This document shows, piece after piece, positions 1 to 64,000 of a DNA stretch of 64,000 nt (position 1 is its first letter; each line of letters starts with the position of its first letter). Source of the stretch: a virus (Duplodnaviria; Caudoviricetes). Location of the stretch: the IMG/VR virus record IMGVR_UViG_3300021197_001468, positions 676-64,675 of that record; one strand, given 5' to 3'. The notes below the pieces were generated by a model, which did not search any database, was not told where the DNA came from, and was given only the letters and a program-made list of their open reading frames with translations. The position numbers were made by a program, and so were the translations under genes.

Positions 1-1893
1 GAACGCATCTTGGATCTTCTCGAGCTCAACCTTCGAGGCAGTACGGAACTGCGGAGCCAAAAGACCGTCGTTCCCCGCTTCCAGAGCCTGGCCCAGCAGG
101 TCGAACTCTTCCAGCCGGTTGCCCAGGTTGTGGGCCTCCGCGTGAGAGATCACCATGGCCTTGTTCTGCGGGTCTGCTCCCGGCACGTTCGGCACGTAGG
201 ACCGAGCTCGACGAAGACCCGGGCTCAGGTGAGGCGCGCGCTCACGCATGTTTCCCAGAATCTTCGAGGTCGAGCCTCCGCGCCCCGTGGTCAGCGTCAC
301 CTTGAAGTTGCCGTTCGGCAGAAGCTCGTTGACGGCAGCGCCTTCCTTCCCGCGGTTGGCGATGCGGTCGCCCGGAGCGTTCATCTTGTGGAAGGTCTCT
401 GAGAACTTCTCCGCCTGGCTGTGGATGTCGCGCATGAGAGACTTGTTTCCCGCGAACAAAGCAGCTTCTGCTTCGTCTACGCTCCGCATGCTGCGCGCGA
501 GGTTGGTCGACGACGCGCCTGAGCCTGCCAGCTCCTCCATCCGAGACATCGTTCGGATCAGCTTCTTCGCCTTGCGTACATCCTTGACCTTCGTCGCTCC
601 CTTCGAGAGGTAGCCAACAGGACCCAGCATGTCTGGGAAGAAGATAGACCCCAGGAATCCAAGCGTCCCCGCGGCAACCGCAGACTTCGTGTCCTTCTGT
701 GCGAGCTCTGTCTCCAGAGACGCCGCAAACAGGTTGTCCTTCGACCCCAGGCTGCGCAGCACGCTCTTGCGGAAGTTCTCGTCGGTGAGCCAAGACGCGG
801 GGTGCAGGATGCGTGGGTCTGTGCTGTCCCGGGCGGTGGTCGCGCGCACTGCTCCCGAAGCAACCATCTGAGGGATGTCGACCACGTCGAACGCAGTACG
901 CATGCCGCTTGCCTGGCGAGCTACGATGCCTGACCCAGCACGCCCGCCAGAGACACCCACGATCTCCATCGTAGGAGAGAACGCGTACCTCAGCGCTTTC
1001 TTAGTGTCGGACCAGGCTCCCGCACCGTCCTTCTTCGACTCCCCGAGCAGCATGTCCTCTGCCACCAGGACGGGGGCGGACCAAAGGCCCGCGGTCTTGA
1101 ACAATGCGATCTCGCGGAACGCCTGCCGGCGGTTGGCGGGGTCCTCCACGAAAGCGTTGTACCCTGGGTCATCGGGAGAAGGTGCGTTCGCCCGAAGGCG
1201 CTCGTCCACGTACGCACCCCAGCCGCCCTCTTGGGTGCTGTACAGGTTCAGCATCCGAGCGATGTTTGCGTTGTTGTTCACGATGTCGGTTGCGAGGGCA
1301 AGCGCTTCGGGCTGTGACATCTGGGCGAGCCGCTCTGCCTGGGTGAACTCACCGGTGTTGAGTACGCCGCTCTCGCTGACGTCCGAGTCCGTCACCTTGA
1401 CCTGGGCAGGGCCGGAGAAGATGAAGCCCTCGTTGGAGTCCTGGACCCGCCCCGGGAAGTAGCTCTCCTTGACAGAGTCAGGGATGGTATCACCCGCAGC
1501 AGCCTTCTCGGTCAGGCCCTCCAAGACGCGCGCGCGAGACTTCTGCATCTCCGACGAGCCGGCACTCTGCTCGTAGAGCTTCTTCACCGCTTCGCGGTTC
1601 TTCTCCGCAAAATCCAGGTACTCCGGAGCGGACTGCTGACGCCCGAAAAACCCAGGGTCGCGGCCCACCTTGGTGACCGCTTCGTCAACGTCGTAGCCCT
1701 GTGAGGCCAACGCACTCCGGTACTCGACTTCGGGGATACCGCGCGCCTGCGCTCGCACCGTGATGACTTGCTCGGGCGTCTCGTACGTGGGAGCATCTGA
1801 GCTCAGAATCTCAGTGCGTGCTCCCGCGACAGCGCCGACCAGAGAACGAAACTCGTCAGTCGCGTCGAAATCGTTGGTCACGTCTTCAGCCAC
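1..1893 (-). CDS. N-terminal part of a large (virion/ejection) protein, runs off the window start
   Basis: GGAG-N5-GTG start at 1893 (VAEDVTNDFDAT...). The frame is still coding-like at base 1 (...KVELEKIQDAF). It is absent from the ORF track, consistent with having no stop in the window. The frame was spot-checked, not read in full. Confidence 0.7.
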   Translation of the reverse strand, partial: MAEDVTNDFDATDEFRSLVGAVAGARTEILSSDAPTYETPEQVITVRAQARGIPEVEYRSALASQGYDVDEAVTKVGRDPGFFGRQQSAPEYLDFAEKNREAVKKLYEQSAGSSEMQKSRARVLEGLTEKAAAGDTIPDSVKESYFPGRVQDSNEGFIFSGPAQVKVTDSDVSESGVLNTGEFTQAERLAQMSQPEALALATDIVNNNANIARMLNLYSTQEGGWGAYVDERLRANAPSPDDPGYNAFVEDPANRRQAFREIALFKTAGLWSAPVLVAEDMLLGESKKDGAGAWSDTKKALRYAFSPTMEIVGVSGGRAGSGIVARQASGMRTAFDVVDIPQMVASGAVRATTARDSTDPRILHPASWLTDENFRKSVLRSLGSKDNLFAASLETELAQKDTKSAVAAGTLGFLGSIFFPDMLGPVGYLSKGATKVKDVRKAKKLIRTMSRMEELAGSGASSTNLARSMRSVDEAEAALFAGNKSLMRDIHSQAEKFSETFHKMNAPGDRIANRGKEGAAVNELLPNGNFKVTLTTGRGGSTSKILGNMRERAPHLSPGLRRARSYVPNVPGADPQNKAMVISHAEAHNLGNRLEEFDLLGQALEAGNDGLLAPQFRTASKVELEKIQDAF

Positions 1894-1954
1894 GGTAACT
1901 CCAGATTGACGGTATGGTAACACCAATCAGAGCACCGACGCAGGACGCAGGAGA

Positions 1955-3007
1955 CTACTCCGCTGCGAACTCTTCGCGCAGCGACTTGAGCGCTTCAATC
2001 TGGTCGCGCACACGCTCGTATTCTCGGTAGTCGTTTTTGACCTGGTCGAGGAGCTTGGCTTTCTCGGGGAACCGGCGACGCTCTGACGGGTCCATAATCT
2101 GGCGCATCGCCGCAACTCGGTCTGTCCCGAAAGGAAGCATCAACTCCCCCTCCCCCCGGTCTTCCTGGGCCACCTCGTCGATCACTTCCTGCGCGGTGAC
2201 AGCGCGGACTTGCGAACGCGACTCGGGGCCCACGAACGTCTTCATAACGACACCGTCGGGGTTGCCGAAATCCATACTTGGGTCTGTCAGTCTCTCAGCC
2301 AGCTCTTCGATTCTCGTATCAATCTTACCCCGTACGGCTGCGGGGTCAGAGTTTCCTGCGCCCTTCGGAGCCCGGGGCTCTCGCATAAAGCCGCCCGTAG
2401 ACTGGCGCATCATCTCCATCTCAGACTGCTTCCCCGTAAGCCCCCTGAAGCGACGAGCCTCCGGCACCTTCTCGCGCCCGTAAAACTCCTCCTTCTCCTC
2501 GGGGAGCTCCTCCCTCTCTTCGAGGTACTGGAGAAACTTGGACTTGTAGTCGTCGGTGAGGCCCCGATCAGCCATCCGGCGAAGTGCTTCCTTCCGGCGT
2601 CGACCTTCCGGAGTCGATGCGTCGAAGTCGTAATCACGCGCAAACCGCTGACGAAGCTCAGTGGACTTTGTGCGGTCAACCCCAGGCATCTCCGTCGAGA
2701 AGCGAGACGTTGAGTCATCCCGCTCCTGCAGAAATGACGGTACCTCCGGAGTCGAGGGAGCGACCGGCTCGACCGGTTTGTCGGGCACGTCGGGCACGTC
2801 GGGCACGTCGGGCACGTCGGGCACGTCGGATGCTTCGTAGCCGGTAGTATCCGGCGGCTCGTTATCCGAGTCCCGTGCGACGGCGTTTGGGTTCTTTGGC
2901 TTCGGCTCCGCCTTCATCTCGACCGCAACCTCAACGGCCTGCGCCGCGTCCTCGTCTCCATCGGCTGCACCGAACACATCGTTGATAGTTAACCCCGAAA
3001 GACCCAT
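1955..3007 (-). CDS. hypothetical virion-associated protein with DVP repeats
   Basis: 350 aa ORF tightly coupled within the structural operon; DVPDVPDVPDVPD linker. Confidence 0.7.
   Translation of the reverse strand: MGLSGLTINDVFGAADGDEDAAQAVEVAVEMKAEPKPKNPNAVARDSDNEPPDTTGYEASDVPDVPDVPDVPDVPDKPVEPVAPSTPEVPSFLQERDDSTSRFSTEMPGVDRTKSTELRQRFARDYDFDASTPEGRRRKEALRRMADRGLTDDYKSKFLQYLEEREELPEEKEEFYGREKVPEARRFRGLTGKQSEMEMMRQSTGGFMREPRAPKGAGNSDPAAVRGKIDTRIEELAERLTDPSMDFGNPDGVVMKTFVGPESRSQVRAVTAQEVIDEVAQEDRGEGELMLPFGTDRVAAMRQIMDPSERRRFPEKAKLLDQVKNDYREYERVRDQIEALKSLREEFAAE
2780..2829. repeat. 9-bp tandem repeat (GTCGGGCAC)x5 encoding (DVP)n
   Basis: seen directly. Confidence 0.9.
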
Positions 3008-3009
3008 GA

Positions 3010-5946
3010 CTACTCTCCCTCTGCGGTACGAACCGCTTCAGCCGCTTCCTCGAGTGCTTTCCGCCGTGCCGCGGCTTTCTCCGCCTGCCTCAGAGCCTCC
3101 ATACCATCTACGGTGATGGACTCCTCCATGCCCTTGCGAGTCGCAGGAGGCAAGCCACGCGTTGGCGCAGCAACCTCGGCACCACCAAACTCCAATTCGG
3201 CGTCATCGTACGGCGAGACAGTTTTCTGTTCTCCTCCCTCGAGCTTGAACTCGTCGTCCTCTACTTCCGCCTTCTTGGCTCTCCGCTTCTTCAGCTCGGC
3301 GAAAGCCTCTTCGGACATGACGCTGGGACCGAGCACGCGACCCGTCCTCTCTCCTGTCTTCGGGTCGGCTTCCCGTACTTGGGGAGGGGTAGTCACTTCT
3401 CCTCCGGTACTCCGAGAAGGAGAACGCGGTGCCCGCGTCTTGATGTTCTCCTCGGGCTCGACTGGCGGACCTACCTGCTCCCGGCCGCGAAGCAGGCCCA
3501 TCCGCTGCATGAACCGCTGGAACTTGGTCTGGTACGACGGGTCTCGTGTGCCTGTCTTATCCGCGGCCTTCGTTCGAGCGGCTATCCCCGTCGTCGTTGG
3601 CTGAACATCCTCAGCCTCAATCATCGTGTCAGCCACGGGGGACTCGGGACGCTCACTCTTGGGCACAGGCTCTGCCCGCTGACGAGCCGATGCTTCAAGC
3701 AGCCCAGCGCCGGTCTCGATCGGCTCACCGTCTTCCTGCTTAAGCTGAGATTCACCGGTGCCGAAGACGGGTACTGGGTCAAGCGCAGGCTCGTCACCCA
3801 CCGCTTCTTCTACGCGAGTGCCGGACTCGGTGAGGGCATCGCCGATCTTCGCGTCAAGCTGCTCGACAGATCGCTGCGCGCGAATAGCTCGAGCACCTGG
3901 TTCCGACCTGGCGTACCTGGATTCTGCGTCGGCAAGATCAGACTTGGCCTGCTCGACCGCGCGACGAGCTTTAATGATTCGTTCTCTTCGCTTTTCGAGG
4001 GCCAAAGGCGGCTCAGCCGTCGCGAATCTCACCCCAGGATTAAGCACTGCCAGAAGAGCTGTACGGGCTGTATCAAGTTCTCCTTGAGCCTTCTCTGCGG
4101 CGAGTTTCGCCGCTTCAACAGGAGCGGCTGCCTGTAGTGCCCCCGGCCTTGCTTCCTCCGACTCCTCCCGCGCCTTGTCAAGCTGGTCCTGGAGACCATC
4201 CTCGCCTTCACGCTCGCGCATCGAGGCAAGCTCAGGCCCCGTGGGGTCGAGGTCTTCTTCCTCCGTGAGTTCGACGCCCGCGTCTCGGCGTCCGCGCTGC
4301 TCAAGGCGGCGGTCTCGGCCAGCACGGATGCGGTCTCCGAGCTCCGGCCGAACTCCCTCGATTACTTCGATGCTTTCCCGGTAGCCGTCGATGTCGCGCT
4401 CGACGATTTCTCCGGTTGTAACTGACTGAAGTCGGATCTTTCCCCGCGCAATATCCCTTGCGTTCGGCTTGATTTCGCGATACTCTTGCTCACCGATACC
4501 CTGCTCTACTGGGTACTTCTGGGTGAGTGCTTCTGCTTCTGCTTTACCTGCCGCCATCTCCTTCAAGAGTTCATCTCGGCTAAGAGCTTTAAGCGCGTTC
4601 TCCAAAGTCCGGCCGCCCTGCGCAGGTACTTCGCGGTACGTCCCGTCGTCCGAAAGGGCCGTGTACTTTCCGCTCTCCGTGTCGTGGAACACCAACCCCA
4701 CGTCGTCCACGCGGAATGACCCGACCGTGCCCGCCCGGATGCCCCGGACCACCGCGCGCTCTGCCTCAGAGACATCAGCGGCGTCGAGCGGGTCTGAGGT
4801 GTACGCTCCCTCATCCTTGAGGCGGACCAGTCGACCCTGCCGCTTGGCGGTGAGGTCGAGGCCAGACTGGTTCTGGAGCGCGAACTTGACCAGGGCCCCC
4901 TTGTCGGCGGCAGCTGGTCTGTACGTCGAGGTAATGGGGCGGCCCGTCTCGGGGTCGATGTCTACGCTGCCGATCTTGATGCCGTTGGCCTCGGCCCAGA
5001 GCTGGAACCGGGGGTCTCCGATCAGCCGAGCGATCCGCGTGTCGTCCGAGGGGGCGCGGTCAAGCTGAGCTTCAATCCGCTCCTGGAGGCGGTTGAGCTG
5101 CCTGAGTGACTCGTCTCCCGCGAGGAGCTGGTCTCGCTCAGCTTTGAGCTCACCCGCGTCACCGATTCCACCCATGACCTGGGTGATGCCCGCCTGGAGC
5201 TGCCCTTCGAGCGCGGCCGCGTCTTCGGCGGCCAGCCTGCCCGTTTGCTGAATGGTATCAATCGCGCCCTGCATCTGACCACGAACGCCAGTGGCGAGAT
5301 CGCGCTGACCCACGGCCTTCCGGTAGGCGGGGGCGGTCGCCTGCAGCAGGTCTTGCACCGCCAGCTTCGTCTGGTCACCCAGATTCACGCCCTCGACTTC
5401 GCCGACGTTGCCGTTCGTGGGGTTGATCTTGAACAGCCCTTGGCGGCTCAGTTCGAGCAGCGTCGCATACGTCTTCTCTGGCGACATCGTAACGCCGGGA
5501 CGCTCGCCGAAGAATGGGTTGCTCGCGAACGCGAGCAGCTGCTGGCTCGGGGTCTGCTGCTGTGTTCGAGTCAGCAGCTGCGTGACCTTGGCAGCGTCGG
5601 GGGTGACACTCTTGTCCAGGCGACGCACGGTCGTTTCCAGGCGCGATGACGCCGTCGTCAGGTCCTTCAGCGCGGCCTGCTGACTCTTGGCCTCCAGACC
5701 CATCAGCGACAGCTTGGTGTCACCGAGCAGCTTGAGCGACTCCAGCTGCGCCTTCACACGAGATGCGCGAGCGCGCTGGGCTACCGCCGTCCCTGACGTG
5801 AAGTAGTCCGTCCGCTGCGCGGAGAGGTCCCTCAAGTACTGGATCAGCTTGAGCTCGTCCAGCTGGGCCACCGCCGCAGGGCCAAGTGGCACCGAGCCAT
5901 CTTCGACGCCAAGAATCGGTAGGAGGAGGTTGGCGTAGCTGCTCAT
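3010..5946 (-). CDS. putative internal virion/DNA-ejection protein
   Basis: 978 aa, helical and coiled-coil rich; lies after the tail genes in podovirus order. Confidence 0.55.
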   Translation of the reverse strand: MSSYANLLLPILGVEDGSVPLGPAAVAQLDELKLIQYLRDLSAQRTDYFTSGTAVAQRARASRVKAQLESLKLLGDTKLSLMGLEAKSQQAALKDLTTASSRLETTVRRLDKSVTPDAAKVTQLLTRTQQQTPSQQLLAFASNPFFGERPGVTMSPEKTYATLLELSRQGLFKINPTNGNVGEVEGVNLGDQTKLAVQDLLQATAPAYRKAVGQRDLATGVRGQMQGAIDTIQQTGRLAAEDAAALEGQLQAGITQVMGGIGDAGELKAERDQLLAGDESLRQLNRLQERIEAQLDRAPSDDTRIARLIGDPRFQLWAEANGIKIGSVDIDPETGRPITSTYRPAAADKGALVKFALQNQSGLDLTAKRQGRLVRLKDEGAYTSDPLDAADVSEAERAVVRGIRAGTVGSFRVDDVGLVFHDTESGKYTALSDDGTYREVPAQGGRTLENALKALSRDELLKEMAAGKAEAEALTQKYPVEQGIGEQEYREIKPNARDIARGKIRLQSVTTGEIVERDIDGYRESIEVIEGVRPELGDRIRAGRDRRLEQRGRRDAGVELTEEEDLDPTGPELASMREREGEDGLQDQLDKAREESEEARPGALQAAAPVEAAKLAAEKAQGELDTARTALLAVLNPGVRFATAEPPLALEKRRERIIKARRAVEQAKSDLADAESRYARSEPGARAIRAQRSVEQLDAKIGDALTESGTRVEEAVGDEPALDPVPVFGTGESQLKQEDGEPIETGAGLLEASARQRAEPVPKSERPESPVADTMIEAEDVQPTTTGIAARTKAADKTGTRDPSYQTKFQRFMQRMGLLRGREQVGPPVEPEENIKTRAPRSPSRSTGGEVTTPPQVREADPKTGERTGRVLGPSVMSEEAFAELKKRRAKKAEVEDDEFKLEGGEQKTVSPYDDAELEFGGAEVAAPTRGLPPATRKGMEESITVDGMEALRQAEKAAARRKALEEAAEAVRTAEGE

Positions 5947-6548
5947 GTCTTCGCCGATGCGTTGAGGGCTGCCTCAGTCCCTGAGATTCCCATGCCGGTC
6001 AGCTTGGTCGCAAACTGACTTCCGACCTTCGCCCCCGTCTGCGCGCCCTTCTTACCTGCGGCAGCCAAGGCGTCTTCCAGGTTTGCCGACCGCACGTAGG
6101 CTGAGCCCAAGACGTTCGAGTCTGCCGCCTTGTTGGCTGCGGCAGCGCGAGTACTGTCCGCCAGCGACCCCTGCCCCGCGAGAGCCCGAGCCTGCGTCTG
6201 GCTCTTCGCGATCCCCTTCTCGGCCTCGAGAGTCGCGCCGCTACGGCCAAGCCCGCCCTGCGCCCGCGCCACTCCTGCCAGAGCGGCACGACGCGCGTTG
6301 GCGTCCTGCGTAGCCCCTGCGGTAGCCGTGGCGATGTCTTTCCGGTGCTGGGCGTCGGTCTTGCCGTAGTTGCCCGTGATGCTGCGCGCAGCCGCGTCTC
6401 GCTCAGAACGAAGCTGCGCCTGGCCGCCCAGAGTGGCATCCAGCCGCTGCTCCCTCTTCTTGACGCGTCTTCGCGCAATCCCGCGCCCGAGGGCAGCGCC
6501 GCCGGCTGCGGCACCGGCAATCAGTCCCGCTGTCAGTAGAGCAGGCAT
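5943..6548 (-). CDS. putative small ejection (pilot) protein
   Basis: Ala/Gly-rich, hydrophobic N-terminus, typical position. Confidence 0.55.
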   Translation of the reverse strand: MPALLTAGLIAGAAAGGAALGRGIARRRVKKREQRLDATLGGQAQLRSERDAAARSITGNYGKTDAQHRKDIATATAGATQDANARRAALAGVARAQGGLGRSGATLEAEKGIAKSQTQARALAGQGSLADSTRAAAANKAADSNVLGSAYVRSANLEDALAAAGKKGAQTGAKVGSQFATKLTGMGISGTEAALNASAKT

Positions 6549-6557
6549 GTGTTCTCC

Positions 6558-7436
6558 TTAGACCAGAGCCAGCACGCGCGCGTGCCTGACCCCGAAAGTA
6601 GCACGTTGGAAGATCAGGTGAGCATTCCTCTTCTCGAAGAGCCCGTACTGCGAAGCAGATCTTGCCTTGGCGGTGTCGAACGCAAACCGGCTACGCGACA
6701 GCTTCACCTGGCCCTTCGTACCGCTGTCACCCCCCGCAGTGTTTCGGCCGATGTCGACAGACTCCATGTACATCACGAGCTGCACGTCATGCACTCCGGC
6801 TGCCAGGTTGCGGAGAATGTGCATGTCGTACCAGGCAGCCGTGCGTCGTTCGCTGTAGTGAGTCGCGGCGACGTCCGTGATGTCGCCCTCACTCGCGCTC
6901 GTTGAGGCTGTCTTGTAGCTCGCGGTGTTGGGAAGCGGCCTGCGTGACGCGTCGACCAGGACACCGTCAATCTTGAACGCGATGGCGCAGTCGAAGACCC
7001 GGTCGACCGCGTCCCCTTCCGCGGGGTCTGCGCGGTAAGCGATCTTGAAGGGGTGACAGAAAAACCCGAGACGCATCATGCAGGTGGCAGGGTTCGGTAG
7101 ATAGAACCTCATCGCGCAGCCCGGCACAGGATTCCACAGTCGCCCTGGTGCCGTGTTGTAGCTGTACGTGTCTGGGTTCACATTGGCGGAGAAAGCCTGC
7201 TCGAAGCAGTCGATCGGCTCAAGCGAGAACTCCTGGCTCGTTCGCACCAGGCTCTGAGGCAGCACATGCTCAGAGTGGATCTTGAAGCCTGTAGCGAGGT
7301 TGTCCGTGCCGAGGCCCCCGTTCGCCGTCGACATGATTCCGCGGCCCGGAGCTCCGTCGTACACGTTCCGGTTGTGTCCGTCAGAGTCGAGCTTCGTCCC
7401 GTCGATGTAAGGGACAGTGGGGATAATGGTCGGCAT
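6558..7436 (-). CDS. putative tail structural protein
   Basis: 292 aa, beta-rich, in tail operon. Confidence 0.55.
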   Translation of the reverse strand: MPTIIPTVPYIDGTKLDSDGHNRNVYDGAPGRGIMSTANGGLGTDNLATGFKIHSEHVLPQSLVRTSQEFSLEPIDCFEQAFSANVNPDTYSYNTAPGRLWNPVPGCAMRFYLPNPATCMMRLGFFCHPFKIAYRADPAEGDAVDRVFDCAIAFKIDGVLVDASRRPLPNTASYKTASTSASEGDITDVAATHYSERRTAAWYDMHILRNLAAGVHDVQLVMYMESVDIGRNTAGGDSGTKGQVKLSRSRFAFDTAKARSASQYGLFEKRNAHLIFQRATFGVRHARVLALV

Positions 7437-7437
7437 G

Positions 7438-9063
7438 TCAGTTCCTGAGCACCATGGCTGAGATCGTCCCGCGGACCGTCGTCATGTTGTTGATGATTGC
7501 CGCTCCCGCGTAAACCCCTGTCGGGATGACGCAGCCGACCACCACGTAGTTCCAGGTAGCCGCACCAGTGTTAGCGTTAAGAACAGTCATCGTGGCGATG
7601 TTCATGTTCGCCCGAGCGTGTGCCTTACCCGCGACCACCGGGCCGGGGAGTGCGTTGAGCGGGTAACGCTGACCATTCGTGTTGTTGAACCAGACGATGG
7701 AGTCCTGCTGAATCTCGTAGGTCGATCCGCCGTCAGTGCTCACCGCGATGGCGAGAGCCCCAAGGACATCGCGGTCATCTCCGTCGCTCAAAAGCCGGAA
7801 CAGGTCCTGGACATGTGCTTCCGCCATCAGTAGAATCTTTGCAGTCTGACCCGCGATGAAGGCAGGCGTCGTCACGCTTCCGCTGATCGCTGACGGTGTC
7901 CAGCCTGGGGTCACGCCGTAAAACGCATTCCCGACATTGGCCCACCCAGGAAACACGCTGTTCAAGGCGCTGGTCCCTGAAGTCGCCTGCTCCCCCGTGT
8001 TAGACGCCAGCACTGCCGGCGGCAGCTGAACCGCCCGCAAGGCTCCCCTCGCGAGCGCCCCCGACTCCACCGCGTTGAACTTGTCGCGGGTGGCGTCGAT
8101 CGAGGCAGACAAGGTCGCCTGGCTCAACGGGCTTTCGGAGTCAAACGGCTCAACTTCAATCGAGTCAAACGTCGTAGACGAGCGCGGGAACTGCGGAATC
8201 TGAACGGCAAACAGCCGACGCGTGTACACCGACACCACATCGTCGGGGTCGAACGCAATCGTCTGGTCTACCCGAGGAACCCGCCGAGCCACCAGCTCCA
8301 CGACATGAGACCCCGCCGTGAGCTCGAGCAGCGCGCCGAGGCGCACCGGGTAGCAGAAGTTACCCAGCGCCCCCAGGTCCGACTCTTGCTCGATCTTCGG
8401 GCCGGGCGCGTTGGCGATCAGTTCATCCGCTGAACTGATCTGGTACGCGACAGACGGCTTCTCGCCGCGCGAACTGGCGTGGAACACGTCCAGGTGCCCT
8501 GTGATCGTCGAAGGCAGCACCGCGCCGTCTACTCGGATGGCAAACTGCACCCTCGCACCAGTAGAGTCCCCGATGCCGACCCGGTACTGCCCGGTGAACC
8601 CGGTGCGGGTGGGTGCTATTGATGGTCCCGTGTACGACGCAGCGGAGAACGTCTGAGGCGAGATCGAGTACTGGATCAATGCTTCGAGCCAGAGTGCCGT
8701 GTTCTCTGTGGTCGTCGTGACCGACGTGTCTCCCGAGCCGTTGAGCGGGATGGCAGCCCAGCCGACGTCGTTCTTCAGCTTGTCCTCGAACGTGATGTCC
8801 GTCAGCTGAGGCACGTTGAACGGTGCGGTCGAGCCGAAATGCGGGTTTACTACCTTCTTCTCGTCGATGAAGCTGTAGTACGCGTTCGTCTCGATCCCCG
8901 CGTCAGTCAACGTGGGCAGACCCGCAGACCCCGTCTCCTTGAAGTTGTGCTCGTTCAGCTTCCCGCTGTAGAGCTCAACCACTGGAATGAAGTCCTCGTT
9001 CATGTCGATGGGGTCGAGGATGTCGCCGTCAGAGAGCTTGCGCTTGGGAAAGACGTAGGGCAT
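7438..9063 (-). CDS. putative tail structural protein
   Basis: 541 aa, beta-rich, coupled to neighbours. Confidence 0.55.
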   Translation of the reverse strand: MPYVFPKRKLSDGDILDPIDMNEDFIPVVELYSGKLNEHNFKETGSAGLPTLTDAGIETNAYYSFIDEKKVVNPHFGSTAPFNVPQLTDITFEDKLKNDVGWAAIPLNGSGDTSVTTTTENTALWLEALIQYSISPQTFSAASYTGPSIAPTRTGFTGQYRVGIGDSTGARVQFAIRVDGAVLPSTITGHLDVFHASSRGEKPSVAYQISSADELIANAPGPKIEQESDLGALGNFCYPVRLGALLELTAGSHVVELVARRVPRVDQTIAFDPDDVVSVYTRRLFAVQIPQFPRSSTTFDSIEVEPFDSESPLSQATLSASIDATRDKFNAVESGALARGALRAVQLPPAVLASNTGEQATSGTSALNSVFPGWANVGNAFYGVTPGWTPSAISGSVTTPAFIAGQTAKILLMAEAHVQDLFRLLSDGDDRDVLGALAIAVSTDGGSTYEIQQDSIVWFNNTNGQRYPLNALPGPVVAGKAHARANMNIATMTVLNANTGAATWNYVVVGCVIPTGVYAGAAIINNMTTVRGTISAMVLRN

Positions 9064-11315
9064 CAGACGTCCGAGCGCCGCGGCACGCGGCTGTTGGGGT
9101 TGCCCATTGTGGCCACGCTGAAGTCGAAGCCCACCGCCGCCAGGTGCAGGGCCTGGTCTCCTGTGGTCTCAATCTCAAAGGCCCACATGCGCGCATCGCG
9201 CAGCTGCATCGGGACCTGCCGCCAGAACAGTCGGGGGTCACGCGTACGAGACGACCCGATAACTGCGCTACCAGCTACGTCCGCCACGATTCCCTGGCCG
9301 TCATCCGTACCCACTGCTTTGAGGTCTGCCATCGAGATGACCTCGGCCCAAGAGCCGTTGCGGTAGAACTTGACCGTGACGTCTCCGTCGAAGCTGTCAA
9401 GCATCCCCACATACATGGTGCGGAGCTGCATCGGGGTGAGCCCCGCCTTCTCCGCTCGAATCCAGTTGCTGCGGTAGCGGACTACGCGGTCAGGTGGCGT
9501 GTAGTCGACGGTCTCGCGGTCGAGAACGTACACGTCGTTCGTCTGCGCATGCGGCTGGATGGACGAAGAGCGCTTCGTGATTCCAGGGAGCTCCTTCGCC
9601 GCAATCAGAGAGTACTTCCGCCAGTCTCTCGTCGTACAGATGTCGCGAACCGCGAGACCCAGACGCTTGCGACGCCAGCCTCCCTGCCCGAAGCAGAGCA
9701 TCAAGTTGTTCTCGTTGCTCCCCGCCTCAGCCACCGCGCACTGATACTCACGAGCCTCGTAGTTATACGCGGCAACCGCACGCCTCATCCGACCCTTCGA
9801 GAGGTAGTGATGCGTCGTACGGTCTACGGGCTCGCTGAGGCGCTCCACAGCGCCCCCAGGAGCGAGGCCATAGAAGCCGTCGCGGCCGAGCCACACGAGC
9901 AGCCCAGTGGGCAGCGCGACGATGCTGCGGGGAGCGACGCAGCCGATACCCTGGGACAACGGCTGGGGAGCACCGAACTCCTGCAAGCTGTAGACAGTGT
10001 CCTCGGTGAACGCGAGGAGCAGACCGTTGTGGCTTGTGACAGCGGTGACCTCTGCCGCGCCTGCATCAGGGAACGTGAACTCGCTACGGAGGAAGGTGCC
10101 GGGAAAACCAGGCTCAGACCGCCGAACGATTCCAGGCTCTCCGATCGTGTTGCCCACAACCAGCCGCCCTTGATGGGTACACATCACCCGGAAGATGGGG
10201 ACCGGGATGGTCTCCTCCGCGGGCAACCCGAGGTACTCATCAGGGACATTGTCCGGGTAGATGCTGACCCGGGCCCCAGGGACGCGCGCGAGGAGCTTCG
10301 GCTCAGCGCCGACATTCTTGGTGTCTGATGTGCGGTACAGACGCACAGCCGCGGTGTTGGGGGGCATCTCCCCACCCACCGAGACGCAGAACTGCTTCAG
10401 CAGATCGTCAATCTCGGTGTTGTCTGTATCGGGGGCGTTCGCAAAAGTGTCATCTGCGGGATCGCTCGCCCGGATGACCCGGTTAAACCAGCTCACTTTG
10501 GACTGGATGCGGATCGCCGGAGGACCGCTGTTCGCCGTAGCCAAGCGCGCCGGGTTGCTCGCCGTCGACAGCGGGCCCAGGTTCCCGAAGAAGTCTTCCA
10601 GCTGAGCGTGGTAGAACCACGTCCCCGCCTGGACACACCCCGTCGTCCCGTCCAGTACATCTGCGATTGTGCCGATCTTACCAGGCCAGCTGTAGCCCCG
10701 GTAGTTGGGCTCCTGCTGGTACCGCGCGAGGCTGGCGTCGCCGTTGAAGCCCTCCGACAGCACACCGGCGGCGAGGACCTTCCCCGCCGCTACGGTGGGC
10801 ACCGGGACAGGGCTGCGCGCCGTGGGTGTCGGCGCGTAGGTGTTGAACCCCAACGGGAAGGACATACCGTCGTACGTGATGATCCGGGCGTTGTCGACCC
10901 CGTTGGTCCAGATGACCCGGTCGTTCAAGACCACGTACTGGTCGGGATAAGCAGGTCGCAGTTCGTCCGACAGAGGCACAGGGGTGCCCTCGATCGAGGT
11001 CAGCCCCGCGTACGTCTGCTGCCACCCGTTGTGCCAGTAGATCCGGTCGCCCCAGCGCACGAGTAGCAGGTCTACCAGACCCCCACTGAGCGTAGTGTGA
11101 AACACAGAGTGGATGTTCTGGCTGCGGTAAGCAGGAGGCGCAGCTCCATCGACCGGCTCGTAGATCGTAGGTCCGGTCACCGAGATCAGGGTCTCGTCTG
11201 ACGTGAACTCCATGTTCTCGATCTCACGCGCAAAAACCCCGACCGGGTACTGAGCCTGAGACTCACCCGGCGGGATCGCGAACGTGTACTTGTTCTGCGC
11301 AGCTGGACCCGACAT
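9063..11315 (-). CDS. tail nozzle / stabilisation protein (tubular B / P22 gp10-like)
   Basis: 750 aa with beta-propeller-like stretches (GIGCVAPRSIV, LVWLGRDGFY); follows the adaptor gene. Confidence 0.65.
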   Translation of the reverse strand: MSGPAAQNKYTFAIPPGESQAQYPVGVFAREIENMEFTSDETLISVTGPTIYEPVDGAAPPAYRSQNIHSVFHTTLSGGLVDLLLVRWGDRIYWHNGWQQTYAGLTSIEGTPVPLSDELRPAYPDQYVVLNDRVIWTNGVDNARIITYDGMSFPLGFNTYAPTPTARSPVPVPTVAAGKVLAAGVLSEGFNGDASLARYQQEPNYRGYSWPGKIGTIADVLDGTTGCVQAGTWFYHAQLEDFFGNLGPLSTASNPARLATANSGPPAIRIQSKVSWFNRVIRASDPADDTFANAPDTDNTEIDDLLKQFCVSVGGEMPPNTAAVRLYRTSDTKNVGAEPKLLARVPGARVSIYPDNVPDEYLGLPAEETIPVPIFRVMCTHQGRLVVGNTIGEPGIVRRSEPGFPGTFLRSEFTFPDAGAAEVTAVTSHNGLLLAFTEDTVYSLQEFGAPQPLSQGIGCVAPRSIVALPTGLLVWLGRDGFYGLAPGGAVERLSEPVDRTTHHYLSKGRMRRAVAAYNYEAREYQCAVAEAGSNENNLMLCFGQGGWRRKRLGLAVRDICTTRDWRKYSLIAAKELPGITKRSSSIQPHAQTNDVYVLDRETVDYTPPDRVVRYRSNWIRAEKAGLTPMQLRTMYVGMLDSFDGDVTVKFYRNGSWAEVISMADLKAVGTDDGQGIVADVAGSAVIGSSRTRDPRLFWRQVPMQLRDARMWAFEIETTGDQALHLAAVGFDFSVATMGNPNSRVPRRSDV

Positions 11316-11337
11316 GTGCTACCTCAGCGGCAGCGTA

Positions 11338-11802
11338 TCACGCCGTAGCGGGGTTCTCACTCAGCATCGGGCGGTCCTGCCACTTCTGCGCGATGATCTG
11401 CGCGCCACCGGGCATGCTCTTGAGCTGAGGGCACGCCGTGTACACCCGCTTGCGCCACTTCATGTAGTGCTCGCCCGGAGCAGGAACCGGCATGTCGATG
11501 CGCTCCTTGGGCACACCGGGCGGCTTCCAGGTCTTGGCGAGCTCGTCGTAGCCCCAGTCGTGGGGGACCCAGTCGAAGCGGCCCCGAAACTCGCGGTCGC
11601 TGCCCACGAACTCAAACCCGTTGGCCGTGGTGAGGGTCGCCTTCCAGATGTCGGGCTCCTCTTCGGGGCCGATGATCGCGTTGATCTGGGCCTCTTCGTA
11701 CTGACCGTTGAGATTGAAACGGTGCATCTTGTCGCCCAGCTCAGGCCGGACAAAAGCGTAGTAGTTCTCGGACAAGTGTCCTCCAGGTTGCCAGCTTAGC
11801 AT
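11338..11802 (-). CDS. hypothetical protein
   Basis: ORF between adaptor and nozzle; the true start may be the TTG after GGAGG. Confidence 0.65.
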   Translation of the reverse strand: MLSWQPGGHLSENYYAFVRPELGDKMHRFNLNGQYEEAQINAIIGPEEEPDIWKATLTTANGFEFVGSDREFRGRFDWVPHDWGYDELAKTWKPPGVPKERIDMPVPAPGEHYMKWRKRVYTACPQLKSMPGGAQIIAQKWQDRPMLSENPATA

Positions 11803-11814
11803 ACCACCAGGGCG

Positions 11815-13347
11815 TCATCCCGTCGAGGTGAAGGTGCCGTACCTGCGCCGAAGACTGTAGCCTGTGAGAGGAACCGGCTCGACAACTCTACCCGGATTGG
11901 CATAGCGAGCACGGAATCTGCGAGCCAGCGCCTGGTAGCGGTCAAGGTGGATCTGCGCGCCGTTCTGGTCAGCCCCATCGGTCAGCGCGATGTAGTGCAG
12001 CGCCAGCTCCACCAGGGCGGGCACAGCGTCACGCTGGATGGGTGCCGTGTCGGTATCCGCCTTGAACTTTCGGGGAAGACGCAGGACGCGAAAATCGAGT
12101 TCGTAACGTGCATCTTGCTGCGGATAGACTTGATAAGCGTAGTATCCCGTGCTATGCTTCAGTGGACGGAAGTAGTCTGGTGTGACACTGCCATCCCAGA
12201 TGAACGTCGCAGGTCCGACCGTGTTGAGCGTCGAGGGCTCCACCTCTGCGAGCAGATAGAACACGCCGGCCGCCTCCACCCGATCGAACGCCGATGACCC
12301 CGCTCCTGCGGTGTACACGGAGTCGCGCGCGATGTAGAACCGGATGCGGTATCCGCTGCGGCCCTTTCGGATCGTAGAGGCGACATCGAAGTCGGTCATG
12401 GCGTCGATGTTCGTGGCGACCATCTGCAGCGCGCCCGAGGTTCCTCCAAGAGCCGCCATGTCGAACGCTTCGCTGACGGGGCTGGGGGCTGACTCGAACT
12501 GCGGGTCGCGTACGTCTCGTGGGCTGTCCTGCCACTCCTCGTCCTTGCGCCCCTTGACGTAGGTGTAGCAGATGCGGAACTTGCCCTGGCGCTCAGGTCC
12601 GACCCACGGAGTTCCTGCGCCTCCGATGTTCTCCCCCGGCAACGCCGTCATCTCCGGCTTGCGTCTCGGAGCTGGGAGCTGGAAGTGGCGGTTCCGCCAC
12701 ATACGGAAGGGGCGGCCCTTGACCTCACCGTTCCAGTCGACCATGTCCTGGCGGTACGCCCCACCAGTGTCAATCGCCCAGATCTGCTGGCGGGTCTCGT
12801 CGTAGATGCGGGCAGGCTCGAGCACTTCCATCACGTCTTCCGCGAAGAAGAACTCCTTCATGTGGATTCTGAAGTCCACCGCGTTGGCCGGGCTCATCAC
12901 CGAAGGCCACGGTCGGTCGATGCTGACGTAGTACGCTCGTCCGCCGCCAGGTCCTGCGCCATCAACAGCCCACCATTCGAGCGACTGCCGCCGGTGCTTC
13001 TGGCCTGCCGAGTCAGTGAACTCGAGGTGCATGATGGAGTCCCAGCGCCCGTCAAGCGGAGGAACCCACGTCCCGAGTGCTCCGCCCGCCGAGGTCACAA
13101 ACTCCATGACCCGGGTGTCCGTAGTGACGCGAATGCGTGCGTCCACGGATGCGTCGCTGCCCACCACGTCAGGCTCGAGGACGACATGCTCTTCGTCGGG
13201 GACCAGCGCCTCGGGGACGTCGCCCGCGATGCGGTCCAGCGCCAGGTTGAACGCCTGCATGATGCGGTTGTTGAAGGACTCACCGGGACTGTCTGTCGCT
13301 CGGAAGTCCAGTGCGCGGTCACGGAGATCCGCAAGACTGACGTTCAT
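11815..13347 (-). CDS. head-tail adaptor (tubular A-like) with insertion
   Basis: N-terminus SLADLRDRA..AFNLALDRI and C-terminal helices (ALVELALHY) typical of adaptors. Confidence 0.55.
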   Translation of the reverse strand: MNVSLADLRDRALDFRATDSPGESFNNRIMQAFNLALDRIAGDVPEALVPDEEHVVLEPDVVGSDASVDARIRVTTDTRVMEFVTSAGGALGTWVPPLDGRWDSIMHLEFTDSAGQKHRRQSLEWWAVDGAGPGGGRAYYVSIDRPWPSVMSPANAVDFRIHMKEFFFAEDVMEVLEPARIYDETRQQIWAIDTGGAYRQDMVDWNGEVKGRPFRMWRNRHFQLPAPRRKPEMTALPGENIGGAGTPWVGPERQGKFRICYTYVKGRKDEEWQDSPRDVRDPQFESAPSPVSEAFDMAALGGTSGALQMVATNIDAMTDFDVASTIRKGRSGYRIRFYIARDSVYTAGAGSSAFDRVEAAGVFYLLAEVEPSTLNTVGPATFIWDGSVTPDYFRPLKHSTGYYAYQVYPQQDARYELDFRVLRLPRKFKADTDTAPIQRDAVPALVELALHYIALTDGADQNGAQIHLDRYQALARRFRARYANPGRVVEPVPLTGYSLRRRYGTFTSTG

Positions 13348-13363
13348 AGTGGCTCCAACGCGA

Positions 13364-13395
13364 AGAGGCCCGAGGGTCGGAACCCCCGGGCCTCT
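13364..13395 (-). terminator. hairpin downstream of the capsid decoration gene
   Basis: AGAGGCCCG..CGGGCCTCT inverted repeat. Confidence 0.55.
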
Positions 13396-13412
13396 AAGAT
13401 ATCACGGGACGA

Positions 13413-14009
13413 TCAGAGCAGGTCGATGATGGCCTGAGCGCGATCGGCACCGTAGCGCGACCCAGCCGCGTCCGCGTCGAGGGCGACACCCACGATGCTC
13501 GTGGTCGGGCTCAGAGTTCCTCCACCGCCCGCGTTGTAGTTGATGACGTACGTGTCCAGCTGACCCGCGTCGGTGTTGCCGTCCGAGGCGAGGGTTTCTC
13601 CCGCGGCGACGCCGTTTTCGGTGTGCGCCACGACAGTGCCCTTGGCACAGATCCAGCCGTACTTACCCGACGCGATAGCGAACTGAGCGACTCCGCGAAG
13701 CAGGAACGTGAAGGTCTCGCTACCCGCGTCCTGGGCCACCTCGTAGGGGGTGGTCGCCGCGTTGATCTTGCACAGATCACCCGCGTCGATGGCGGCAGCC
13801 GCCTTCACGAAGATCCAGGTGCGGTCACCCTGCTGCAGGTTGGCCGCCGCGGGCGTGGCCACGGTGAAGGCCGCGGTACCGTCCGCCTTGAGGAGGTCGA
13901 CACCAGCGACCTCGCTGGCGAGCTGCACGTAGGTGGTTCCGAGGGGGTAGACCTCGCTGTCGTAGGTCGTTCCGAGGTCGTCGGTCTTGACGCGATTGCC
14001 GAGAGGCAT
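13413..14009 (-). CDS. capsid decoration/cement protein
   Basis: directly downstream of the MCP; pattern WIFVKAAAAI..GKYGWI..KG. Confidence 0.6.
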   Translation of the reverse strand: MPLGNRVKTDDLGTTYDSEVYPLGTTYVQLASEVAGVDLLKADGTAAFTVATPAAANLQQGDRTWIFVKAAAAIDAGDLCKINAATTPYEVAQDAGSETFTFLLRGVAQFAIASGKYGWICAKGTVVAHTENGVAAGETLASDGNTDAGQLDTYVINYNAGGGGTLSPTTSIVGVALDADAAGSRYGADRAQAIIDLL

Positions 14010-14049
14010 GATGTTCTCCAGAAATGTCGAAGTTGGGGAATAGCGTGGA

Positions 14050-14074
14050 GGCTGACCCGGTCTCCCGGGTCAGC
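14050..14074 (-). terminator. hairpin downstream of MCP
   Basis: GGCTGACCCGG-TCTC-CCGGGTCAGCC. Confidence 0.55.
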
Positions 14075-14083
14075 CACTTGGGC

Positions 14084-15154
14084 TCAGCTCGGGTTGGCCG
14101 AGCCGCCGCCGACGACACCGTGGGCGGGGAGCTTGGTGGAGATGAGGTTGGCCTGCATCGAGAAGACGGCGGTGACCACGTCCTGGTCGCCGACGCGCTC
14201 CTTGAACTCAGACATCTGCGGAGCCTCGTGGACGGGCATCTCCAGGTAGTCGGAGTTCAGGATGTAGGTGACGCCGTTGCTGGCGTTGCCCGTCGCGCTG
14301 AAGTCGTTCCGGTCGAGGTCGATGGACGAGTACACCTTGGCCAGACCGAGGCTGAGCTCGATGGTGTTGGTCTTCTGGTCGACGCCGTCCTGGATGGTGC
14401 TGACGTTGACGCGGAAGTTGTTGGCCTGGTTCTCCTCGAACTGGGTGTAGACGTCCTGGTCCATGTAGACCAGGTCCGGGCCCTTGCCCATGCCGCCAGC
14501 GTAGTGGGCGCACTCGCGGTAGGTCTTCCGCAGGACGGAGATGTCGAACGGCGCGCCGCCCATGTTGCCGAACTGGTTGAAGTGGAAGTAGCTCGAGGAC
14601 TTGGCGACACCCTGAACCACGTCGTTCTGCGTGGCGGGGGTGGCGAAGTCGAGGAGACCGTTGGTGACGCCGGTACCGATACCGGTGCTGACCTCGCCGT
14701 TGAGGGTCAGGAACCCGCGGAGCTCGGAGGTCTGGAAGACGATGCCGCGCGAGACACCGGTCAGGAAGTACTTGTTGAGGTCAGCCTTCACACCGTCCAT
14801 GACGGTCTTCGGGTACTCCTCGATGAGACGCATGATCGCCAGCTTGCCGCTGTTGAACATGAGCTCCTTCTTGGGGATGTTGACAGCGACCACGATCCGG
14901 TGGGGCTCCACCTGGAACTTCTTGATCTGCTGACGCCGCGTCATGTTGAGCAGCTCGTCGCCGACGTAGATGCCGACGCCGCGTGCGGGCGCGCCACCCG
15001 TGAAGGAGCGCTCGATCAGCGAGCCGCCCTCCATCGGCATGCGGGCCTTCTTGTCGAGGCACTCGAACAGCTCATTGGAGCGCACGAAGGAGTTGACGAG
15101 CGGACCGCGCAGGTCGGCAAACGTCGTGTTCAGAACTTCGGTAGAGATAGGCAT
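14084..15154 (-). CDS. major capsid protein (HK97 fold)
   Basis: 356 aa, strongly biased codons, own promoter, motifs typical of podovirus MCPs. Confidence 0.75.
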   Translation of the reverse strand: MPISTEVLNTTFADLRGPLVNSFVRSNELFECLDKKARMPMEGGSLIERSFTGGAPARGVGIYVGDELLNMTRRQQIKKFQVEPHRIVVAVNIPKKELMFNSGKLAIMRLIEEYPKTVMDGVKADLNKYFLTGVSRGIVFQTSELRGFLTLNGEVSTGIGTGVTNGLLDFATPATQNDVVQGVAKSSSYFHFNQFGNMGGAPFDISVLRKTYRECAHYAGGMGKGPDLVYMDQDVYTQFEENQANNFRVNVSTIQDGVDQKTNTIELSLGLAKVYSSIDLDRNDFSATGNASNGVTYILNSDYLEMPVHEAPQMSEFKERVGDQDVVTAVFSMQANLISTKLPAHGVVGGGSANPS

Positions 15155-15294
15155 TTCGGGACCTCACGGTCGGGCAGCACAACAGGCTCACCGACCACAG
15201 CGTGGGGGGTTTAGAGCTTCACAAGTTGTCGTGCCTGCCCGCGTGCGGCTTATTCCGGACTCTTTCGAGCTACCCTACCTGCAGGTGCCCTCTG

Positions 15295-15323
15295 GTTATA
15301 CCGAGCGAGATCCGGCGAGTCAA
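15295..15323 (-). promoter_or_regulatory. sigma70-type promoter for MCP
   Basis: TTGACT-17-TATAAC on the minus strand. Confidence 0.75.
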
Positions 15324-15335
15324 GGTTTTTTGGGT

Positions 15336-15563
15336 TTACGCGCCAGGGACCGGGTCGACTTTTGGCTTTTTCGGTTCACCCACACCGTACGTCGGGTTGC
15401 CCCCGATGCGGATATCGTTCGCATCGAAGTGCTTGACGCTGCCGCAGTCGAACAGCTGGACCACCCAACAGGTGTTCCAGTCGGGTCCGTAGTCGATCAG
15501 GAAGTGCGCCCACCCTCGCCCCAGGGGAGTCGTGACACTCATGGGTGGGGTAATGCGGATCAC
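15336..15563 (-). CDS. hypothetical protein
   Basis: 75 aa, coupled ORF. Confidence 0.6.
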   Translation of the reverse strand: MIRITPPMSVTTPLGRGWAHFLIDYGPDWNTCWVVQLFDCGSVKHFDANDIRIGGNPTYGVGEPKKPKVDPVPGA

Positions 15564-15805
15564 TCGCCCGACGCCGCCGGAGGCGCGTATGCTGCCTGAT
15601 GGAGCTTGTCCAAGGTCTTCTCGAGCTTCCTTGACTGGATCTTGTCCTTAACGCCCATGAGGACATCCGCGCTGAGTTCTCCCGCGGAGATGCCTCCAGA
15701 TGCGGGCGCAGGCGCAGGTGCGGATGCGGGCGCGGGGGTAGGCTTCGCGTCCCGCGCGAGCATGCCAGCGCGCCCCAAATGGTACTGTGAGAGGACACTG
15801 CTCAT
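15560..15805 (-). CDS. hypothetical Pro/Ala-rich protein
   Basis: 81 aa, ATGA overlap. Confidence 0.6.
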   Translation of the reverse strand: MSSVLSQYHLGRAGMLARDAKPTPAPASAPAPAPASGGISAGELSADVLMGVKDKIQSRKLEKTLDKLHQAAYAPPAASGE

Positions 15806-16050
15806 GATTTACCTCGGTAGGGCGCTGTCTTCTTCGCGATCTTCTTGGGCTGCTCGCTGTGCTGCTTGCCCTTTTTGGTGTCTTCCCGCTTCTTGCGGGA
15901 AGTAGCCGCGTACTCGTCAGAGCTTAGTGCGTCCCGCGCTTTTTTGGGGAGGTAGCGCTCCCCCGTCTTGGACGACTTCTTACCGGACTTGGTGCCCCAG
16001 TCTTGCTTGGTCCACTTGACCATCGACCGCTGCTTCTTTGTAAGTGGCAT
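15802..16050 (-). CDS. small basic phage protein (DUF5872-like C-terminal half)
   Basis: KWTKQDWGTKSGK..TGERYLPKKA. Confidence 0.65.
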   Translation of the reverse strand: MPLTKKQRSMVKWTKQDWGTKSGKKSSKTGERYLPKKARDALSSDEYAATSRKKREDTKKGKQHSEQPKKIAKKTAPYRGKS

Positions 16051-16223
16051 CAGGACTTGTACCCCCCGCCCTTCTCCTTGTACTCCTTCGCCAGGAGCTG
16101 AGACTTACGCGCAGACCACTGCCCGGACTTGGTTCCGTGCGTGTTGCGGGCCATGATCAAGTCCTTCAGACGCTTGCGGAGCCCCGGCTTGGTGTACGGC
16201 TGCGGCTCTTTCTTCTCAGCCAC
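16050..16223 (-). CDS. small basic phage protein (DUF5872-like N-terminal half)
   Basis: GGAGG+GTG; YTKPGLRKRLK..GQWSARKSQLLAKEYKEKGGGY; not in the ORF track. Confidence 0.65.
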   Translation of the reverse strand: MAEKKEPQPYTKPGLRKRLKDLIMARNTHGTKSGQWSARKSQLLAKEYKEKGGGYKS

Positions 16224-16225
16224 AG

Positions 16226-16645
16226 CTACCTCCGGCTCTTGGCAACAGACTTGAGCATCTTACGACGCGCGGGCTTCTTGTCCGCAGCTTCCATCTGACG
16301 AACGATCTTGTTGGCCTGGGACCGGCCAGCGTCTCCGCCCCACAGCTGGGACGCGACATAGCCCTTGTCCTCGTGAGCCGCCTTCCCCGAGTCCAGCCCG
16401 CGGTTCTTGTCATGACGCGAGTGGTACGCCTTGACGCGCTTCCACGTCTCAGGGCTCAGCGTCTTGCGGTTGGCCATGTTCGACGCGCGCTGGACACCAG
16501 ACCCGATGCCCTCCTTCTTCGCCTGCTTCGCGTCAAGACCAGCCTTACCGCTCTTGGGCTGCTTCTTGCGCAGCTCGAGGCCGCGGCGCGCAGCCTTGGC
16601 GGTGGACTCAGACGGCTTCATGTCGATGTGGTCGTACTTGCCCAT
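16226..16645 (-). CDS. basic phage protein (WGGDAG family)
   Basis: AARRGLELRK..KRVKAYHSRH..LWGGDAG. Confidence 0.7.
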   Translation of the reverse strand: MGKYDHIDMKPSESTAKAARRGLELRKKQPKSGKAGLDAKQAKKEGIGSGVQRASNMANRKTLSPETWKRVKAYHSRHDKNRGLDSGKAAHEDKGYVASQLWGGDAGRSQANKIVRQMEAADKKPARRKMLKSVAKSRR

Positions 16646-16740
16646 TACTTCTTCCGTTTCTTGGACTTGACGACCGCCTTGAGCATCTTGCGCCGACCGG
16701 TACCGCCGCTTGGACGGAGAGCGTTTACGTCCGAGTACAT
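16645..16740 (-). CDS. 31 aa Lys/Arg-rich peptide
   Basis: MYSDVNALRPSGGTGRRKMLKAVVKSKKRKK; start and stop overlap the neighbours on both sides. Confidence 0.55.
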   Translation of the reverse strand: MYSDVNALRPSGGTGRRKMLKAVVKSKKRKK

Positions 16741-16961
16741 CACTTCTTCCGCATCTTACCGAGAGTCTCGGCAAGGTTGATGCGCTGAAGCATCGTGCGC
16801 TGCGCAGGAGTGAGCTTCTTGTCACCCTCCGCCTTCTTCTCGAGCTCAGCCTTCTTGGCGCTCATCTTCTGCTTGTCGATGGGCTCGCCCTTTTTGGCAC
16901 CCATGGACTTGCGCAAAGCGCCCGGCTTCTTGATTGCGTCTTTGATGAACTTATCGGCCAT
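16740..16961 (-). CDS. small basic protein
   Basis: MADKFIKDAIKKPGALRKSMG... Confidence 0.7.
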   Translation of the reverse strand: MADKFIKDAIKKPGALRKSMGAKKGEPIDKQKMSAKKAELEKKAEGDKKLTPAQRTMLQRINLAETLGKMRKK

Positions 16962-17006
16962 GACGCCCCTCTTGTGGCTTGACTCCGCGAGTGATACCGT
17001 GATAGC

Positions 17007-18659
17007 ATGGTAGCACGAAACGAATCCAAGCGCAGGCCCAGCCTGTTGCCTGGCGGCGCAGAGATCCATGAGGCTCCTGGTCTGAACATGACCAAGGTCC
17101 ACGCGATGTTCGCCACGCCAGACGCCTTCGTGTCGATGTGTCAGATCGTTCGTGAGAACGAGTCAAGCGGCTATCTGACGCCGACACCAACCCAGCAGAA
17201 GCTGTTGAAGGCGTACGCCACCAACCGGTGGATGCTCGTAAACAAGTTCAGGCAGGCGAAGATCACCACCATCTCGGTGATGTTGTTGCTGCGCGACTGC
17301 ATGTATCTGTCGGGTGTGAAGGGGCTGCTCATCGCTGAGCGACACGACACCGCAGAGGACATCTTCGAGCGCATCCTGTACGCGTACAACCGCCTGCCCG
17401 ACGACGTGAAGATGCCGCTGGCCAAGGGGCGCAAGGCGGGCACGACGCAGATTCACTTCTGCCACGGTGGTAGCATCAAGATTCTGACCGCGGGCGGACG
17501 CTCCCCCGCCATCGGTCGGTCGGTCGACCGCCTCATCATCACCGAGTTCGGTGAAGCGCAGTGGCAGAAGAAGGCGGCCATCAACATCTTCCCGACGCTG
17601 AACAAGCGGCCCAACGCGCGGGTGATTCTGGAGAGCACGCCGGGGCGAGCGGGGTCTCACCACGAGACCATGTGGCGTGCGTCTCTCGAAGGGCGTGGTC
17701 GCTTCAGGCCACTGTTCCTCGAATGGTGGCACGACGACTCCTGTCGGGTGGACGCCACTGGGTTTGAGCCCACGAACACCGAGCGTGAGTACCTGGCGCA
17801 GCACCCCGGCATGTCGATGGAGCACCTGGCCTTCCGCCGGATGGGCCTCGAGACGGAGATGGGCGGGGACCCTCGGTTGTTTTCCTCCAAGTATCCGTCG
17901 AACCCGTACGACGGTTGGATCGGAAGCCTGGCCCCGGTGATGCCCACTGAGATCTTGCAGCCCATGCTGGACAAGGCGGTGAACGATCCTGAGATCGGTC
18001 CCTTCGGGGCCCGGGAGATCTCACCCCCACGCCAGGACGGTTCCTACCTGATCACGGCTGACCCCGCTGGGTTCGGCGCTTCTGGGGATAAGAGTGCTCT
18101 GACTGTCTTCGACGCTATCAACCGATGCGAGGTGGCGTTCTGGGAAGACAGAGAGACTCCAGACAGATTCGCGCGCCGCCTGATGAAAGTCCAGGAGAGG
18201 TACAACGGAGCCATGCTGGTGGTTGAGTCGAATGCGACAGCCGCCATCACCCTGCTGAAAGACTCAGGAGTCAAGCGGCTGCTCTGGACTGACCGCAATC
18301 ACCCCGGCTGGTACGCCACGGCCAAGCGCATCCAGGAGGCCGAAGCCAAGCTGGTCAAGATGCTGCGCGAGGACGACCTCTTGCTGAGAAGCCGCGGTCT
18401 CCTGCACCAGCTCTTGAACTACGACGGGTCCCGCAAGAAGCGCGTGAAGGGCCTCGACGGAACCACGCACCACTTCGACCGCGCAAGAACCGCTGTCATG
18501 GCGGCCGACGTATTGAGCAGAAGGAACTTCACCGCTACACAGTTGCGGGAAGAGCCTCGCAATCGTCCGGTCGGGCAGGTTACCATTGGCGACCTCGACC
18601 TGTTCCGCAAGGGAAAGAAGCGGGGATTCGCCAAGCCCCTTCCCCGTGACTGGATGTAG
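17007..18659 (+). CDS. terL: terminase large subunit
   Basis: KFRQ..ITT Walker A region, LIITE Walker B, ESTP coupling motif, ADPAG RNase H Asp, VVESN, HFD. Confidence 0.9.
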   Translation: MVARNESKRRPSLLPGGAEIHEAPGLNMTKVHAMFATPDAFVSMCQIVRENESSGYLTPTPTQQKLLKAYATNRWMLVNKFRQAKITTISVMLLLRDCMYLSGVKGLLIAERHDTAEDIFERILYAYNRLPDDVKMPLAKGRKAGTTQIHFCHGGSIKILTAGGRSPAIGRSVDRLIITEFGEAQWQKKAAINIFPTLNKRPNARVILESTPGRAGSHHETMWRASLEGRGRFRPLFLEWWHDDSCRVDATGFEPTNTEREYLAQHPGMSMEHLAFRRMGLETEMGGDPRLFSSKYPSNPYDGWIGSLAPVMPTEILQPMLDKAVNDPEIGPFGAREISPPRQDGSYLITADPAGFGASGDKSALTVFDAINRCEVAFWEDRETPDRFARRLMKVQERYNGAMLVVESNATAAITLLKDSGVKRLLWTDRNHPGWYATAKRIQEAEAKLVKMLREDDLLLRSRGLLHQLLNYDGSRKKRVKGLDGTTHHFDRARTAVMAADVLSRRNFTATQLREEPRNRPVGQVTIGDLDLFRKGKKRGFAKPLPRDWM

Positions 18660-18661
18660 CC

Positions 18662-18889
18662 ATGCCCAAGACCGCTCAGCAGAAAGCCGAAGAAGCCGCC
18701 AAGGCCAAGGCCAAGCGCATCGCCGATGCCAAGGCTGCCGGCAAGAAGACCAGCGCAGAGCAGATGGCGGAGGGCGAGAAGAAGCTCTCCGAGAAGAAGC
18801 GCCCGGCTCCCATGGACATCGACGCCATGATGAAGCAGATGAAGGATTCCGCTCGCAAAGAAGACGCGGAAGCCGCGAAGGACGACTGA
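18662..18889 (+). CDS. small Lys/Ala-rich protein
   Basis: 75 aa ORF. Confidence 0.65.
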   Translation: MPKTAQQKAEEAAKAKAKRIADAKAAGKKTSAEQMAEGEKKLSEKKRPAPMDIDAMMKQMKDSARKEDAEAAKDD

Positions 18890-18890
18890 C

Positions 18891-19625
18891 ATGGCCGATC
18901 CCGACCAGATCATGAAGCAGATGAAGGACGACGCGCGTAAGGAGGAGAACGACAAGCGTGAAGCCCGTGAGTACGAGCTCAAAGTGCAGGCGGCGGAGCG
19001 TCGACTCAAAAGCCGGATGCCTTTTGGCGTCGGCATCGGGGGGTTTCGCGACAACGAGCTCACTTACGAGAGGCACGGTGTTGGAGACCCGCGGCGCGAT
19101 CAAGACATGATCAGCCTGGAGGTTGAGGGCGTCGAGGTCTCTCCGCACGGCAACACGCGCACTCCCAGCCAGGCCAGTGTGTACCGGAGCTCCTTCAAAA
19201 AGCCTGTAGTCGGTAGAACCGGCCGGGATTATCGCTTCCCGGCGAAGGGTCGCATGCCCGCAGCGGAGGTGACCACACCAGACCTCAGTGAGGTTCGCAC
19301 TGAAGTGCGTGACGAGTCTGGCCGAGAGATCCCGGCGCTCGACCGCATGGCCGCACTGGGTGAGTTCCGCAACGCGCTCACGAAGGCTCGCTCCGAGCTG
19401 GGACCCACGCAGTCCTACGCCCCTGAGTTCGAGGAGGCTCTGTTTCGCGTGATGCGTGAGCAGGCTCTCCGACTTCAGATCCCCGACGCAGAGCTCGCCC
19501 GCAGCGTGGACGAGCTCGACAAGCTCTCCAAGGCTGCCGTTCTTGGACGGGAGGGTGCCGGAGTGGGGCTTCCCGTCTCCAGGCTGAAGGGCACTGCCGC
19601 CGACTACCGCCGTGACCGGGACTGA
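18891..19625 (+). CDS. hypothetical protein
   Basis: 244 aa, in operon. Confidence 0.65.
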   Translation: MADPDQIMKQMKDDARKEENDKREAREYELKVQAAERRLKSRMPFGVGIGGFRDNELTYERHGVGDPRRDQDMISLEVEGVEVSPHGNTRTPSQASVYRSSFKKPVVGRTGRDYRFPAKGRMPAAEVTTPDLSEVRTEVRDESGREIPALDRMAALGEFRNALTKARSELGPTQSYAPEFEEALFRVMREQALRLQIPDAELARSVDELDKLSKAAVLGREGAGVGLPVSRLKGTAADYRRDRD

Positions 19626-19628
19626 TTC

Positions 19629-20219
19629 ATGGCTGACAAGTCCAAAATGCCAAAGGACTACGGGGTCTACGCCTCGGGTCTGACCGATGCGAGCGGGACT
19701 CCGTTCGCCTCCATTCAGATTCGCCGTGGGACGAAGGACGTTCCCTCCTTCGAGCGTAGGCAGGTCTACGTCGGCGACACCCTGCCGCAAGGCAACATCA
19801 CCGGCATCACTGCTGAGGGCATCACCGTCATCCCAGACGAGGGTGACGAGTACCTGCTGCCTTTGGGGTCGGGGGCTCGAGTCGACTACGGCGGCCGTAG
19901 GAAGACGCCCAAGAAGATTGACCTCGATGCGGCTCCGATTCTGAATCAGATTGACTTCGACGCCGACGCCTTGGCGGACCTCGCCGAAGACGCCGGGGTG
20001 TACGAGACTTTCAAAGATCAGATGCGGCCGTTCTACGAATACGCTCGGGCACGCGCTGACTCGGACCCGCAGATCACGGAAGAAGACGCGCTTCGCGAGA
20101 TTGCCTTGTTCCAAGCCGGAGATCTCTTCAACCCTGTAGAGAAGAGGGGCTCGATTGAGATGAAGGCGTTTCCGGAGTTCAGCGTAGCGGATCTCCCCTA
20201 CATCGAACCCTTGGACTGA
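19629..20219 (+). CDS. hypothetical protein
   Basis: 196 aa, in operon. Confidence 0.65.
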   Translation: MADKSKMPKDYGVYASGLTDASGTPFASIQIRRGTKDVPSFERRQVYVGDTLPQGNITGITAEGITVIPDEGDEYLLPLGSGARVDYGGRRKTPKKIDLDAAPILNQIDFDADALADLAEDAGVYETFKDQMRPFYEYARARADSDPQITEEDALREIALFQAGDLFNPVEKRGSIEMKAFPEFSVADLPYIEPLD

Positions 20220-20220
20220 C

Positions 20221-20901
20221 ATGGCTCGGAATATCTACATCAGTCAGCCTGCCGCATCTCTTGATGAGACTGTTGCGGGTGTGGCCGACCGTATTCAGGG
20301 CCAGGGCGTCAAGGACCGTAAGACCGCGGAAATCGGTTCTTCTCTACTGACGGCGTTGTCCAACCCTCAGCTGGGCACCCCCGTCAAGCGGACTGCCCCC
20401 GTCAAGGTTGCACCGGTCAAGGCTGCTCCTGACTACCGGTCGACGCCGACTACCGAAGATGACCGCATCGCGGGCGAGCAGATGGTGTCGAACATCTTTG
20501 GGAGCCGGGACATCTCCTCTGACGCGCTCGACATGCTTCGGTTTCGGCGTGGGGAAAAGAAGCGGCAGAAGAGTGCTGCACTCCCGTACGATGGGCCCAA
20601 GCCCCTCGTGGGTCCCGGCGGGCAGATCGACCCGGAGGGCACCGCGGCGTCTCTTGAGAATCGCTCGGTTTACAAGGACTTGCCCCCCGAGGCGCGGCAG
20701 GATGCTGCGCAAGCCGACTTCGACTCTTACATGTCCGACCGTGAAGGACGTGGAGTCCAGAGTAGTCAGAGTTACGAAAGCGAAGAGCTGGGCGGCAACA
20801 TCGTACACCAGTTCGACCGAGACGACGGGATCTCTGTGACCTTCCTCGAGACCCCGAGCGGTAAGCTCTACAACACCACCGACGTAGTCAAGAGGCGGTA
20901 G
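20221..20901 (+). CDS. hypothetical protein
   Basis: 226 aa, in operon. Confidence 0.65.
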   Translation: MARNIYISQPAASLDETVAGVADRIQGQGVKDRKTAEIGSSLLTALSNPQLGTPVKRTAPVKVAPVKAAPDYRSTPTTEDDRIAGEQMVSNIFGSRDISSDALDMLRFRRGEKKRQKSAALPYDGPKPLVGPGGQIDPEGTAASLENRSVYKDLPPEARQDAAQADFDSYMSDREGRGVQSSQSYESEELGGNIVHQFDRDDGISVTFLETPSGKLYNTTDVVKRR

Positions 20902-20904
20902 ACC

Positions 20905-22677
20905 ATGCCCCCCAAGCTTTCCAGCCTGATCGACAGGCACGAGCGCTACTACAAGCGCTACGAGAAGCCGAACTTCGATAAGGCTCGCCGGTTTTACCGG
21001 GGTGAGTTCTACTCGATCAAGAAGGCGGACAACGCCCACGTCGATCGACTGCTGCTCTGCTCCAAGAACCTCATCTACGCCATCGCGGATACTGCGGTCT
21101 CCAGCCTCCTGGGCCCCAACCCCCAGGTGGCCTGTGTTCCGCGGAACCCAGACTCCGAAGAAGCGATGTCGGCAGTCAACGGGCTCATGGGGTTCGTGTT
21201 CGACGAGAACCGGATGCGGCGTCGGTCGGCCACTGCGTTGATCGACGCAGTGCTGTGTAAGCGAGGCATCTTCAAGACAGGGTGGAGCGTCGAGGAAGAC
21301 CGGCCGGTGATCAAGTCGGTCGACCCATCGCGCCTCTACTTCGACATGACTGTCCGCGATGTCGACGACATCAGCTACTGGATCGAGACGACGGTCATCT
21401 CGTACGATCAGTTCAAGGAGCGGGTGGCGAACGGGGTGTACACCATCCCACCGAACGCGGACATCCGGCCCGACCGGTACCCCACCTGGCTCGTCGGAGA
21501 CGACCAGCGCGGTAACGTGGACGCCGTCCGCGACGCCTTCCAGTGGGTGACCGTCTACGAGTACTACAACGTCGACAAGGGCGTCGTACAGCATTACGTG
21601 AAGCAGGCGAACGCTGTCGTCTTTGAAGACAAGATCGACTACATCCCGTACTCGATGTTCAGCCTCAACCAGTCGGGTATCGACTGTACGGGTCTGTCTG
21701 AGGTCCAGCTGGTTCTGAACCAGCAGGAGACGGTCAACGATCTGCTGACGCACCTCAAGGAGATCGCCTACCTCCAGATCCCGCGCATCCTCTACGATGC
21801 CGGGCGCATCACGGAGGAGGACCTGAACAAGGCTGTGGCCGCAACGACGGGCTCGTTCGTGGGGATTCGTCCAGAGAACAGTGAGGCGCTTCGTACGCTC
21901 AACACTCTGTTCTACCCGATGCCGACGCCTGACACCCCCGCCGGTGTCGTCTCGTTCGTCGACCGCCAGGAGAACGACGCAGCGTTCATCTCTGCGCTGG
22001 CTGAGGCGGCTCGAGGACAGGTCGCAGGCGCTCGTACGGCTACGGAGATGGCAATCATCGACGCCCAGATGAGGACGCGCCTGGCGACCCGTGAGGGTCA
22101 CCTCAACGACGCCATCGAAGACGTCGGACGCAAGGCGTTCTACCTGACGCGCAAGTACATGAAGCAGGAGAAGATGATTCGCGTCGCGGGCTCTGCCCGG
22201 TGGGCCGCGGTCAACTTCAAGACGCTTCAGGGTGTCGAGATGGACTTCAAGATGGTGTCCTACAACCCTGTCCGCAAGAACCCTGCGGTCATGGTCGAAG
22301 CCATCATCCAGATGCTGCCCTTCCTGGCAGACAACCCCAACGTCGACTTCCGCGGTCTCACCGAGCAGATCGTCTCGGGTCTCGGCTTCCCAAGCCAGAT
22401 CGTGAAGAACGAGGCCGAGCTCCAGGCGGAGCAGGAAGCCGCGATGCAGCAGCAGCAGGCGATGATGCAGGCTGAGCAGCAGAAGTCTTTGGGTGGTGCT
22501 GCCGCAGGAGCCCCGGCTCTGGCCGCGGACGCTATCGCACAGGATGAGGCCGCCGTAGAGCAGCCCGCGGCAGAGATGCCGCCGGAGCTCCTGGCGTTGT
22601 TGATGGGAGACGCTGCCGCAGCGACCCCCGAAGAATCCTTCGCCGCGGGTGGCGGCGCACCTGTGCGGGAGGGCTGA
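20905..22677 (+). CDS. portal protein (P22/T7-like)
   Basis: 590 aa; ARRFYRG, KNLIY, GIFKTGW, TATE motif, Gln-rich C-terminal barrel. Confidence 0.85.
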   Translation: MPPKLSSLIDRHERYYKRYEKPNFDKARRFYRGEFYSIKKADNAHVDRLLLCSKNLIYAIADTAVSSLLGPNPQVACVPRNPDSEEAMSAVNGLMGFVFDENRMRRRSATALIDAVLCKRGIFKTGWSVEEDRPVIKSVDPSRLYFDMTVRDVDDISYWIETTVISYDQFKERVANGVYTIPPNADIRPDRYPTWLVGDDQRGNVDAVRDAFQWVTVYEYYNVDKGVVQHYVKQANAVVFEDKIDYIPYSMFSLNQSGIDCTGLSEVQLVLNQQETVNDLLTHLKEIAYLQIPRILYDAGRITEEDLNKAVAATTGSFVGIRPENSEALRTLNTLFYPMPTPDTPAGVVSFVDRQENDAAFISALAEAARGQVAGARTATEMAIIDAQMRTRLATREGHLNDAIEDVGRKAFYLTRKYMKQEKMIRVAGSARWAAVNFKTLQGVEMDFKMVSYNPVRKNPAVMVEAIIQMLPFLADNPNVDFRGLTEQIVSGLGFPSQIVKNEAELQAEQEAAMQQQQAMMQAEQQKSLGGAAAGAPALAADAIAQDEAAVEQPAAEMPPELLALLMGDAAAATPEESFAAGGGAPVREG

Positions 22678-23210
22678 TGCCAGTCGCAGACTTCATGTGT
22701 GATTGCGGGTACGAAGAAGACACCATCGTCTACAAGGTCGGGAAGTACCCCGACTGCCCTGAGTGCGGTGCGGTCCTGGTGCGCGACTACAAGTACGGCA
22801 TCAACCTGCGCATCAAGGGCGACGGCTACGGCTCGTTCGTACCTATTGACATGGGCGTACTTGGGTATTGCGACACCAAGGACAAGTACGACGCCGCGTG
22901 CGCTACCATCCGTCAGCGGTACCCCGGTGCGGAGATCAACGTCGAGCGAGAGACGCAGGCGCAGAAGACTGAGCGCCTCGACGAGCACCGGCACAAGGTC
23001 GCCCAGGAGCGTCGGCGGAAGAACGTCGATGACCAAGCAATCAAAGCCGCGAGGCAGGAGTCTCGTCGGGCTCTGCGCATGGGAGCATCCAACGATGAAG
23101 TCGTCAAGAAGAGCGCGAATGAGCTGGTCAGCCCAGGTAGCAACACGACGATCCACCGGAGCCCCACGCGCCCGAAGCTCGCAGGGAAGTCTCGTGTCCT
23201 TGCTGGCTGA
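22677..23210 (+). CDS. FmdB-like zinc-ribbon protein
   Basis: MPVADFMCDCG..CPECG directly after the portal gene. Confidence 0.7.
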   Translation: MPVADFMCDCGYEEDTIVYKVGKYPDCPECGAVLVRDYKYGINLRIKGDGYGSFVPIDMGVLGYCDTKDKYDAACATIRQRYPGAEINVERETQAQKTERLDEHRHKVAQERRRKNVDDQAIKAARQESRRALRMGASNDEVVKKSANELVSPGSNTTIHRSPTRPKLAGKSRVLAG

Positions 23211-23415
23211 CCCTCGCGTTCGCGAAAGCCAGAGCAAGGCTCTCGAGATGCGGAGGCCACTTCGCAAGCTCAAGGACGAGGTTGTCATTGACAGTGTCTG
23301 GTACGAAGACGTGTCAAGGGGCCTCACATACGCGCTGCCCAAGAAGCTGATCATGTCGATTGGGCCGGCGGCAGCGTTCGAGTGGGCTCACCTGAGAAAG
23401 CACTCAGGCGAATAA
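23194..23415 (+). CDS. hypothetical protein
   Basis: 3' part of ORF 22699-23415. Confidence 0.5.
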   Translation: MSLLADPRVRESQSKALEMRRPLRKLKDEVVIDSVWYEDVSRGLTYALPKKLIMSIGPAAAFEWAHLRKHSGE

Positions 23416-23469
23416 CCCGCTCATGACAACTGGCAGAGATTCCACCACTGTGGTAGTGTGAGGTTCACG

Positions 23470-23913
23470 ATGGCAAACGATATGATGGCTGGCAGCGAGA
23501 AGGCGATTGTCCCCGATCGGGACCTGAAGCCTGGCATGGATGTGCTCGACGAGATGCTCTCCGCGCTGGGCCCCGAAGGGGGCATGGTGGAGGAGACCGA
23601 GATGGTCGAGGGCGAGATGCCCGCTGACGCGATGCCCGGCGGTGACGCCACGGGCGACGTCGAGGTGATTGCCTCCGCCCTGGGCATCGAGGCCGCGCAG
23701 GCCCAGGCCCTGTTCGACGCTGCCCAGCAGATGGACAAGACCCGCGGTAAGAGCGGGAAGGAACTCGCAGACATGCTGGCCGACGACTTCCAGCTCCGGA
23801 TGGAGCTCGAGAAGCTGGCGGGCGGCGCTGCTGACCAGATGGAGATGGACATGGCGGAGGACATGGGCGGTATGATGCCGCCCGAGATGCCCCCCGAGAT
23901 GCCCGCTCCGTAA
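23470..23913 (+). CDS. acidic Met-rich protein
   Basis: ORF upstream of the scaffold gene. Confidence 0.65.
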   Translation: MANDMMAGSEKAIVPDRDLKPGMDVLDEMLSALGPEGGMVEETEMVEGEMPADAMPGGDATGDVEVIASALGIEAAQAQALFDAAQQMDKTRGKSGKELADMLADDFQLRMELEKLAGGAADQMEMDMAEDMGGMMPPEMPPEMPAP

Positions 23914-23922
23914 GGAGACCTG

Positions 23923-24789
23923 ATGAGTGAAGTCGACGAGTCTGTCGAATCTGCCGACGTAGGGGAGTCTGTTGATGGCTCCCCTGCTGACGTGTCCGAG
24001 CCCGCCGCCGAAGCCGCCTTTGAGTGGAACGGCGAGGTCGAGTCGCTCCAGTCCGCTGACTGGTTCGGGGGGCTCGACGAGCCTGTTCGGCAGGGGCTAC
24101 TGAACGGCATCCAGCAGAAGTACCAGAACTGGGAGAAGGGCTACAGCTCGAAGTACCAGGAGCTGGCCGACACCCGGAAGACGTACGACAGCCGTGTGGC
24201 TGACCTCCGCTCGCAGGAAGCGCGGGTCCAGAAGTGGTTGTACGGCGAAGGCGACCCCCTCGGCGAGACACGCGCTCAGATGGAGCAGATGAAGACGCAG
24301 CACGAGGCCGCGCTTGGTGCTCTCCGTTCGGAGTACGAGAGCGCCTTGACGAACGTACGGAACGCCCAGAGCGGAGACCTGCAGGCAGCGGTCCAGGCGC
24401 GTGACGAGGCTGTTCAGAAGATTCAGCAGTACGAGCAGGAGCGCGCAGCTGTCGAAGAGGCTCGTGTCGAGAGTCAGGTCGACGAGCTCGAGGGGTGGCT
24501 CGACGCCAACGCCTCGGACATCGTGGCGAACGACGACGCCTTCTACACCTGGTGCGTCCTCTGCACTGGTGGTGCGTCCCCCGAAGACGCTGTCCAGATG
24601 GTGCGGGCCAAGTATGGTGCACCTCCCGTGGCTGAGCCGGAGCCGGAGCCGGAAGCCCCGCCCAAGAGCGTCGAGCTCATGAACATGGGTGGTGCCCGCA
24701 CGGGTACGGCGTCTGGTCAGCCGAAGTCATTCGATGAGATCATGGACGAGATGCGTAGGGCTGCTCAGTCAGGCGCGTTCGTCCGCTGA
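23923..24789 (+). CDS. capsid scaffolding protein
   Basis: acidic coiled coil; KGYSSKYQELA motif; C-terminal PKSFDEIM. Confidence 0.7.
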   Translation: MSEVDESVESADVGESVDGSPADVSEPAAEAAFEWNGEVESLQSADWFGGLDEPVRQGLLNGIQQKYQNWEKGYSSKYQELADTRKTYDSRVADLRSQEARVQKWLYGEGDPLGETRAQMEQMKTQHEAALGALRSEYESALTNVRNAQSGDLQAAVQARDEAVQKIQQYEQERAAVEEARVESQVDELEGWLDANASDIVANDDAFYTWCVLCTGGASPEDAVQMVRAKYGAPPVAEPEPEPEAPPKSVELMNMGGARTGTASGQPKSFDEIMDEMRRAAQSGAFVR

Positions 24790-24790
24790 G

Positions 24791-25042
24791 CTACTGCCGC
24801 CGCGCCATCAGCGCGGCGAACGGAAGAGCGGCAGCCCCCATCGCCAGCGCGGTGTCCCGGCGGTCGCTCTTCTGCTGCGTTGCGGCTGTGTCGACGCCCT
24901 GAGCAGCCAGGTCTTCCTGTCGGGCCTGCTCCTCGAAGCTGAGGGGCTGCTGTGTCGCGTTCTTCTGCCGGCGACGCATGAGTCCGCCAACAGCCATGGG
25001 GAGTGCAGCTGCGCCGATGGTGCCGAGGGTCAGGGGGTCCAT
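24791..25042 (-). CDS. small membrane/virion peptide
   Basis: GGAG RBS; GAAALP at both ends. Confidence 0.55.
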   Translation of the reverse strand: MDPLTLGTIGAAALPMAVGGLMRRRQKNATQQPLSFEEQARQEDLAAQGVDTAATQQKSDRRDTALAMGAAALPFAALMARRQ

Positions 25043-25082
25043 ACTATTCTCCAGGTCGACTTCAGCACCCTATCATGGTAGA

Positions 25083-25649
25083 CTAAGCCCAGCCGTGCGG
25101 GATGATGTGCCCGAGGCCCCAAGGGGTCTCCTGCACCATGACCTTCTTGCCGTTCGGTGATGGGCTTGGCCAAGCCTCGAGCTTTGCTGCGTCTGGGTCA
25201 CGGTTCCAGTAGAAGACCAGTCGCTCGCGCCCTGCGGTTCCCCACCAGCGCTCCCAGCCGTTGGACTCGTAGTAGGCGTGGACCTCCGACTGCGACCCGT
25301 CGAAGTGTTCACTCGGCGACCAGCGCTCCCACCCATCCGGTGGGACGATCTGACCCTCGCTGTTGAGCTCGTACTTCACGCCCGGCAGGTCCGCTTCATC
25401 GACGGTGCCCGGCACCTCGGGCTCCTTCTTCGCCGGCTCGGGCTCCTTGTCCCCACCGCTCGCCGCGCTCTCTTCGCCTGCGGCCAGGCTGCGCATGCCG
25501 CGGACCAGGGCCATGCGTGCGACGGTCGAGCGGCTGACGTTGATGCCCAGCTCTGCGATGACCGGCATGGACGCCACCATGTCGATCATGGCATCGAGCT
25601 TGTCGAGCTCCTCGTGGCTAACCGGCACGTACAACTTCTTCTGAGTCAT
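25083..25649 (-). CDS. putative ribbon-helix-helix regulator
   Basis: GGAGG RBS; KLYVPVSHEELDKL..SRSTVARMAL. Confidence 0.5.
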   Translation of the reverse strand: MTQKKLYVPVSHEELDKLDAMIDMVASMPVIAELGINVSRSTVARMALVRGMRSLAAGEESAASGGDKEPEPAKKEPEVPGTVDEADLPGVKYELNSEGQIVPPDGWERWSPSEHFDGSQSEVHAYYESNGWERWWGTAGRERLVFYWNRDPDAAKLEAWPSPSPNGKKVMVQETPWGLGHIIPHGWA

Positions 25650-26228
25650 TGAGACCTCCGCGGAGACTATAACACTGTCACGGTGGTATGGTGTTTTGAA
25701 AAATAGCTTCGGTCCGGAAAAGGGCTCTGCGGTAGGTACCATAGGCTTGCTGCTTCGGGGTGGCCCCCCCTCCCCCCAAGCCTTCGGCTTGCTTCGGCAC
25801 CACCCAGCGAAGCTGGGCTACGTGCGATCCATCTCTTGGACCAGAATCGGTTCGGTCGGCCGCCGCCGCTGCGGGCGGTCCGATTGCATGAGCCGGGCCC
25901 GGCGGATGCCGACCAGGGAAGCCGACCAGGACGACGGGCCGTCGCCCTGGTCAAGGGGGATCCCATCGGGGATCCTACAGGATCACATTTGAGAACGTCG
26001 ACCAGCACGGCGCTTTCGACAAGGGCTGAATCTTTCTTGCCGCATTGGGTTGCGGGTTCCGTCTCAGCGGGGCACATTGTTTGGGCCAGGGGGGACGACG
26101 CAGTCTCCCGGCGGCACCGGCTCCTTGACATACCCCAATACGATGGACAGACGCGGCAGAGACACCGCGTACCGAGGCCCAACGCCTCGTAGTGAGGCAG
26201 GGTCAAACCTGAGAGAAGAGAGAAGAGA

Positions 26229-26612
26229 ATGTACGTCAAGACCATCACGAAGTTTGAGAATGACCGCCTCGACGGGGATTCAACCCTCGCCATCGCCCTC
26301 CGGATTGACCTGGACGAGATCGTCCAGGAAGCTGGAGACCGTCTGTGGGACCACGTTGATGCGGAGGACGCGGCGGAATTCTACGGCGTCGACATCCTCG
26401 ATCACCTGAACGATGACGAGGTGCTCGACGGCTTCTCCGTCGACGAGAAGCTCAAGAATGTGGCGGTCGAGGAGGTGGTGTCCTGGCTGGAAGGCGAGGG
26501 CTACACGGTGACCCAGGATGACGGGACCTGGGTCCAGGTCTCCAAGTCGACAATCGAGACGATGCGGACGATCCTCAACACTGCGCGGGACCTGCTCGCT
26601 GAATGTGACTGA
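26229..26612 (+). CDS. acidic early hypothetical protein
   Basis: 127 aa, Asp/Glu rich; GAGAAGAGAGAAGAG leader. Confidence 0.7.
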   Translation: MYVKTITKFENDRLDGDSTLAIALRIDLDEIVQEAGDRLWDHVDAEDAAEFYGVDILDHLNDDEVLDGFSVDEKLKNVAVEEVVSWLEGEGYTVTQDDGTWVQVSKSTIETMRTILNTARDLLAECD

Positions 26613-26661
26613 ACAATCACCGGCGGCGCACCTCACGGGGTGCGCCGCCATCGGAGAAGAG

Positions 26662-26766
26662 ATGAACAGAAGAGACGAACTGTTCAGGGCACTCGCCCTG
26701 GTGTGGATGACGTGGACGGCCACATACATGATGTGGCACGTGATCATCGCGATCACGACGCCCTGA
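26662..26766 (+). CDS. small membrane peptide
   Basis: GGAGAAGAG leader; single hydrophobic helix. Confidence 0.5.
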   Translation: MNRRDELFRALALVWMTWTATYMMWHVIIAITTP

Positions 26767-26822
26767 CCAACCGGGGGCGGCTCTTCGGAGCCGCTCCCAC
26801 CCAACAGAGAGAGAGAGAAGAG

Positions 26823-27050
26823 ATGAGAAAACACCTGTTCAATCAATGGAAAATCCCGGCTGACGGCAGCCCCGCTGTCGAACAGTGGGTGGTGAGTATC
26901 GAGGAGATGGGAGTCTTCGAGCGCTTCGGCACCTACGAGGAGGCGCGGGACTTCTGGAAGACGCTCGACACGCAGCCGGTGGAGAAGTGCGTGGTCTGCC
27001 ACGTGGTCTTCACCGGAAACGGGTGCCGCTGCGTGCCCGGCTTTATCTGA
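26823..27050 (+). CDS. hypothetical protein with Cys motif
   Basis: purine-rich leader; CVVC..CRC. Confidence 0.6.
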   Translation: MRKHLFNQWKIPADGSPAVEQWVVSIEEMGVFERFGTYEEARDFWKTLDTQPVEKCVVCHVVFTGNGCRCVPGFI

Positions 27051-27103
27051 GACAACCAGGGCGGGGGCTTCGGCCCCCGCCCACAAACCAAGAGAGAAGA
27101 GAC

Positions 27104-27301
27104 ATGAAGCAGCGATACACATTCAAGTCACTCAACCTGCAGGTCCCCACCCAGGGAGAGGCCCTCGTGGGCCTCACCTTCCTCGACCCCGACGAGGGGT
27201 ACGAGGTCACGGTCAAGGCCGCGGCCTACTTCATCAACCCCCAGGGATGGGGGTGGGTTCTCGACACGAACGGGGGGTCGTTCACCGTCTACGCCGACTG
27301 A
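27104..27301 (+). CDS. hypothetical protein
   Basis: AAGAGAGAAGAGAC-ATG leader. Confidence 0.6.
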   Translation: MKQRYTFKSLNLQVPTQGEALVGLTFLDPDEGYEVTVKAAAYFINPQGWGWVLDTNGGSFTVYAD

Positions 27302-27367
27302 CAAGAGAGAGAGACAACCAGGGCGGGGAGCACTGACTCCCCGCCCGCATCCCAAGAGAGAAGAGAC

Positions 27368-27553
27368 ATGAGCAACAAGACGACAAGGCTGAAGATCGCG
27401 TACCGCATGGGGTACATGGCGAACGCCAATGGGCATCCCCGACTTGCCCCTGATGGAGACCCCCTCCTGTTCGCCGCGTGGTTGGACGGGTACGATGATG
27501 CGGAGATGGACCGCTGCCAGTACTTGGCAGGCGGCGTCGACGACCGAGACTGA
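27368..27553 (+). CDS. hypothetical protein (Rmf-like AY..GY / W..GY pattern)
   Basis: leader identical to 27104; AYRMGY..WLDGY. Confidence 0.6.
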   Translation: MSNKTTRLKIAYRMGYMANANGHPRLAPDGDPLLFAAWLDGYDDAEMDRCQYLAGGVDDRD

Positions 27554-27859
27554 GACAACCCGGGTAGGGGGCTTCGGTCCCCTGCCCCTTCGTCGTTCGA
27601 GTCTCGAGCCTCAAGCCGCAGGCTCTTGGTCACCGGTCAAACCCGGCGGCCCGCGACGTCCGGAGCAGTCCGCCACCGGTTGAACCCCGGTGCATGGTGT
27701 CCGGTAGCAGTCCGGGACCGGGCTCGGCCGGGTACGCGTCCGGCCCGGTAGCAGTCCCGATCGGTGTCCGGGGCCCGGACTCGTCACCCAGGAGGACCCC
27801 GAACGAGAGCGCCCCGACCAGCCGGAGCCGATCGGGGCGAGGGAGCGCGGGCGCTGGCG

Positions 27860-28180
27860 TCAGCCGGACTTGTAGTCTTCCCGATCAGCTTCCCACAGCA
27901 TCTCCATTAGAGGCGTCTCGTTCCGCGCCCGGCGCAACCACGCCCGGCCCTCGGGCGTCAGCGTGGTGTTCCAATGGCCCCCGTTGTTGTCGAACTGCTG
28001 GAAGTCCGCGAGTCTCACGGGCTCCTCGTTGGCGTGCATCTCGAAGCACTCCAGGGCCCACGCGAGCGGGCTGTCAGTCGCCGCGTCGTTGATCTCCGCC
28101 GCGATGAGTTCGCGGCGGTTCCAGGTCCTCCGTCCGCGCGCCTCGTGAGCGCGCTGGCGGGGGGTGTTGTACCGATTCAT
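27860..28180 (-). CDS. hypothetical protein
   Basis: AGGAG RBS, 106 aa. Confidence 0.6.
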   Translation of the reverse strand: MNRYNTPRQRAHEARGRRTWNRRELIAAEINDAATDSPLAWALECFEMHANEEPVRLADFQQFDNNGGHWNTTLTPEGRAWLRRARNETPLMEMLWEADREDYKSG

Positions 28181-28232
28181 GTCACTTCTCCTGTGGCCGG
28201 CGTCCGTTGCCGGTGCCCCAACATACCACGGT

Positions 28233-28322
28233 GGAATCCTTAGCTGGAATCCTTAGCTGGAATTCCAGCTTGAACTCGAACTCGAACTCCCGAACTCGAA
28301 CTCGAACTCGAACTCGAACTCG
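28233..28322. repeat. GGAATCCTTAGCT x2 followed by a GAACTC hexamer array (~8 copies)
   Basis: seen directly. Confidence 0.9.
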
Positions 28323-28551
28323 TCGCCCAGGAGGAGGACCCAGGCCGCCGCCGGTCCCGGTCCCACGCTCGCCGGTCCGGTGTCCGGTAGCAGTCCGGTC
28401 CGGTAGCAGTCCGGTGTCCGGTCCGGGCGTAGCAGTCCGGTCCCGAACGCAAGCGACCCCGTCCGGGTGGGACGGGGTCGCGGGGATCAGGATGCGAGGG
28501 CCACGATAGCCAGGAGGAGAGCGGCCAGGGCGACCCAACCCCGGGCCGCCT

Positions 28552-29994
28552 TCACGCCTCTGCGCGCGTGGCCATGGCCAGGGCAAATGCCCCAGCCGCG
28601 CGCTCCGCCCGGTCCCGCTGGATAGCGTCCAGGAGACCATGACTCGCAGCGCGGGACACGGCGTTGACCACGTCCGCGACACGATCCCCACCCTCGAACG
28701 CGTACCCCTTGAGGAGCATCTCGACCGACACATCCCGGGCCGCTTGCTTATCCAGGCTGGCGAGGATCTTGTGCGCGTCCGTCATGGCCTGGACGGGCGA
28801 CTCCATGTCCACCACGTCTGCCGCGGACGTGGAACGCAGGACGCCCCACCGGTCCAGGAAGTACCCCGCCGCCTGCTCTACGCCCTGCGCGGTCTGCAGG
28901 ACGTCCTGCCGGACACGCTCCAGGCCAGCGGCCCGTGCCGCTGCGGCGCTGCGCACCCGACTACCCCGGTGCCGACGGTTGACCCCGTCGGCGATCCAGT
29001 CGGCAACCGTGCAGTTAATGCAGATCACCCGCTGGAAGGAGAGGCCCCCGTGGTGCGCGGAGTTTCCGGTGTCGCCGGACCTCCCCTTGATCCCGACTTC
29101 GAACACATCGCCGACCCCCGCATCAAACGTCTGCGGGGCATGCCACGTGGCACTCCAGGTCGCGAGCGTGGTCGCCGGGTTGTAGTCCACGGACCCGCGC
29201 GCATCGGGGAGGCGATCGGCGTAGTCCTCGAAGATCGCGGTGTACTCCTCCAGGATGCTATCCACGGGCATGTCCAGATAGGACATGCTCATGGCGCGGT
29301 AGATCTGGGGTCGCCCGTCGATCGTGCGGGTGCCGACGTTGACCAGGCGGGCCTTCTCGTCGTACCCGAACCGCTCCAGATTCTGGATCTGACGGTTGAA
29401 CACGTCGGCGCGCACGTCGGGATCGAGGGCCTGGAGGAGGGCCCGCGACGACGGGAACGCCGGGCGCTTGGGATCGGCGGAGCTATTGAACCGGCTGATC
29501 AGGGAGTAGAACGCGCCGGGCTCGATAGGGAAGCCACCGGACGACGACTTCCCTTCGGTGTAGATGCGTCCGTCTTCAGTCATGCGGAGCCGGGCCGCAT
29601 CGACCGCGAAGGACTTACGATCTTCGCGCCGGATCGCCTTGATCACCGGCGCGAACGCCTCGCGGATGGGCGGAAGGTCCTCGTGGAGGGCTGCCTTCGT
29701 GCGGAAGGTATCCTTCCCGATCTGCAACATCTCGGTACCGGCGTCGAACCACGTGTCGGGGATCTTCGCGGCCCACCCATTCGACTCCAGGAACGCGACG
29801 TCCTCGGAGATGCGGGCCGCCCGGTCGGGGTCGACCGTGCCAGCCTTGACGGTAGCGGGGGGCTTCGGGGGCGGAGCGCTGGGGTACCGGTCGCCGGTCA
29901 TCTCCTCCAGCGTGCGTGTGTCGACGCCTGCGGCGAATGCCGCCGCGTAGTCGGGGTAGGTGTTGCCAGTGGCGGGATCAAGGTAGCGAGTCAT
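28552..29994 (-). CDS. DUF932-like protein
   Basis: RAMSMSY, VGDVF.VGI..SGDTG, RVICINC pattern. Confidence 0.6.
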   Translation of the reverse strand: MTRYLDPATGNTYPDYAAAFAAGVDTRTLEEMTGDRYPSAPPPKPPATVKAGTVDPDRAARISEDVAFLESNGWAAKIPDTWFDAGTEMLQIGKDTFRTKAALHEDLPPIREAFAPVIKAIRREDRKSFAVDAARLRMTEDGRIYTEGKSSSGGFPIEPGAFYSLISRFNSSADPKRPAFPSSRALLQALDPDVRADVFNRQIQNLERFGYDEKARLVNVGTRTIDGRPQIYRAMSMSYLDMPVDSILEEYTAIFEDYADRLPDARGSVDYNPATTLATWSATWHAPQTFDAGVGDVFEVGIKGRSGDTGNSAHHGGLSFQRVICINCTVADWIADGVNRRHRGSRVRSAAAARAAGLERVRQDVLQTAQGVEQAAGYFLDRWGVLRSTSAADVVDMESPVQAMTDAHKILASLDKQAARDVSVEMLLKGYAFEGGDRVADVVNAVSRAASHGLLDAIQRDRAERAAGAFALAMATRAEA

Positions 29995-30040
29995 TCTCTT
30001 CTCACGGTTGCGCCCGCGGGTGAACCCCGGGGGCCCGACT

Positions 30041-30069
30041 ACCCTACCAAGGCGGTAGGACGGTGTCCA
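30041..30069 (-). promoter_or_regulatory. sigma70-type promoter for the DUF932-like gene
   Basis: TGGACA-17-TAGGGT. Confidence 0.5.
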
Positions 30070-30337
30070 GCGTATCTGAGCAAAAAGTTAGAACCGCCCG
30101 CGGCGTAGCCGCGCCACGAGCTACCGGAACACGCCGGTCGACTCCGCCGGTAGCTCGTGTCCGGCGGGTGTCCGGTGGTAGCAGCCCCGGTAACCCCGTC
30201 CGGTGGTAGCAGTCCGGCGGCCTACGTCCGGCCGTAGCAGTCCGGTAGCAGCCCCGGTAACCGGCCCACCGGTTAGAGCGTCCGGGGGTAGCAGTCCGGT
30301 TAACCACGTCCGGAGCTAAGATTCTTACCCGGATCGG

Positions 30338-30366
30338 TTGACAGTCTGATACCGCTCCGGTATGGT
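30338..30366 (+). promoter_or_regulatory. sigma70-type promoter
   Basis: TTGACA-17-TATGGT. Confidence 0.75.
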
Positions 30367-30409
30367 GTGGATGCGCCGGGCGGATCCGGTGCAAAGGAGA
30401 AGAGAAGCA

Positions 30410-31045
30410 ATGGCAATGACACTCAAGGAAGCGAAGACGATCACCGGGCACAAGTCGGGGCTGGGTAAGCCGAGCAAAATGCCCGGATACAGCACGGCGA
30501 TCCCGGCGTCCGCGTGTCGGACCGGTGCGAAGCTTGCGAAGATCCCGGGTAGCGTGTGCGCTAACTGCTACGCTCTGAGAGGAAACTACCTGTACACGTC
30601 CGTCAAGGAGGGACTGCAGCGCCGCATGGAAGCGCTGGACAATCCCCGGTGGGTCGACGGTATGGTGCGTCTCGTGGCGCACTACACCGATCCTAACGAT
30701 CCGCATTTCCGGGTACACGATAGCGGAGATCTGCAGTCCCGATCCCATCTGGACAAATGGGTCGCGGTCGCGCGCCGCGTTCCGGAGGTGAAGATCTGGA
30801 TGCCGTCTCGCGAGATAAGAGACGTCAAGGCAGCGATGCGTGAGGTTAGCGAATGGCCTGCTAACCTCGTGATCCGGTTGAGCGCCCCGATGATCGGGCG
30901 CGCGCTCGACATCTCGGGCCCGACGTCAAGCGTCGACGCGGGCACGGGCCACCGTTGTCCCGCCCCGGCGCAGGGTAACGAATGCGGCGACTGCCGCGCA
31001 TGTTGGGACCCCGAGGTCGCCAACGTCGACTATCACAAGCACTGA
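30410..31045 (+). CDS. GP88-like (radical-SAM-related) protein
   Basis: SKMPG, C..CYA..G.Y, FRVHDSGD, NLVIRLS, CPA..C.DCRACW. Confidence 0.75.
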   Translation: MAMTLKEAKTITGHKSGLGKPSKMPGYSTAIPASACRTGAKLAKIPGSVCANCYALRGNYLYTSVKEGLQRRMEALDNPRWVDGMVRLVAHYTDPNDPHFRVHDSGDLQSRSHLDKWVAVARRVPEVKIWMPSREIRDVKAAMREVSEWPANLVIRLSAPMIGRALDISGPTSSVDAGTGHRCPAPAQGNECGDCRACWDPEVANVDYHKH

Positions 31046-31230
31046 TGGCCACCGTAGCCCGAGGCGGTGGACGGCTCAGGATCTTCTGGGCCGTCTGCCG
31101 CCGATGCCGTAGCCGGTGGGGCCCGTTCCGCACCCGAGCAGAGGCCGCACGGCAGCCCGAGTGCTGCAGCGTATGCCGTTGACCAAGGGCCCGGGGTACA
31201 CTCCCCGGGCCCGTAGCGCATGAGGTTCCC

Positions 31231-31566
31231 ATGATTGCCGTGGACGTCGACGTCCTGTCAGCGCTCGTCCGCTCCTACCTGGGCGGGCGTGTCGAGATCC
31301 CCGAGACCGTGATCGCAGACCTGGAGGACGCGCTCCCGGTCGCGCTCGGGAGGATTAGTCCGGCGGAGCTAAGCGATAGGCTGGCGCTGGGGCTGGCCAA
31401 GCGCCCCGGTCCGGCGGTTACCGGTGCGTCCGGTAGGTTCTCCGGTCCGGCGGACGTCGACTTCGCCGTCGATACCATCCGGGGGCTACGCCGCGGCGCG
31501 GTTAGTCCGGCTGAGTCTGTCGATCTCGACCGGGTTTTGTCGATTCTTCGTGCTGTCCGGGGTTGA
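31231..31566 (+). CDS. hypothetical protein
   Basis: GAGG RBS, 111 aa. Confidence 0.5.
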   Translation: MIAVDVDVLSALVRSYLGGRVEIPETVIADLEDALPVALGRISPAELSDRLALGLAKRPGPAVTGASGRFSGPADVDFAVDTIRGLRRGAVSPAESVDLDRVLSILRAVRG

Positions 31567-31591
31567 CACCCCGGTGCAGCCGCGATAACGT
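31563..31591 (+). promoter_or_regulatory. sigma70-type promoter for the candidate sRNA
   Basis: TTGACA(31563)-17-TAACGT(31586); no credible + strand CDS downstream. Confidence 0.6.
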
Positions 31592-31597
31592 ACAGGT

Positions 31598-31710
31598 GAC
31601 CCTCGGGTCTTGCTCTCTGTGTGTGCTTGGGACCCATCCGTCCGTCTCCTCTTCTCTCTTCTCGGAGGCAGGCGGATGGGTGCCCTCTGCAGGGCGACCT
31701 ACGGGAGCCC
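31598..31710 (+). ncRNA. candidate trans-acting antisense sRNA with two pyrimidine-rich loops
   Basis: hairpins 31605-31635 and 31633-31680; loops complementary to dispersed gene leaders. Confidence 0.6.
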
Positions 31711-32025
31711 TCAGTCCTCTGTAGAGCGCCCGAGCGCTACGATCAGGCCCTCCAGGGTCTCTGCCTGCTCCCCGTGGAGCTTCGACGCCTTGTGAAGTGC
31801 GTCCGCAGTCTTCTGGAGCTTCTTGATCGTGGTCTTGTGCTTCGGATCCGCCTCCAGGCGGGGCTCCTCGGCATCATGAGCGCTGCTCATGTCGCTGACG
31901 CACTCATCGTGCATGGACTTCTTCATCCGGTAGTACCCCGGTCCGCTAAAGTCCGGCTGATAGCCGTCCATAAGCTGCTTCTTGACCATGATGAAGGTAG
32001 GGATTCCGTCGTTACTGCCGTGCAT
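31711..32025 (-). CDS. hypothetical protein
   Basis: GGAG RBS; L.KAS.LH..QA pattern. Confidence 0.65.
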   Translation of the reverse strand: MHGSNDGIPTFIMVKKQLMDGYQPDFSGPGYYRMKKSMHDECVSDMSSAHDAEEPRLEADPKHKTTIKKLQKTADALHKASKLHGEQAETLEGLIVALGRSTED

Positions 32026-32027
32026 TC

Positions 32028-32594
32028 TTAGTCTCCAAGGGTCTGAGAGCCGCCTGCGGCCACGATTCGGGCCAGTCGGTTGTCGAAGTCTACATCGACT
32101 GAGACGGCTGCGAGCGTGCTGGAGGCCCCAGGAGCCTCTGGAGTGATGCCAGAGCGCTCCAGGAGCGTCTCAGCGGCCTTAATCCGCTCCTTCGGGGGCA
32201 CCGCGGGGTCGTTCATGAGCATCGAGAGCACCTGGAGCGCATCGTTGGCGGCCGATTGCAGCCCATGTCCGAGCGCTTCTCGCCTCCGCTCGACCCCTGC
32301 AGCGATAGCCTCACGAACCTTAGGCTCCTTGCTCAGGTCATACACCGCACCTGGGTGCAGCTTCAGCCTGCTCGCCGTCTCAGCCGGCGTGTACCCCGCA
32401 CCCAGCAACTGCACGCACATGGCCCGCACCTCGCCAGACGCCGCGAACTTAGCCCTGCTGCGCATAATGCTAAGCGTCTCCCGCTCAGCCGCAGGCGTCA
32501 CCTGGACAGTAGGCAGCGTCACGATCGACGTAGCCCCTGGGTGCTGCTCTGGATCGGTAGCCGTCGAATCTGGGTCTGTATGAGCATCGCTCAT
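32028..32594 (-). CDS. putative terminase small subunit (HTH)
   Basis: HTH (GYTPAETASRL) followed by ALQVL..LM..RIKAAETLLERSG, typical of TerS. Confidence 0.55.
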   Translation of the reverse strand: MSDAHTDPDSTATDPEQHPGATSIVTLPTVQVTPAAERETLSIMRSRAKFAASGEVRAMCVQLLGAGYTPAETASRLKLHPGAVYDLSKEPKVREAIAAGVERRREALGHGLQSAANDALQVLSMLMNDPAVPPKERIKAAETLLERSGITPEAPGASSTLAAVSVDVDFDNRLARIVAAGGSQTLGD

Positions 32595-32627
32595 GGTCTC
32601 ACCTCGTCGTATTAGTTCTGCTCACCC

Positions 32628-33206
32628 TGCTACACTTTCACCGCTCTCGACAACGACGTGCTACAGGGCCATCTCACCAATGCTACACAGCGCTACATGC
32701 ACAGAAGCAGTGAGAACAAGCTCCCACAGGGCATTCAACACCCCTCTGCTACACTTTTTAAAGATACTACCTTATATGATCTATAAGAGACTCACATAAC
32801 TCCAATAGCTCATGGGCCTGGGGCCTGGGGCCTGGAGCACAAGTAGAGCCATCGAGTAGAGCGATCAAGCAGAGCTATTTACTCTGGCCCCTTATGTGCT
32901 TCATAACTGACTGAAGCAGCCAAAAGTGTAGCAACCGTACGTCAAGTCCCGCGCTGCTCGGGCTTATGGCTGCTTCTGTATATGTAGCGCACTGTAGCTT
33001 AACCACAGCGGCATAGGCTGACTGTCCGCAACCAGGGGGCACACGCGTCCCAGGGCCATACCGCAGCGGTGGAATGTAGCAGAGGACACAGGGGCTATGA
33101 CAGTACGGTATAAAATGTCAACTGCGACAACGCCGTGCTCATGGGCCATCTCGACAACGCCTCAAAATACTTTGACCAACACGGTGGACAACCCCTGCTA
33201 CACTTT
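32628..33206. other. putative replication origin / iteron region
   Basis: (T/C)GCTACA repeats in opposing orientation around an AT-rich core. Confidence 0.55.
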
Positions 33207-33266
33207 GTATAAGTAATGGGCCAGTCGGGGTTGCACTTGAGCGCCCCGCGACCAGGAGAGAGTGAG

Positions 33267-33494
33267 ATGAAAAGAGCGACCGTACACCTCGGGGCGGTGA
33301 CCGTCACGGGGAAGGAGCAGGAGATCCTGACCTCCCTCTGGCACGCCGGGGCCCTGCCCAACACGGGGTGCCGGGCGTCGGTGCCGTCCCGTTACCGCTC
33401 GCGGCTGGAGGACGCCGGCCTCGTCGACCTCGAAGCACACGCCGGTAGGTTGACCTACCGCGGCGCGCTCGTCGTCATGGCGCTGCACAGATGA
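33267..33494 (+). CDS. hypothetical protein
   Basis: AGGAGAGAG leader. Confidence 0.55.
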   Translation: MKRATVHLGAVTVTGKEQEILTSLWHAGALPNTGCRASVPSRYRSRLEDAGLVDLEAHAGRLTYRGALVVMALHR

Positions 33495-33658
33495 AGTGCT
33501 TGGGCTGCGGTGGCTACCGAGTCGTGGTCTGCGAGGACTGCGGCGGAGATGGATGCCCCGCGTGCAAGAAGGGTGAGACCCCCTGCCCCGTCTGCCGGAA
33601 GGCAGCATTCACTGGAACCAAGCGGCGCGCCCGACGCGTCAAGGAGAAGAGAGCATGA
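33491..33658 (+). CDS. small zinc-finger protein (four CxxC, DnaJ-like)
   Basis: MKCLGCGG..CEDCGG..CPAC..CPVC; ATGA overlaps at both ends. Confidence 0.6.
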   Translation: MKCLGCGGYRVVVCEDCGGDGCPACKKGETPCPVCRKAAFTGTKRRARRVKEKRA

Positions 33659-33891
33659 GCATGAGCACGCACGAGACCCCGAGCGCCGAGCGCATCAAGG
33701 AGGTCATGGACCTCATCTCGGACAAGTCCATGTCGTCGTTCGGTACGGGCGACTGGACGCCCCTCACCCCCGAGGAGATCAGGGACTTCCTGTTCCTCGC
33801 CGAGCGCGCCCTGGTGTCGGACGGATTCAGTTGCACCGTGGTGGTGAGGGTGGGCGTCAAGCTCCGCCTCGCCCTCGCGGACACGCCGTGA
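33655..33891 (+). CDS. hypothetical protein
   Basis: GGAGAAGAGAG leader. Confidence 0.6.
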   Translation: MSMSTHETPSAERIKEVMDLISDKSMSSFGTGDWTPLTPEEIRDFLFLAERALVSDGFSCTVVVRVGVKLRLALADTP

Positions 33892-33975
33892 GCAAGAGCA
33901 CGGAGGGGTGGGTGACCTTGGGTCTGCTCGCCCTCTACGCCTGGATCTACCTCCTCGCCTAACAGAGAGACACAC

Positions 33976-34263
33976 ATGACCCGCGACCAAATGATCGAAG
34001 CCGCGCGCACTCACGCCATCGCTACCGCCGACGACGCACAGGACTTCACCGTCCGCGTCTTCCCCTGCGGGAATGGCGCATTGTGCGCCTTCACCCGACT
34101 CCGCGAGAGCGGGGCAGACATGTACGCTCAGATCGTCAACGACCTGGGTGAGTCGCTGGGCTGCTACAGCCTGACGAAGCCGAGGGTGTTCCGCGACCTG
34201 TTCGACCGGCCCACCGCTGGCACTGCCGCGCGCATCCGCCATCAGCAGGCCCGCATCGACTAA
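33976..34263 (+). CDS. hypothetical protein
   Basis: ACAGAGAG leader. Confidence 0.6.
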   Translation: MTRDQMIEAARTHAIATADDAQDFTVRVFPCGNGALCAFTRLRESGADMYAQIVNDLGESLGCYSLTKPRVFRDLFDRPTAGTAARIRHQQARID

Positions 34264-34350
34264 CGCCCCCAGTCTCAACCCGCCCCGTACCTCCCCAGAG
34301 GTCGGGGCTTCAGGGGTGCGGGGTGCACCCGCACAAGCACGGAGAAGAGA

Positions 34351-34596
34351 ATGACTGACGAAACGCGACGCCTGCTGCTCGATACGATCGAAGGACTGTA
34401 CCGATTCGCTACACCGCCGCACGCGGTCGGGACTCCGCCCCTGGGTGTGAAGTACCGGACGCAGAACCGACTGGTCTCGCTCGACCCGACACCCGAAGCG
34501 CTGACCAATGCCATCGAAGCCACTGCCGATCTGATGACCGTACTTGTCCAGGCCAAGCGCGAGGTCGCAACCGAAAGAGTCGCGGCCGACGGCTAA
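34351..34596 (+). CDS. hypothetical protein
   Basis: GGAGAAGAGA leader. Confidence 0.6.
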   Translation: MTDETRRLLLDTIEGLYRFATPPHAVGTPPLGVKYRTQNRLVSLDPTPEALTNAIEATADLMTVLVQAKREVATERVAADG

Positions 34597-34674
34597 CGCC
34601 GCCCAGGCGCTGCTCGCCCCCTACCGCTTCGGCGGAGGGGGCTTCAGGGGTAGACGCACACCCGGAGAGAGACC

Positions 34675-35085
34675 ATGGAGACCCGCAAGTTCCACACAGT
34701 GGACGAGGCCATCACCGACGCGGGCCACCCCCCGCTCTTCTGTACCCCGTGCGACGCGCACTGGGAGAACGAGGGGGAGTTCAACCCGGACTCCCTCATC
34801 ATCAAGCGGGACGCCCTCGAGGACGGGGGTGCCCTGTGGGTGTCCTTCCACGACGACGTGTGGTGGATCCTGAACCACCCGACCTGGACGGAGACGGACG
34901 CGACCCTCGCGCTGCCCGAGCAGCGCATCGAGTTCACGTTGCAGTTCGATGACGACCGGACCGTGGTCGACACCACGTACGTGGCCGTCCTGCTTGAGTT
35001 TAACACGAAGAGTGTGACCGTCCAGGACCGCACCGTCTACGTCTGTGCTGCGAAGTACGACGTTCGCCGCAAGGAGTCCCCATGA
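34675..35085 (+). CDS. hypothetical protein
   Basis: GGAGAGAG leader. Confidence 0.65.
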   Translation: METRKFHTVDEAITDAGHPPLFCTPCDAHWENEGEFNPDSLIIKRDALEDGGALWVSFHDDVWWILNHPTWTETDATLALPEQRIEFTLQFDDDRTVVDTTYVAVLLEFNTKSVTVQDRTVYVCAAKYDVRRKESP

Positions 35086-35405
35086 TCCGCCTGACCTGCC
35101 GAGCACCCCGCTGCCGTTGTGTGTCTCCCTGCGAGACGTACGAGCGTGATGGTCGAGACGACCAGTACTGCAGAGGTCCCGAGGACTTCTGCGACGGCTG
35201 CCCTGAGTGCACCGAGACGGTGGAGACCTCGAAGGTCGTCACCGCTCGCGCCCCCCGTACTGAGGCAGGACGTAAGCGTCGTGCCCGCAACGGCATCCGC
35301 CCCGGTGACCTCATCAGGGTCACCCGCGGCTTCGAGTACCAGACCGGAGGTCCCCGACTCGGGTACTTCCACAAAGAAACCCTCACGCAGAAGAGAGAAG
35401 CATGA
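35082..35405 (+). CDS. Cys-rich hypothetical protein
   Basis: AGGAG RBS, ATGA overlaps. Confidence 0.6.
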   Translation: MIRLTCRAPRCRCVSPCETYERDGRDDQYCRGPEDFCDGCPECTETVETSKVVTARAPRTEAGRKRRARNGIRPGDLIRVTRGFEYQTGGPRLGYFHKETLTQKREA

Positions 35406-36169
35406 GTAACAAGATCATCGACCGAGTCCGCAAGCTCCTGGCCCTGGCTGAGGGCAGCAGCGGCCACGAGGCTGAGACCGCAGCCGCCATGGCGCGACGC
35501 CTCATGCGGGAGCACGCCGTCTCGATGGAGTCCGTCGAGGCGAGCGACCGTCCGACCGACCCGCTGGTCAAGGTCCACGTCGTGTTCCGCGGGTTGACCC
35601 TGAGCCGAGACCTGACCTCCAGCCGCCCTGCGCGCACTGCGTGGTGGAAGCGCGAACTGGCGTCGGCCGTGGGCCGCTACCTCGACCTGCGCAACGCGTA
35701 CTCCAAGGGCTCAAGCTCTTGGTTCTTCTACGGCTACCAGTCGGACGTCGAGGTCGCCCTCTACCTGTACGACGTCTGCGCTCGCCAGATCGACGTAGCG
35801 TGCAAGGCGTACCTCCGGGAAAAGAAGGAGTGCCACAGCTACTACTGGGACCGTGGCATGAGCCGCACGGCCAGCACTGAGTTCCGCCAGTCGGCGGTCG
35901 AAGGTCTCCGGACGAAGTTCCACGATCTGAAGAAGACCGAGAAGACCGAAGACCCCGGTGGGTTCGCGCTCATGCTGAACCGCAAGAGCGCGGTCAACCA
36001 GTGGGTCGCGGACAACTTCAGTTTCGGTAGTTCCAAGAACTGGGGCGGCAGCGCCGGCTACAGTTCGGCTGGCTACACCGCAGGACGCAACGTCCGCCTC
36101 AACGCCGGGGTCTCCGGCGGCAACAGCAATCGTGGCAGCCTCAAGGCAGTCAAGGGATACCTCGCATGA
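35402..36169 (+). CDS. DUF2786 domain protein
   Basis: IIDRVRKLLALA..HEAETAAAMARRLM; C-terminal GY.AG. Confidence 0.8.
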   Translation: MSNKIIDRVRKLLALAEGSSGHEAETAAAMARRLMREHAVSMESVEASDRPTDPLVKVHVVFRGLTLSRDLTSSRPARTAWWKRELASAVGRYLDLRNAYSKGSSSWFFYGYQSDVEVALYLYDVCARQIDVACKAYLREKKECHSYYWDRGMSRTASTEFRQSAVEGLRTKFHDLKKTEKTEDPGGFALMLNRKSAVNQWVADNFSFGSSKNWGGSAGYSSAGYTAGRNVRLNAGVSGGNSNRGSLKAVKGYLA

Positions 36170-36549
36170 GCAGCGACAAGAAGTACCGGGTCAAGATCAA
36201 GAAGCACATGGACCGCCAGCAGCGTGTTCTCATGGACTCCGTGGCAGACATGAGCGACATCCGCTCGCGCCTGGAAGAGGCCGGGGTGGACACCGAGTCC
36301 ATCGTCAACCTCTTCTCCCAGGCGTACGCGGTCGTGGGTATGCGCTACGACATCGACCCGCAGGAGCTCCTCCGCATGCTCACCTTCAACGGGCTCGGCC
36401 TGGGCATCATGAACGACAACCCGGACATGACCCCGGACGAGCTTGCGCACGCTGTCGAGCGCGAGGTCAACGGAGAGCCCCCGCTCAACCGGTCGACCCC
36501 CGACCCGGACATGCCGCTCTTCCTGGCCCCTGGCGTCGGGGAGGCGTGA
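36166..36549 (+). CDS. hypothetical protein
   Basis: 127 aa, coupled ORF. Confidence 0.65.
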   Translation: MSSDKKYRVKIKKHMDRQQRVLMDSVADMSDIRSRLEEAGVDTESIVNLFSQAYAVVGMRYDIDPQELLRMLTFNGLGLGIMNDNPDMTPDELAHAVEREVNGEPPLNRSTPDPDMPLFLAPGVGEA

Positions 36550-38417
36550 TGTTCAACCAGCCGCACTTCGTCTACAGCATCCGCGGAAGCGGACAGGTGC
36601 TCACCGAGATCGAGAACCAGGTTCCTGGGTGTCTGCTCTACGGATACGCCGGGCGCAGGTTCCGCATCCGTACGGCGGAGGACGCCAGCCGGGCCAGCAC
36701 CTTCGAGGTGGTGGCCCCGCTCAACGCCGCGTTCCTGGTGGAGCACTACCTCATGTGGATGGGGTTGAAGTACCACGCCATCCCCAAGAAGGGGGCGGAG
36801 TCCGTCTTCTCCTGGGCGGAGGAGGACCGCGCCACCATGGTCGCCCTGGGGGCCAGTCAGGTCCGGGGTCTGGTCGAGGCAGGAGAGATCAAGGAGCACG
36901 TCACCGACATGCTCACGGACTACCAGAAGCTCGGGGTGGGCTGGGTGCTGACCCGGCCCTGGTCGCTCAACGTCTGGGCCTGCGGGTCCGGCAAGACGCT
37001 GGGTGCCATCGTGTCCAGCCTGCAGGTCCCCGGCCCTGTCCTGGTCGTCTGCCCCGCCAAGGCGAGGCACGTCTGGTGGTCCCAGGTCCAGGAGTACACC
37101 AACGTCGAGCCCTACCGCGTGAAGCCCCAGGGCGACATGCGCAAGAGTGACGAGACCCTGGACGAGTATCTCCGCCGCATGAAGGCAGAGGCCCGGCGAC
37201 CGTTCGTCATCATCGGGCTCGAGGCGCTCGCCGACTACCTCCCCGCAGCGCAGAAGGTAGACCCCGCGGTTCTTATCCTCGACGAGATCCACTACCACGG
37301 CAACAACCGTAGGTGGAAGGCGATCAACAACCCCGACGGCTCAGTGTCCTTCGAGACACGCCAGACCAAGAACGGCAACGAGGCCCGCGCGGTCTCGGTC
37401 ATGACCGTCACCAAGCTCCCCAATCTGGTCAAGCGCATCGGGCTCACGGCCACACCACTCGACGACGGCAGACCCCGTCGACTGTGGAGCCAGCTCGACC
37501 TGCTCGCCCCGGGCTCATTCAGCTACAGCTACAGAAGGTTCTCCCTCCGCTACTGCGGTGCCGTCATCAACCAGTATGGTGGGATGGACGACAAGGGCTC
37601 AAGCCACATGGACGAGCTCCGCGCACGGTGCTCCTTCATGACACACGAGGTCCCGTATTCGGAGAGCCACTCGGAGCTTCCCTCTACTCGGGTACAGGTT
37701 GTGTATCTCGACAAAGGCGACTTGTCAGGGGCAGAACGGTGGTCTGATGAAGAAACTTATGGTCAGGCAGTCAAGCGAATCACGAAGCTCTCGCGCACCG
37801 ACTTCACCCAGAAGGAGCGACTCGTCGAAGCCAGACTGGCGGACGCCTGTAGCCGCAAGCGACGCTACGTGGTGGACGAGGTCTGCCAGGGTGTCAGAGG
37901 CGGAGGCAAGGTCGTGGTCTTCGTCGCCCGTCGCCGCGAGTGTGAGAAGTGGACTGCGGCAGTCCGGAAGGCTCTGGGCACTGGAGACGAGCAGACTCCC
38001 GTGGATGTGTGGATGGCGCACGGCGGAGTCAGTGAGTCTGAGCGTGATCGCATCGCTGACTCCTTCCGTGAGCACGAAGGACCCTGCGTCCTGGTCGCGA
38101 CTGGGCAGTCCGTGGGTACGGGGGTCGACGGCATGCAGACGGCGGACCTCGCCATCTTTGCTATGCTGCCGTGGAAGCCCGGAGACTTCGTCCAGTGGAA
38201 GGGTCGGTTCGACCGCCTCGGGGGTAGCCCGACGCTGCTCAAGGTGGTGGTTGCCAAGGCCACGTACGACGAGAAGGTGGTCGAGATACTCGTCGATAAG
38301 TTCGGTCCCATCGAGCAGTTCCTCAAGGCGGACGAGCTGGATGGCCTGGGCGAGAAGCTCATGGGGATTGAGGATCGTGAGGCTGTGATCTCGGGCTTCC
38401 TGGCCAAGCTCGGTTGA
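36549..38417 (+). CDS. SNF2-like SF2 helicase
   Basis: YQ, GSGKT, LVVCP, ILDEIH, LTATP, GTGVDGMQ, Q..GRFDR. Confidence 0.85.
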   Translation: MFNQPHFVYSIRGSGQVLTEIENQVPGCLLYGYAGRRFRIRTAEDASRASTFEVVAPLNAAFLVEHYLMWMGLKYHAIPKKGAESVFSWAEEDRATMVALGASQVRGLVEAGEIKEHVTDMLTDYQKLGVGWVLTRPWSLNVWACGSGKTLGAIVSSLQVPGPVLVVCPAKARHVWWSQVQEYTNVEPYRVKPQGDMRKSDETLDEYLRRMKAEARRPFVIIGLEALADYLPAAQKVDPAVLILDEIHYHGNNRRWKAINNPDGSVSFETRQTKNGNEARAVSVMTVTKLPNLVKRIGLTATPLDDGRPRRLWSQLDLLAPGSFSYSYRRFSLRYCGAVINQYGGMDDKGSSHMDELRARCSFMTHEVPYSESHSELPSTRVQVVYLDKGDLSGAERWSDEETYGQAVKRITKLSRTDFTQKERLVEARLADACSRKRRYVVDEVCQGVRGGGKVVVFVARRRECEKWTAAVRKALGTGDEQTPVDVWMAHGGVSESERDRIADSFREHEGPCVLVATGQSVGTGVDGMQTADLAIFAMLPWKPGDFVQWKGRFDRLGGSPTLLKVVVAKATYDEKVVEILVDKFGPIEQFLKADELDGLGEKLMGIEDREAVISGFLAKLG

Positions 38418-38442
38418 CAGATTAGCTCCGCCTCGGTATGAT
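38414..38442 (+). promoter_or_regulatory. sigma70-type promoter
   Basis: TTGACA-17-TATGAT. Confidence 0.8.
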
Positions 38443-38464
38443 TACAAAGCACACAGAGAGAGAC

Positions 38465-39460
38465 ATGTCCGACATCCTGATTGACGCTGGCAGAAGCCGG
38501 CGTGGCTGGTCCCGTGTGGGTCAGTTCACCAAGTGCCCGCAGCTGTTCAGCTACACGAACAGGTTGGGTGTCTCGCTCATCCCCGCCTCCGCTCTGACGC
38601 GGGGGTCCATGGGCCACATCCTCCAGGCGCATCTTCATGCGATCTGGGGAGCCGAGCAGGGCGGTGTCTTGGTGGACACCGGCTACTACGATGACCCCTC
38701 CGTCTTCATGAAGCCGAAGGAAGCTGTGGTTGCGTGGTGCGATGCTAACGGCGGACACGAGTACATCGACCGCATGGTTGACGTGTTCATCGACTACGTC
38801 GCCCGACACCCTGAGCCCCCGGGTCGAGTGCTCGCTGTCGAGTGGCCCATGGACGCGGTCATCGGTGTCAAGTCCGGGGTGTGGGGCTTGTGGGTCATCG
38901 ACCCCGACGAAGCCGAGAAGGTGCACGAGCCCGCTGAGTCTCTGCTCGCTTACGACCGCACTCCGATCGAGGTCAGCCCGCTGAACATGCCGGGGCACCC
39001 GGACCACGGCAAGCCCATCTATGTCAGCCGTCGTTGCGACATGGTGGTCGAGGAGCCGGACGGACGCGTGTTCATCTGGGACCACAAGCACCAAGCTCGT
39101 GTGACCCAGGGTAAGTCCATCGAGGGCTACGCCATCGACGGGGGGTTCGCTCTCTTCCGTCACATGGGGCAGCAGGTCTACGGGGACGACTTCGGCGGGC
39201 TTAGGCTCAACCTCATCCAGACCACGCGGCCGTACAAGATCGCTCGTCCCACTGTCCCGCGGACTCCGCACCGAGACACACACCTCGCCCAGCTCGTCTG
39301 GAACGCCGAGCACCAGATCGCATCCATGGACATCAACATGCCCGACCTGTGGGCGTGGCCCAAGGCGATGCACGAGACTACCTGCGTCGGCCGCTACGGT
39401 ACATGCGGCGGCATCAAGCTCTGCTTCTATGGTGAAGCGGGCAAGCGGTACCTCGCATGA
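38465..39460 (+). CDS. PD-(D/E)xK (Cas4/RecB-like) nuclease
   Basis: CP..RGSMGH, CDMVV, IWDHK, C-terminal Cys cluster. Confidence 0.8.
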   Translation: MSDILIDAGRSRRGWSRVGQFTKCPQLFSYTNRLGVSLIPASALTRGSMGHILQAHLHAIWGAEQGGVLVDTGYYDDPSVFMKPKEAVVAWCDANGGHEYIDRMVDVFIDYVARHPEPPGRVLAVEWPMDAVIGVKSGVWGLWVIDPDEAEKVHEPAESLLAYDRTPIEVSPLNMPGHPDHGKPIYVSRRCDMVVEEPDGRVFIWDHKHQARVTQGKSIEGYAIDGGFALFRHMGQQVYGDDFGGLRLNLIQTTRPYKIARPTVPRTPHRDTHLAQLVWNAEHQIASMDINMPDLWAWPKAMHETTCVGRYGTCGGIKLCFYGEAGKRYLA

Positions 39461-39906
39461 GTCGCACCGCCGAGGAGTGGGGCCGCGTCGCTGTGGGGCT
39501 GCCTATGTGGCCCCACGGCACAGTTGCCAAGCGGCGTGGGGTAGTCGGATGGGTATCGGGCGTCGAGGCGTTGTCGCGCATGCTCCCGCCGGTCGACCGG
39601 CTCCGGGTGATCTTCGTCGCCGAGCTCGGGACGACGACGTTCTACCAAGTGGTCGCCCCCGGGGGCTACCCGCAGATTCGCATGGTCAACGGGCGGCACG
39701 AGTTCGTGCCCAACCCCGACGACCCCGCGACCGCTGGGTGCCTGCTGGCGCTGCTGGGGTCGGGCGTTCGCGTCTGGATGGATGGCGCAGACGACCTATG
39801 GACCGTCGAGGTGGGCGGGGTGCGCGCATCCATGCACGCTACTCTCGGGCGTGCGTGCATCGCCGCCGCCGCTGCCCTCGGGCGCTGGCCGGGGGGTGGG
39901 GCATGA
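39457..39906 (+). CDS. hypothetical protein
   Basis: DDPATAGCLLALL motif; coupled ORF. Confidence 0.6.
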   Translation: MSRTAEEWGRVAVGLPMWPHGTVAKRRGVVGWVSGVEALSRMLPPVDRLRVIFVAELGTTTFYQVVAPGGYPQIRMVNGRHEFVPNPDDPATAGCLLALLGSGVRVWMDGADDLWTVEVGGVRASMHATLGRACIAAAAALGRWPGGGA

Positions 39907-40157
39907 ACTCCTATCTCTTCGTCGTCGGCGTCATCTTCGCCGGGCTCGCGGTAGCGCTGGCGTTGCTTGGCCTGCGGACAAACGCGCTCGAAGAAGCAGT
40001 CAACACTCAGATCCACCTGAGCAGCGGCAAGGCCAACTACCTGCCGGGAGCCGCTTGCGTCATCGCGACGTCGGCTGAGCAGACACCGGCCGACATCGTC
40101 AACTACGCCAGAGCATGCGCCAAGGCGCACGAAGACTGGCTCAAGGAGCAGCAGTGA
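39903..40157 (+). CDS. membrane-anchored hypothetical protein
   Basis: N-terminal transmembrane helix. Confidence 0.6.
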   Translation: MNSYLFVVGVIFAGLAVALALLGLRTNALEEAVNTQIHLSSGKANYLPGAACVIATSAEQTPADIVNYARACAKAHEDWLKEQQ

Positions 40158-40351
40158 TTTGGACCGACAGTCGGCGCGCCATGCCTCCGTCCGACGAAGA
40201 AGTGCTCATGTGGCAGCACGACACGTTCAACATCCTCTGCCTCAAGCAAGAAGACGATGGCGCGTGGCTCAACTACGAGTCGTGGCTTTCCCTGGCAGTC
40301 ATCGGCCAGTTCTTCTGGCAGCCCCTCCCCAACCCCCCGGAGCAGCAGTGA
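40154..40351 (+). CDS. DUF551-like small protein
   Basis: W....MP....VL..WQPLP.PP. Confidence 0.6.
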   Translation: MIWTDSRRAMPPSDEEVLMWQHDTFNILCLKQEDDGAWLNYESWLSLAVIGQFFWQPLPNPPEQQ

Positions 40352-41337
40352 GCAGCCCACCCGCAGTCATGGCTACCGTCTTCGGTAAGCCCAAGCGCAA
40401 GAAGACCAGCGACGCGCTGGCCGCATTCCCCAACGGCCTGTTCATCGGCGTGCCGTCGAGCCTCAAGCTCGTCGCACAGAACGAGCTCGGCTTCACGCCG
40501 CGGGTGTTCGAGACTCCACCCCAGACGCTGCCCGACCTGCTGCACCTGCTTCACAGCGTGAGCCCCCAGGCGCACGAGTTCGGTGCCATCGTTGTGGACG
40601 ACGCGAGCCACATCTGTCAGCAGTCCATGCTCCAGTGGCAGCAGGAGGCTCCCAAGGGCCGCAGCGGTAAGCCTGACCGGTTCTGGCCGTACCAGCAGCT
40701 ACAGCAGTCTCTGCTCGAGCTGGCGGGCACTGCACGCTACCTGGGCGTCCACTTCGTGATGACGTTCCACGAGCGGGAGGGCGGGACGAACTCCATGGGT
40801 AACTTCACGCCCGGGGGTCCAGACCTGCCCAGCCGCAACCAGGTTGAGCGCATCCCCTCTTGGTGCGACATCAACGTCCGTTCGATCATCGACCCCGACT
40901 ACCCGGACCCGTGGTTCAAGGGTGCCTACTACTGCAACCCCCACGACTCCGACTGGATCACGGGTGACCGCACCGGGGTCTGTACTCGCACCGAGCAAAA
41001 CGCTCCAGCGAACCTGCGCGAGATCCTACGGGCCTCGAACAGCGGCTACGAGCTCCCCCGAATCGCCGGACTGGAATGGCAGGACGAGCTGGCCGACGAA
41101 GTGGCTCAGCGATTCGTTGACGGGGAGAACGTCGAGGACGTCGTCAAGGACGTCAACAAGTCGTGGACGGAGAAAAAAGTTCAGCCTCTGCACTTGCGCT
41201 GGGCGTGCCAGGATGGTATTGCTCGTGGAGTGCTGAGGATGCAGAGCAACCGAGGGTTGTTCGACTTCACAGCAAACAAGGAAGTGGGCGGCGCTTCAGC
41301 CCCGTCATTGCCCCCACCTCCTCCTTCAAGCACCTGA
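40348..41337 (+). CDS. AAA/Sak4-like recombination ATPase
   Basis: FGKPKRKKT P-loop variant, IVVDD, TFHE; lies between the nuclease and SSB genes. Confidence 0.65.
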   Translation: MSSPPAVMATVFGKPKRKKTSDALAAFPNGLFIGVPSSLKLVAQNELGFTPRVFETPPQTLPDLLHLLHSVSPQAHEFGAIVVDDASHICQQSMLQWQQEAPKGRSGKPDRFWPYQQLQQSLLELAGTARYLGVHFVMTFHEREGGTNSMGNFTPGGPDLPSRNQVERIPSWCDINVRSIIDPDYPDPWFKGAYYCNPHDSDWITGDRTGVCTRTEQNAPANLREILRASNSGYELPRIAGLEWQDELADEVAQRFVDGENVEDVVKDVNKSWTEKKVQPLHLRWACQDGIARGVLRMQSNRGLFDFTANKEVGGASAPSLPPPPPSST

Positions 41338-41358
41338 CGGGCACACAGAGAGATCCTC

Positions 41359-41961
41359 ATGGCTACGTTCATGATTCCCGGCGACGCTATCACCAGCGTC
41401 TCCTCCCTCGGCGCTTCGGCCCCCGAGACTGGCTACTACAAGGCGAAGGTCACGGGTGTCGTCAAGCACCCCACTCGCGCGACCTCCCGTAAGATGGAGA
41501 TCCTCGTTGAGAACGGGTTCTCGACGTTCAGCTGGCTCAACAGCCCGTACGACGAGAACGGCAACCTGCAGCCCGGCCTCCAGGACCGCCAGGTCCGCGG
41601 CATGCTCGGGGCCATCAAGTCGGTCTTCGAGTCGGCTGGCTACACCAACGACCAGATGGCGCAGGGCGTCACGGACGAGTGGCTGGTGGGCAAGGAGGTC
41701 TACCTCGAGTGGCACTCCGCCAAGGACCTGGGTGCGCAGTACGGCGAGATTGCCGGATACCTGCGCCCCGCCACGTTCGAGGGCTTCAAGGCCAGCGGCA
41801 CCAAGCCCGCCATCGCCCAGGCCAGCGCGCCCTCCAAGGCCGCTGTTCGCCCCGCTGCGCGCTCTGCTGCGCCCGTGCGGGCCGCTGCCCCGGCTCCGGT
41901 CTCCGCGCCGGTCCCCGGAGGCATCAGCCTGCCCCCGCCGCCCAGCAGCGTCGTCAACTGA
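41359..41961 (+). CDS. putative ssDNA-binding protein
   Basis: P..GYYKAKV..WLVGKEV; Pro/Ala tail; follows the Sak4-like gene. Confidence 0.6.
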   Translation: MATFMIPGDAITSVSSLGASAPETGYYKAKVTGVVKHPTRATSRKMEILVENGFSTFSWLNSPYDENGNLQPGLQDRQVRGMLGAIKSVFESAGYTNDQMAQGVTDEWLVGKEVYLEWHSAKDLGAQYGEIAGYLRPATFEGFKASGTKPAIAQASAPSKAAVRPAARSAAPVRAAAPAPVSAPVPGGISLPPPPSSVVN

Positions 41962-42008
41962 ACGCTCCGGTCCCGCTGGCTTCGGCTGGCGGGACCACTG
42001 GGGGTCCG

Positions 42009-42242
42009 ATGCAGAAGCCGATGTTCCCAGACATTGCGGGTGAGATGACACCCGACATGGTCCAGCCAGGTACGCGCTGGCAGCACCACGCGGGTAAGTT
42101 CTACCGCGTCATCCGAATCACGAACAAGCACTCACAGCAGCAGGACAAGTTCCCGCTGACTGCGGTCTACGTGGACGAGCAGTGGCGGACTTGGTCTCGC
42201 CCCGTCAAGAGCTTCATCCGTAAGTTCAAGCTCGTAGACTGA
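42009..42242 (+). CDS. DUF1653-like protein
   Basis: WQHHAGKFYRV..VY..WSRP..F..KF. Confidence 0.6.
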   Translation: MQKPMFPDIAGEMTPDMVQPGTRWQHHAGKFYRVIRITNKHSQQQDKFPLTAVYVDEQWRTWSRPVKSFIRKFKLVD

Positions 42243-42371
42243 CTCACACTACAGCTCCCCCGCTGCCAGGGTTTGAGCGCGCGACTGCGCCTCTCCTGCA
42301 CCGCGTGGACGCCGGCAAGCGAACCGGCACCCACCCCACCACGCACAGTGGGGGAGCTCCAGGAGAATCCA

Positions 42372-42770
42372 ATGGGCCGCAGGCGCACATGGACAATGGC
42401 TGAGCTACAGCAAGCCAAGAAGCGGGCTGAGTCTGGCGAGACCTGGGCGACCATCGCCGAGGACTTCGGGATTCAGCCGGGCACGGTTCGTAAGCAGGTA
42501 AGGACTCACCTGGGAGGAGTCCAGTCTCGAGCCCCTCGAATGGGTCCGCCCGAATACGTGAAGAAGATACGGGACGCGGTTGTGATTCGGAACACCGAGT
42601 TCGCCTCCTGGTCGATCATCGCGGAGAGGATTGACTGGCATGCATCCCGGCAAGCGCTGCGCAAAGCAGTAGACCGCTACGCGGAGATCCACGGCCTCAC
42701 TGTCAAGAAGGGCTTCCCTGCGGAGCGGCGTACCAAGTGGGGAACCTCTGAGGGCGGCACCCATGATTGA
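42372..42770 (+). CDS. tandem HTH protein
   Basis: WATIAEDFG and WSIIAERI. Confidence 0.65.
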   Translation: MGRRRTWTMAELQQAKKRAESGETWATIAEDFGIQPGTVRKQVRTHLGGVQSRAPRMGPPEYVKKIRDAVVIRNTEFASWSIIAERIDWHASRQALRKAVDRYAEIHGLTVKKGFPAERRTKWGTSEGGTHD

Positions 42771-43092
42771 CCTCGACACCTTGGTTGAGGTCATGGCAGA
42801 CCTGAACCCCCAGGCGTGGTTCCTCGAGCCGACTGAAATGTACAACCCGTGCATCATCGGGATCACGAAAAGCCCGGAAGACCACTGGCCTCGTCGGCGA
42901 GAGACCTGGGTCCTCATCTACGACGCGGAAAAGTGCATCGAAGCAATCGCGCACTCGATGCTCGAAGACGGGGAAGAACTGGTCGACGGAGAAGTGTACG
43001 AGGCCGCCGTGCAGTGGTTCGAGTTCAACACCAGCGGCGGTTGGGTGGGCGAGAACACGCCAGCTTTTAAGTACGTCGGGTGGGAAGAATGA
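42763..43092 (+). CDS. hypothetical protein
   Basis: IYD.EKCI..FEFNT.GGWVGENTP. Confidence 0.7.
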   Translation: MIDLDTLVEVMADLNPQAWFLEPTEMYNPCIIGITKSPEDHWPRRRETWVLIYDAEKCIEAIAHSMLEDGEELVDGEVYEAAVQWFEFNTSGGWVGENTPAFKYVGWEE

Positions 43093-43679
43093 GCATCAAC
43101 ACTGACCGCGCGCAGCTAAGTAAGCTCACACAGTCCAGGGCTCCGACTACCCGCACGCTGGGTAAGGACGACTGGATGACCCCGGCGGCAATCTTCGATC
43201 CGGTACAGAGCATGTGCCAGTTCGACCTGGATGCGTGCGCCACTGACGCGACTGCGGCGCGCGTCGCTCAGTTCATCGGGCCCGAGACAGACGCGCTCAG
43301 CGTGCGCTGGGCAGACCACGGTAAGCGCGTGTGGTGCAATCCGCCGTACGGCCGAGGCATCGACCGGTGGCTGGAGAAGGCGTCAAAGGCGTGCCTCGAC
43401 GGGTGCGACTTGGTGGTCGTAATGATCAATGCGAACACCGACACCAAGTACTGGCGAGCCTGGGTAGCGGACAACCCGAACTGCTTCGCGGTCGTGTTCA
43501 TCCAGCCCCGAGTCAAGTTCGACAGACCTGACGGAGAGAAGTCGCACCACGCCCCCAAGGGAAGCGCGCTGGTCTTCCTCACACCAGCCAAGCGGGAAGG
43601 ACGAGCCCCCGTCCATCGCTACTGGAACTACGTCACTGAATCATTCAGCTACGCAATGCAGGACTTCATTCATGAGTGA
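43089..43679 (+). CDS. phage DNA N6-adenine methyltransferase
   Basis: DDWMTP, FDLDACA, WCNPPY, TDTKYW. Confidence 0.85.
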   Translation: MSINTDRAQLSKLTQSRAPTTRTLGKDDWMTPAAIFDPVQSMCQFDLDACATDATAARVAQFIGPETDALSVRWADHGKRVWCNPPYGRGIDRWLEKASKACLDGCDLVVVMINANTDTKYWRAWVADNPNCFAVVFIQPRVKFDRPDGEKSHHAPKGSALVFLTPAKREGRAPVHRYWNYVTESFSYAMQDFIHE

Positions 43680-46425
43680 CCGATCAGTCGACCCCCGCAG
43701 CATGGGGGCTCGATGTGACGAGTGCCCTCTCGGACCGACAGGGTGCCTTCGTGGAGACGGACCGTGGAGACCTGTGCGCTCAGAAGTGCACGAGTCTGCC
43801 GCGGTTCTCGCCGTTCTGGAGTCGCCAGGACCCGAGGATGTCGACGCGGGCTACCCCCTCGCTGGACGCTCGGGGACGGAGTGGCGAGGAGCACTCTCGG
43901 CGTCGAACCTCAAGCGCACCCAGGTTGACCTCACCTACACCGTGGCGTGTCAGCTCCCCGGCTCCCCCAAAGGAGCCCAGTCGCGCCTGGACAAGGAGAT
44001 CGACCGGCGCAACAAGAAGCGCTCTGCCGACGACCGCATCCCTCACCCGAGGGAGTGCTGCACCCCCAGACTATACCATATTGCGCAGAACTACGCCAAC
44101 ATTATCGCACTGGGGAAAGAGTCTATTTTCGCTCTGACGAAGTCTTCCTTGTCGGTGATGAACACCCGCGGCGGCCCCATGTGGGTGAATGGGGACTGGG
44201 AACATGTGAGCGAAGGCGAGTGCCGCGTGTTCCCGACCGTGGCCCCTGACTATGTCAGCGTGTCACCGCAGTGGCGTCCGGTGTTCCACGCCGATGTGGC
44301 GAAGGCTTTCCGGTGGTTCAACGGAGAGCTGCGTTGGCGTGACCCCGTAATCTTGTGGCGTCCGACGCCTGAGCTCTTGGAAGACTGGCTCGACGCGGAG
44401 TACCCGTTCTGGGCTTACGACGTCGAGACAGACGGCATCATTGCGACCGAGTGCGGGCTGCGGACGATCGCCATCGCTGTGCCCGACATGATGTACGGGG
44501 GGAGAGTAGCGCGACCCGAGCAGCCGACGCGGCCGATGGCGTACGTCTCTCACGCGGTGGGGATTACATTCCAGAAGATCAACGGCGAGCCCTGGTACAG
44601 CCTGGACGACGAATGTGAGATTCGCCGCATCCTGGTCGAAAAGTTCTTCTGCGACTCGTCGAAAATCAAGGTTGGGCACAACGCCGGATTCTTCGATAGA
44701 CTCGTGATTGAGCACCATTTCGGCGTGACACCTACCCCTCTTTGGGATACACTATTCGCAGCAAGGTTCCGTGCTCCTGACCTCCCCAAGGGTCTCAAGG
44801 TAGTGGGCTCTGTGCTCACAGACGTGGAGCGCTGGGAGACTACCGAAAAGGGAGACAAGGCGGCGACCGGTTCCGGTGGGGACGACAACCTCCTCCAGTA
44901 CAACTGCATCGACGCTGTCGTGAACGCCCGGATCACCGCGCCTCTGATTGACGCGTCGGAGATGGCGCATGCCTTCGACCCGCTACCCGAGGCTCTGCGG
45001 CCTCCTGGGTGGGAGAACCGGCACTGGACCCTGTGGGAAGTCGACCATGCCACGCAGGAGATGTGCGTCGAGATGCACAAGGCGGGCATCTGGATTGACC
45101 AGCACAAGCGCTTTGAGCTCGAAGCACAGTTTGAGCACAGCGTCCGGAAGCGGCTGGCGCGCATCAAGAGCATGACGCATGCCGAGTTCAACCCCGGGAG
45201 CGGGGTTCAGGTGCGCGACCTCCTCTACGGTACGTGGAAGATGGAGTGCCCGCCTCGCATGGACAGCCGCACGTTCTTCACGGAGAGCGGGCTGCCCGGG
45301 ACGGGAGACGCCGTCATCCGCGGCCACCTGGCGAGCGGGCTGCTTGACGACAACCAGAAGGACTTCTTGACTGAGCTGCGGCTTTACCGCCGTGAGCGCA
45401 ACAAGATCCTGGGCACTGTGCTGCGACCCATGCGCCTACGCCAGTCTGACCCTAAGCTCGGCATCGTCTTCGACGACGGGCGAGTCCGCTCGAACTGGAA
45501 CGCTCACGTCACCAGCGTCGGGCGTCTCTCGAGCTCAGGGCCGAACCTTCAGAACATCGGGAACCGCAAGGGGCAGGGGCCGCTCAAGAGCATCTTCTCT
45601 GCGCCACCTGGACGCATCCTTGTAGGGGCTGACCTCGACCAGGCACACCTCAAGATCGCGGCCAACTACTGGCGCATCCCCGTCCTACTCGAAGCCTTCA
45701 CCGATGGCAAAGACCCCCACAACACTCTGGCTTACGCCATCTTCGGCAACAAGTTCAAGCACGCAGATGGGTGGGGGCCTGACGGATTCAGCCTCTACCG
45801 CAAGCCGGTGGGCGCAACCGCGCAGGCCATGCGCAACGTCATCAAGACTTTCCGCTACGCGTCCATCTACTGGGCAAGCCCTGACACGGTCTGGCAGGTG
45901 TTGACTTCGACTGAGACGGACGACGGCAAGATGCCGTACCTCTTCATGGAGCCGCGAGAAGTTCGCGTCTTCCACAACAAGTGGCTCGAGTCAGAGCCCG
46001 AGTGGATGTCTGCGTGGCAGGACATGCTGCGCGTCTACGAGATGCAGGGCTTCATGCGCGAGCCCGTCTTCGGCAGGTGCAGCGGTCCGCTCTCCGATGG
46101 GAAGAAGAACGAGGTCGTCAACTTCCCCATCCTGGCAGCCGAGAGCTCGCTCATGCGCGTAGCTGAGCAGAGAGTAATCCACCGGTACCCCTACACCGGC
46201 GACGGGCGCGGCCTCGTCCACCAGTGCCACGACTCCATAGCGGTAGAGATGGATCTCCCCGCAGGACTGCCGAGCGGCTGGCGGCCCGAAAGAGGCGAAG
46301 CTCTGCCGAGAGAGATTCAGGAAGCGAAAGAGTACGTTGAGTGGGCAATGACAGTCAACGTGCCCGGGTGGGAAGTTCCAATCACGGCAGAGGCGGACGT
46401 CGGGCGAACACTTAAAGACGTTTAA
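43672..46425 (+). CDS. polA: family A DNA polymerase with N-terminal UDG-like domain and 3'-5' exonuclease
   Basis: CDECPL/ESPG UDG-like; DVET, HNAGFFD, YNCID exonuclease; GRLSSSGPNLQN; motifs A, B and C. Confidence 0.9.
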   Translation: MSDRSVDPRSMGARCDECPLGPTGCLRGDGPWRPVRSEVHESAAVLAVLESPGPEDVDAGYPLAGRSGTEWRGALSASNLKRTQVDLTYTVACQLPGSPKGAQSRLDKEIDRRNKKRSADDRIPHPRECCTPRLYHIAQNYANIIALGKESIFALTKSSLSVMNTRGGPMWVNGDWEHVSEGECRVFPTVAPDYVSVSPQWRPVFHADVAKAFRWFNGELRWRDPVILWRPTPELLEDWLDAEYPFWAYDVETDGIIATECGLRTIAIAVPDMMYGGRVARPEQPTRPMAYVSHAVGITFQKINGEPWYSLDDECEIRRILVEKFFCDSSKIKVGHNAGFFDRLVIEHHFGVTPTPLWDTLFAARFRAPDLPKGLKVVGSVLTDVERWETTEKGDKAATGSGGDDNLLQYNCIDAVVNARITAPLIDASEMAHAFDPLPEALRPPGWENRHWTLWEVDHATQEMCVEMHKAGIWIDQHKRFELEAQFEHSVRKRLARIKSMTHAEFNPGSGVQVRDLLYGTWKMECPPRMDSRTFFTESGLPGTGDAVIRGHLASGLLDDNQKDFLTELRLYRRERNKILGTVLRPMRLRQSDPKLGIVFDDGRVRSNWNAHVTSVGRLSSSGPNLQNIGNRKGQGPLKSIFSAPPGRILVGADLDQAHLKIAANYWRIPVLLEAFTDGKDPHNTLAYAIFGNKFKHADGWGPDGFSLYRKPVGATAQAMRNVIKTFRYASIYWASPDTVWQVLTSTETDDGKMPYLFMEPREVRVFHNKWLESEPEWMSAWQDMLRVYEMQGFMREPVFGRCSGPLSDGKKNEVVNFPILAAESSLMRVAEQRVIHRYPYTGDGRGLVHQCHDSIAVEMDLPAGLPSGWRPERGEALPREIQEAKEYVEWAMTVNVPGWEVPITAEADVGRTLKDV

Positions 46426-46482
46426 GCCTTGACACCTTGGTAGAGCCCCCCTATATGTAGAGGGCCACACAGGAGAAGGCCC

Positions 46483-46905
46483 ATGAACGAAGCACGCTGG
46501 TTCCTCGCCCACCGAAAGAGCGAGGACCGCCTCGTCGAGAACTGGGTCGCTCAGTTGCGCGACACGGTACTCACTACCCCCGGCTGGAAGACTGTCGTCA
46601 CCCCTGGCCGGGACGACTACAACCGGAAGGCCCGCGCGGTTGGCTCATGGGACGCTTGGTGTCTCGATGTCGCCAAGCGGACCGACTACCGCGGAGAGGC
46701 GACCTACCACGGCGTCATCTTCCCCTACGTCGGGGAGCTTGTCGTGGGACGAGCGACCTACCTCATCCTCATGAACTTCATCGGCCAGGGCAAGCACGTC
46801 TACGGCTGGGACGTCATGAGCGGTGGTCTGTACACCATCGACACCCTCGAAGTCCTCGACCCCGACGACTTCATGCAGCATGCTCAGATTCGGTTCAAGG
46901 AGTAA
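46483..46905 (+). CDS. hypothetical protein (possible TIR/NDT-like fold)
   Basis: FLAHRKSED..VGRAT..GKHVY. Confidence 0.55.
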   Translation: MNEARWFLAHRKSEDRLVENWVAQLRDTVLTTPGWKTVVTPGRDDYNRKARAVGSWDAWCLDVAKRTDYRGEATYHGVIFPYVGELVVGRATYLILMNFIGQGKHVYGWDVMSGGLYTIDTLEVLDPDDFMQHAQIRFKE

Positions 46906-46907
46906 CC

Positions 46908-48440
46908 ATGCGCCCGTTCATCAAGAAGATCACCAGCAACGTCAAGAGCCCCAGCGGCGACACCTCAGAGGTCACGCTCGGGAAGCACACGCTCCTCCTG
47001 GGGGCCAACCGCACCGGCAAGACGTCAATCATCCAGGGCCTGGAGCTCGCCGCCACTGGAGTCGTGGATGACGTCATGGGCCGCGACGAGGTCAAGCGCG
47101 ACAAGACCCTGATGTGCCTCGCTCCCACGGGTAGCGCGCTGCAGGCTACCGCGGACTTCACCAACGGTGCGACCAGCTCGTACTACAAGGACCCGGACGC
47201 GTCCGCGCAGGCCAGCCGAGGGCAGCCCTGCGTCGCGGTGCACCGACTCAGCCGCAAGGTGATGAGCGGCTCCGCCACCAAGCTGGAGGAGGCAATCCTG
47301 GAGTGGGTCGACCTGCGCGGACTCCAGGTGGCCGCGGTCACGGACCTGCTGCCGAGCGATGTCCACGCGAAGTACCTGGACATCGGGGACCGCATGCGCC
47401 CCAAGGCGGACCGCGGAGAGGGTCAGGTCTTGACCATGATCGCCGAGTACGCCGCCAAGCAGCAGCGGAAGTTCTCGGGAGAGCTCAAGGCACTGCAGAC
47501 CGTGCAGTCAGCATTCGCCGACGAGGTCACAGAGATCAACGACGACGAGGACATCGCGGGGAAGATCATCAACGTCGTGAACCAGAACACGGCTCCGCTG
47601 ACTCACCTGAAGAAGGCCGCCTCCTGGGCGGTTGACAGCGGCGTGGACCAGTGCCCCACCTGCGGTTCGCAGGTTGGAGCGAGCCACCTGAAGGTGGCAT
47701 CGGACCATCTCAGCAACCAGACCACCCTTGATACCGACCGCAAAGCAGTCGTCGAGGGAGTCTCCCGTCTGATGCGTGATCGTATCATGTGGGCGCAAAA
47801 CGTCAAGTACAAGCGGATGTTTGACGAGAAGCAGACGCAGCATGACAGCTACAAGAAGCTCAAGACTTCCTGCCTGGCTGCTATCAGTATGCTGGTCAAG
47901 ACTCACATGGACCAGTTCCTCCGAGAGGTCAACCGGTTCCTCCCCGACAGCTGGTGTGTCTGCTACAGCCGAGAGCACGACGCCCTGGGTCTGTCGTTCG
48001 ACGCAGGCCCATTGGTGACGGCTCTCTCCGGCGCGGAGTGGGCGACCTTGGTCACCGCCGTGTCGTGCACGGCTGCGAGCGTGGTCGACGAGGACCACGC
48101 GGTCCTCCTGGTGGTGGAAGACCGGGCATGGGACAGCGCCACGCTGGCTTCGGTCATGCGAGGGTTCTCGAAGTTCGACGGTCAGGTGATCATGCAGTCG
48201 ACCACGAAGCCGAAGGGGCGCACTCCGAAGGGCTGGGAGATCGTCGCTACGGGGGTCACGTCTACCGAACGTCCAGCCAAGCAGCTCAAGCCGCTTGCTC
48301 TCTCGATGCTTACTTCGCTGGGCTACTCGAGCGGAGACATCGAGGTTCTGTCGACTGAGTCGATTCAGCAGATCATGGAGCAGGGAGCTGCGCGCGCTTC
48401 GGTGAACATCCACGAGGCGGGTACTTGGGAGCTCGCGTGA
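46908..48440 (+). CDS. Rad50/SbcC-like ABC ATPase
   Basis: GANRTGKT, coiled coil with CPTCG hook, LSGAE signature, LLVVED. Confidence 0.75.
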   Translation: MRPFIKKITSNVKSPSGDTSEVTLGKHTLLLGANRTGKTSIIQGLELAATGVVDDVMGRDEVKRDKTLMCLAPTGSALQATADFTNGATSSYYKDPDASAQASRGQPCVAVHRLSRKVMSGSATKLEEAILEWVDLRGLQVAAVTDLLPSDVHAKYLDIGDRMRPKADRGEGQVLTMIAEYAAKQQRKFSGELKALQTVQSAFADEVTEINDDEDIAGKIINVVNQNTAPLTHLKKAASWAVDSGVDQCPTCGSQVGASHLKVASDHLSNQTTLDTDRKAVVEGVSRLMRDRIMWAQNVKYKRMFDEKQTQHDSYKKLKTSCLAAISMLVKTHMDQFLREVNRFLPDSWCVCYSREHDALGLSFDAGPLVTALSGAEWATLVTAVSCTAASVVDEDHAVLLVVEDRAWDSATLASVMRGFSKFDGQVIMQSTTKPKGRTPKGWEIVATGVTSTERPAKQLKPLALSMLTSLGYSSGDIEVLSTESIQQIMEQGAARASVNIHEAGTWELA

Positions 48441-48673
48441 ACTGCCCCAAATGCGGATGCCGGACACGCGTGCGGGAGACGCGCCATCCGGATCACGCAT
48501 CGAGCCTGACCAGCTCCTCCATCGCGGGGAAGGCTGAAGAGGCGGCAGGCTGGTACACTGCGGACTGGGTGGCGAGGTCACGCCACTGTACCAACAAGGT
48601 ATGCGGTCAGCGCACTACGACGGTCGAATTGACGCTCGAAGATCTCGAGCGGGGATGGCAGCGGCGGGAGTGA
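48437..48673 (+). CDS. Ogr/Delta- or NrdR-like zinc-finger regulator
   Basis: CPKCG.RTRV.ETR..R.RHC..CG.R.TT.E. Confidence 0.7.
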   Translation: MNCPKCGCRTRVRETRHPDHASSLTSSSIAGKAEEAAGWYTADWVARSRHCTNKVCGQRTTTVELTLEDLERGWQRRE

Positions 48674-48754
48674 AGTGCCTGTGCCTTAGTGCGCCGCTGT
48701 CCCCCGATGGCGGCGCACAGTGCTACAAACGAGAAGCCACACACAGAGAGACAC

Positions 48755-50827
48755 ATGGAAGCGGAAAGCACATCAGAAAAAACACTGGAAGAGCGCGCTC
48801 AGTCGGTACTTTCGGACTTGACCGCAAGGCTGTCACAGGCTACACTGAAGGCAGAAAGAGATGCTGCGTGGGGGTCCGTCCAGGACGCTGACACCGTGGC
48901 AATGCTCGCGTCTGCGTGGGCGGAGAACGAGGGGGCGTTGATCCCCCAGCTCAACGTCATTGAGCTCATGCAGGGTAGCGCGATGCGCGCCCGGAACTTG
49001 AAGCGCGCACTGAAACGCATCGCTCGTGAGCAGCGGAGTAGTGAGGCAGCCGACCAGATCCTCAGCAGCCTGGGCACGGTCGCGTCTGTCCTGAGTCAGC
49101 TGCCCCCGCGGCGGCTCATCAACCCCGTGATTCTGGCGTCGTGCAACGTGCCCCGCGGGTGGGCGCTGGACAACAGCGGCGTCTGGCGGCTGAGCGGGGA
49201 TGGGGAAGACCCTGTGCGAGTGACGCACTACCCCATCATGCTGACCGGCCGAACGACAGACGTGTTGTCGGGCGAGGCCAAACGCCAGGTCCTGTGGGAC
49301 AGTCCTTCGGGGTGGTGCCAGCGTACGGTGGACCGTCAGACCCTGATCGAGGCGCGCCGCATCACGAACCTGGGGAAGCACGATGCCCCGGTGTCCTCGA
49401 ACAACGCCGGGATGGTGGTCGACTTTCTCATGGCCTTCGAGGCTGAGAACGCGGGTAACCTGCCGCTCGTTCAGTCAACCGAGAAGCTCGGGTGGCTACC
49501 GGGTGGAGACTTTATCCTGCCCGAGAAGCGCGTCGCTCCCCCCGGCGCTCCTGAGTTTCAGTTCGCGCTGATGCCTCCCGCGGGGATGGAGCACACGGCG
49601 AAGGGCTGCTCTGTCGCCGGTACCTGGGAAGGCTGGCTCGAAGCAGCGGACTTGGCCAAGGACTGGCCCCTGGTCATGGGCGTCATGTACGCCTCGGCTG
49701 TGTCGCCTCTCCTCCACATCCTCCGCTCGAACAACTTCGTGGTGGACGTCAACGGAGAGACCACCGGCGGGAAGACGACGAGCTTGCGGTTGGCTGCCTC
49801 GGTGTGGGGCATGTCCAACGACGGGCATCCCAGCATGATGCACTCGTGGGACATGACGAAGGTCTGGTGTGAGCAGACCGCATCATTCCTGAACAACCTC
49901 CCGATCATTCTGGACGACACCAAGCGGGCCAAGAGCTGGCGTACGGTGCGCGACGTGGTCTACGACTTCGCCTTTGGGGCGGGCCGTGGCCGTGGCGCGA
50001 AGGACGGGGGAACGCGCAGTACTCTGGAGTGGCGGTCGGTCCTCATCTCCAGCGGCGAGAGCTCGATCACGTCGTTCAGCCAGGACGGGGGAACCCGCGC
50101 TCGGGTTCTCGAACTTCGGGGTCAGCCCATGGGCAGCAACCCCAAGGTCGGGTCGCAGATTGCGGAGCGCATCTCTGAGATCTGCTCCGAGAACTACGGT
50201 CACTTGGGTAGGAAGATCGTAGACTACTTGGTCGCTAACGAAGCGCACCACGACCAGCTCCGCGAGCAGTTCAAGCAGTCCCGCGAGCGTTTCAAGCAGG
50301 CGCTCGACACGCCAGTGGCGCGACGTCACGCGGCCAATCTGGCAGCGCTTGAGCTGGCCGCCGAGATCGTCCACACCCTGGGCGTCCCGCGCCCGGTGGA
50401 CTCTCCCTTCGCCTTCTTCGTCGAGGCGGCGCGGGAGGCCGGAAAGGACGCTGACCGGCCGCTGGCGGCGCTCCAGGAGGTGGTGAACTGGGCAGCCGCC
50501 CATCAGAACCACTTCGTGGGACGGGCAGAGATGAGCTCACACGGAGGGCATCACCAGCCCGCTGCAGGCTGGGCGGGTCTCTGGTCTCGAGAGAACTGGG
50601 AATACCTGGGAATCAATGGGCGCGTTCTTCGCCGTGTCCTCAAGGACGAAGGGTTCCACCCAGCAGAGGTCATCGACCGCTGGCGCGAGCGTGGCTGGCT
50701 CTTGTGCGGCACGCAGGCGACTCGTCCTCTCCGGCTCCCGGGGGGAGCGCAGATGCGGTGCTACTGCCTGACGGTGTCCGCGGTTGCCGCTGCCATGGCG
50801 GAAACGGAGTCGGACCTCAAGCTCTGA
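48755..50827 (+). CDS. DUF927 / Cch-like replicative helicase
   Basis: KLGW, GETTGGKTT, IILDD, G.GRGR, WRSVLISSGE, NYGHLG. Confidence 0.8.
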   Translation: MEAESTSEKTLEERAQSVLSDLTARLSQATLKAERDAAWGSVQDADTVAMLASAWAENEGALIPQLNVIELMQGSAMRARNLKRALKRIAREQRSSEAADQILSSLGTVASVLSQLPPRRLINPVILASCNVPRGWALDNSGVWRLSGDGEDPVRVTHYPIMLTGRTTDVLSGEAKRQVLWDSPSGWCQRTVDRQTLIEARRITNLGKHDAPVSSNNAGMVVDFLMAFEAENAGNLPLVQSTEKLGWLPGGDFILPEKRVAPPGAPEFQFALMPPAGMEHTAKGCSVAGTWEGWLEAADLAKDWPLVMGVMYASAVSPLLHILRSNNFVVDVNGETTGGKTTSLRLAASVWGMSNDGHPSMMHSWDMTKVWCEQTASFLNNLPIILDDTKRAKSWRTVRDVVYDFAFGAGRGRGAKDGGTRSTLEWRSVLISSGESSITSFSQDGGTRARVLELRGQPMGSNPKVGSQIAERISEICSENYGHLGRKIVDYLVANEAHHDQLREQFKQSRERFKQALDTPVARRHAANLAALELAAEIVHTLGVPRPVDSPFAFFVEAAREAGKDADRPLAALQEVVNWAAAHQNHFVGRAEMSSHGGHHQPAAGWAGLWSRENWEYLGINGRVLRRVLKDEGFHPAEVIDRWRERGWLLCGTQATRPLRLPGGAQMRCYCLTVSAVAAAMAETESDLKL

Positions 50828-50881
50828 TTCTTGCTATCTTGATACTATGACGCTATGGTGTAGGTGTTTATGGAGAATCCC

Positions 50882-51190
50882 ATGTCAGGCACTGCTTTCG
50901 TTCGCTTCATTCGGTCTGCTCGGGAATCCCGACACTGGTCTATCGCAGAGATGGCACGCCGCGCGGGGCTCACTCAGCCCGAGCTTTCTCGTGTGGAAGG
51001 GGGCACCAGGATGCCCACGCTTCGACACGTCAAGGGGATGGCAGAGGCTTTCTCGATGTACCCGGTAGACGACCCGCTGGAGCCGGTCGATTACCACCGG
51101 TGGTGGTCGAAGCTCGGTGATCTGGCTGAGCGCGCACGCATCGACGCCCGAAGCGGAAGCAAGAAGGAAGCGGCGAACGTCGCGAAGTGA
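50882..51190 (+). CDS. XRE-family HTH regulator
   Basis: ARESRHWSIAEMARRAGLTQPELSRVEGG..P. Confidence 0.85.
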   Translation: MSGTAFVRFIRSARESRHWSIAEMARRAGLTQPELSRVEGGTRMPTLRHVKGMAEAFSMYPVDDPLEPVDYHRWWSKLGDLAERARIDARSGSKKEAANVAK

Positions 51191-51214
51191 TACGATTGCC
51201 CCGTGGAGGTCATC

Positions 51215-51619
51215 ATGGCTGCGGGCGGTATCCAGAACTCGTACTCGGCAAGCGCGGGTAACTCAATCGGGACTGCCTTTTCCGCAGTCGAGCTCAACGG
51301 CGCGAGCGCCCTGGGCGGCAAGCACATCGGGTCGCAGTGCTTTTTGGACAAGATTCTCTTCACCTGGAAGAGCATCTCGACAGCGGCCAACTTCACCTGG
51401 TACCTCGCCTATGACAGCGGCGGGGAGTACCCAATCACTGACCCACAGGAAGCTGTGGTGTTCAAGGTGGGGAAGACGGGGACGACCAAGGTCAATGCTG
51501 CGGACTTGGCGGGGTGTGCCTACCGCTACACCAACTCGGGCAGCACTATCTACCTCATCGCCAAAGTGGACGCGGGGACTGCCGCGGCTGACATCACCCT
51601 GTTGTGGCGGGCGCGATGA
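51215..51619 (+). CDS. putative virion beta-sandwich protein
   Basis: GGAGG RBS, beta-rich. Confidence 0.55.
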   Translation: MAAGGIQNSYSASAGNSIGTAFSAVELNGASALGGKHIGSQCFLDKILFTWKSISTAANFTWYLAYDSGGEYPITDPQEAVVFKVGKTGTTKVNAADLAGCAYRYTNSGSTIYLIAKVDAGTAAADITLLWRAR

Positions 51620-52374
51620 GCTCCTTTGGTCCGGCGTACCCAGGCGCTGGTGGGGGTGGCGGTGGCGGCACGCCCACCAACCTGGCAGCGTTGCCCCTTG
51701 GGGATGCGATCGACCTCACCGACGGAAGCTGGACGCTGCTTGACCCAGATTCGCTGGTCAAGAGCACGACCCACTCCAGTGGAGTCAACACCGTCACGTT
51801 CAACGCGCTCGGTGCGGGCAATCTTGATTACGTCCTGGCGACGAATCACACCGACTACCGCGCCCCCCGCTGGTACCGGGCGCTCAACATCGGAACCACG
51901 AGGGTAAACTCCTCTGCGCCGTTTATCTGGGACGCGCTTCTCGATGTCGACGAGAGCGTGTTCGCCTTCAACCAAAACATCGCGCACGGGGTTTGCGCGG
52001 CCCCCACAAGCGTCGTCCGCACAGACATCGAGGCCATGGGCTCGCTGTTTACCCAGAATGCTTCGGGAAACTGGCGATACGGCGGCTGGGCCGGAGACAT
52101 CAACGTGACGCCGGGGGCGTCGAACCAATACGCCCGGGTGTCGGTGGTCGGCCAGTACGGGGCAGGGCACATCGGGTCGCTGACGTTCATCGCGCTGAAC
52201 AGTAGCGACGAACGTGTGCAGAGCGGCTCTCGAAACGGGGGGCACACGCTCAGCGACACCGACTTGTTCGAGTTCGTGAGCGTGGGGACCTTCAACGGCA
52301 CCGCGACTATCGACAACGACGACACGGTCAAGTTCACGGCTTACTTGAGCGCAGTGAGGTTTACACTCCCATGA
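51616..52374 (+). CDS. putative receptor-binding/fibre protein 1
   Basis: poly-Gly N-terminal linker plus beta-rich domain. Confidence 0.5.
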   Translation: MSSFGPAYPGAGGGGGGGTPTNLAALPLGDAIDLTDGSWTLLDPDSLVKSTTHSSGVNTVTFNALGAGNLDYVLATNHTDYRAPRWYRALNIGTTRVNSSAPFIWDALLDVDESVFAFNQNIAHGVCAAPTSVVRTDIEAMGSLFTQNASGNWRYGGWAGDINVTPGASNQYARVSVVGQYGAGHIGSLTFIALNSSDERVQSGSRNGGHTLSDTDLFEFVSVGTFNGTATIDNDDTVKFTAYLSAVRFTLP

Positions 52375-52598
52375 GCGTCATTGCCGACACCTCCCATATT
52401 AAGTACGGGTCCGAGGGACTCGAGGAAACCAACAGCGACGGCTGGTGGATTCCGCTGTTCGTCACTCAGGCAGACGCCCAGGTGCTGCTCGCTGCGTACG
52501 ACCCCGGCAATCAGTACAGCCCATCTGCCACAGAAGCGCGAGAAATTGCTCGCGTGTTTCTCGACGCCCTCAAAGCCGCGTCCGAGCCGAGCCCATGA
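52371..52598 (+). CDS. small partner protein
   Basis: ATGA-coupled. Confidence 0.55.
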   Translation: MSVIADTSHIKYGSEGLEETNSDGWWIPLFVTQADAQVLLAAYDPGNQYSPSATEAREIARVFLDALKAASEPSP

Positions 52599-53647
52599 GC
52601 GCGTACGGCGATTCGTTCCCGGGCTCCAATGACGGCGGCGGTGGCGGCGGTGGGTCGCCTGTGACGCCCCCCTCTCCGACTTCTCAGTCCGTCGCGGCTG
52701 GTGGGTCACTGTCAGCCAAGACGTTCGGCGCGTTCACCGACTCAGGTGGGTTGATCGACAACTACGTCGCCGCCGTGACCAACGCCGCAGGGTCGGCCGC
52801 AGTCAGTGGCAGCGGGCTTGGGGCATATACGTTCGGGAGCACCGCTGACGGTGACTCTGGAACTCTGTCTCTGACCGCGCGTGACGCGAGCAACAACCCG
52901 CTGGCCACAGCGACGCACTCGTTCAAGATTGCGGCAGCGTCCGGTGGTGTGACCGCAATGGTCGATCTCTCGGGTGTAAGCTCGTATAACTTCCTTACGA
53001 CAGGGGGGTCAGGAGGATCAGGCGGTGAAGGCAATCACTCGGTCGGAGGTCTGACCATCGCGCTCGACTTCCGGAGCACGTCGGGTCCAGACAAGCTCCT
53101 GATCAACAACGGCGTCATCGAGTTCGAGGGGAGCGTCACCAAGCGGGCACTGCTGACGTTCGACCTGGGGGAAGTAGCGTCGTTCATGTTCACCACCTAC
53201 TGCTCGATCGAAAACGCCGATCGCGAGTCGGGCGGCTCTGTGATGGCTCTTTACATCGGAGAAAACGCGACGGTGAACGGCGGTGACCAGGCACAGTTCC
53301 TGCCCGGTGTTTTTGGCCTGACAAACCTTCTCATTCGCGAGAACAGAACCGGCGGAGGAAGCCCCTCGTTCGCGACGGTGCCAAGCAGTCCCGCGTCTGG
53401 ACGCACCGTCACTGACGTAACCACCACCCCGACGCGCATGTGCTGTCAGATGCTCGGCGGAGCATGGCAACCCTCGTTTGACCAAGGCACCGCAGCACTG
53501 CCGACTACCGGTGCTCCGCTGGGTAGTCTGGCCGGCATGTATTTCGGCAATAACGGCGCAAGTGCCCCTGAATCTCGTCAGTACGTGATGCTCAACCTAA
53601 TCGACGATTGTGACGTGCGCGTCGCGGTTTACAAGGGGTCATCATGA
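52595..53647 (+). CDS. putative receptor-binding/fibre protein 2
   Basis: similar N-terminal peptide and poly-Gly; Ig/lectin-like beta content. Confidence 0.5.
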   Translation: MSAYGDSFPGSNDGGGGGGGSPVTPPSPTSQSVAAGGSLSAKTFGAFTDSGGLIDNYVAAVTNAAGSAAVSGSGLGAYTFGSTADGDSGTLSLTARDASNNPLATATHSFKIAAASGGVTAMVDLSGVSSYNFLTTGGSGGSGGEGNHSVGGLTIALDFRSTSGPDKLLINNGVIEFEGSVTKRALLTFDLGEVASFMFTTYCSIENADRESGGSVMALYIGENATVNGGDQAQFLPGVFGLTNLLIRENRTGGGSPSFATVPSSPASGRTVTDVTTTPTRMCCQMLGGAWQPSFDQGTAALPTTGAPLGSLAGMYFGNNGASAPESRQYVMLNLIDDCDVRVAVYKGSS

Positions 53648-53907
53648 TCACCGTAGGCGGACCCACGCAGCAGATCGACGTATCGGACGGACGGGGGGCG
53701 CAGCCCTTCGAGGACTGCGCCGCCGACATACCACACACCGACGTGGACTACACGGCGCAAGGGCTCGTGCTGCCCGATGGTCGCGTGGCGGTTGTCATGG
53801 TACTCGATGACCGAGGCGCGGGAGTACCGGCAGACACTACCAACATGACCGGGTCGGTGCTGGCCAGCCGAATCAGAGCTGCATACAACGCGGCGAAGGG
53901 GTTGTGA
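53644..53907 (+). CDS. small partner protein
   Basis: ATGA-coupled. Confidence 0.55.
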   Translation: MITVGGPTQQIDVSDGRGAQPFEDCAADIPHTDVDYTAQGLVLPDGRVAVVMVLDDRGAGVPADTTNMTGSVLASRIRAAYNAAKGL

Positions 53908-54263
53908 TGGAAGAACACGCCGCACTACTCTCGATGCTCACAGGCCCGACTTCGAGCCTGATTCTGCTTCTGACCATCCTGTACGCCGTGTGGAAGGCAG
54001 TCACGCAGAGCATCATCCCAGCTGTCAAAGCGTGGGTAGACAAGCATCTCGCTCAGGTTGACGACCTCCTCGAGTCGCACGGCAAGGACCGTGACGCTTG
54101 GCTAAAGTCGATGGCTGACTGCAGCGACCAGAACAAGCAGCTGCAGGGCACGCTTGAGCGCGTAGAGCGCAAGGTGGGCGGCCTCTACGCCCGCCACGAG
54201 TCACTCCAGACTCGGCTCGATGTCGTGCTCTCACACACCCCCACGCCCCCCGCGAGCCCCTGA
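53907..54263 (+). CDS. holin/antiholin-like membrane protein
   Basis: transmembrane helix plus coiled coil, upstream of the lysin. Confidence 0.5.
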   Translation: MEEHAALLSMLTGPTSSLILLLTILYAVWKAVTQSIIPAVKAWVDKHLAQVDDLLESHGKDRDAWLKSMADCSDQNKQLQGTLERVERKVGGLYARHESLQTRLDVVLSHTPTPPASP

Positions 54264-54264
54264 C

Positions 54265-54867
54265 ATGGTCCTCATCCTCGACAGGCAGCACTACGGCAAG
54301 CCGAACCAGAACGACCTGGGTGCCGGAGCCGACCTCGACGGTGACGGTAAGGTGGAGCTCGACGAGCGTGAGGCCAACCTCACGCCGCTCTACATCGACG
54401 CGGCCAAGCAGCTGGCTGAGGCCGGGGGGCACACGGTCTACGTGCTCGACTCCGGCTGGTACAGCGACCGGCACAAGAAAGCTGTTGAAATCGCTCGCGA
54501 AAATCCTGATGATATGTGCGCATATATCGCCTGCCACCTAAACGCCGGTGGGGGAAACTACTCCCTGGCGCTGCACGACTACCGCAGCCACGGTGGAGAG
54601 AAGCTCGCCCTGGCGGTCGCCACAGGGATGAGCACTCGGATTCCCGAGATTGAGCGGAACCTGGTCCGCGCCGCAAGCCCCGATGATTGGTCCAACGCCT
54701 ACAACACCATCAAGGGCATCTACGCCGGACCGGGCAACCTGAGCGGCGTGTGCTTCGAGCCGGTGTTCATGGACAACATCGAGCACCAGGCGCTGCTGAC
54801 TCCAGAGGGGCTGAGGCTTCTCGGTCAGATTCTCGCCGAGAGCTGCATCGCGTGGGGGACCGGATGA
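54265..54867 (+). CDS. endolysin, N-acetylmuramoyl-L-alanine amidase (Amidase_3)
   Basis: ILDRQH..E..NL, CHLNA, EPVFMDN zinc/catalytic motifs. Confidence 0.75.
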   Translation: MVLILDRQHYGKPNQNDLGAGADLDGDGKVELDEREANLTPLYIDAAKQLAEAGGHTVYVLDSGWYSDRHKKAVEIARENPDDMCAYIACHLNAGGGNYSLALHDYRSHGGEKLALAVATGMSTRIPEIERNLVRAASPDDWSNAYNTIKGIYAGPGNLSGVCFEPVFMDNIEHQALLTPEGLRLLGQILAESCIAWGTG

Positions 54868-55067
54868 TTACCAAGATGACCGACATGCTCTTCGACCCTG
54901 TGAAGAAGATCAGCTACCGACGCCTCCTCGCATGGTCTGTCGGCACCGCCCTGTGCTTCTACGGCAAGATTGGCGACGACGCCTGGATGTGGGTGACCAT
55001 CGCGTTCATCGCGGGAGAAGCCGCCAAGGGCCTCGCTGCGCCCAAGAGCATCAGCAAGGATGACTAA
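54864..55067 (+). CDS. holin-like protein with two TM helices
   Basis: SYRRLL plus two hydrophobic helices. Confidence 0.6.
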   Translation: MITKMTDMLFDPVKKISYRRLLAWSVGTALCFYGKIGDDAWMWVTIAFIAGEAAKGLAAPKSISKDD

Positions 55068-55437
55068 GATGGACCCTGTCACCCTCACGGTAATCGCTGT
55101 CGTCGTCAGCGTCGGAGCAGGCTTCGGCGCAGGCTGGGGCCTCAAGCCCGACGGCTCCGCCAAGGCGCTCGAGGCACAGGCGCAGAGCATCGACGCCATC
55201 CTCGACGGGCAGACGGAGATTCTGACCGAGGCCAGCAAGCCCATCGTCATCGACGCCGAGATTCGCGACAAGCTGGCAGAGACTCCGCCCGCCTGCATCA
55301 AAGACCCGCTGGGTCTCTCCTGCCAGCTCCAGGCGTGCTGGCAGTACGGCCAGTCATCGGCGCAAAGACCTGAGTGCTCCAAGATTCAGGACGCCTACAT
55401 CGAGACGCAGGCATGCCCCGTCCCCGCAGGAGACTGA
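55060..55437 (+). CDS. spanin-like membrane protein
   Basis: N-terminal TM, coiled coil, Cys-rich C-terminus; end of lysis cassette. Confidence 0.45.
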   Translation: MTKMDPVTLTVIAVVVSVGAGFGAGWGLKPDGSAKALEAQAQSIDAILDGQTEILTEASKPIVIDAEIRDKLAETPPACIKDPLGLSCQLQACWQYGQSSAQRPECSKIQDAYIETQACPVPAGD

Positions 55438-55460
55438 CTCAGAGAAGGCGTGTAGCCTGG

Positions 55461-55829
55461 CTACTGAGCGATCAGCAGGACCGGCACCGAGCTCGAAGGG
55501 GACGTAGTGTCGCTGTTGGCGGCACCGGTGACGCATCCGTACGAGACTGCTGTGCTGAAGATGAAGCCGTCCGACGTGGCGTAGACCAGCTTCTTGCCGC
55601 CCTGGACGGGGAGCACGAAGACGGGGATAGTGGTCCCCACTGTCGCGTCAGCAACGTCGTACATCTTGAAGTACACCGTTGTGCTGGTGTTCGCCGTGTT
55701 GTCGATCTCGACGCTGAGCACGGTGCTCGCGGCACCTGTGACGTTGTCCTGGGCCGTCGCGTTCGCAGCTGTGTCCGACACGACGATGTTGCCGAAGTAG
55801 GAGCCGAGGACGATTGTGTTTGCGGACAT
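55461..55829 (-). CDS. small virion beta-sandwich protein (paralog A)
   Basis: YFKMYD..AT..T.P..DGFIFST. Confidence 0.65.
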   Translation of the reverse strand: MSANTIVLGSYFGNIVVSDTAANATAQDNVTGAASTVLSVEIDNTANTSTTVYFKMYDVADATVGTTIPVFVLPVQGGKKLVYATSDGFIFSTAVSYGCVTGAANSDTTSPSSSVPVLLIAQ

Positions 55830-55836
55830 GGCTGCC

Positions 55837-56205
55837 TCAGTCGGTCAGAATGACAACTTCGATGTTGGTCGCCGGGTTCGTCGAGCTCCCCGACTCATCC
55901 TGCTGCTGCGCCCCGCGCAGGGTCAGGCCCGTGGCGAACGCAAGACCATCAGGGAAGTGGACGCCCAGCGTCTGCCCCGCGGCCACCTTGAGGTTCATGG
56001 TGGGCACTGTAGCGCTCGTGGCAGACTTCGCATTGTAGAGCTTGATGTACGCCGTCGCGGCACCCCCCTGGGTGTTCTTCATCACGATGCCGTAGATCGT
56101 GGCAGCCTTTCCGATGACATCACTGTCAGCGGTCGTGCTCACCTGCGTCTGCTTGATCAGCCGCTTGGTGGCCCGACTGTCCAGGATGAATGTCGAGAGT
56201 GCCAT
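55837..56205 (-). CDS. small virion beta-sandwich protein (paralog B)
   Basis: GGAGG RBS; YIKLYN..AT...P..DGLAFAT. Confidence 0.65.
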   Translation of the reverse strand: MALSTFILDSRATKRLIKQTQVSTTADSDVIGKAATIYGIVMKNTQGGAATAYIKLYNAKSATSATVPTMNLKVAAGQTLGVHFPDGLAFATGLTLRGAQQQDESGSSTNPATNIEVVILTD

Positions 56206-56233
56206 CGACTCCTCCGATGCGTGAGTGTAGCAG

Positions 56234-59200
56234 TTATCGCGAGCTGGGGCGAACGGTTTCCATCTTCTCACGGGGCTCGTCGGACCTGCGTGCCTGAGCC
56301 CGCGTGATCTCTCCCGTCTGCACTCCCAGAATGGTCTGGGCCCAGATGACCATGCCCATGCGCGTCGTCGGGTAGGGGATCTCTACGACGGAGCCGTCGT
56401 CCCGCTCGATTGAGAAAGACTGGCCTGCGACCCCGGCCCGCTCGAGCGGAGTCCTCGTCATGGGCAGCTCTGACAGCATCATGCGGTTGAGCTCGTTCAG
56501 CCCCGTAGCAACGAACAGCGCCTGGTAGACGCCGGGGAACATGTAGTACCGAGTCTCGGTGAGGTTCCTCTGCGTACGAATCGGAAGGGGCATCGGCGAC
56601 GGGATCTCATCAGAGAGCTCGTAGCGCATAGCGGAACTCTCTCCCTTCATGCCCAGCAGCCGCAAGTAGTCTCCGCGGGTGCGGATTCCCGGGTTGCCGT
56701 TCTTGTACTTCACCCACATGCCATCCGCGTACTTCTTCGCGCGAGCCTCACTCATGCCGTCCCTTCGACCCAGGCGGTAGCTGACTCGATGGAAGTCGTC
56801 CAAGATGTCGAAGTCGTCGCTCTTCCCAATCGCGTTGGGGTAGAAGATCGCCATCTGCACATCTTCTGAGTTCTTCAGCTTTCCCTTGTACGGCGAGAAG
56901 TACTTGTAGACGTAGTCCATCTGGTCTTCTGGGGTCATCGCCAGGAGTGCTTCGTTCGTTGTGCCCAGCGTGTCTCGCGCAGTCTTGTCCATGAACTGGA
57001 TGAGACCCCGTGCAGATGACTTGCTGTTGGCGGCTTGATGATCGAACCGGCTCTCTGCCCGGATGGCATTTGCGAGATGCATCGGATCCATCTCAAGAGC
57101 CAGGGCGACGTCCGTGATCTTCTGCGCCAGCGTCGGGGTCAGCTTCGGGTACCTCGGGCCGTACTTGGACATAATCATGTCACGAGCGGCAGCGCCGTCA
57201 GTTCCGGCTTCGTCGAGCAGAGGCTTGTAAACCTCGATGTCGCCGAGCTCATTCATTTCGAGAAGCTGGTTGGCCTGGTCGACAGACATCACGCCGTCAG
57301 CCACGGCTTGATTGAGGTCGCTCTTCGCCGGGATCTTGATCAAGTCGAAGTCTGCGCGAGATGACTCGATGAACTTACCCAGGCGAGGCGATACTCGAAT
57401 CGGAGTACCTGTCACGTCGCTCATAACCAAGGGGAAGAAGAACTGATTCAGGATCGGAGCGCGCTCGATCTCTGCGATGTTGCGCACATTCTCCATCGCG
57501 ACTTTCCCGTACGGGTAGCCCGCGCCCGCGTCAGGGCCCAGGTCAAGCCCCAGGGGCTCTGTGGCGATGCCCGCAGTCGACTGAGCCATGTCCAGGCCCG
57601 CGTTCATCATCAGCAGAATCAGACCTGCCCGAGCGGCGAGCTGACGCATGGCGCTCTCGACGGAGGACTCAGGAAGGTAGACCTCCTTGTAGGCGCGGTC
57701 GGGTGTGATCTGCGAAGACAGGCGGTAGAGGAGCTTCGCCTCTGGGGTGGGGACCAGCGGCACCGCAATCCCCAGGCGGTCCCGCATGAAAGTGCGGCGC
57801 GCTGAGGGGTCGGGCGCACGCACCGTGGACTGTGCGACGCGCTTGAGGAAGTCGCTCTTCTCGGCTGCTGCGAGGAACTGAGACGGACGGACGTACTCCT
57901 CGGCCCCGTAGGTCGAAGAGCCGAAACCTCCGTACGCCTGGCCTTCGATGATGGCCGAGCCGCCACGAGCCATACCGCTGAGCATGGCGCGCAAGTACTT
58001 ACGCTCCTGCGCGGGTATCCGGCCAGTACCGTCACGACCTGCGTAGCCGTACTCGAGGAACTCCCGCAGGTCAGCAGGCATCTCCTCCAGCGGAACCCAG
58101 TCCTTACGCTCCTTGCCCGCGTTGTACTGAGCGAGCAAGAACTCGTAAGACGACGGCTTCATCTCCTCGATGGGCCCCATACCCACCAGGATCTGCATCT
58201 TGAACGTGGCGTAGTTCTGGCGATCTTCCTCGCTCAGCGAGCTCTCGGATACACCGAACTCGTCGACCATGCACTCGTACAGCAGGTACGTTGCGGCGTC
58301 TGCTGTCCGCGCCTGCCCACGCCTAAGCACGCCCATCCGATATGCCCCGGCGGGCGAAAACAGGTTGTTCATGAACTGGCGGTTGGCGTTCTTCTGGAAA
58401 GCCCAGAAGGGGAAGAGGACGTTGACCCACCACTGCCGGTCGTTGTCAGCCATCGAGCCTGCGTAGTCGTACAACGCCCGCACCGAACTGCGGGCTGCCG
58501 TACGTGGGTCAGCGCCAAGCTCGATCAGCGTGACCATCGCCCCGACCCGCTCACGCTCGGACCAGGCTTCTGCCGTGTCAGTGAGGTGGTTGCGCCACCA
58601 CTCCATGCCGTTCGCGATGCCCACACCGCCACGGTCTCCCAGCATCTGCGCCTGGTCCTTCTGAGCCTCCTTCAGCGTCTTACCCAGCTGAGACACGTCG
58701 AACGAGGCGAAGATTCCTTCCTCCACAGCAATCTGCCGAAGCTGCTTGGCATCGTAGAGGTTGCCGCCCAGGTTCATCACCCCGTCGCGCCCGTCCAGGA
58801 TGTCGTTGACTTCGACGCGCCACTTCGAGTTGGAGACCAGACGGCTGACGATGTTGGCTGCCTTGTCGCCGCCGCGCTGGATGACGCGCCGGAACTTCTC
58901 GGGAGCCTGGGGGTCGCGGACAGCCGCTGCGGCGAGCACAACGCTCATCCCGGGCAATGTGGCGAAGTCATTCGCGATGACGCGCATCGTGGACGCGGTT
59001 GCAGCGCGGAACCCGATCTCCATACCCAACTGGTTGAAGTGGTCATAGGTGTTCATGAAGAAGTAGCGCTGCTTGATGAGATACGCGCCACGGACCATCG
59101 AGATCTTCAAGAAGCGGTTGTACACATCCCAAAGGGAGCCGAAGTACCTGAAGTCCTCGGAGTCCATCCGCTTGACCAGACCACGCGAGAGCGCGTTCGA

Positions 59201-62200
59201 CAAGCGATCTCGGGCTGCCTTCGGGACGAAGAAGTCCGGAGCGAGCACTGAGTCCTTGAAGAACTCAGGGTTCATCCCAAACGTGCGCGCGATGTTCTCG
59301 ACCTTCGGAACCATCTCGGGGGCGATTGTCATGCCCCGAGACCACTGCTCGAACGCGTTCATCGTGTCCGCGTCGATGTACATTCCGTAGTTCGCCCAGT
59401 CCTGACGAACCCGAGACGCTGTCCCATTCGCACCGATAATCACCGCAGCCCGAGCCATGGCGCTCTCGCGAGAGTGAGCCCCGAACTTCTTCTTCGCCTG
59501 GCTCTGCTGTGCCGCGCCGAGGATCTCCTCCAAGAAGTCCCGCACGCCCTGCTCAGACGAAGACGCAGCTTGCTTGTAAACAGCACCGCCTCCCGCAGAA
59601 GTCCCGGACTTACGCCCGATCACTCCTGTGTGGTACAGGAATGCCTCGAACGCCTGATAGCCCACCGGGCTGAGGACCTCGGCTTCTCCAGGAGCCACCA
59701 TCGTCGTGGTGTAGTCCTTGAACACTTCCATGCTGCTGCTCTTGCCCGAGCGGAACAGCTTGTTGACAGCCGCCACGGCGCGGTTGAAAGAGGGAGTCGC
59801 CAGCTTGCCCTGCGACACGGTAGCGCCGCCCCCGGCGGCCACGGTCACCCCATTCCTCTCCCGCACGCCTACGGCGTTCCCGAAAGTCTGCAACGCACTC
59901 TTCTCCGCAGGAGTGAGGACGTTGTCGACATAGGTAGCAATCTCCCTTCGGAGGTCGCCGAACTTGTCGGTTCCGCTGGTCAAAGCAGGGCGACCGCCTC
60001 GACGGAACGAGGCCAAGCCTCCCGACAAGTATACCACAAGCTGGTCGAGTGCGTCGGCGCGCTGAGCGTCTTTTTTCGCCGAAACATACTCGGTGGTCAG
60101 TCGCACAGAGTCGCCGACTGCCTGCTCTACCCGACGCACTCCCCCCAGCATCTTCTCCCGAATGACAGGAGACACGTTCGCCAGGTCTACGAACTCGTCT
60201 GCCCCGAGCATAGTCTTGCCCGCGATCTCCACCAAGGGGCGCGCCTTGTCCATGAAACGGGCAGCGCGAATGTCTCCGCGACTGATGAGCTCCTGCGCAG
60301 TCTCCTCACCGAAAACCTTGACCAGCTGAGCTCTCTGGTTCGCCATCTCGACGGCACTTTCGCGGCTCGTCCGGGTGAAGTCGTAGAAGGACTCCGTGAA
60401 CGTGGGCGCGCGCTTCCGGTCCTGCAGCAGGCGAGTACGGAAAGGCTCTGCCATCAGCATCGACTGGACTGAGTCACCGGACTCGTCGTATGTCTGCTGC
60501 ATCTCACGAAGGCGTTCAGCCGTGTAGGTGTAGGAGTTGCCGTCCTTGACCTGGTCGGGGAACAGCTGGGGGAAGATCGGCTTGCTCGTCTCAAGAACGA
60601 CGGTACCGCCGCGAGTGCGCTTCCCGCCTTCGGGCAGCCGACGCATCAGCTCAGCCAGATCGACGTCGGTCCCAACCCGGCTTGCTTCGTCGACAACGCG
60701 CTCCAGGAAGGGCTTGCCAGGCCGTGCGATCTTTGATACACTGGAACCACGAAGAGCCTTGATCTTCTTCTGAAGAAGCCCAAGCACAGTGGGAAGTGGG
60801 TCACCGTCTGCGGGCAAGTCCTTCAGGAGCGGGGTGAACACCTGAGCGATGTCGTCGGCGACGTCCGCTCCAAGCGTCCGGGCCACCCGGAACGCCTGCG
60901 TGTAGTCGTCGCGCATTGCCTGGAACACCGGCTTCAGCCCGTCTGCGTCGGCTGCCAGTTCGTTGTTCTTGATGAACGTACCCAGGATGTCGCTCAGGAC
61001 CTCGTCGGCCAGACGGAGGTTCTCAGGTGTTCCAGTCAGCACGCTTCCGCTGCGGCCCACGTCGATGCCTCGTCCGCGGATGATGACTGCGATGCCTTCG
61101 ACTGTATCGGCGGGCAGGTCCCTGATGAGAATGCGCGCAGTCGCTCCAACGAGCGTCTCCAGCTCCTCTCCCTCGAAGCCCTTGAGCAGGGCGCGGCTGT
61201 CCTCGGCGAAGCGCAGCACGGGGTCGGCGGGGGCGCTCGGAGTCGGCGCGCTGGGAGGCGCGGCGCTGAGCAGGATGTCCCCGCTGTCCCGCGGCGAGGA
61301 GCGGTAGCTGAACAGGGTGCGGTCGTCTCCGGCTCTACGCGTAAAGCGGACCTTCTCGGCGCTGGGGTCCAGCGACATCACTACTGTCTGAGAGGGGAAC
61401 ATCGCGCGATCGATACCGCTTAGCGCACCTCCCTTGCTCGCATAGTCGTTGACGTTGTTCAAGATGACAGCGTCGTGCCCGAGGTCTCGGCCCACCCGAG
61501 CCACGTCGTCAGTGAACGTCAACGGGGCGGTGAGCTGAGTGAACTGCTCGTCCGTCAGCGGCTGATACCGAGATGATGCGTCGGCTCTTTCAGGCAGAGG
61601 AATCGAGCGCCCCTGGTCAAAACCGCGGACAACCTCACCATCTCCCACACCGGAAACCAGATTACCCACGCGCGTCAGCCGGGCCATTCTCTGGCTCGTG
61701 TCACTGCCTTGTGTGTAGTCTTCTCCACGTCCAAGCGGAAAATACTGACCGTAGCGCGGAGGAGGTGCACCCAGAAACATCTCCTCGAGAGCTTTTGTCG
61801 CCTTTTCTTCCGCAGCGCTCTTGAGGTTGAACAGCTCTGCGCGAGAGCGGAGCGTCGGAGGACTGGGGAAATCTGGGTACTTGGTCTCGTACCAAATCAC
61901 AGCGTCGAGCTCATCGGTGAGCCTCCGCGTCTCCTCCAGCGCGGCACGAGCACGAATCACCTGGGGCGATGAGAGATTGATTGTGCTTGCAGCCGTCAAA
62001 GGTATCTTCGTGTAGTCCCCGCCCAGAGCGTCGATTACGAGAGGATTGTCCGACTTGGTAAACGCAGTGACGACACCCTCCGCATCAGCGTCTCCGCGTC
62101 CCACGTAAGTCGAGGCAAGGTCCGCTGCTCCGCTGAAAAGGGTTCCTTCCGAAGACTTCAGTTTGCCGGGGTCGACCCCTTCGCGTAGCAGTGATTCGAC

Positions 62201-64000
62201 ATCTGGCGTGTAGTGCGCCGTCTGAATCACAACGGGCTCACCTGTCCGCACAGCCAAAGACCCCCCGCGATCTTCGACTTTCGCAATCGCTTTGTCTCCT
62301 GCCCATGCGAGAATCTGCTCGTCAACGTCACCGGCGACAGAAGCCGGGTCGGCCATAGCGGTCGTCCCTTCGAGGGGGCGGTAGGACATCAGCGTCGTTC
62401 CGCCGTCTTCTCCCGTCTTGACGAAGCCGCTGGCTTCCAGATGGTTCACGAGTCGCGGGTTGACGACCTCAACATTCATGGTCGCGCTGGGGCTCGCCTC
62501 CAGAATCTCTGTGTCGAACCTCAGCAGCGCGTCGTCGATCAACTCGGTGCCCAAACCGTTGCCGCGGTAGGCGGGGTCGATCACCACGTCGAACGAGTAG
62601 TTGTCCCCAACGAGCGAATCGAACAGAACGCCCGCGATATCGCCGTCTTCGTCGACGAGAACAGTGTTGACATCCTTGTCGCTCAGAATGTTTACGCCGT
62701 TGGTTTTAGCGAACGCAAAGGGGTCGGGAACTACGGCGAGCTCATCGAGCTCATCCAGGCTCAAGCGAGACAGATTCAGGTTGTTGGTCGGGACGTCGAG
62801 AGCCGCCCGCCCGGTAGCCGTGCGCCTGATTGAGGCACTGCGAGAAGCCAGACTGAGGAACTCGTCGCTCGCGTCAATGACTTCCTCGAACGCGGTGCGT
62901 TCGCCCGGTGACACCGGCTTACCCTTGTTGAACAGCCGCGCGATGAGGTCGACGAACTCGGTGAAGACAGAGCCCTTCGTAGACTGCGACATCGGAGGAA
63001 GAGTCTTGAGGTAGTTCGTGACGATGCCATTGCTCATCGCGTGCGAAATGATCTCGGTAGCTTTCGAGTAGTCGCTACCCGTAGGTCCGAGCACCGCCGT
63101 CTTACTGATGTAGTTGTACGTGCCGTTGAGAAAAGCCACATCATCCGCTGTGCGTGACGCCTCCGGGATCTTTTCGATCTGACTTTTCCGCTTATTTGCT
63201 GCGTCCATCACGTAATCAGCCAGCGAGATCAGACGGTCCCGCGACTTACGCAGAGGACTCCCCTTCGGCGCGTACTCTGCGGCGCGCAGCGCAGGCGTCG
63301 TCGCTGCGTGGAGAAGCTCATGAGTCAAGGTAGTCTCGGTCATTCCTCCATGCATTCTCAGCCCGATGACCCGCTCCCTGGGATTCATGTAGCCCAGCGC
63401 GTTCTTCCTTCTGAAGTCGGCGTTGTACCCACGCTTCGTCCGGTTGATCTTTCCGTAGATCCGCAGATCGAAGTTGGTCCCCTGAAGAATCGGAGCAATC
63501 TTCTGATTGATCGTCCGCGTTACTGCCGAGCTGCCGTGTTGAGTCAGCCAGCTGCTGATCTCGAACCCCGCATCCGGCGTCCCCGCCTTCTTCCCGAATG
63601 ACCCAAACTGAACCAGGTGTTCGAGAAGCTCCTGCGGAGTTCGGGTTTCGTCATCAAACTGCTTGCTTCTGCTGGGAGGCGTATTCGGTGCAGAGATCTT
63701 CGCCTTCTTCATCGCAGCCTTCGACGGAGCCTTCGGCTTGAAGTACTTCGGAGGCTGAAGCCCGGCGGGCACAGGAATCGTGATCGGCCCCGCAGGAGGC
63801 GCAGGCGGGGGCGCAGGCGGTGCCGGGGGAGGTGTTGGTCCCGTGGCCGGACCTGGAGGAGGAGTTGGTCCTGTAGGTCCTGGTGTCGGTCCTACAGGCG
63901 GAGGGGTCGGCCCTGTCGCGGGGCCCGTAGTCGGTCCCGGAGGCGGTGTGGTTGGGCCAGCGACGGGGCCCGTGGTCGGTCCTGAGACAGGTCCTGCGGG
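56234..64000 (-). CDS. giant polyvalent virion protein (zincin peptidase, GNAT, ART-like, lytic transglycosylase), 5' end beyond the window
   Basis: THELLH; VIDPAYRGNGLG; GHDAVILNNVND; AESRF..ARGLIQFM; frame open to base 64000 through a Pro/Gly/Thr linker. Confidence 0.8.
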   Translation of the reverse strand, partial: PAGPVSGPTTGPVAGPTTPPPGPTTGPATGPTPPPVGPTPGPTGPTPPPGPATGPTPPPAPPAPPPAPPAGPITIPVPAGLQPPKYFKPKAPSKAAMKKAKISAPNTPPSRSKQFDDETRTPQELLEHLVQFGSFGKKAGTPDAGFEISSWLTQHGSSAVTRTINQKIAPILQGTNFDLRIYGKINRTKRGYNADFRRKNALGYMNPRERVIGLRMHGGMTETTLTHELLHAATTPALRAAEYAPKGSPLRKSRDRLISLADYVMDAANKRKSQIEKIPEASRTADDVAFLNGTYNYISKTAVLGPTGSDYSKATEIISHAMSNGIVTNYLKTLPPMSQSTKGSVFTEFVDLIARLFNKGKPVSPGERTAFEEVIDASDEFLSLASRSASIRRTATGRAALDVPTNNLNLSRLSLDELDELAVVPDPFAFAKTNGVNILSDKDVNTVLVDEDGDIAGVLFDSLVGDNYSFDVVIDPAYRGNGLGTELIDDALLRFDTEILEASPSATMNVEVVNPRLVNHLEASGFVKTGEDGGTTLMSYRPLEGTTAMADPASVAGDVDEQILAWAGDKAIAKVEDRGGSLAVRTGEPVVIQTAHYTPDVESLLREGVDPGKLKSSEGTLFSGAADLASTYVGRGDADAEGVVTAFTKSDNPLVIDALGGDYTKIPLTAASTINLSSPQVIRARAALEETRRLTDELDAVIWYETKYPDFPSPPTLRSRAELFNLKSAAEEKATKALEEMFLGAPPPRYGQYFPLGRGEDYTQGSDTSQRMARLTRVGNLVSGVGDGEVVRGFDQGRSIPLPERADASSRYQPLTDEQFTQLTAPLTFTDDVARVGRDLGHDAVILNNVNDYASKGGALSGIDRAMFPSQTVVMSLDPSAEKVRFTRRAGDDRTLFSYRSSPRDSGDILLSAAPPSAPTPSAPADPVLRFAEDSRALLKGFEGEELETLVGATARILIRDLPADTVEGIAVIIRGRGIDVGRSGSVLTGTPENLRLADEVLSDILGTFIKNNELAADADGLKPVFQAMRDDYTQAFRVARTLGADVADDIAQVFTPLLKDLPADGDPLPTVLGLLQKKIKALRGSSVSKIARPGKPFLERVVDEASRVGTDVDLAELMRRLPEGGKRTRGGTVVLETSKPIFPQLFPDQVKDGNSYTYTAERLREMQQTYDESGDSVQSMLMAEPFRTRLLQDRKRAPTFTESFYDFTRTSRESAVEMANQRAQLVKVFGEETAQELISRGDIRAARFMDKARPLVEIAGKTMLGADEFVDLANVSPVIREKMLGGVRRVEQAVGDSVRLTTEYVSAKKDAQRADALDQLVVYLSGGLASFRRGGRPALTSGTDKFGDLRREIATYVDNVLTPAEKSALQTFGNAVGVRERNGVTVAAGGGATVSQGKLATPSFNRAVAAVNKLFRSGKSSSMEVFKDYTTTMVAPGEAEVLSPVGYQAFEAFLYHTGVIGRKSGTSAGGGAVYKQAASSSEQGVRDFLEEILGAAQQSQAKKKFGAHSRESAMARAAVIIGANGTASRVRQDWANYGMYIDADTMNAFEQWSRGMTIAPEMVPKVENIARTFGMNPEFFKDSVLAPDFFVPKAARDRLSNALSRGLVKRMDSEDFRYFGSLWDVYNRFLKISMVRGAYLIKQRYFFMNTYDHFNQLGMEIGFRAATASTMRVIANDFATLPGMSVVLAAAAVRDPQAPEKFRRVIQRGGDKAANIVSRLVSNSKWRVEVNDILDGRDGVMNLGGNLYDAKQLRQIAVEEGIFASFDVSQLGKTLKEAQKDQAQMLGDRGGVGIANGMEWWRNHLTDTAEAWSERERVGAMVTLIELGADPRTAARSSVRALYDYAGSMADNDRQWWVNVLFPFWAFQKNANRQFMNNLFSPAGAYRMGVLRRGQARTADAATYLLYECMVDEFGVSESSLSEEDRQNYATFKMQILVGMGPIEEMKPSSYEFLLAQYNAGKERKDWVPLEEMPADLREFLEYGYAGRDGTGRIPAQERKYLRAMLSGMARGGSAIIEGQAYGGFGSSTYGAEEYVRPSQFLAAAEKSDFLKRVAQSTVRAPDPSARRTFMRDRLGIAVPLVPTPEAKLLYRLSSQITPDRAYKEVYLPESSVESAMRQLAARAGLILLMMNAGLDMAQSTAGIATEPLGLDLGPDAGAGYPYGKVAMENVRNIAEIERAPILNQFFFPLVMSDVTGTPIRVSPRLGKFIESSRADFDLIKIPAKSDLNQAVADGVMSVDQANQLLEMNELGDIEVYKPLLDEAGTDGAAARDMIMSKYGPRYPKLTPTLAQKITDVALALEMDPMHLANAIRAESRFDHQAANSKSSARGLIQFMDKTARDTLGTTNEALLAMTPEDQMDYVYKYFSPYKGKLKNSEDVQMAIFYPNAIGKSDDFDILDDFHRVSYRLGRRDGMSEARAKKYADGMWVKYKNGNPGIRTRGDYLRLLGMKGESSAMRYELSDEIPSPMPLPIRTQRNLTETRYYMFPGVYQALFVATGLNELNRMMLSELPMTRTPLERAGVAGQSFSIERDDGSVVEIPYPTTRMGMVIWAQTILGVQTGEITRAQARRSDEPREKMETVRPSSR

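Follow-up and report, generated by a model that had tools for sequence, protein, structure and literature searches.

In the c4 RNAs of phages P1 and P7 and the CI RNA of P4, exposed segments pair with ribosome-binding regions and thereby keep phage messages untranslated. In phage T4, the ribosome-binding sites of early messages are occupied by a protein, the translational repressor RegA. Outside phages, Hfq-dependent sRNAs usually end in a U-tailed terminator, and TAnnnT promoters as well as hairpins without U-tails are usual in the high-GC Gram-positives. Phage-encoded small RNAs on the ribosome-binding regions of phage messages also include sar of P22 and OOP, as reviewed in 2025 (PMC12197685). 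Two bacterial RNAs offer further points of comparison: GcvB silences CA-rich/ACA translational enhancers beside the Shine-Dalgarno (SD) sequence (PMC3879156), and the 6C sRNA of the high-GC Gram-positives binds multiple mRNAs via C-rich loops in a chaperone-free manner (PMC6486639). Cluster K mycobacteriophages carry a start-associated sequence (SAS) 3-9 nt before the starts of 11-19 non-structural genes, always in one orientation; in the K1 phages a single copy is reversed and lies away from starts, K2/K3-type phages possess SAS without a reversed copy, and the choice 'RNA or protein' was left open (PMC3203893). The function of SAS was still regarded as 'ill-defined' as of 2024 (PMC11373665). 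In searches of open-access papers and in section 2 of the 2025 review (PMC12197685), we came across no phage sRNA addressing a family of shared leaders.

Here we analysed a 64-kb stretch of DNA from an uncultured marine phage (hereafter the window), which carries a candidate small RNA gene at 31563-31713 on the + strand. The promoter is followed by ~115 nt of non-coding DNA, and the locus is flanked by the convergent genes 31231-31566 (+) and 31711-32025 (-). The promoter proposed in the original prediction was recovered (Table 1), its -35 box sharing bases with the stop codon of the + strand gene. Sites of the form TTGACA-N16-18-TAnnnT occur three times in the window (30338, 31563 and 38414, all on the + strand) against 0.17 expected, and this count was matched by 0/100 shuffles. 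TTGACA-N17-TAnnnT is present in 3/3 homologues of the locus, the -10 box being TAGAAT in one metagenomic relative (L065) and TAGAGT in the other (L064) with the -35 box and the 17-nt spacing unchanged, so that a promoter of its own, as expected of a trans-acting sRNA, is predicted for this gene. Contigs from three RNA-type runs lie over the locus, albeit at low depth and with unlabelled strand, and such cover cannot show transcription; the same applies to two contig ends, one at 31612 and a chimeric one at 31658, which show neither transcription nor strand. One DNA run was considered alongside these three, and the RNA-type cover within 28-36 kb was sparse and query-selected.

The phage itself appeared to be distant from any cultured relative. 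No DNA match, near or distant, was found in the phage collection, and the protein matches were remote only, with up to 31% identity for the helicase and 22% for the portal protein, the latter to a Microbacterium phage. No integrase was detected among 36 different proteins scanned against Pfam, and we saw no sign of a temperate lifestyle. From the TAnnnT promoters, the hairpins without U-tails and the GP88-family protein, our guess is an actinobacterial host.

Table 1. Features of the candidate RNA locus and leaders complementary to its exposed segments (positions in the window).
Feature	Position	Strand	Remarks
Promoter TTGACA-N17-TAACGT	31563-31591	+	kept in L064 and L065
5'-terminal hairpin GACC-CUCG-GGUC	31598-31609	+	at predicted +1, 6 nt past -10 box; covarying
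Linker (seed 1) UUGCUCUCUGUGUGUGCUUGGG, (CU)n(GU)m	31610-31631	+	complementary to (CA)m(GA)n leaders
Large hairpin (stem of 17 bp, one mismatch)	31629-31685	+	core of the MFE fold
Loop 2 UCUUCUCUCUUCUC, 14 nt, CU-rich	31650-31663	+	complementary to GA-rich leaders
3' hairpin GGGC-GA-CC-UAC-GG-GA-GCCC	31691-31711	+	pairs kept in homologues, two with compensatory change
GA leader, ATG 26229 (127 aa)	26211-26228	+	15/15 with loop 2; duplex -27.5 kcal/mol
GA leader, ATG 26662 (34-codon ORF ending 26766)	26654-26662	+	9 nt, loop 2
GA leader, ATG 26823 (75 aa)	26812-26823	+	11 nt, loop 2
GA leader, ATG 27104 (65 aa)	27090-27102	+	12 nt, loop 2
GA leader, ATG 27368 (61 aa)	27354-27366	+	12 nt, loop 2
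GA leader, gene starting 29994 (480 aa)	29995-30003	-	9 nt, loop 2
GA leader, ATG 30410 (GP88-family protein)	30397-30405	+	9 nt, loop 2; promoter 30338-30366 upstream
GA leader, ATG 33655 (78 aa)	33644-33653	+	10 nt, loop 2
GA leader, ATG 34351 (81 aa)	34342-34350	+	9 nt, loop 2
GA leader, ATG 35402 (255 aa, DUF2786/DUF7168)	35389-35400	+	12 nt, loop 2
CA-GA leader, ATG 38465 (331 aa)	38447-38460	+	15/16 with linker; duplex -27.4 kcal/mol
CA-GA leader, ATG 41359 (200 aa)	41342-41352	+	11 nt, linker
CA-GA leader, ATG 48755 (690 aa, DUF927 primase/helicase-like)	48738-48750	+	13 nt, linker

Folding of both strands, a check that the original prediction had called for, gave a more stable structure on the + strand (-60.3 kcal/mol, z -2.95) than on the - strand (-53.6 kcal/mol, z -2.57), and the other two homologues yielded -61.4/-48.9 and -54.9/-41.6 kcal/mol (+/-). 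The consensus structure comprises 33 pairs, eight of them with compensatory changes among the three sequences, and contains 10 G-U versus 1 A-C pairs over the three homologues. This asymmetry suggests that the structure was selected on one strand only, and the strand preference claimed beforehand on the basis of four G-U pairs therefore holds, albeit the window alone contains three such pairs in the consensus structure. As far as three sequences allow, the RNA structure appears to covary and to be strand-specific with the + strand favoured. The large hairpin with its 17-bp stem and the small closing hairpin behind it were both found as anticipated, the latter abutting or overlapping the stop codon of the convergent gene 31711-32025 (-). 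A further hairpin, supposed to close by GGGUCUU/GGGACCC around the GU-rich tract, was absent from the MFE fold and is not conserved; the tract at 31610-31631 is a linker between the 5' and the large hairpins, and only the second of the 'two loops' is a loop. In ensemble folds, the probability of being unpaired was ~0.99 for loop 2 and ~0.1-0.8 for the linker, which is thus partly sequestered. Neither inspection of the sequence nor a terminator scan revealed an intrinsic terminator (a GC-rich hairpin plus U-run) on either strand at 31592-31720. As no U-run or terminator follows any of the hairpins, the length of the RNA is a guess, and the transcript may continue into the convergent genes. The window gave no Rfam match at the gathering score, including to the covariance models of GcvB and 6C, and none to the C4 family even at E up to 10 in 31400-31900.

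The two metagenomic relatives (contigs of 1.2-1.3 kb), whose flanking protein is 64-72% identical to that of the window, keep the promoter, the spacing, the 5' hairpin, the linker and the 17-bp hairpin. The 5' hairpin covaries, reading GACC-CUUG-GGUC in L065 and GACAG-UACGU-CUGUC in L064, and its distance from the -10 box is identical in all three homologues. The homologues differ by a 2-nt indel and a replaced loop, which marks the locus as non-coding. The exposed parts appeared to evolve more slowly than the paired ones: between the window and L065, substitutions affect 14/40 columns in the stems and 2/16 columns in loop 2, the loop of L065 (CUCUUAUCUCUUCUC) differing by one change from UCUUCUCUCUUCUC. 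The linker core GCUCU(CU)GUGUG(UG)C is shared by all three homologues, which differ there only in 2-nt repeat units. In L064 the CU loop is absent and the apical part of the hairpin, itself still present, is different and shorter; accordingly, the CU-loop half of the putative regulon is not fixed in the family. Hence these comparisons support an RNA gene on the + strand whose promoter is conserved, with covarying hairpins and slower-evolving exposed parts, as the original prediction of a regulon sRNA implied, and it is the two-loop design that does not stand.

Homologues of the locus appear to be rare in the collections that we searched. Three short contigs matched in JGI metagenomes, one of which (L066) is devoid of the RNA region, and no further homologue was found in IMG/VR or GTDB genomes; pattern scans were also empty. 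A covariance model built from the three homologues produced no new match in 47 sources (630 kb), recovering its own three sequences and one weak reverse-strand match on the palindromic hairpin, and found nothing in five near-complete genomes of relatives (~60% amino-acid identity). The neighbouring 104-aa protein has eight relatives in the protein collection, and the GP88-like neighbour has 63 in IMG/VR, the closest of which (L001, 67%) has only that gene in common with the window. The combination of promoter and CA-GA leader was absent upstream of homologues of the 331-aa protein (48/53 loci viewed, ~55-62% identity).

Perfect complements of 9-15 nt to the exposed segments end 0-9 nt before the ATG at 13 genes, ten of them matching loop 2 and three the linker (Table 1). 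About 15 target genes had been proposed. All ten leaders assigned to loop 2 are perfectly complementary to it over 9 nt or more, up to the 15/15 complement at 26213-26227, where GAGAAGAGAGAAGAG was found; the linker has perfect complements at 38465, 41359 and 48755, and the two remaining candidates, 33976 and 46483, as well as the leader of 34675, show interrupted matches only. The leader at 38447-38460 constitutes nearly the entire short 5' UTR after the promoter 38414-38442. The product of 41359, previously taken for an SSB, had no match in the Pfam scan. The structural genes use GGAG/GAGG sites without any GA or CA-GA tract, just as had been noted before. Judged by sequence and predicted fold, the two exposed segments have the properties of seeds, namely (i) accessibility, (ii) conservation and (iii) complementarity to ribosome-binding regions. 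The complementarity of loop 2 is nevertheless low in information, as a pyrimidine loop will pair with purine-rich SD regions of any kind.

With up to three mismatches allowed, GAGAAGAGAGAAGAG has 10 matches against 2.8 expected and AAGCACACACAGAGAG five against 0.7, and 0/100 shuffles reached 10 and 5, respectively. Enrichment at start codons over controls, which had been set beforehand as a test, was found: the linker and loop together have 22 complements of 9 nt or longer in the window, 13 of which lie within 10 nt upstream of listed starts, as against 1/67 for the stems and the rest of the locus (Fisher's test, P = 4e-9, with 68 listed starts, seven of which were set from the coordinates of the original prediction). 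For the second control, we took 65 starts that had been set from the codon score only. With k = 11, matches to five leaders were counted for the locus, whereas the 25,554 sliding windows averaged 0.18; five was reached by 14/25,554 of them, and the small RNA is the sole locus among those listed there. With k set to 9 or 10, the only others at the top are the leaders' own antisense strands, and the small-RNA locus ranks top among non-leader loci in this genome-wide control, which replaced a first null with 391 candidate starts that was too noisy (mean 3.9 hits). At the level of sequence, the link between the two exposed segments and the two leader classes at start codons is statistically solid.

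Duplex energies were also computed. Duplexes of loop 2 at or below -19 kcal/mol were predicted at 14 sites, six of which are at starts by a strict rule and two more overlap an ATG; energies of the RNAcofold type do not take loop-loop contacts into account and undervalue loop 2. For the linker, 3/10 of the best sites are at starts. Many sites in coding regions equal the three leaders in their pairing with the GU-rich linker, and specificity would thus need more than thermodynamics. Pairing energies corrected for accessibility were -17.6 (26229), -16.6 (38465), -14.9 (34675), -14.2 (48755), -11.2 (35402), -10.3 (27368) and -7.0 kcal/mol (41359), whereas in 400 interior control windows the 1% quantiles lay at -4.2 and -0.9 kcal/mol; the segments used in this run contained stem bases, and these values are indicative only.

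How does this locus compare with the RNAs introduced above? It shares with c4, CI and sar that a phage encodes the putative RNA and that exposed segments match ribosome-binding regions of phage messages. Those RNAs, however, have one or a few target sites within an adjacent or overlapping operon, whereas the complements found here belong to 13 scattered genes, whose leaders fall into two classes; moreover, our locus has no Rfam C4 match at the thresholds used, and it belongs to a phage without sign of being temperate. With one putative RNA for numerous targets and a single-stranded, G/U-rich seed matching CA-rich sequence at or just upstream of the SD, it resembles GcvB, in which such pairing blocks translation initiation (PMC3879156). 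The linker, (CU)3(GU)4, faces (CA)3-4(GA)3-4 leaders at 38465, 41359 and 48755, and ACA triplets occur in these (CA)n(GA)n leaders. The analogy is functional only: there is no relation in sequence or in Rfam, and the RNA proposed here differs in being phage-encoded and aimed at the phage's own genes, in having a second, separate seed in a hairpin loop, and in lacking a U-tailed terminator. Pyrimidine hairpin loops for multiple mRNAs are shared with 6C, to which there is no Rfam match; the phage loop is CU-rich rather than C-rich. As with RegA, a set of early phage messages would be shut off, although RegA is a protein and the effector proposed here is an RNA.

From the sequence evidence, we consider the chances about even that the locus encodes a trans-acting translational repressor RNA. 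In that case, a small non-coding RNA of ~90-120 nt would be transcribed from the + strand via the main sigma factor of the host. It would start with a 5' hairpin that protects it, followed by a single-stranded linker rich in G/U and C/U, a very stable hairpin and, near its end, a third hairpin. The three replication-type genes (38465, 41359 and 48755) would be bound by the linker at their (CA)n(GA)n leaders, and ten early or accessory genes by the 14-nt pyrimidine loop at their GA-rich leaders, which comprise SD and spacer. As such pairing spans the region from the ribosome-binding site to the start codon, binding of the 30S subunit would be blocked; the paired phage messages would probably decay faster, and the whole set would be silenced together, with late and structural genes with plain GGAG sites escaping repression. 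The production of the RNA, its end point, its pairing in vivo, the repressive outcome and the timing are what we infer here. The leaders are purine/CA tracts outside upstream hairpins, and we rate activation below repression because there is no sequestered ribosome-binding site for the RNA to open.

Other explanations of the locus need to be weighed against a trans-acting repressor. Its position exactly between convergent genes and the great stability of the 17-bp hairpin would suit a bidirectional terminator or 3' stabiliser of the operons 30410-31566 (+) and 32594-31711 (-), the likeness to leaders being a relic of an inverted duplication; that L064 swapped the loop yet retained the hairpin points in the same direction. 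Nevertheless, a U-run is absent on both strands and the terminator scan was empty there, the conserved promoter and the hairpin at +1 would be superfluous, and better conservation of loop 2 and the linker than of the stems is unexpected for a terminator loop. Selection on one strand only, as indicated by the 10 to 1 G-U asymmetry, and the mirroring of two distinct leader classes by the unpaired parts also argue against this explanation, which seems rather improbable to us. We would give just as little weight to a cis-antisense RNA reading through into 31711-32025 and 32028-32594 and acting by interference or duplex control, with the 5' structure as a stabiliser, an action that could coexist with one in trans. 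A terminator is lacking after the hairpins, the promoter faces the 3' end of the minus operon, the 188-aa protein encoded by 32028-32594 has a weak match to HTH_23 (E 0.009, below the Pfam cut-off), and RNA-type contigs in three runs span 31857-32194, with unlabelled strand and cover that cannot be ranked. What such an RNA leaves unexplained is the mirroring of 13 distant leaders by the exposed segments and the conservation of these segments above that of the stems.

The reversed leader copies could alternatively serve as sense decoys on the minus strand, in the 3' UTR of the minus operon, or as double-stranded DNA sites of a regulator. The latter would be akin to stoperators, which are known from work on Cluster A mycobacteriophages. 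The copies in the locus are the sole ones of either motif without a start codon after them, and the CA-GA motif at 38447-38460 occupies +1 to +15 of its promoter, a common position of operators. The other copies, however, lie 0-9 nt from an ATG, pointing to the level of RNA or translation, and a structure selected on the + strand, a conserved + strand promoter and the failure to find a candidate binding protein all make decoys or DNA sites quite unlikely. The least probable explanation, in our view, and one that the original prediction had itself named as potentially fatal, is that the GA tract merely serves a genuine minus-strand gene, 31275-31637 (120 aa), as its ribosome-binding region. Its ATG at 31637 stands 7-8 nt after GAGGAG, 120 codons are open, and long open antisense frames are present in all three homologues. 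The codon score of this ORF, however, is under the listing threshold, compared with 15.6 for the overlapping + strand ORF 31231-31566, and the ratio of synonymous to nonsynonymous changes is best in the + frame (35:45), that of the minus frame (27:50) being shadow-like. Its ATG and SD fall within the 17-bp stem, the ATG is missing in L064 and L065, a 2-nt indel separates its position from the rest of the frame in L065, and the CA-GA motif would fall inside the ORF rather than ahead of a start. With the low codon score and the unconserved ATG, we rejected this candidate as very unlikely.

If the locus indeed encodes a trans-acting repressor RNA, 13 or more genes of the phage are under the control of a single 100-nt gene via two short address tags, and this gene would represent both an RNA counterpart of T4 RegA and a phage-internal counterpart of GcvB-type multi-target sRNAs. 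Promoter, seed and 10-15-nt tag are small modular parts, which could serve as orthogonal translational switches. The SAS of Cluster K resembles the leaders described here in that a motif beyond the SD core precedes many non-structural starts and is accompanied by a reversed copy; it differs in its motif (GGGATAGGAGCCC), and the Cluster K phages are unrelated to the present phage. It is tempting, if still doubtful, to suppose that leader-tagging phages also encode a small 'anti-leader' RNA showing the complement of the tag in an exposed loop or linker, as a general and undescribed means of post-transcriptional timing or silencing of gene classes, which would explain SAS in Cluster K as well. 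The RNA proposed here would then exemplify the case of two seeds, which address accessory early genes and replication genes, respectively. This would provide a testable answer to the role of start-associated leader motifs, a question that dates back to 2011 for Cluster K (PMC3203893).

Within Cluster K, K2/K3-type phages lack the reversed copy, and Ekdilam, Keshu and SirPhilip have no perfect anti-SAS loop, suggesting that an RNA is not needed for SAS function as such. In the K1 phages, we noticed a conserved hairpin with covariation whose apical loop contains the reversed SAS copy. In Adephagia, this anti-SAS hairpin lies in the gap between genes 92 and 93, the reported start of late transcription.

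The candidate RNA locus lies between two genes that are convergent in the codon-score gene call, 31231-31566 (+) and 31711-32025 (-), and homologues of both were found in related contigs. The original prediction had placed a promoter at 31563-31591, and this claim holds: the site is one of only three matches to TTGACA-N16-18-TAnnnT in the 64 kb, where chance would give 0.17, and all three are on the + strand. From 31592 onward, this strand folds with an energy of -60.3 kcal/mol (z -2.95) into the elements listed in the table below. Of the two antisense loops proposed originally, that of the 17-bp hairpin (loop 2) is confirmed. The other is not a loop, as its hairpin is absent from the computed fold and not conserved, and the GU-rich tract concerned corresponds to the linker (seed 1).

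Features of the candidate RNA locus, the consensus promoters and the Cluster K hairpin
Feature	Position	Strand	Basis or context
Promoter TTGACA-N17-TAACGT	31563-31591	+	consensus-site scan
5' hairpin	31598-31609	+	fold
Linker, largely open in the fold, partly sequestered in ensemble folds	31610-31631	+	fold
17-bp hairpin with 14-nt loop (31650-31663)	31629-31685	+	fold
3' hairpin	31691-31711	+	fold
Second consensus promoter	30338	+	before GP88-like gene
Third consensus promoter	38414	+	before 331-aa gene starting 38465
Anti-SAS hairpin, Anaya	L120 34850-34900 (record 59849-59899)		homologous places in L121-L128, further Cluster K records

Two of the three metagenomic contigs examined (L064 and L065) cover the RNA locus. 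In both, TTGACA and TAnnnT are retained at the 17-nt spacing, and a hairpin begins 6 nt downstream of the -10 box; the box and the hairpin read TAGAAT and GACC-CUUG-GGUC in L065, and TAGAGT and GACAG-UACGU-CUGUC in L064. Also kept are the linker core GCUCU(CU)GUGUG(UG)C, the 3' hairpin and a long hairpin that still pairs although its arms have diverged. In the RNAalifold consensus of the three homologues, 8 of the 33 pairs show compensatory changes, and the window differs from L065 by 14 substitutions in 40 stem columns and 2 in 16 loop-2 columns. Because the apical part of L064 is shorter than and different from that of the window, the CU loop is not universal. Folding both strands, a check proposed originally, gave the more stable structure for the + strand in all three homologues (+/-: -60.3/-53.6 kcal/mol in the window, -61.4/-48.9 and -54.9/-41.6 kcal/mol in the relatives), and G-U pairs outnumber A-C pairs 10 to 1 over the three. 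No Rfam family matches the locus. Further copies of the RNA were found neither in 47 sources (630 kb), nor in 5 near-complete genomes sharing the 331-aa protein (~60% identity), nor in IMG/VR or GTDB genomes scanned for its pattern. The promoter or leader was upstream of none of the 48 distant homologues of the 331-aa gene inspected (of 53 loci), and the 104-aa neighbour protein has eight relatives with 59-72% identity.

Linker and loop are complementary to tracts preceding start codons (leaders) to an extent that exceeds chance by two controls. Perfect 9-15-nt complements to either of them stop 0-9 nt before 13 start codons, which bears out the original target list apart from 33976 and 46483, where, as at 34675, the matches are interrupted. 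When up to 3 mismatches were allowed, the loop-2-class motif occurred in 10 copies (2.8 expected) and the linker-class motif in 5 (0.7 expected), and all copies of both outside the RNA locus sit immediately 5' of a start codon. The stems of the same RNA served as an internal control: 13 of the 22 sites complementary to linker or loop are at starts, versus 1 of 67 for the rest of the RNA (Fisher p = 4e-9). Since 7 of the 68 starts in this test had been set using the originally predicted coordinates, the test was repeated with a tolerant window (-22 to +40) and 65 starts taken solely from the codon-score call. With k = 11, the RNA locus reaches 5 leaders against a mean of 0.18 over 25,554 windows; only 14 windows score 5, and no other locus is listed with this score. 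With k = 9 and k = 10, its only ties are with the leaders' own antisense strands.

The leaders are of low complexity, CA-rich and then GA-rich up to the ATG, and usually lie 3' of a GC-rich hairpin, whereas late and structural genes have plain GGAG sites, as originally claimed for structural genes. Predicted linker duplexes with the CA-GA leaders of 38465 (nearly the whole 5' UTR behind the promoter at 38414), 41359 and 48755 span 11-16 bp at about -26 to -27 kcal/mol, and those of the loop with ten GA leaders span 9-15 bp, down to -27.5 kcal/mol (26229). Judged on energy only, many sites within genes pair equally well with the GU-rich linker, and just 3 of its 10 best sites are at starts; loop 2 is more selective: among its 14 sites at or below -19 kcal/mol, 6 are at starts and 2 others overlap the ATG.

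On this sequence evidence, it is well supported that the locus would be an RNA gene with a biologically sensible and statistically solid link to 13 start sites. That the predicted RNA acts in trans as a translational repressor is a proposition we regard as evenly poised. It is rather unlikely that the locus is a terminator or stabiliser only, and a canonical terminator was rejected because a U-run is missing after the hairpins on either strand. A read-through transcript from the promoter, working as a cis-antisense RNA, carries a small probability and would be compatible with action in trans; a decoy or DNA site is distinctly unlikely. Part of the probability is assigned to none of the readings considered. 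The rival named originally, in which the tract is the leader and ribosome-binding site of the minus-strand ORF 31275-31637, is very unlikely indeed. This ORF has a poor codon score compared with the overlapping + ORF, and the synonymous:non-synonymous ratio is best in the + frame (35:45), that of the minus frame (27:50) being shadow-like. Moreover, the ATG of this ORF falls within the stem, the relatives do not have it, and in L065 there is a 2-nt indel after its position.

A repressor RNA would be made from the host-type promoter, and its first bases would fold into a hairpin; a 5'-terminal hairpin is a usual protection for the 5' end of an RNA. Through pairing of the linker with the leaders of 38465, 41359 and 48755, and of the loop with the ten GA leaders, all predicted duplexes would mask the SD and the spacer as far as the start codon, so that a block of initiation would be expected. 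Late and structural genes with plain GGAG would escape, and the accumulating RNA could therefore turn off early and replication functions, or hold them silent in a carrier state. Other phage RNAs acting by initiation block are c4 of P1/P7 and CI of P4. GcvB blocks initiation via CA-rich/ACA enhancer elements (PMC3879156), and the phage RNAs sar and OOP block initiation on single targets (PMC12197685). The proposed RNA would likewise pair at CA-rich leader elements, and would share the mode of action of sar and OOP but not their restriction to single targets. Antisense and multi-target sRNA regulation is already known, and the predicted RNA would vary that theme in a new way.

The virus record (64,675 bp, G+C 63%, bases 676-64675 in the window) has no DNA relative and only remote protein relatives in the cultured-phage collection. 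Seawater and marine viral metagenomes from several studies contain near-identical DNA. The window encodes a P22/SU10-type portal, a family A DNA polymerase, a DUF927 primase/helicase-like protein, an SNF2-type helicase and a Dam methylase; a Pfam scan of 36 different proteins gave neither an integrase nor a repressor family.

Several minor observations concern the surroundings. The promoter at 38414 leaves a predicted 5' UTR of only ~15 nt, which is the CA-GA motif, and downstream of that at 30338 come first a small hairpin and next a GA leader (30338-30410). Polar GTAGCAGTCC repeats, noted originally at 27.7, 28.4 and 30.2 kb, include a cluster immediately upstream of the latter promoter (30.2 kb), and the spacers of the RNA promoter in L065 (GGTAGCAGTCCGG) and L064 (GGTAGTGTCCGGG) resemble them; a DNA-binding regulator might recognise such repeats and also control the RNA promoter. 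Small early genes (26760-27370, 34260-34675) are preceded by a repeated unit of stop codon, GC-rich hairpin (often with a UUCG-type loop, its sequence varying from unit to unit), C/A-rich spacer, GA tract and ATG. The linker CUCUG (31612-31620) can pair with CAG(A/G)G 3' of the large hairpin (31684-31696) in all three homologues, an alternative fold that would hide part of seed 1 and, with three sequences only, is indistinguishable from chance. The 111-aa + gene (31231-31566) is packed with (G/T)AGTCCGG-like repeats. At 31857-32194, contigs of three RNA-type libraries (two studies), uninformative on strand and transcription and from runs chosen with the region as query, span the junction of two minus-strand genes, one of 104 aa and one of 188 aa whose product matches HTH weakly. 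The short low-complexity stretch 28272-28322, with 2-nt length variants at 28287-28290, drew many contigs of other organisms in 4/4 runs and is probably a simple repeat that is not phage-specific.

Cluster K mycobacteriophages carry start-associated sequences (SAS, GGGATAGGAGCCC) in 11-19 copies before non-structural genes, the role of which was left open as 'RNA or protein' (PMC3203893) and was still termed ill-defined in 2024 (PMC11373665). K1 phages have a single reversed copy. In Anaya, which has 16 forward copies, the reversed one is located in a 385-bp gap close to the right end and makes up the 10-nt apical loop, CCUCCUAUCC, in a hairpin (z -3.99). Conservation of this region extends over 135 Cluster K records; in an alignment of nine, 8 of the 37 hairpin pairs show compensatory changes, and several G-U pairs occur on the + strand. 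The anti-SAS loop is retained in 6 of the 9 aligned phages and lacking in Keshu and SirPhilip; in Ekdilam the loop has diverged, yet the SAS copies keep the consensus. In Adephagia, the element occupies the last large intergenic gap, before gene 93, and late transcription appears to begin between genes 92 and 93 (PMC11373665). By analogy, the Cluster K hairpin presents the same layout in unrelated, experimentally tractable phages, and is no proof for the RNA of the window. Some Cluster K records annotate a hypothetical ORF across the anti-SAS element.
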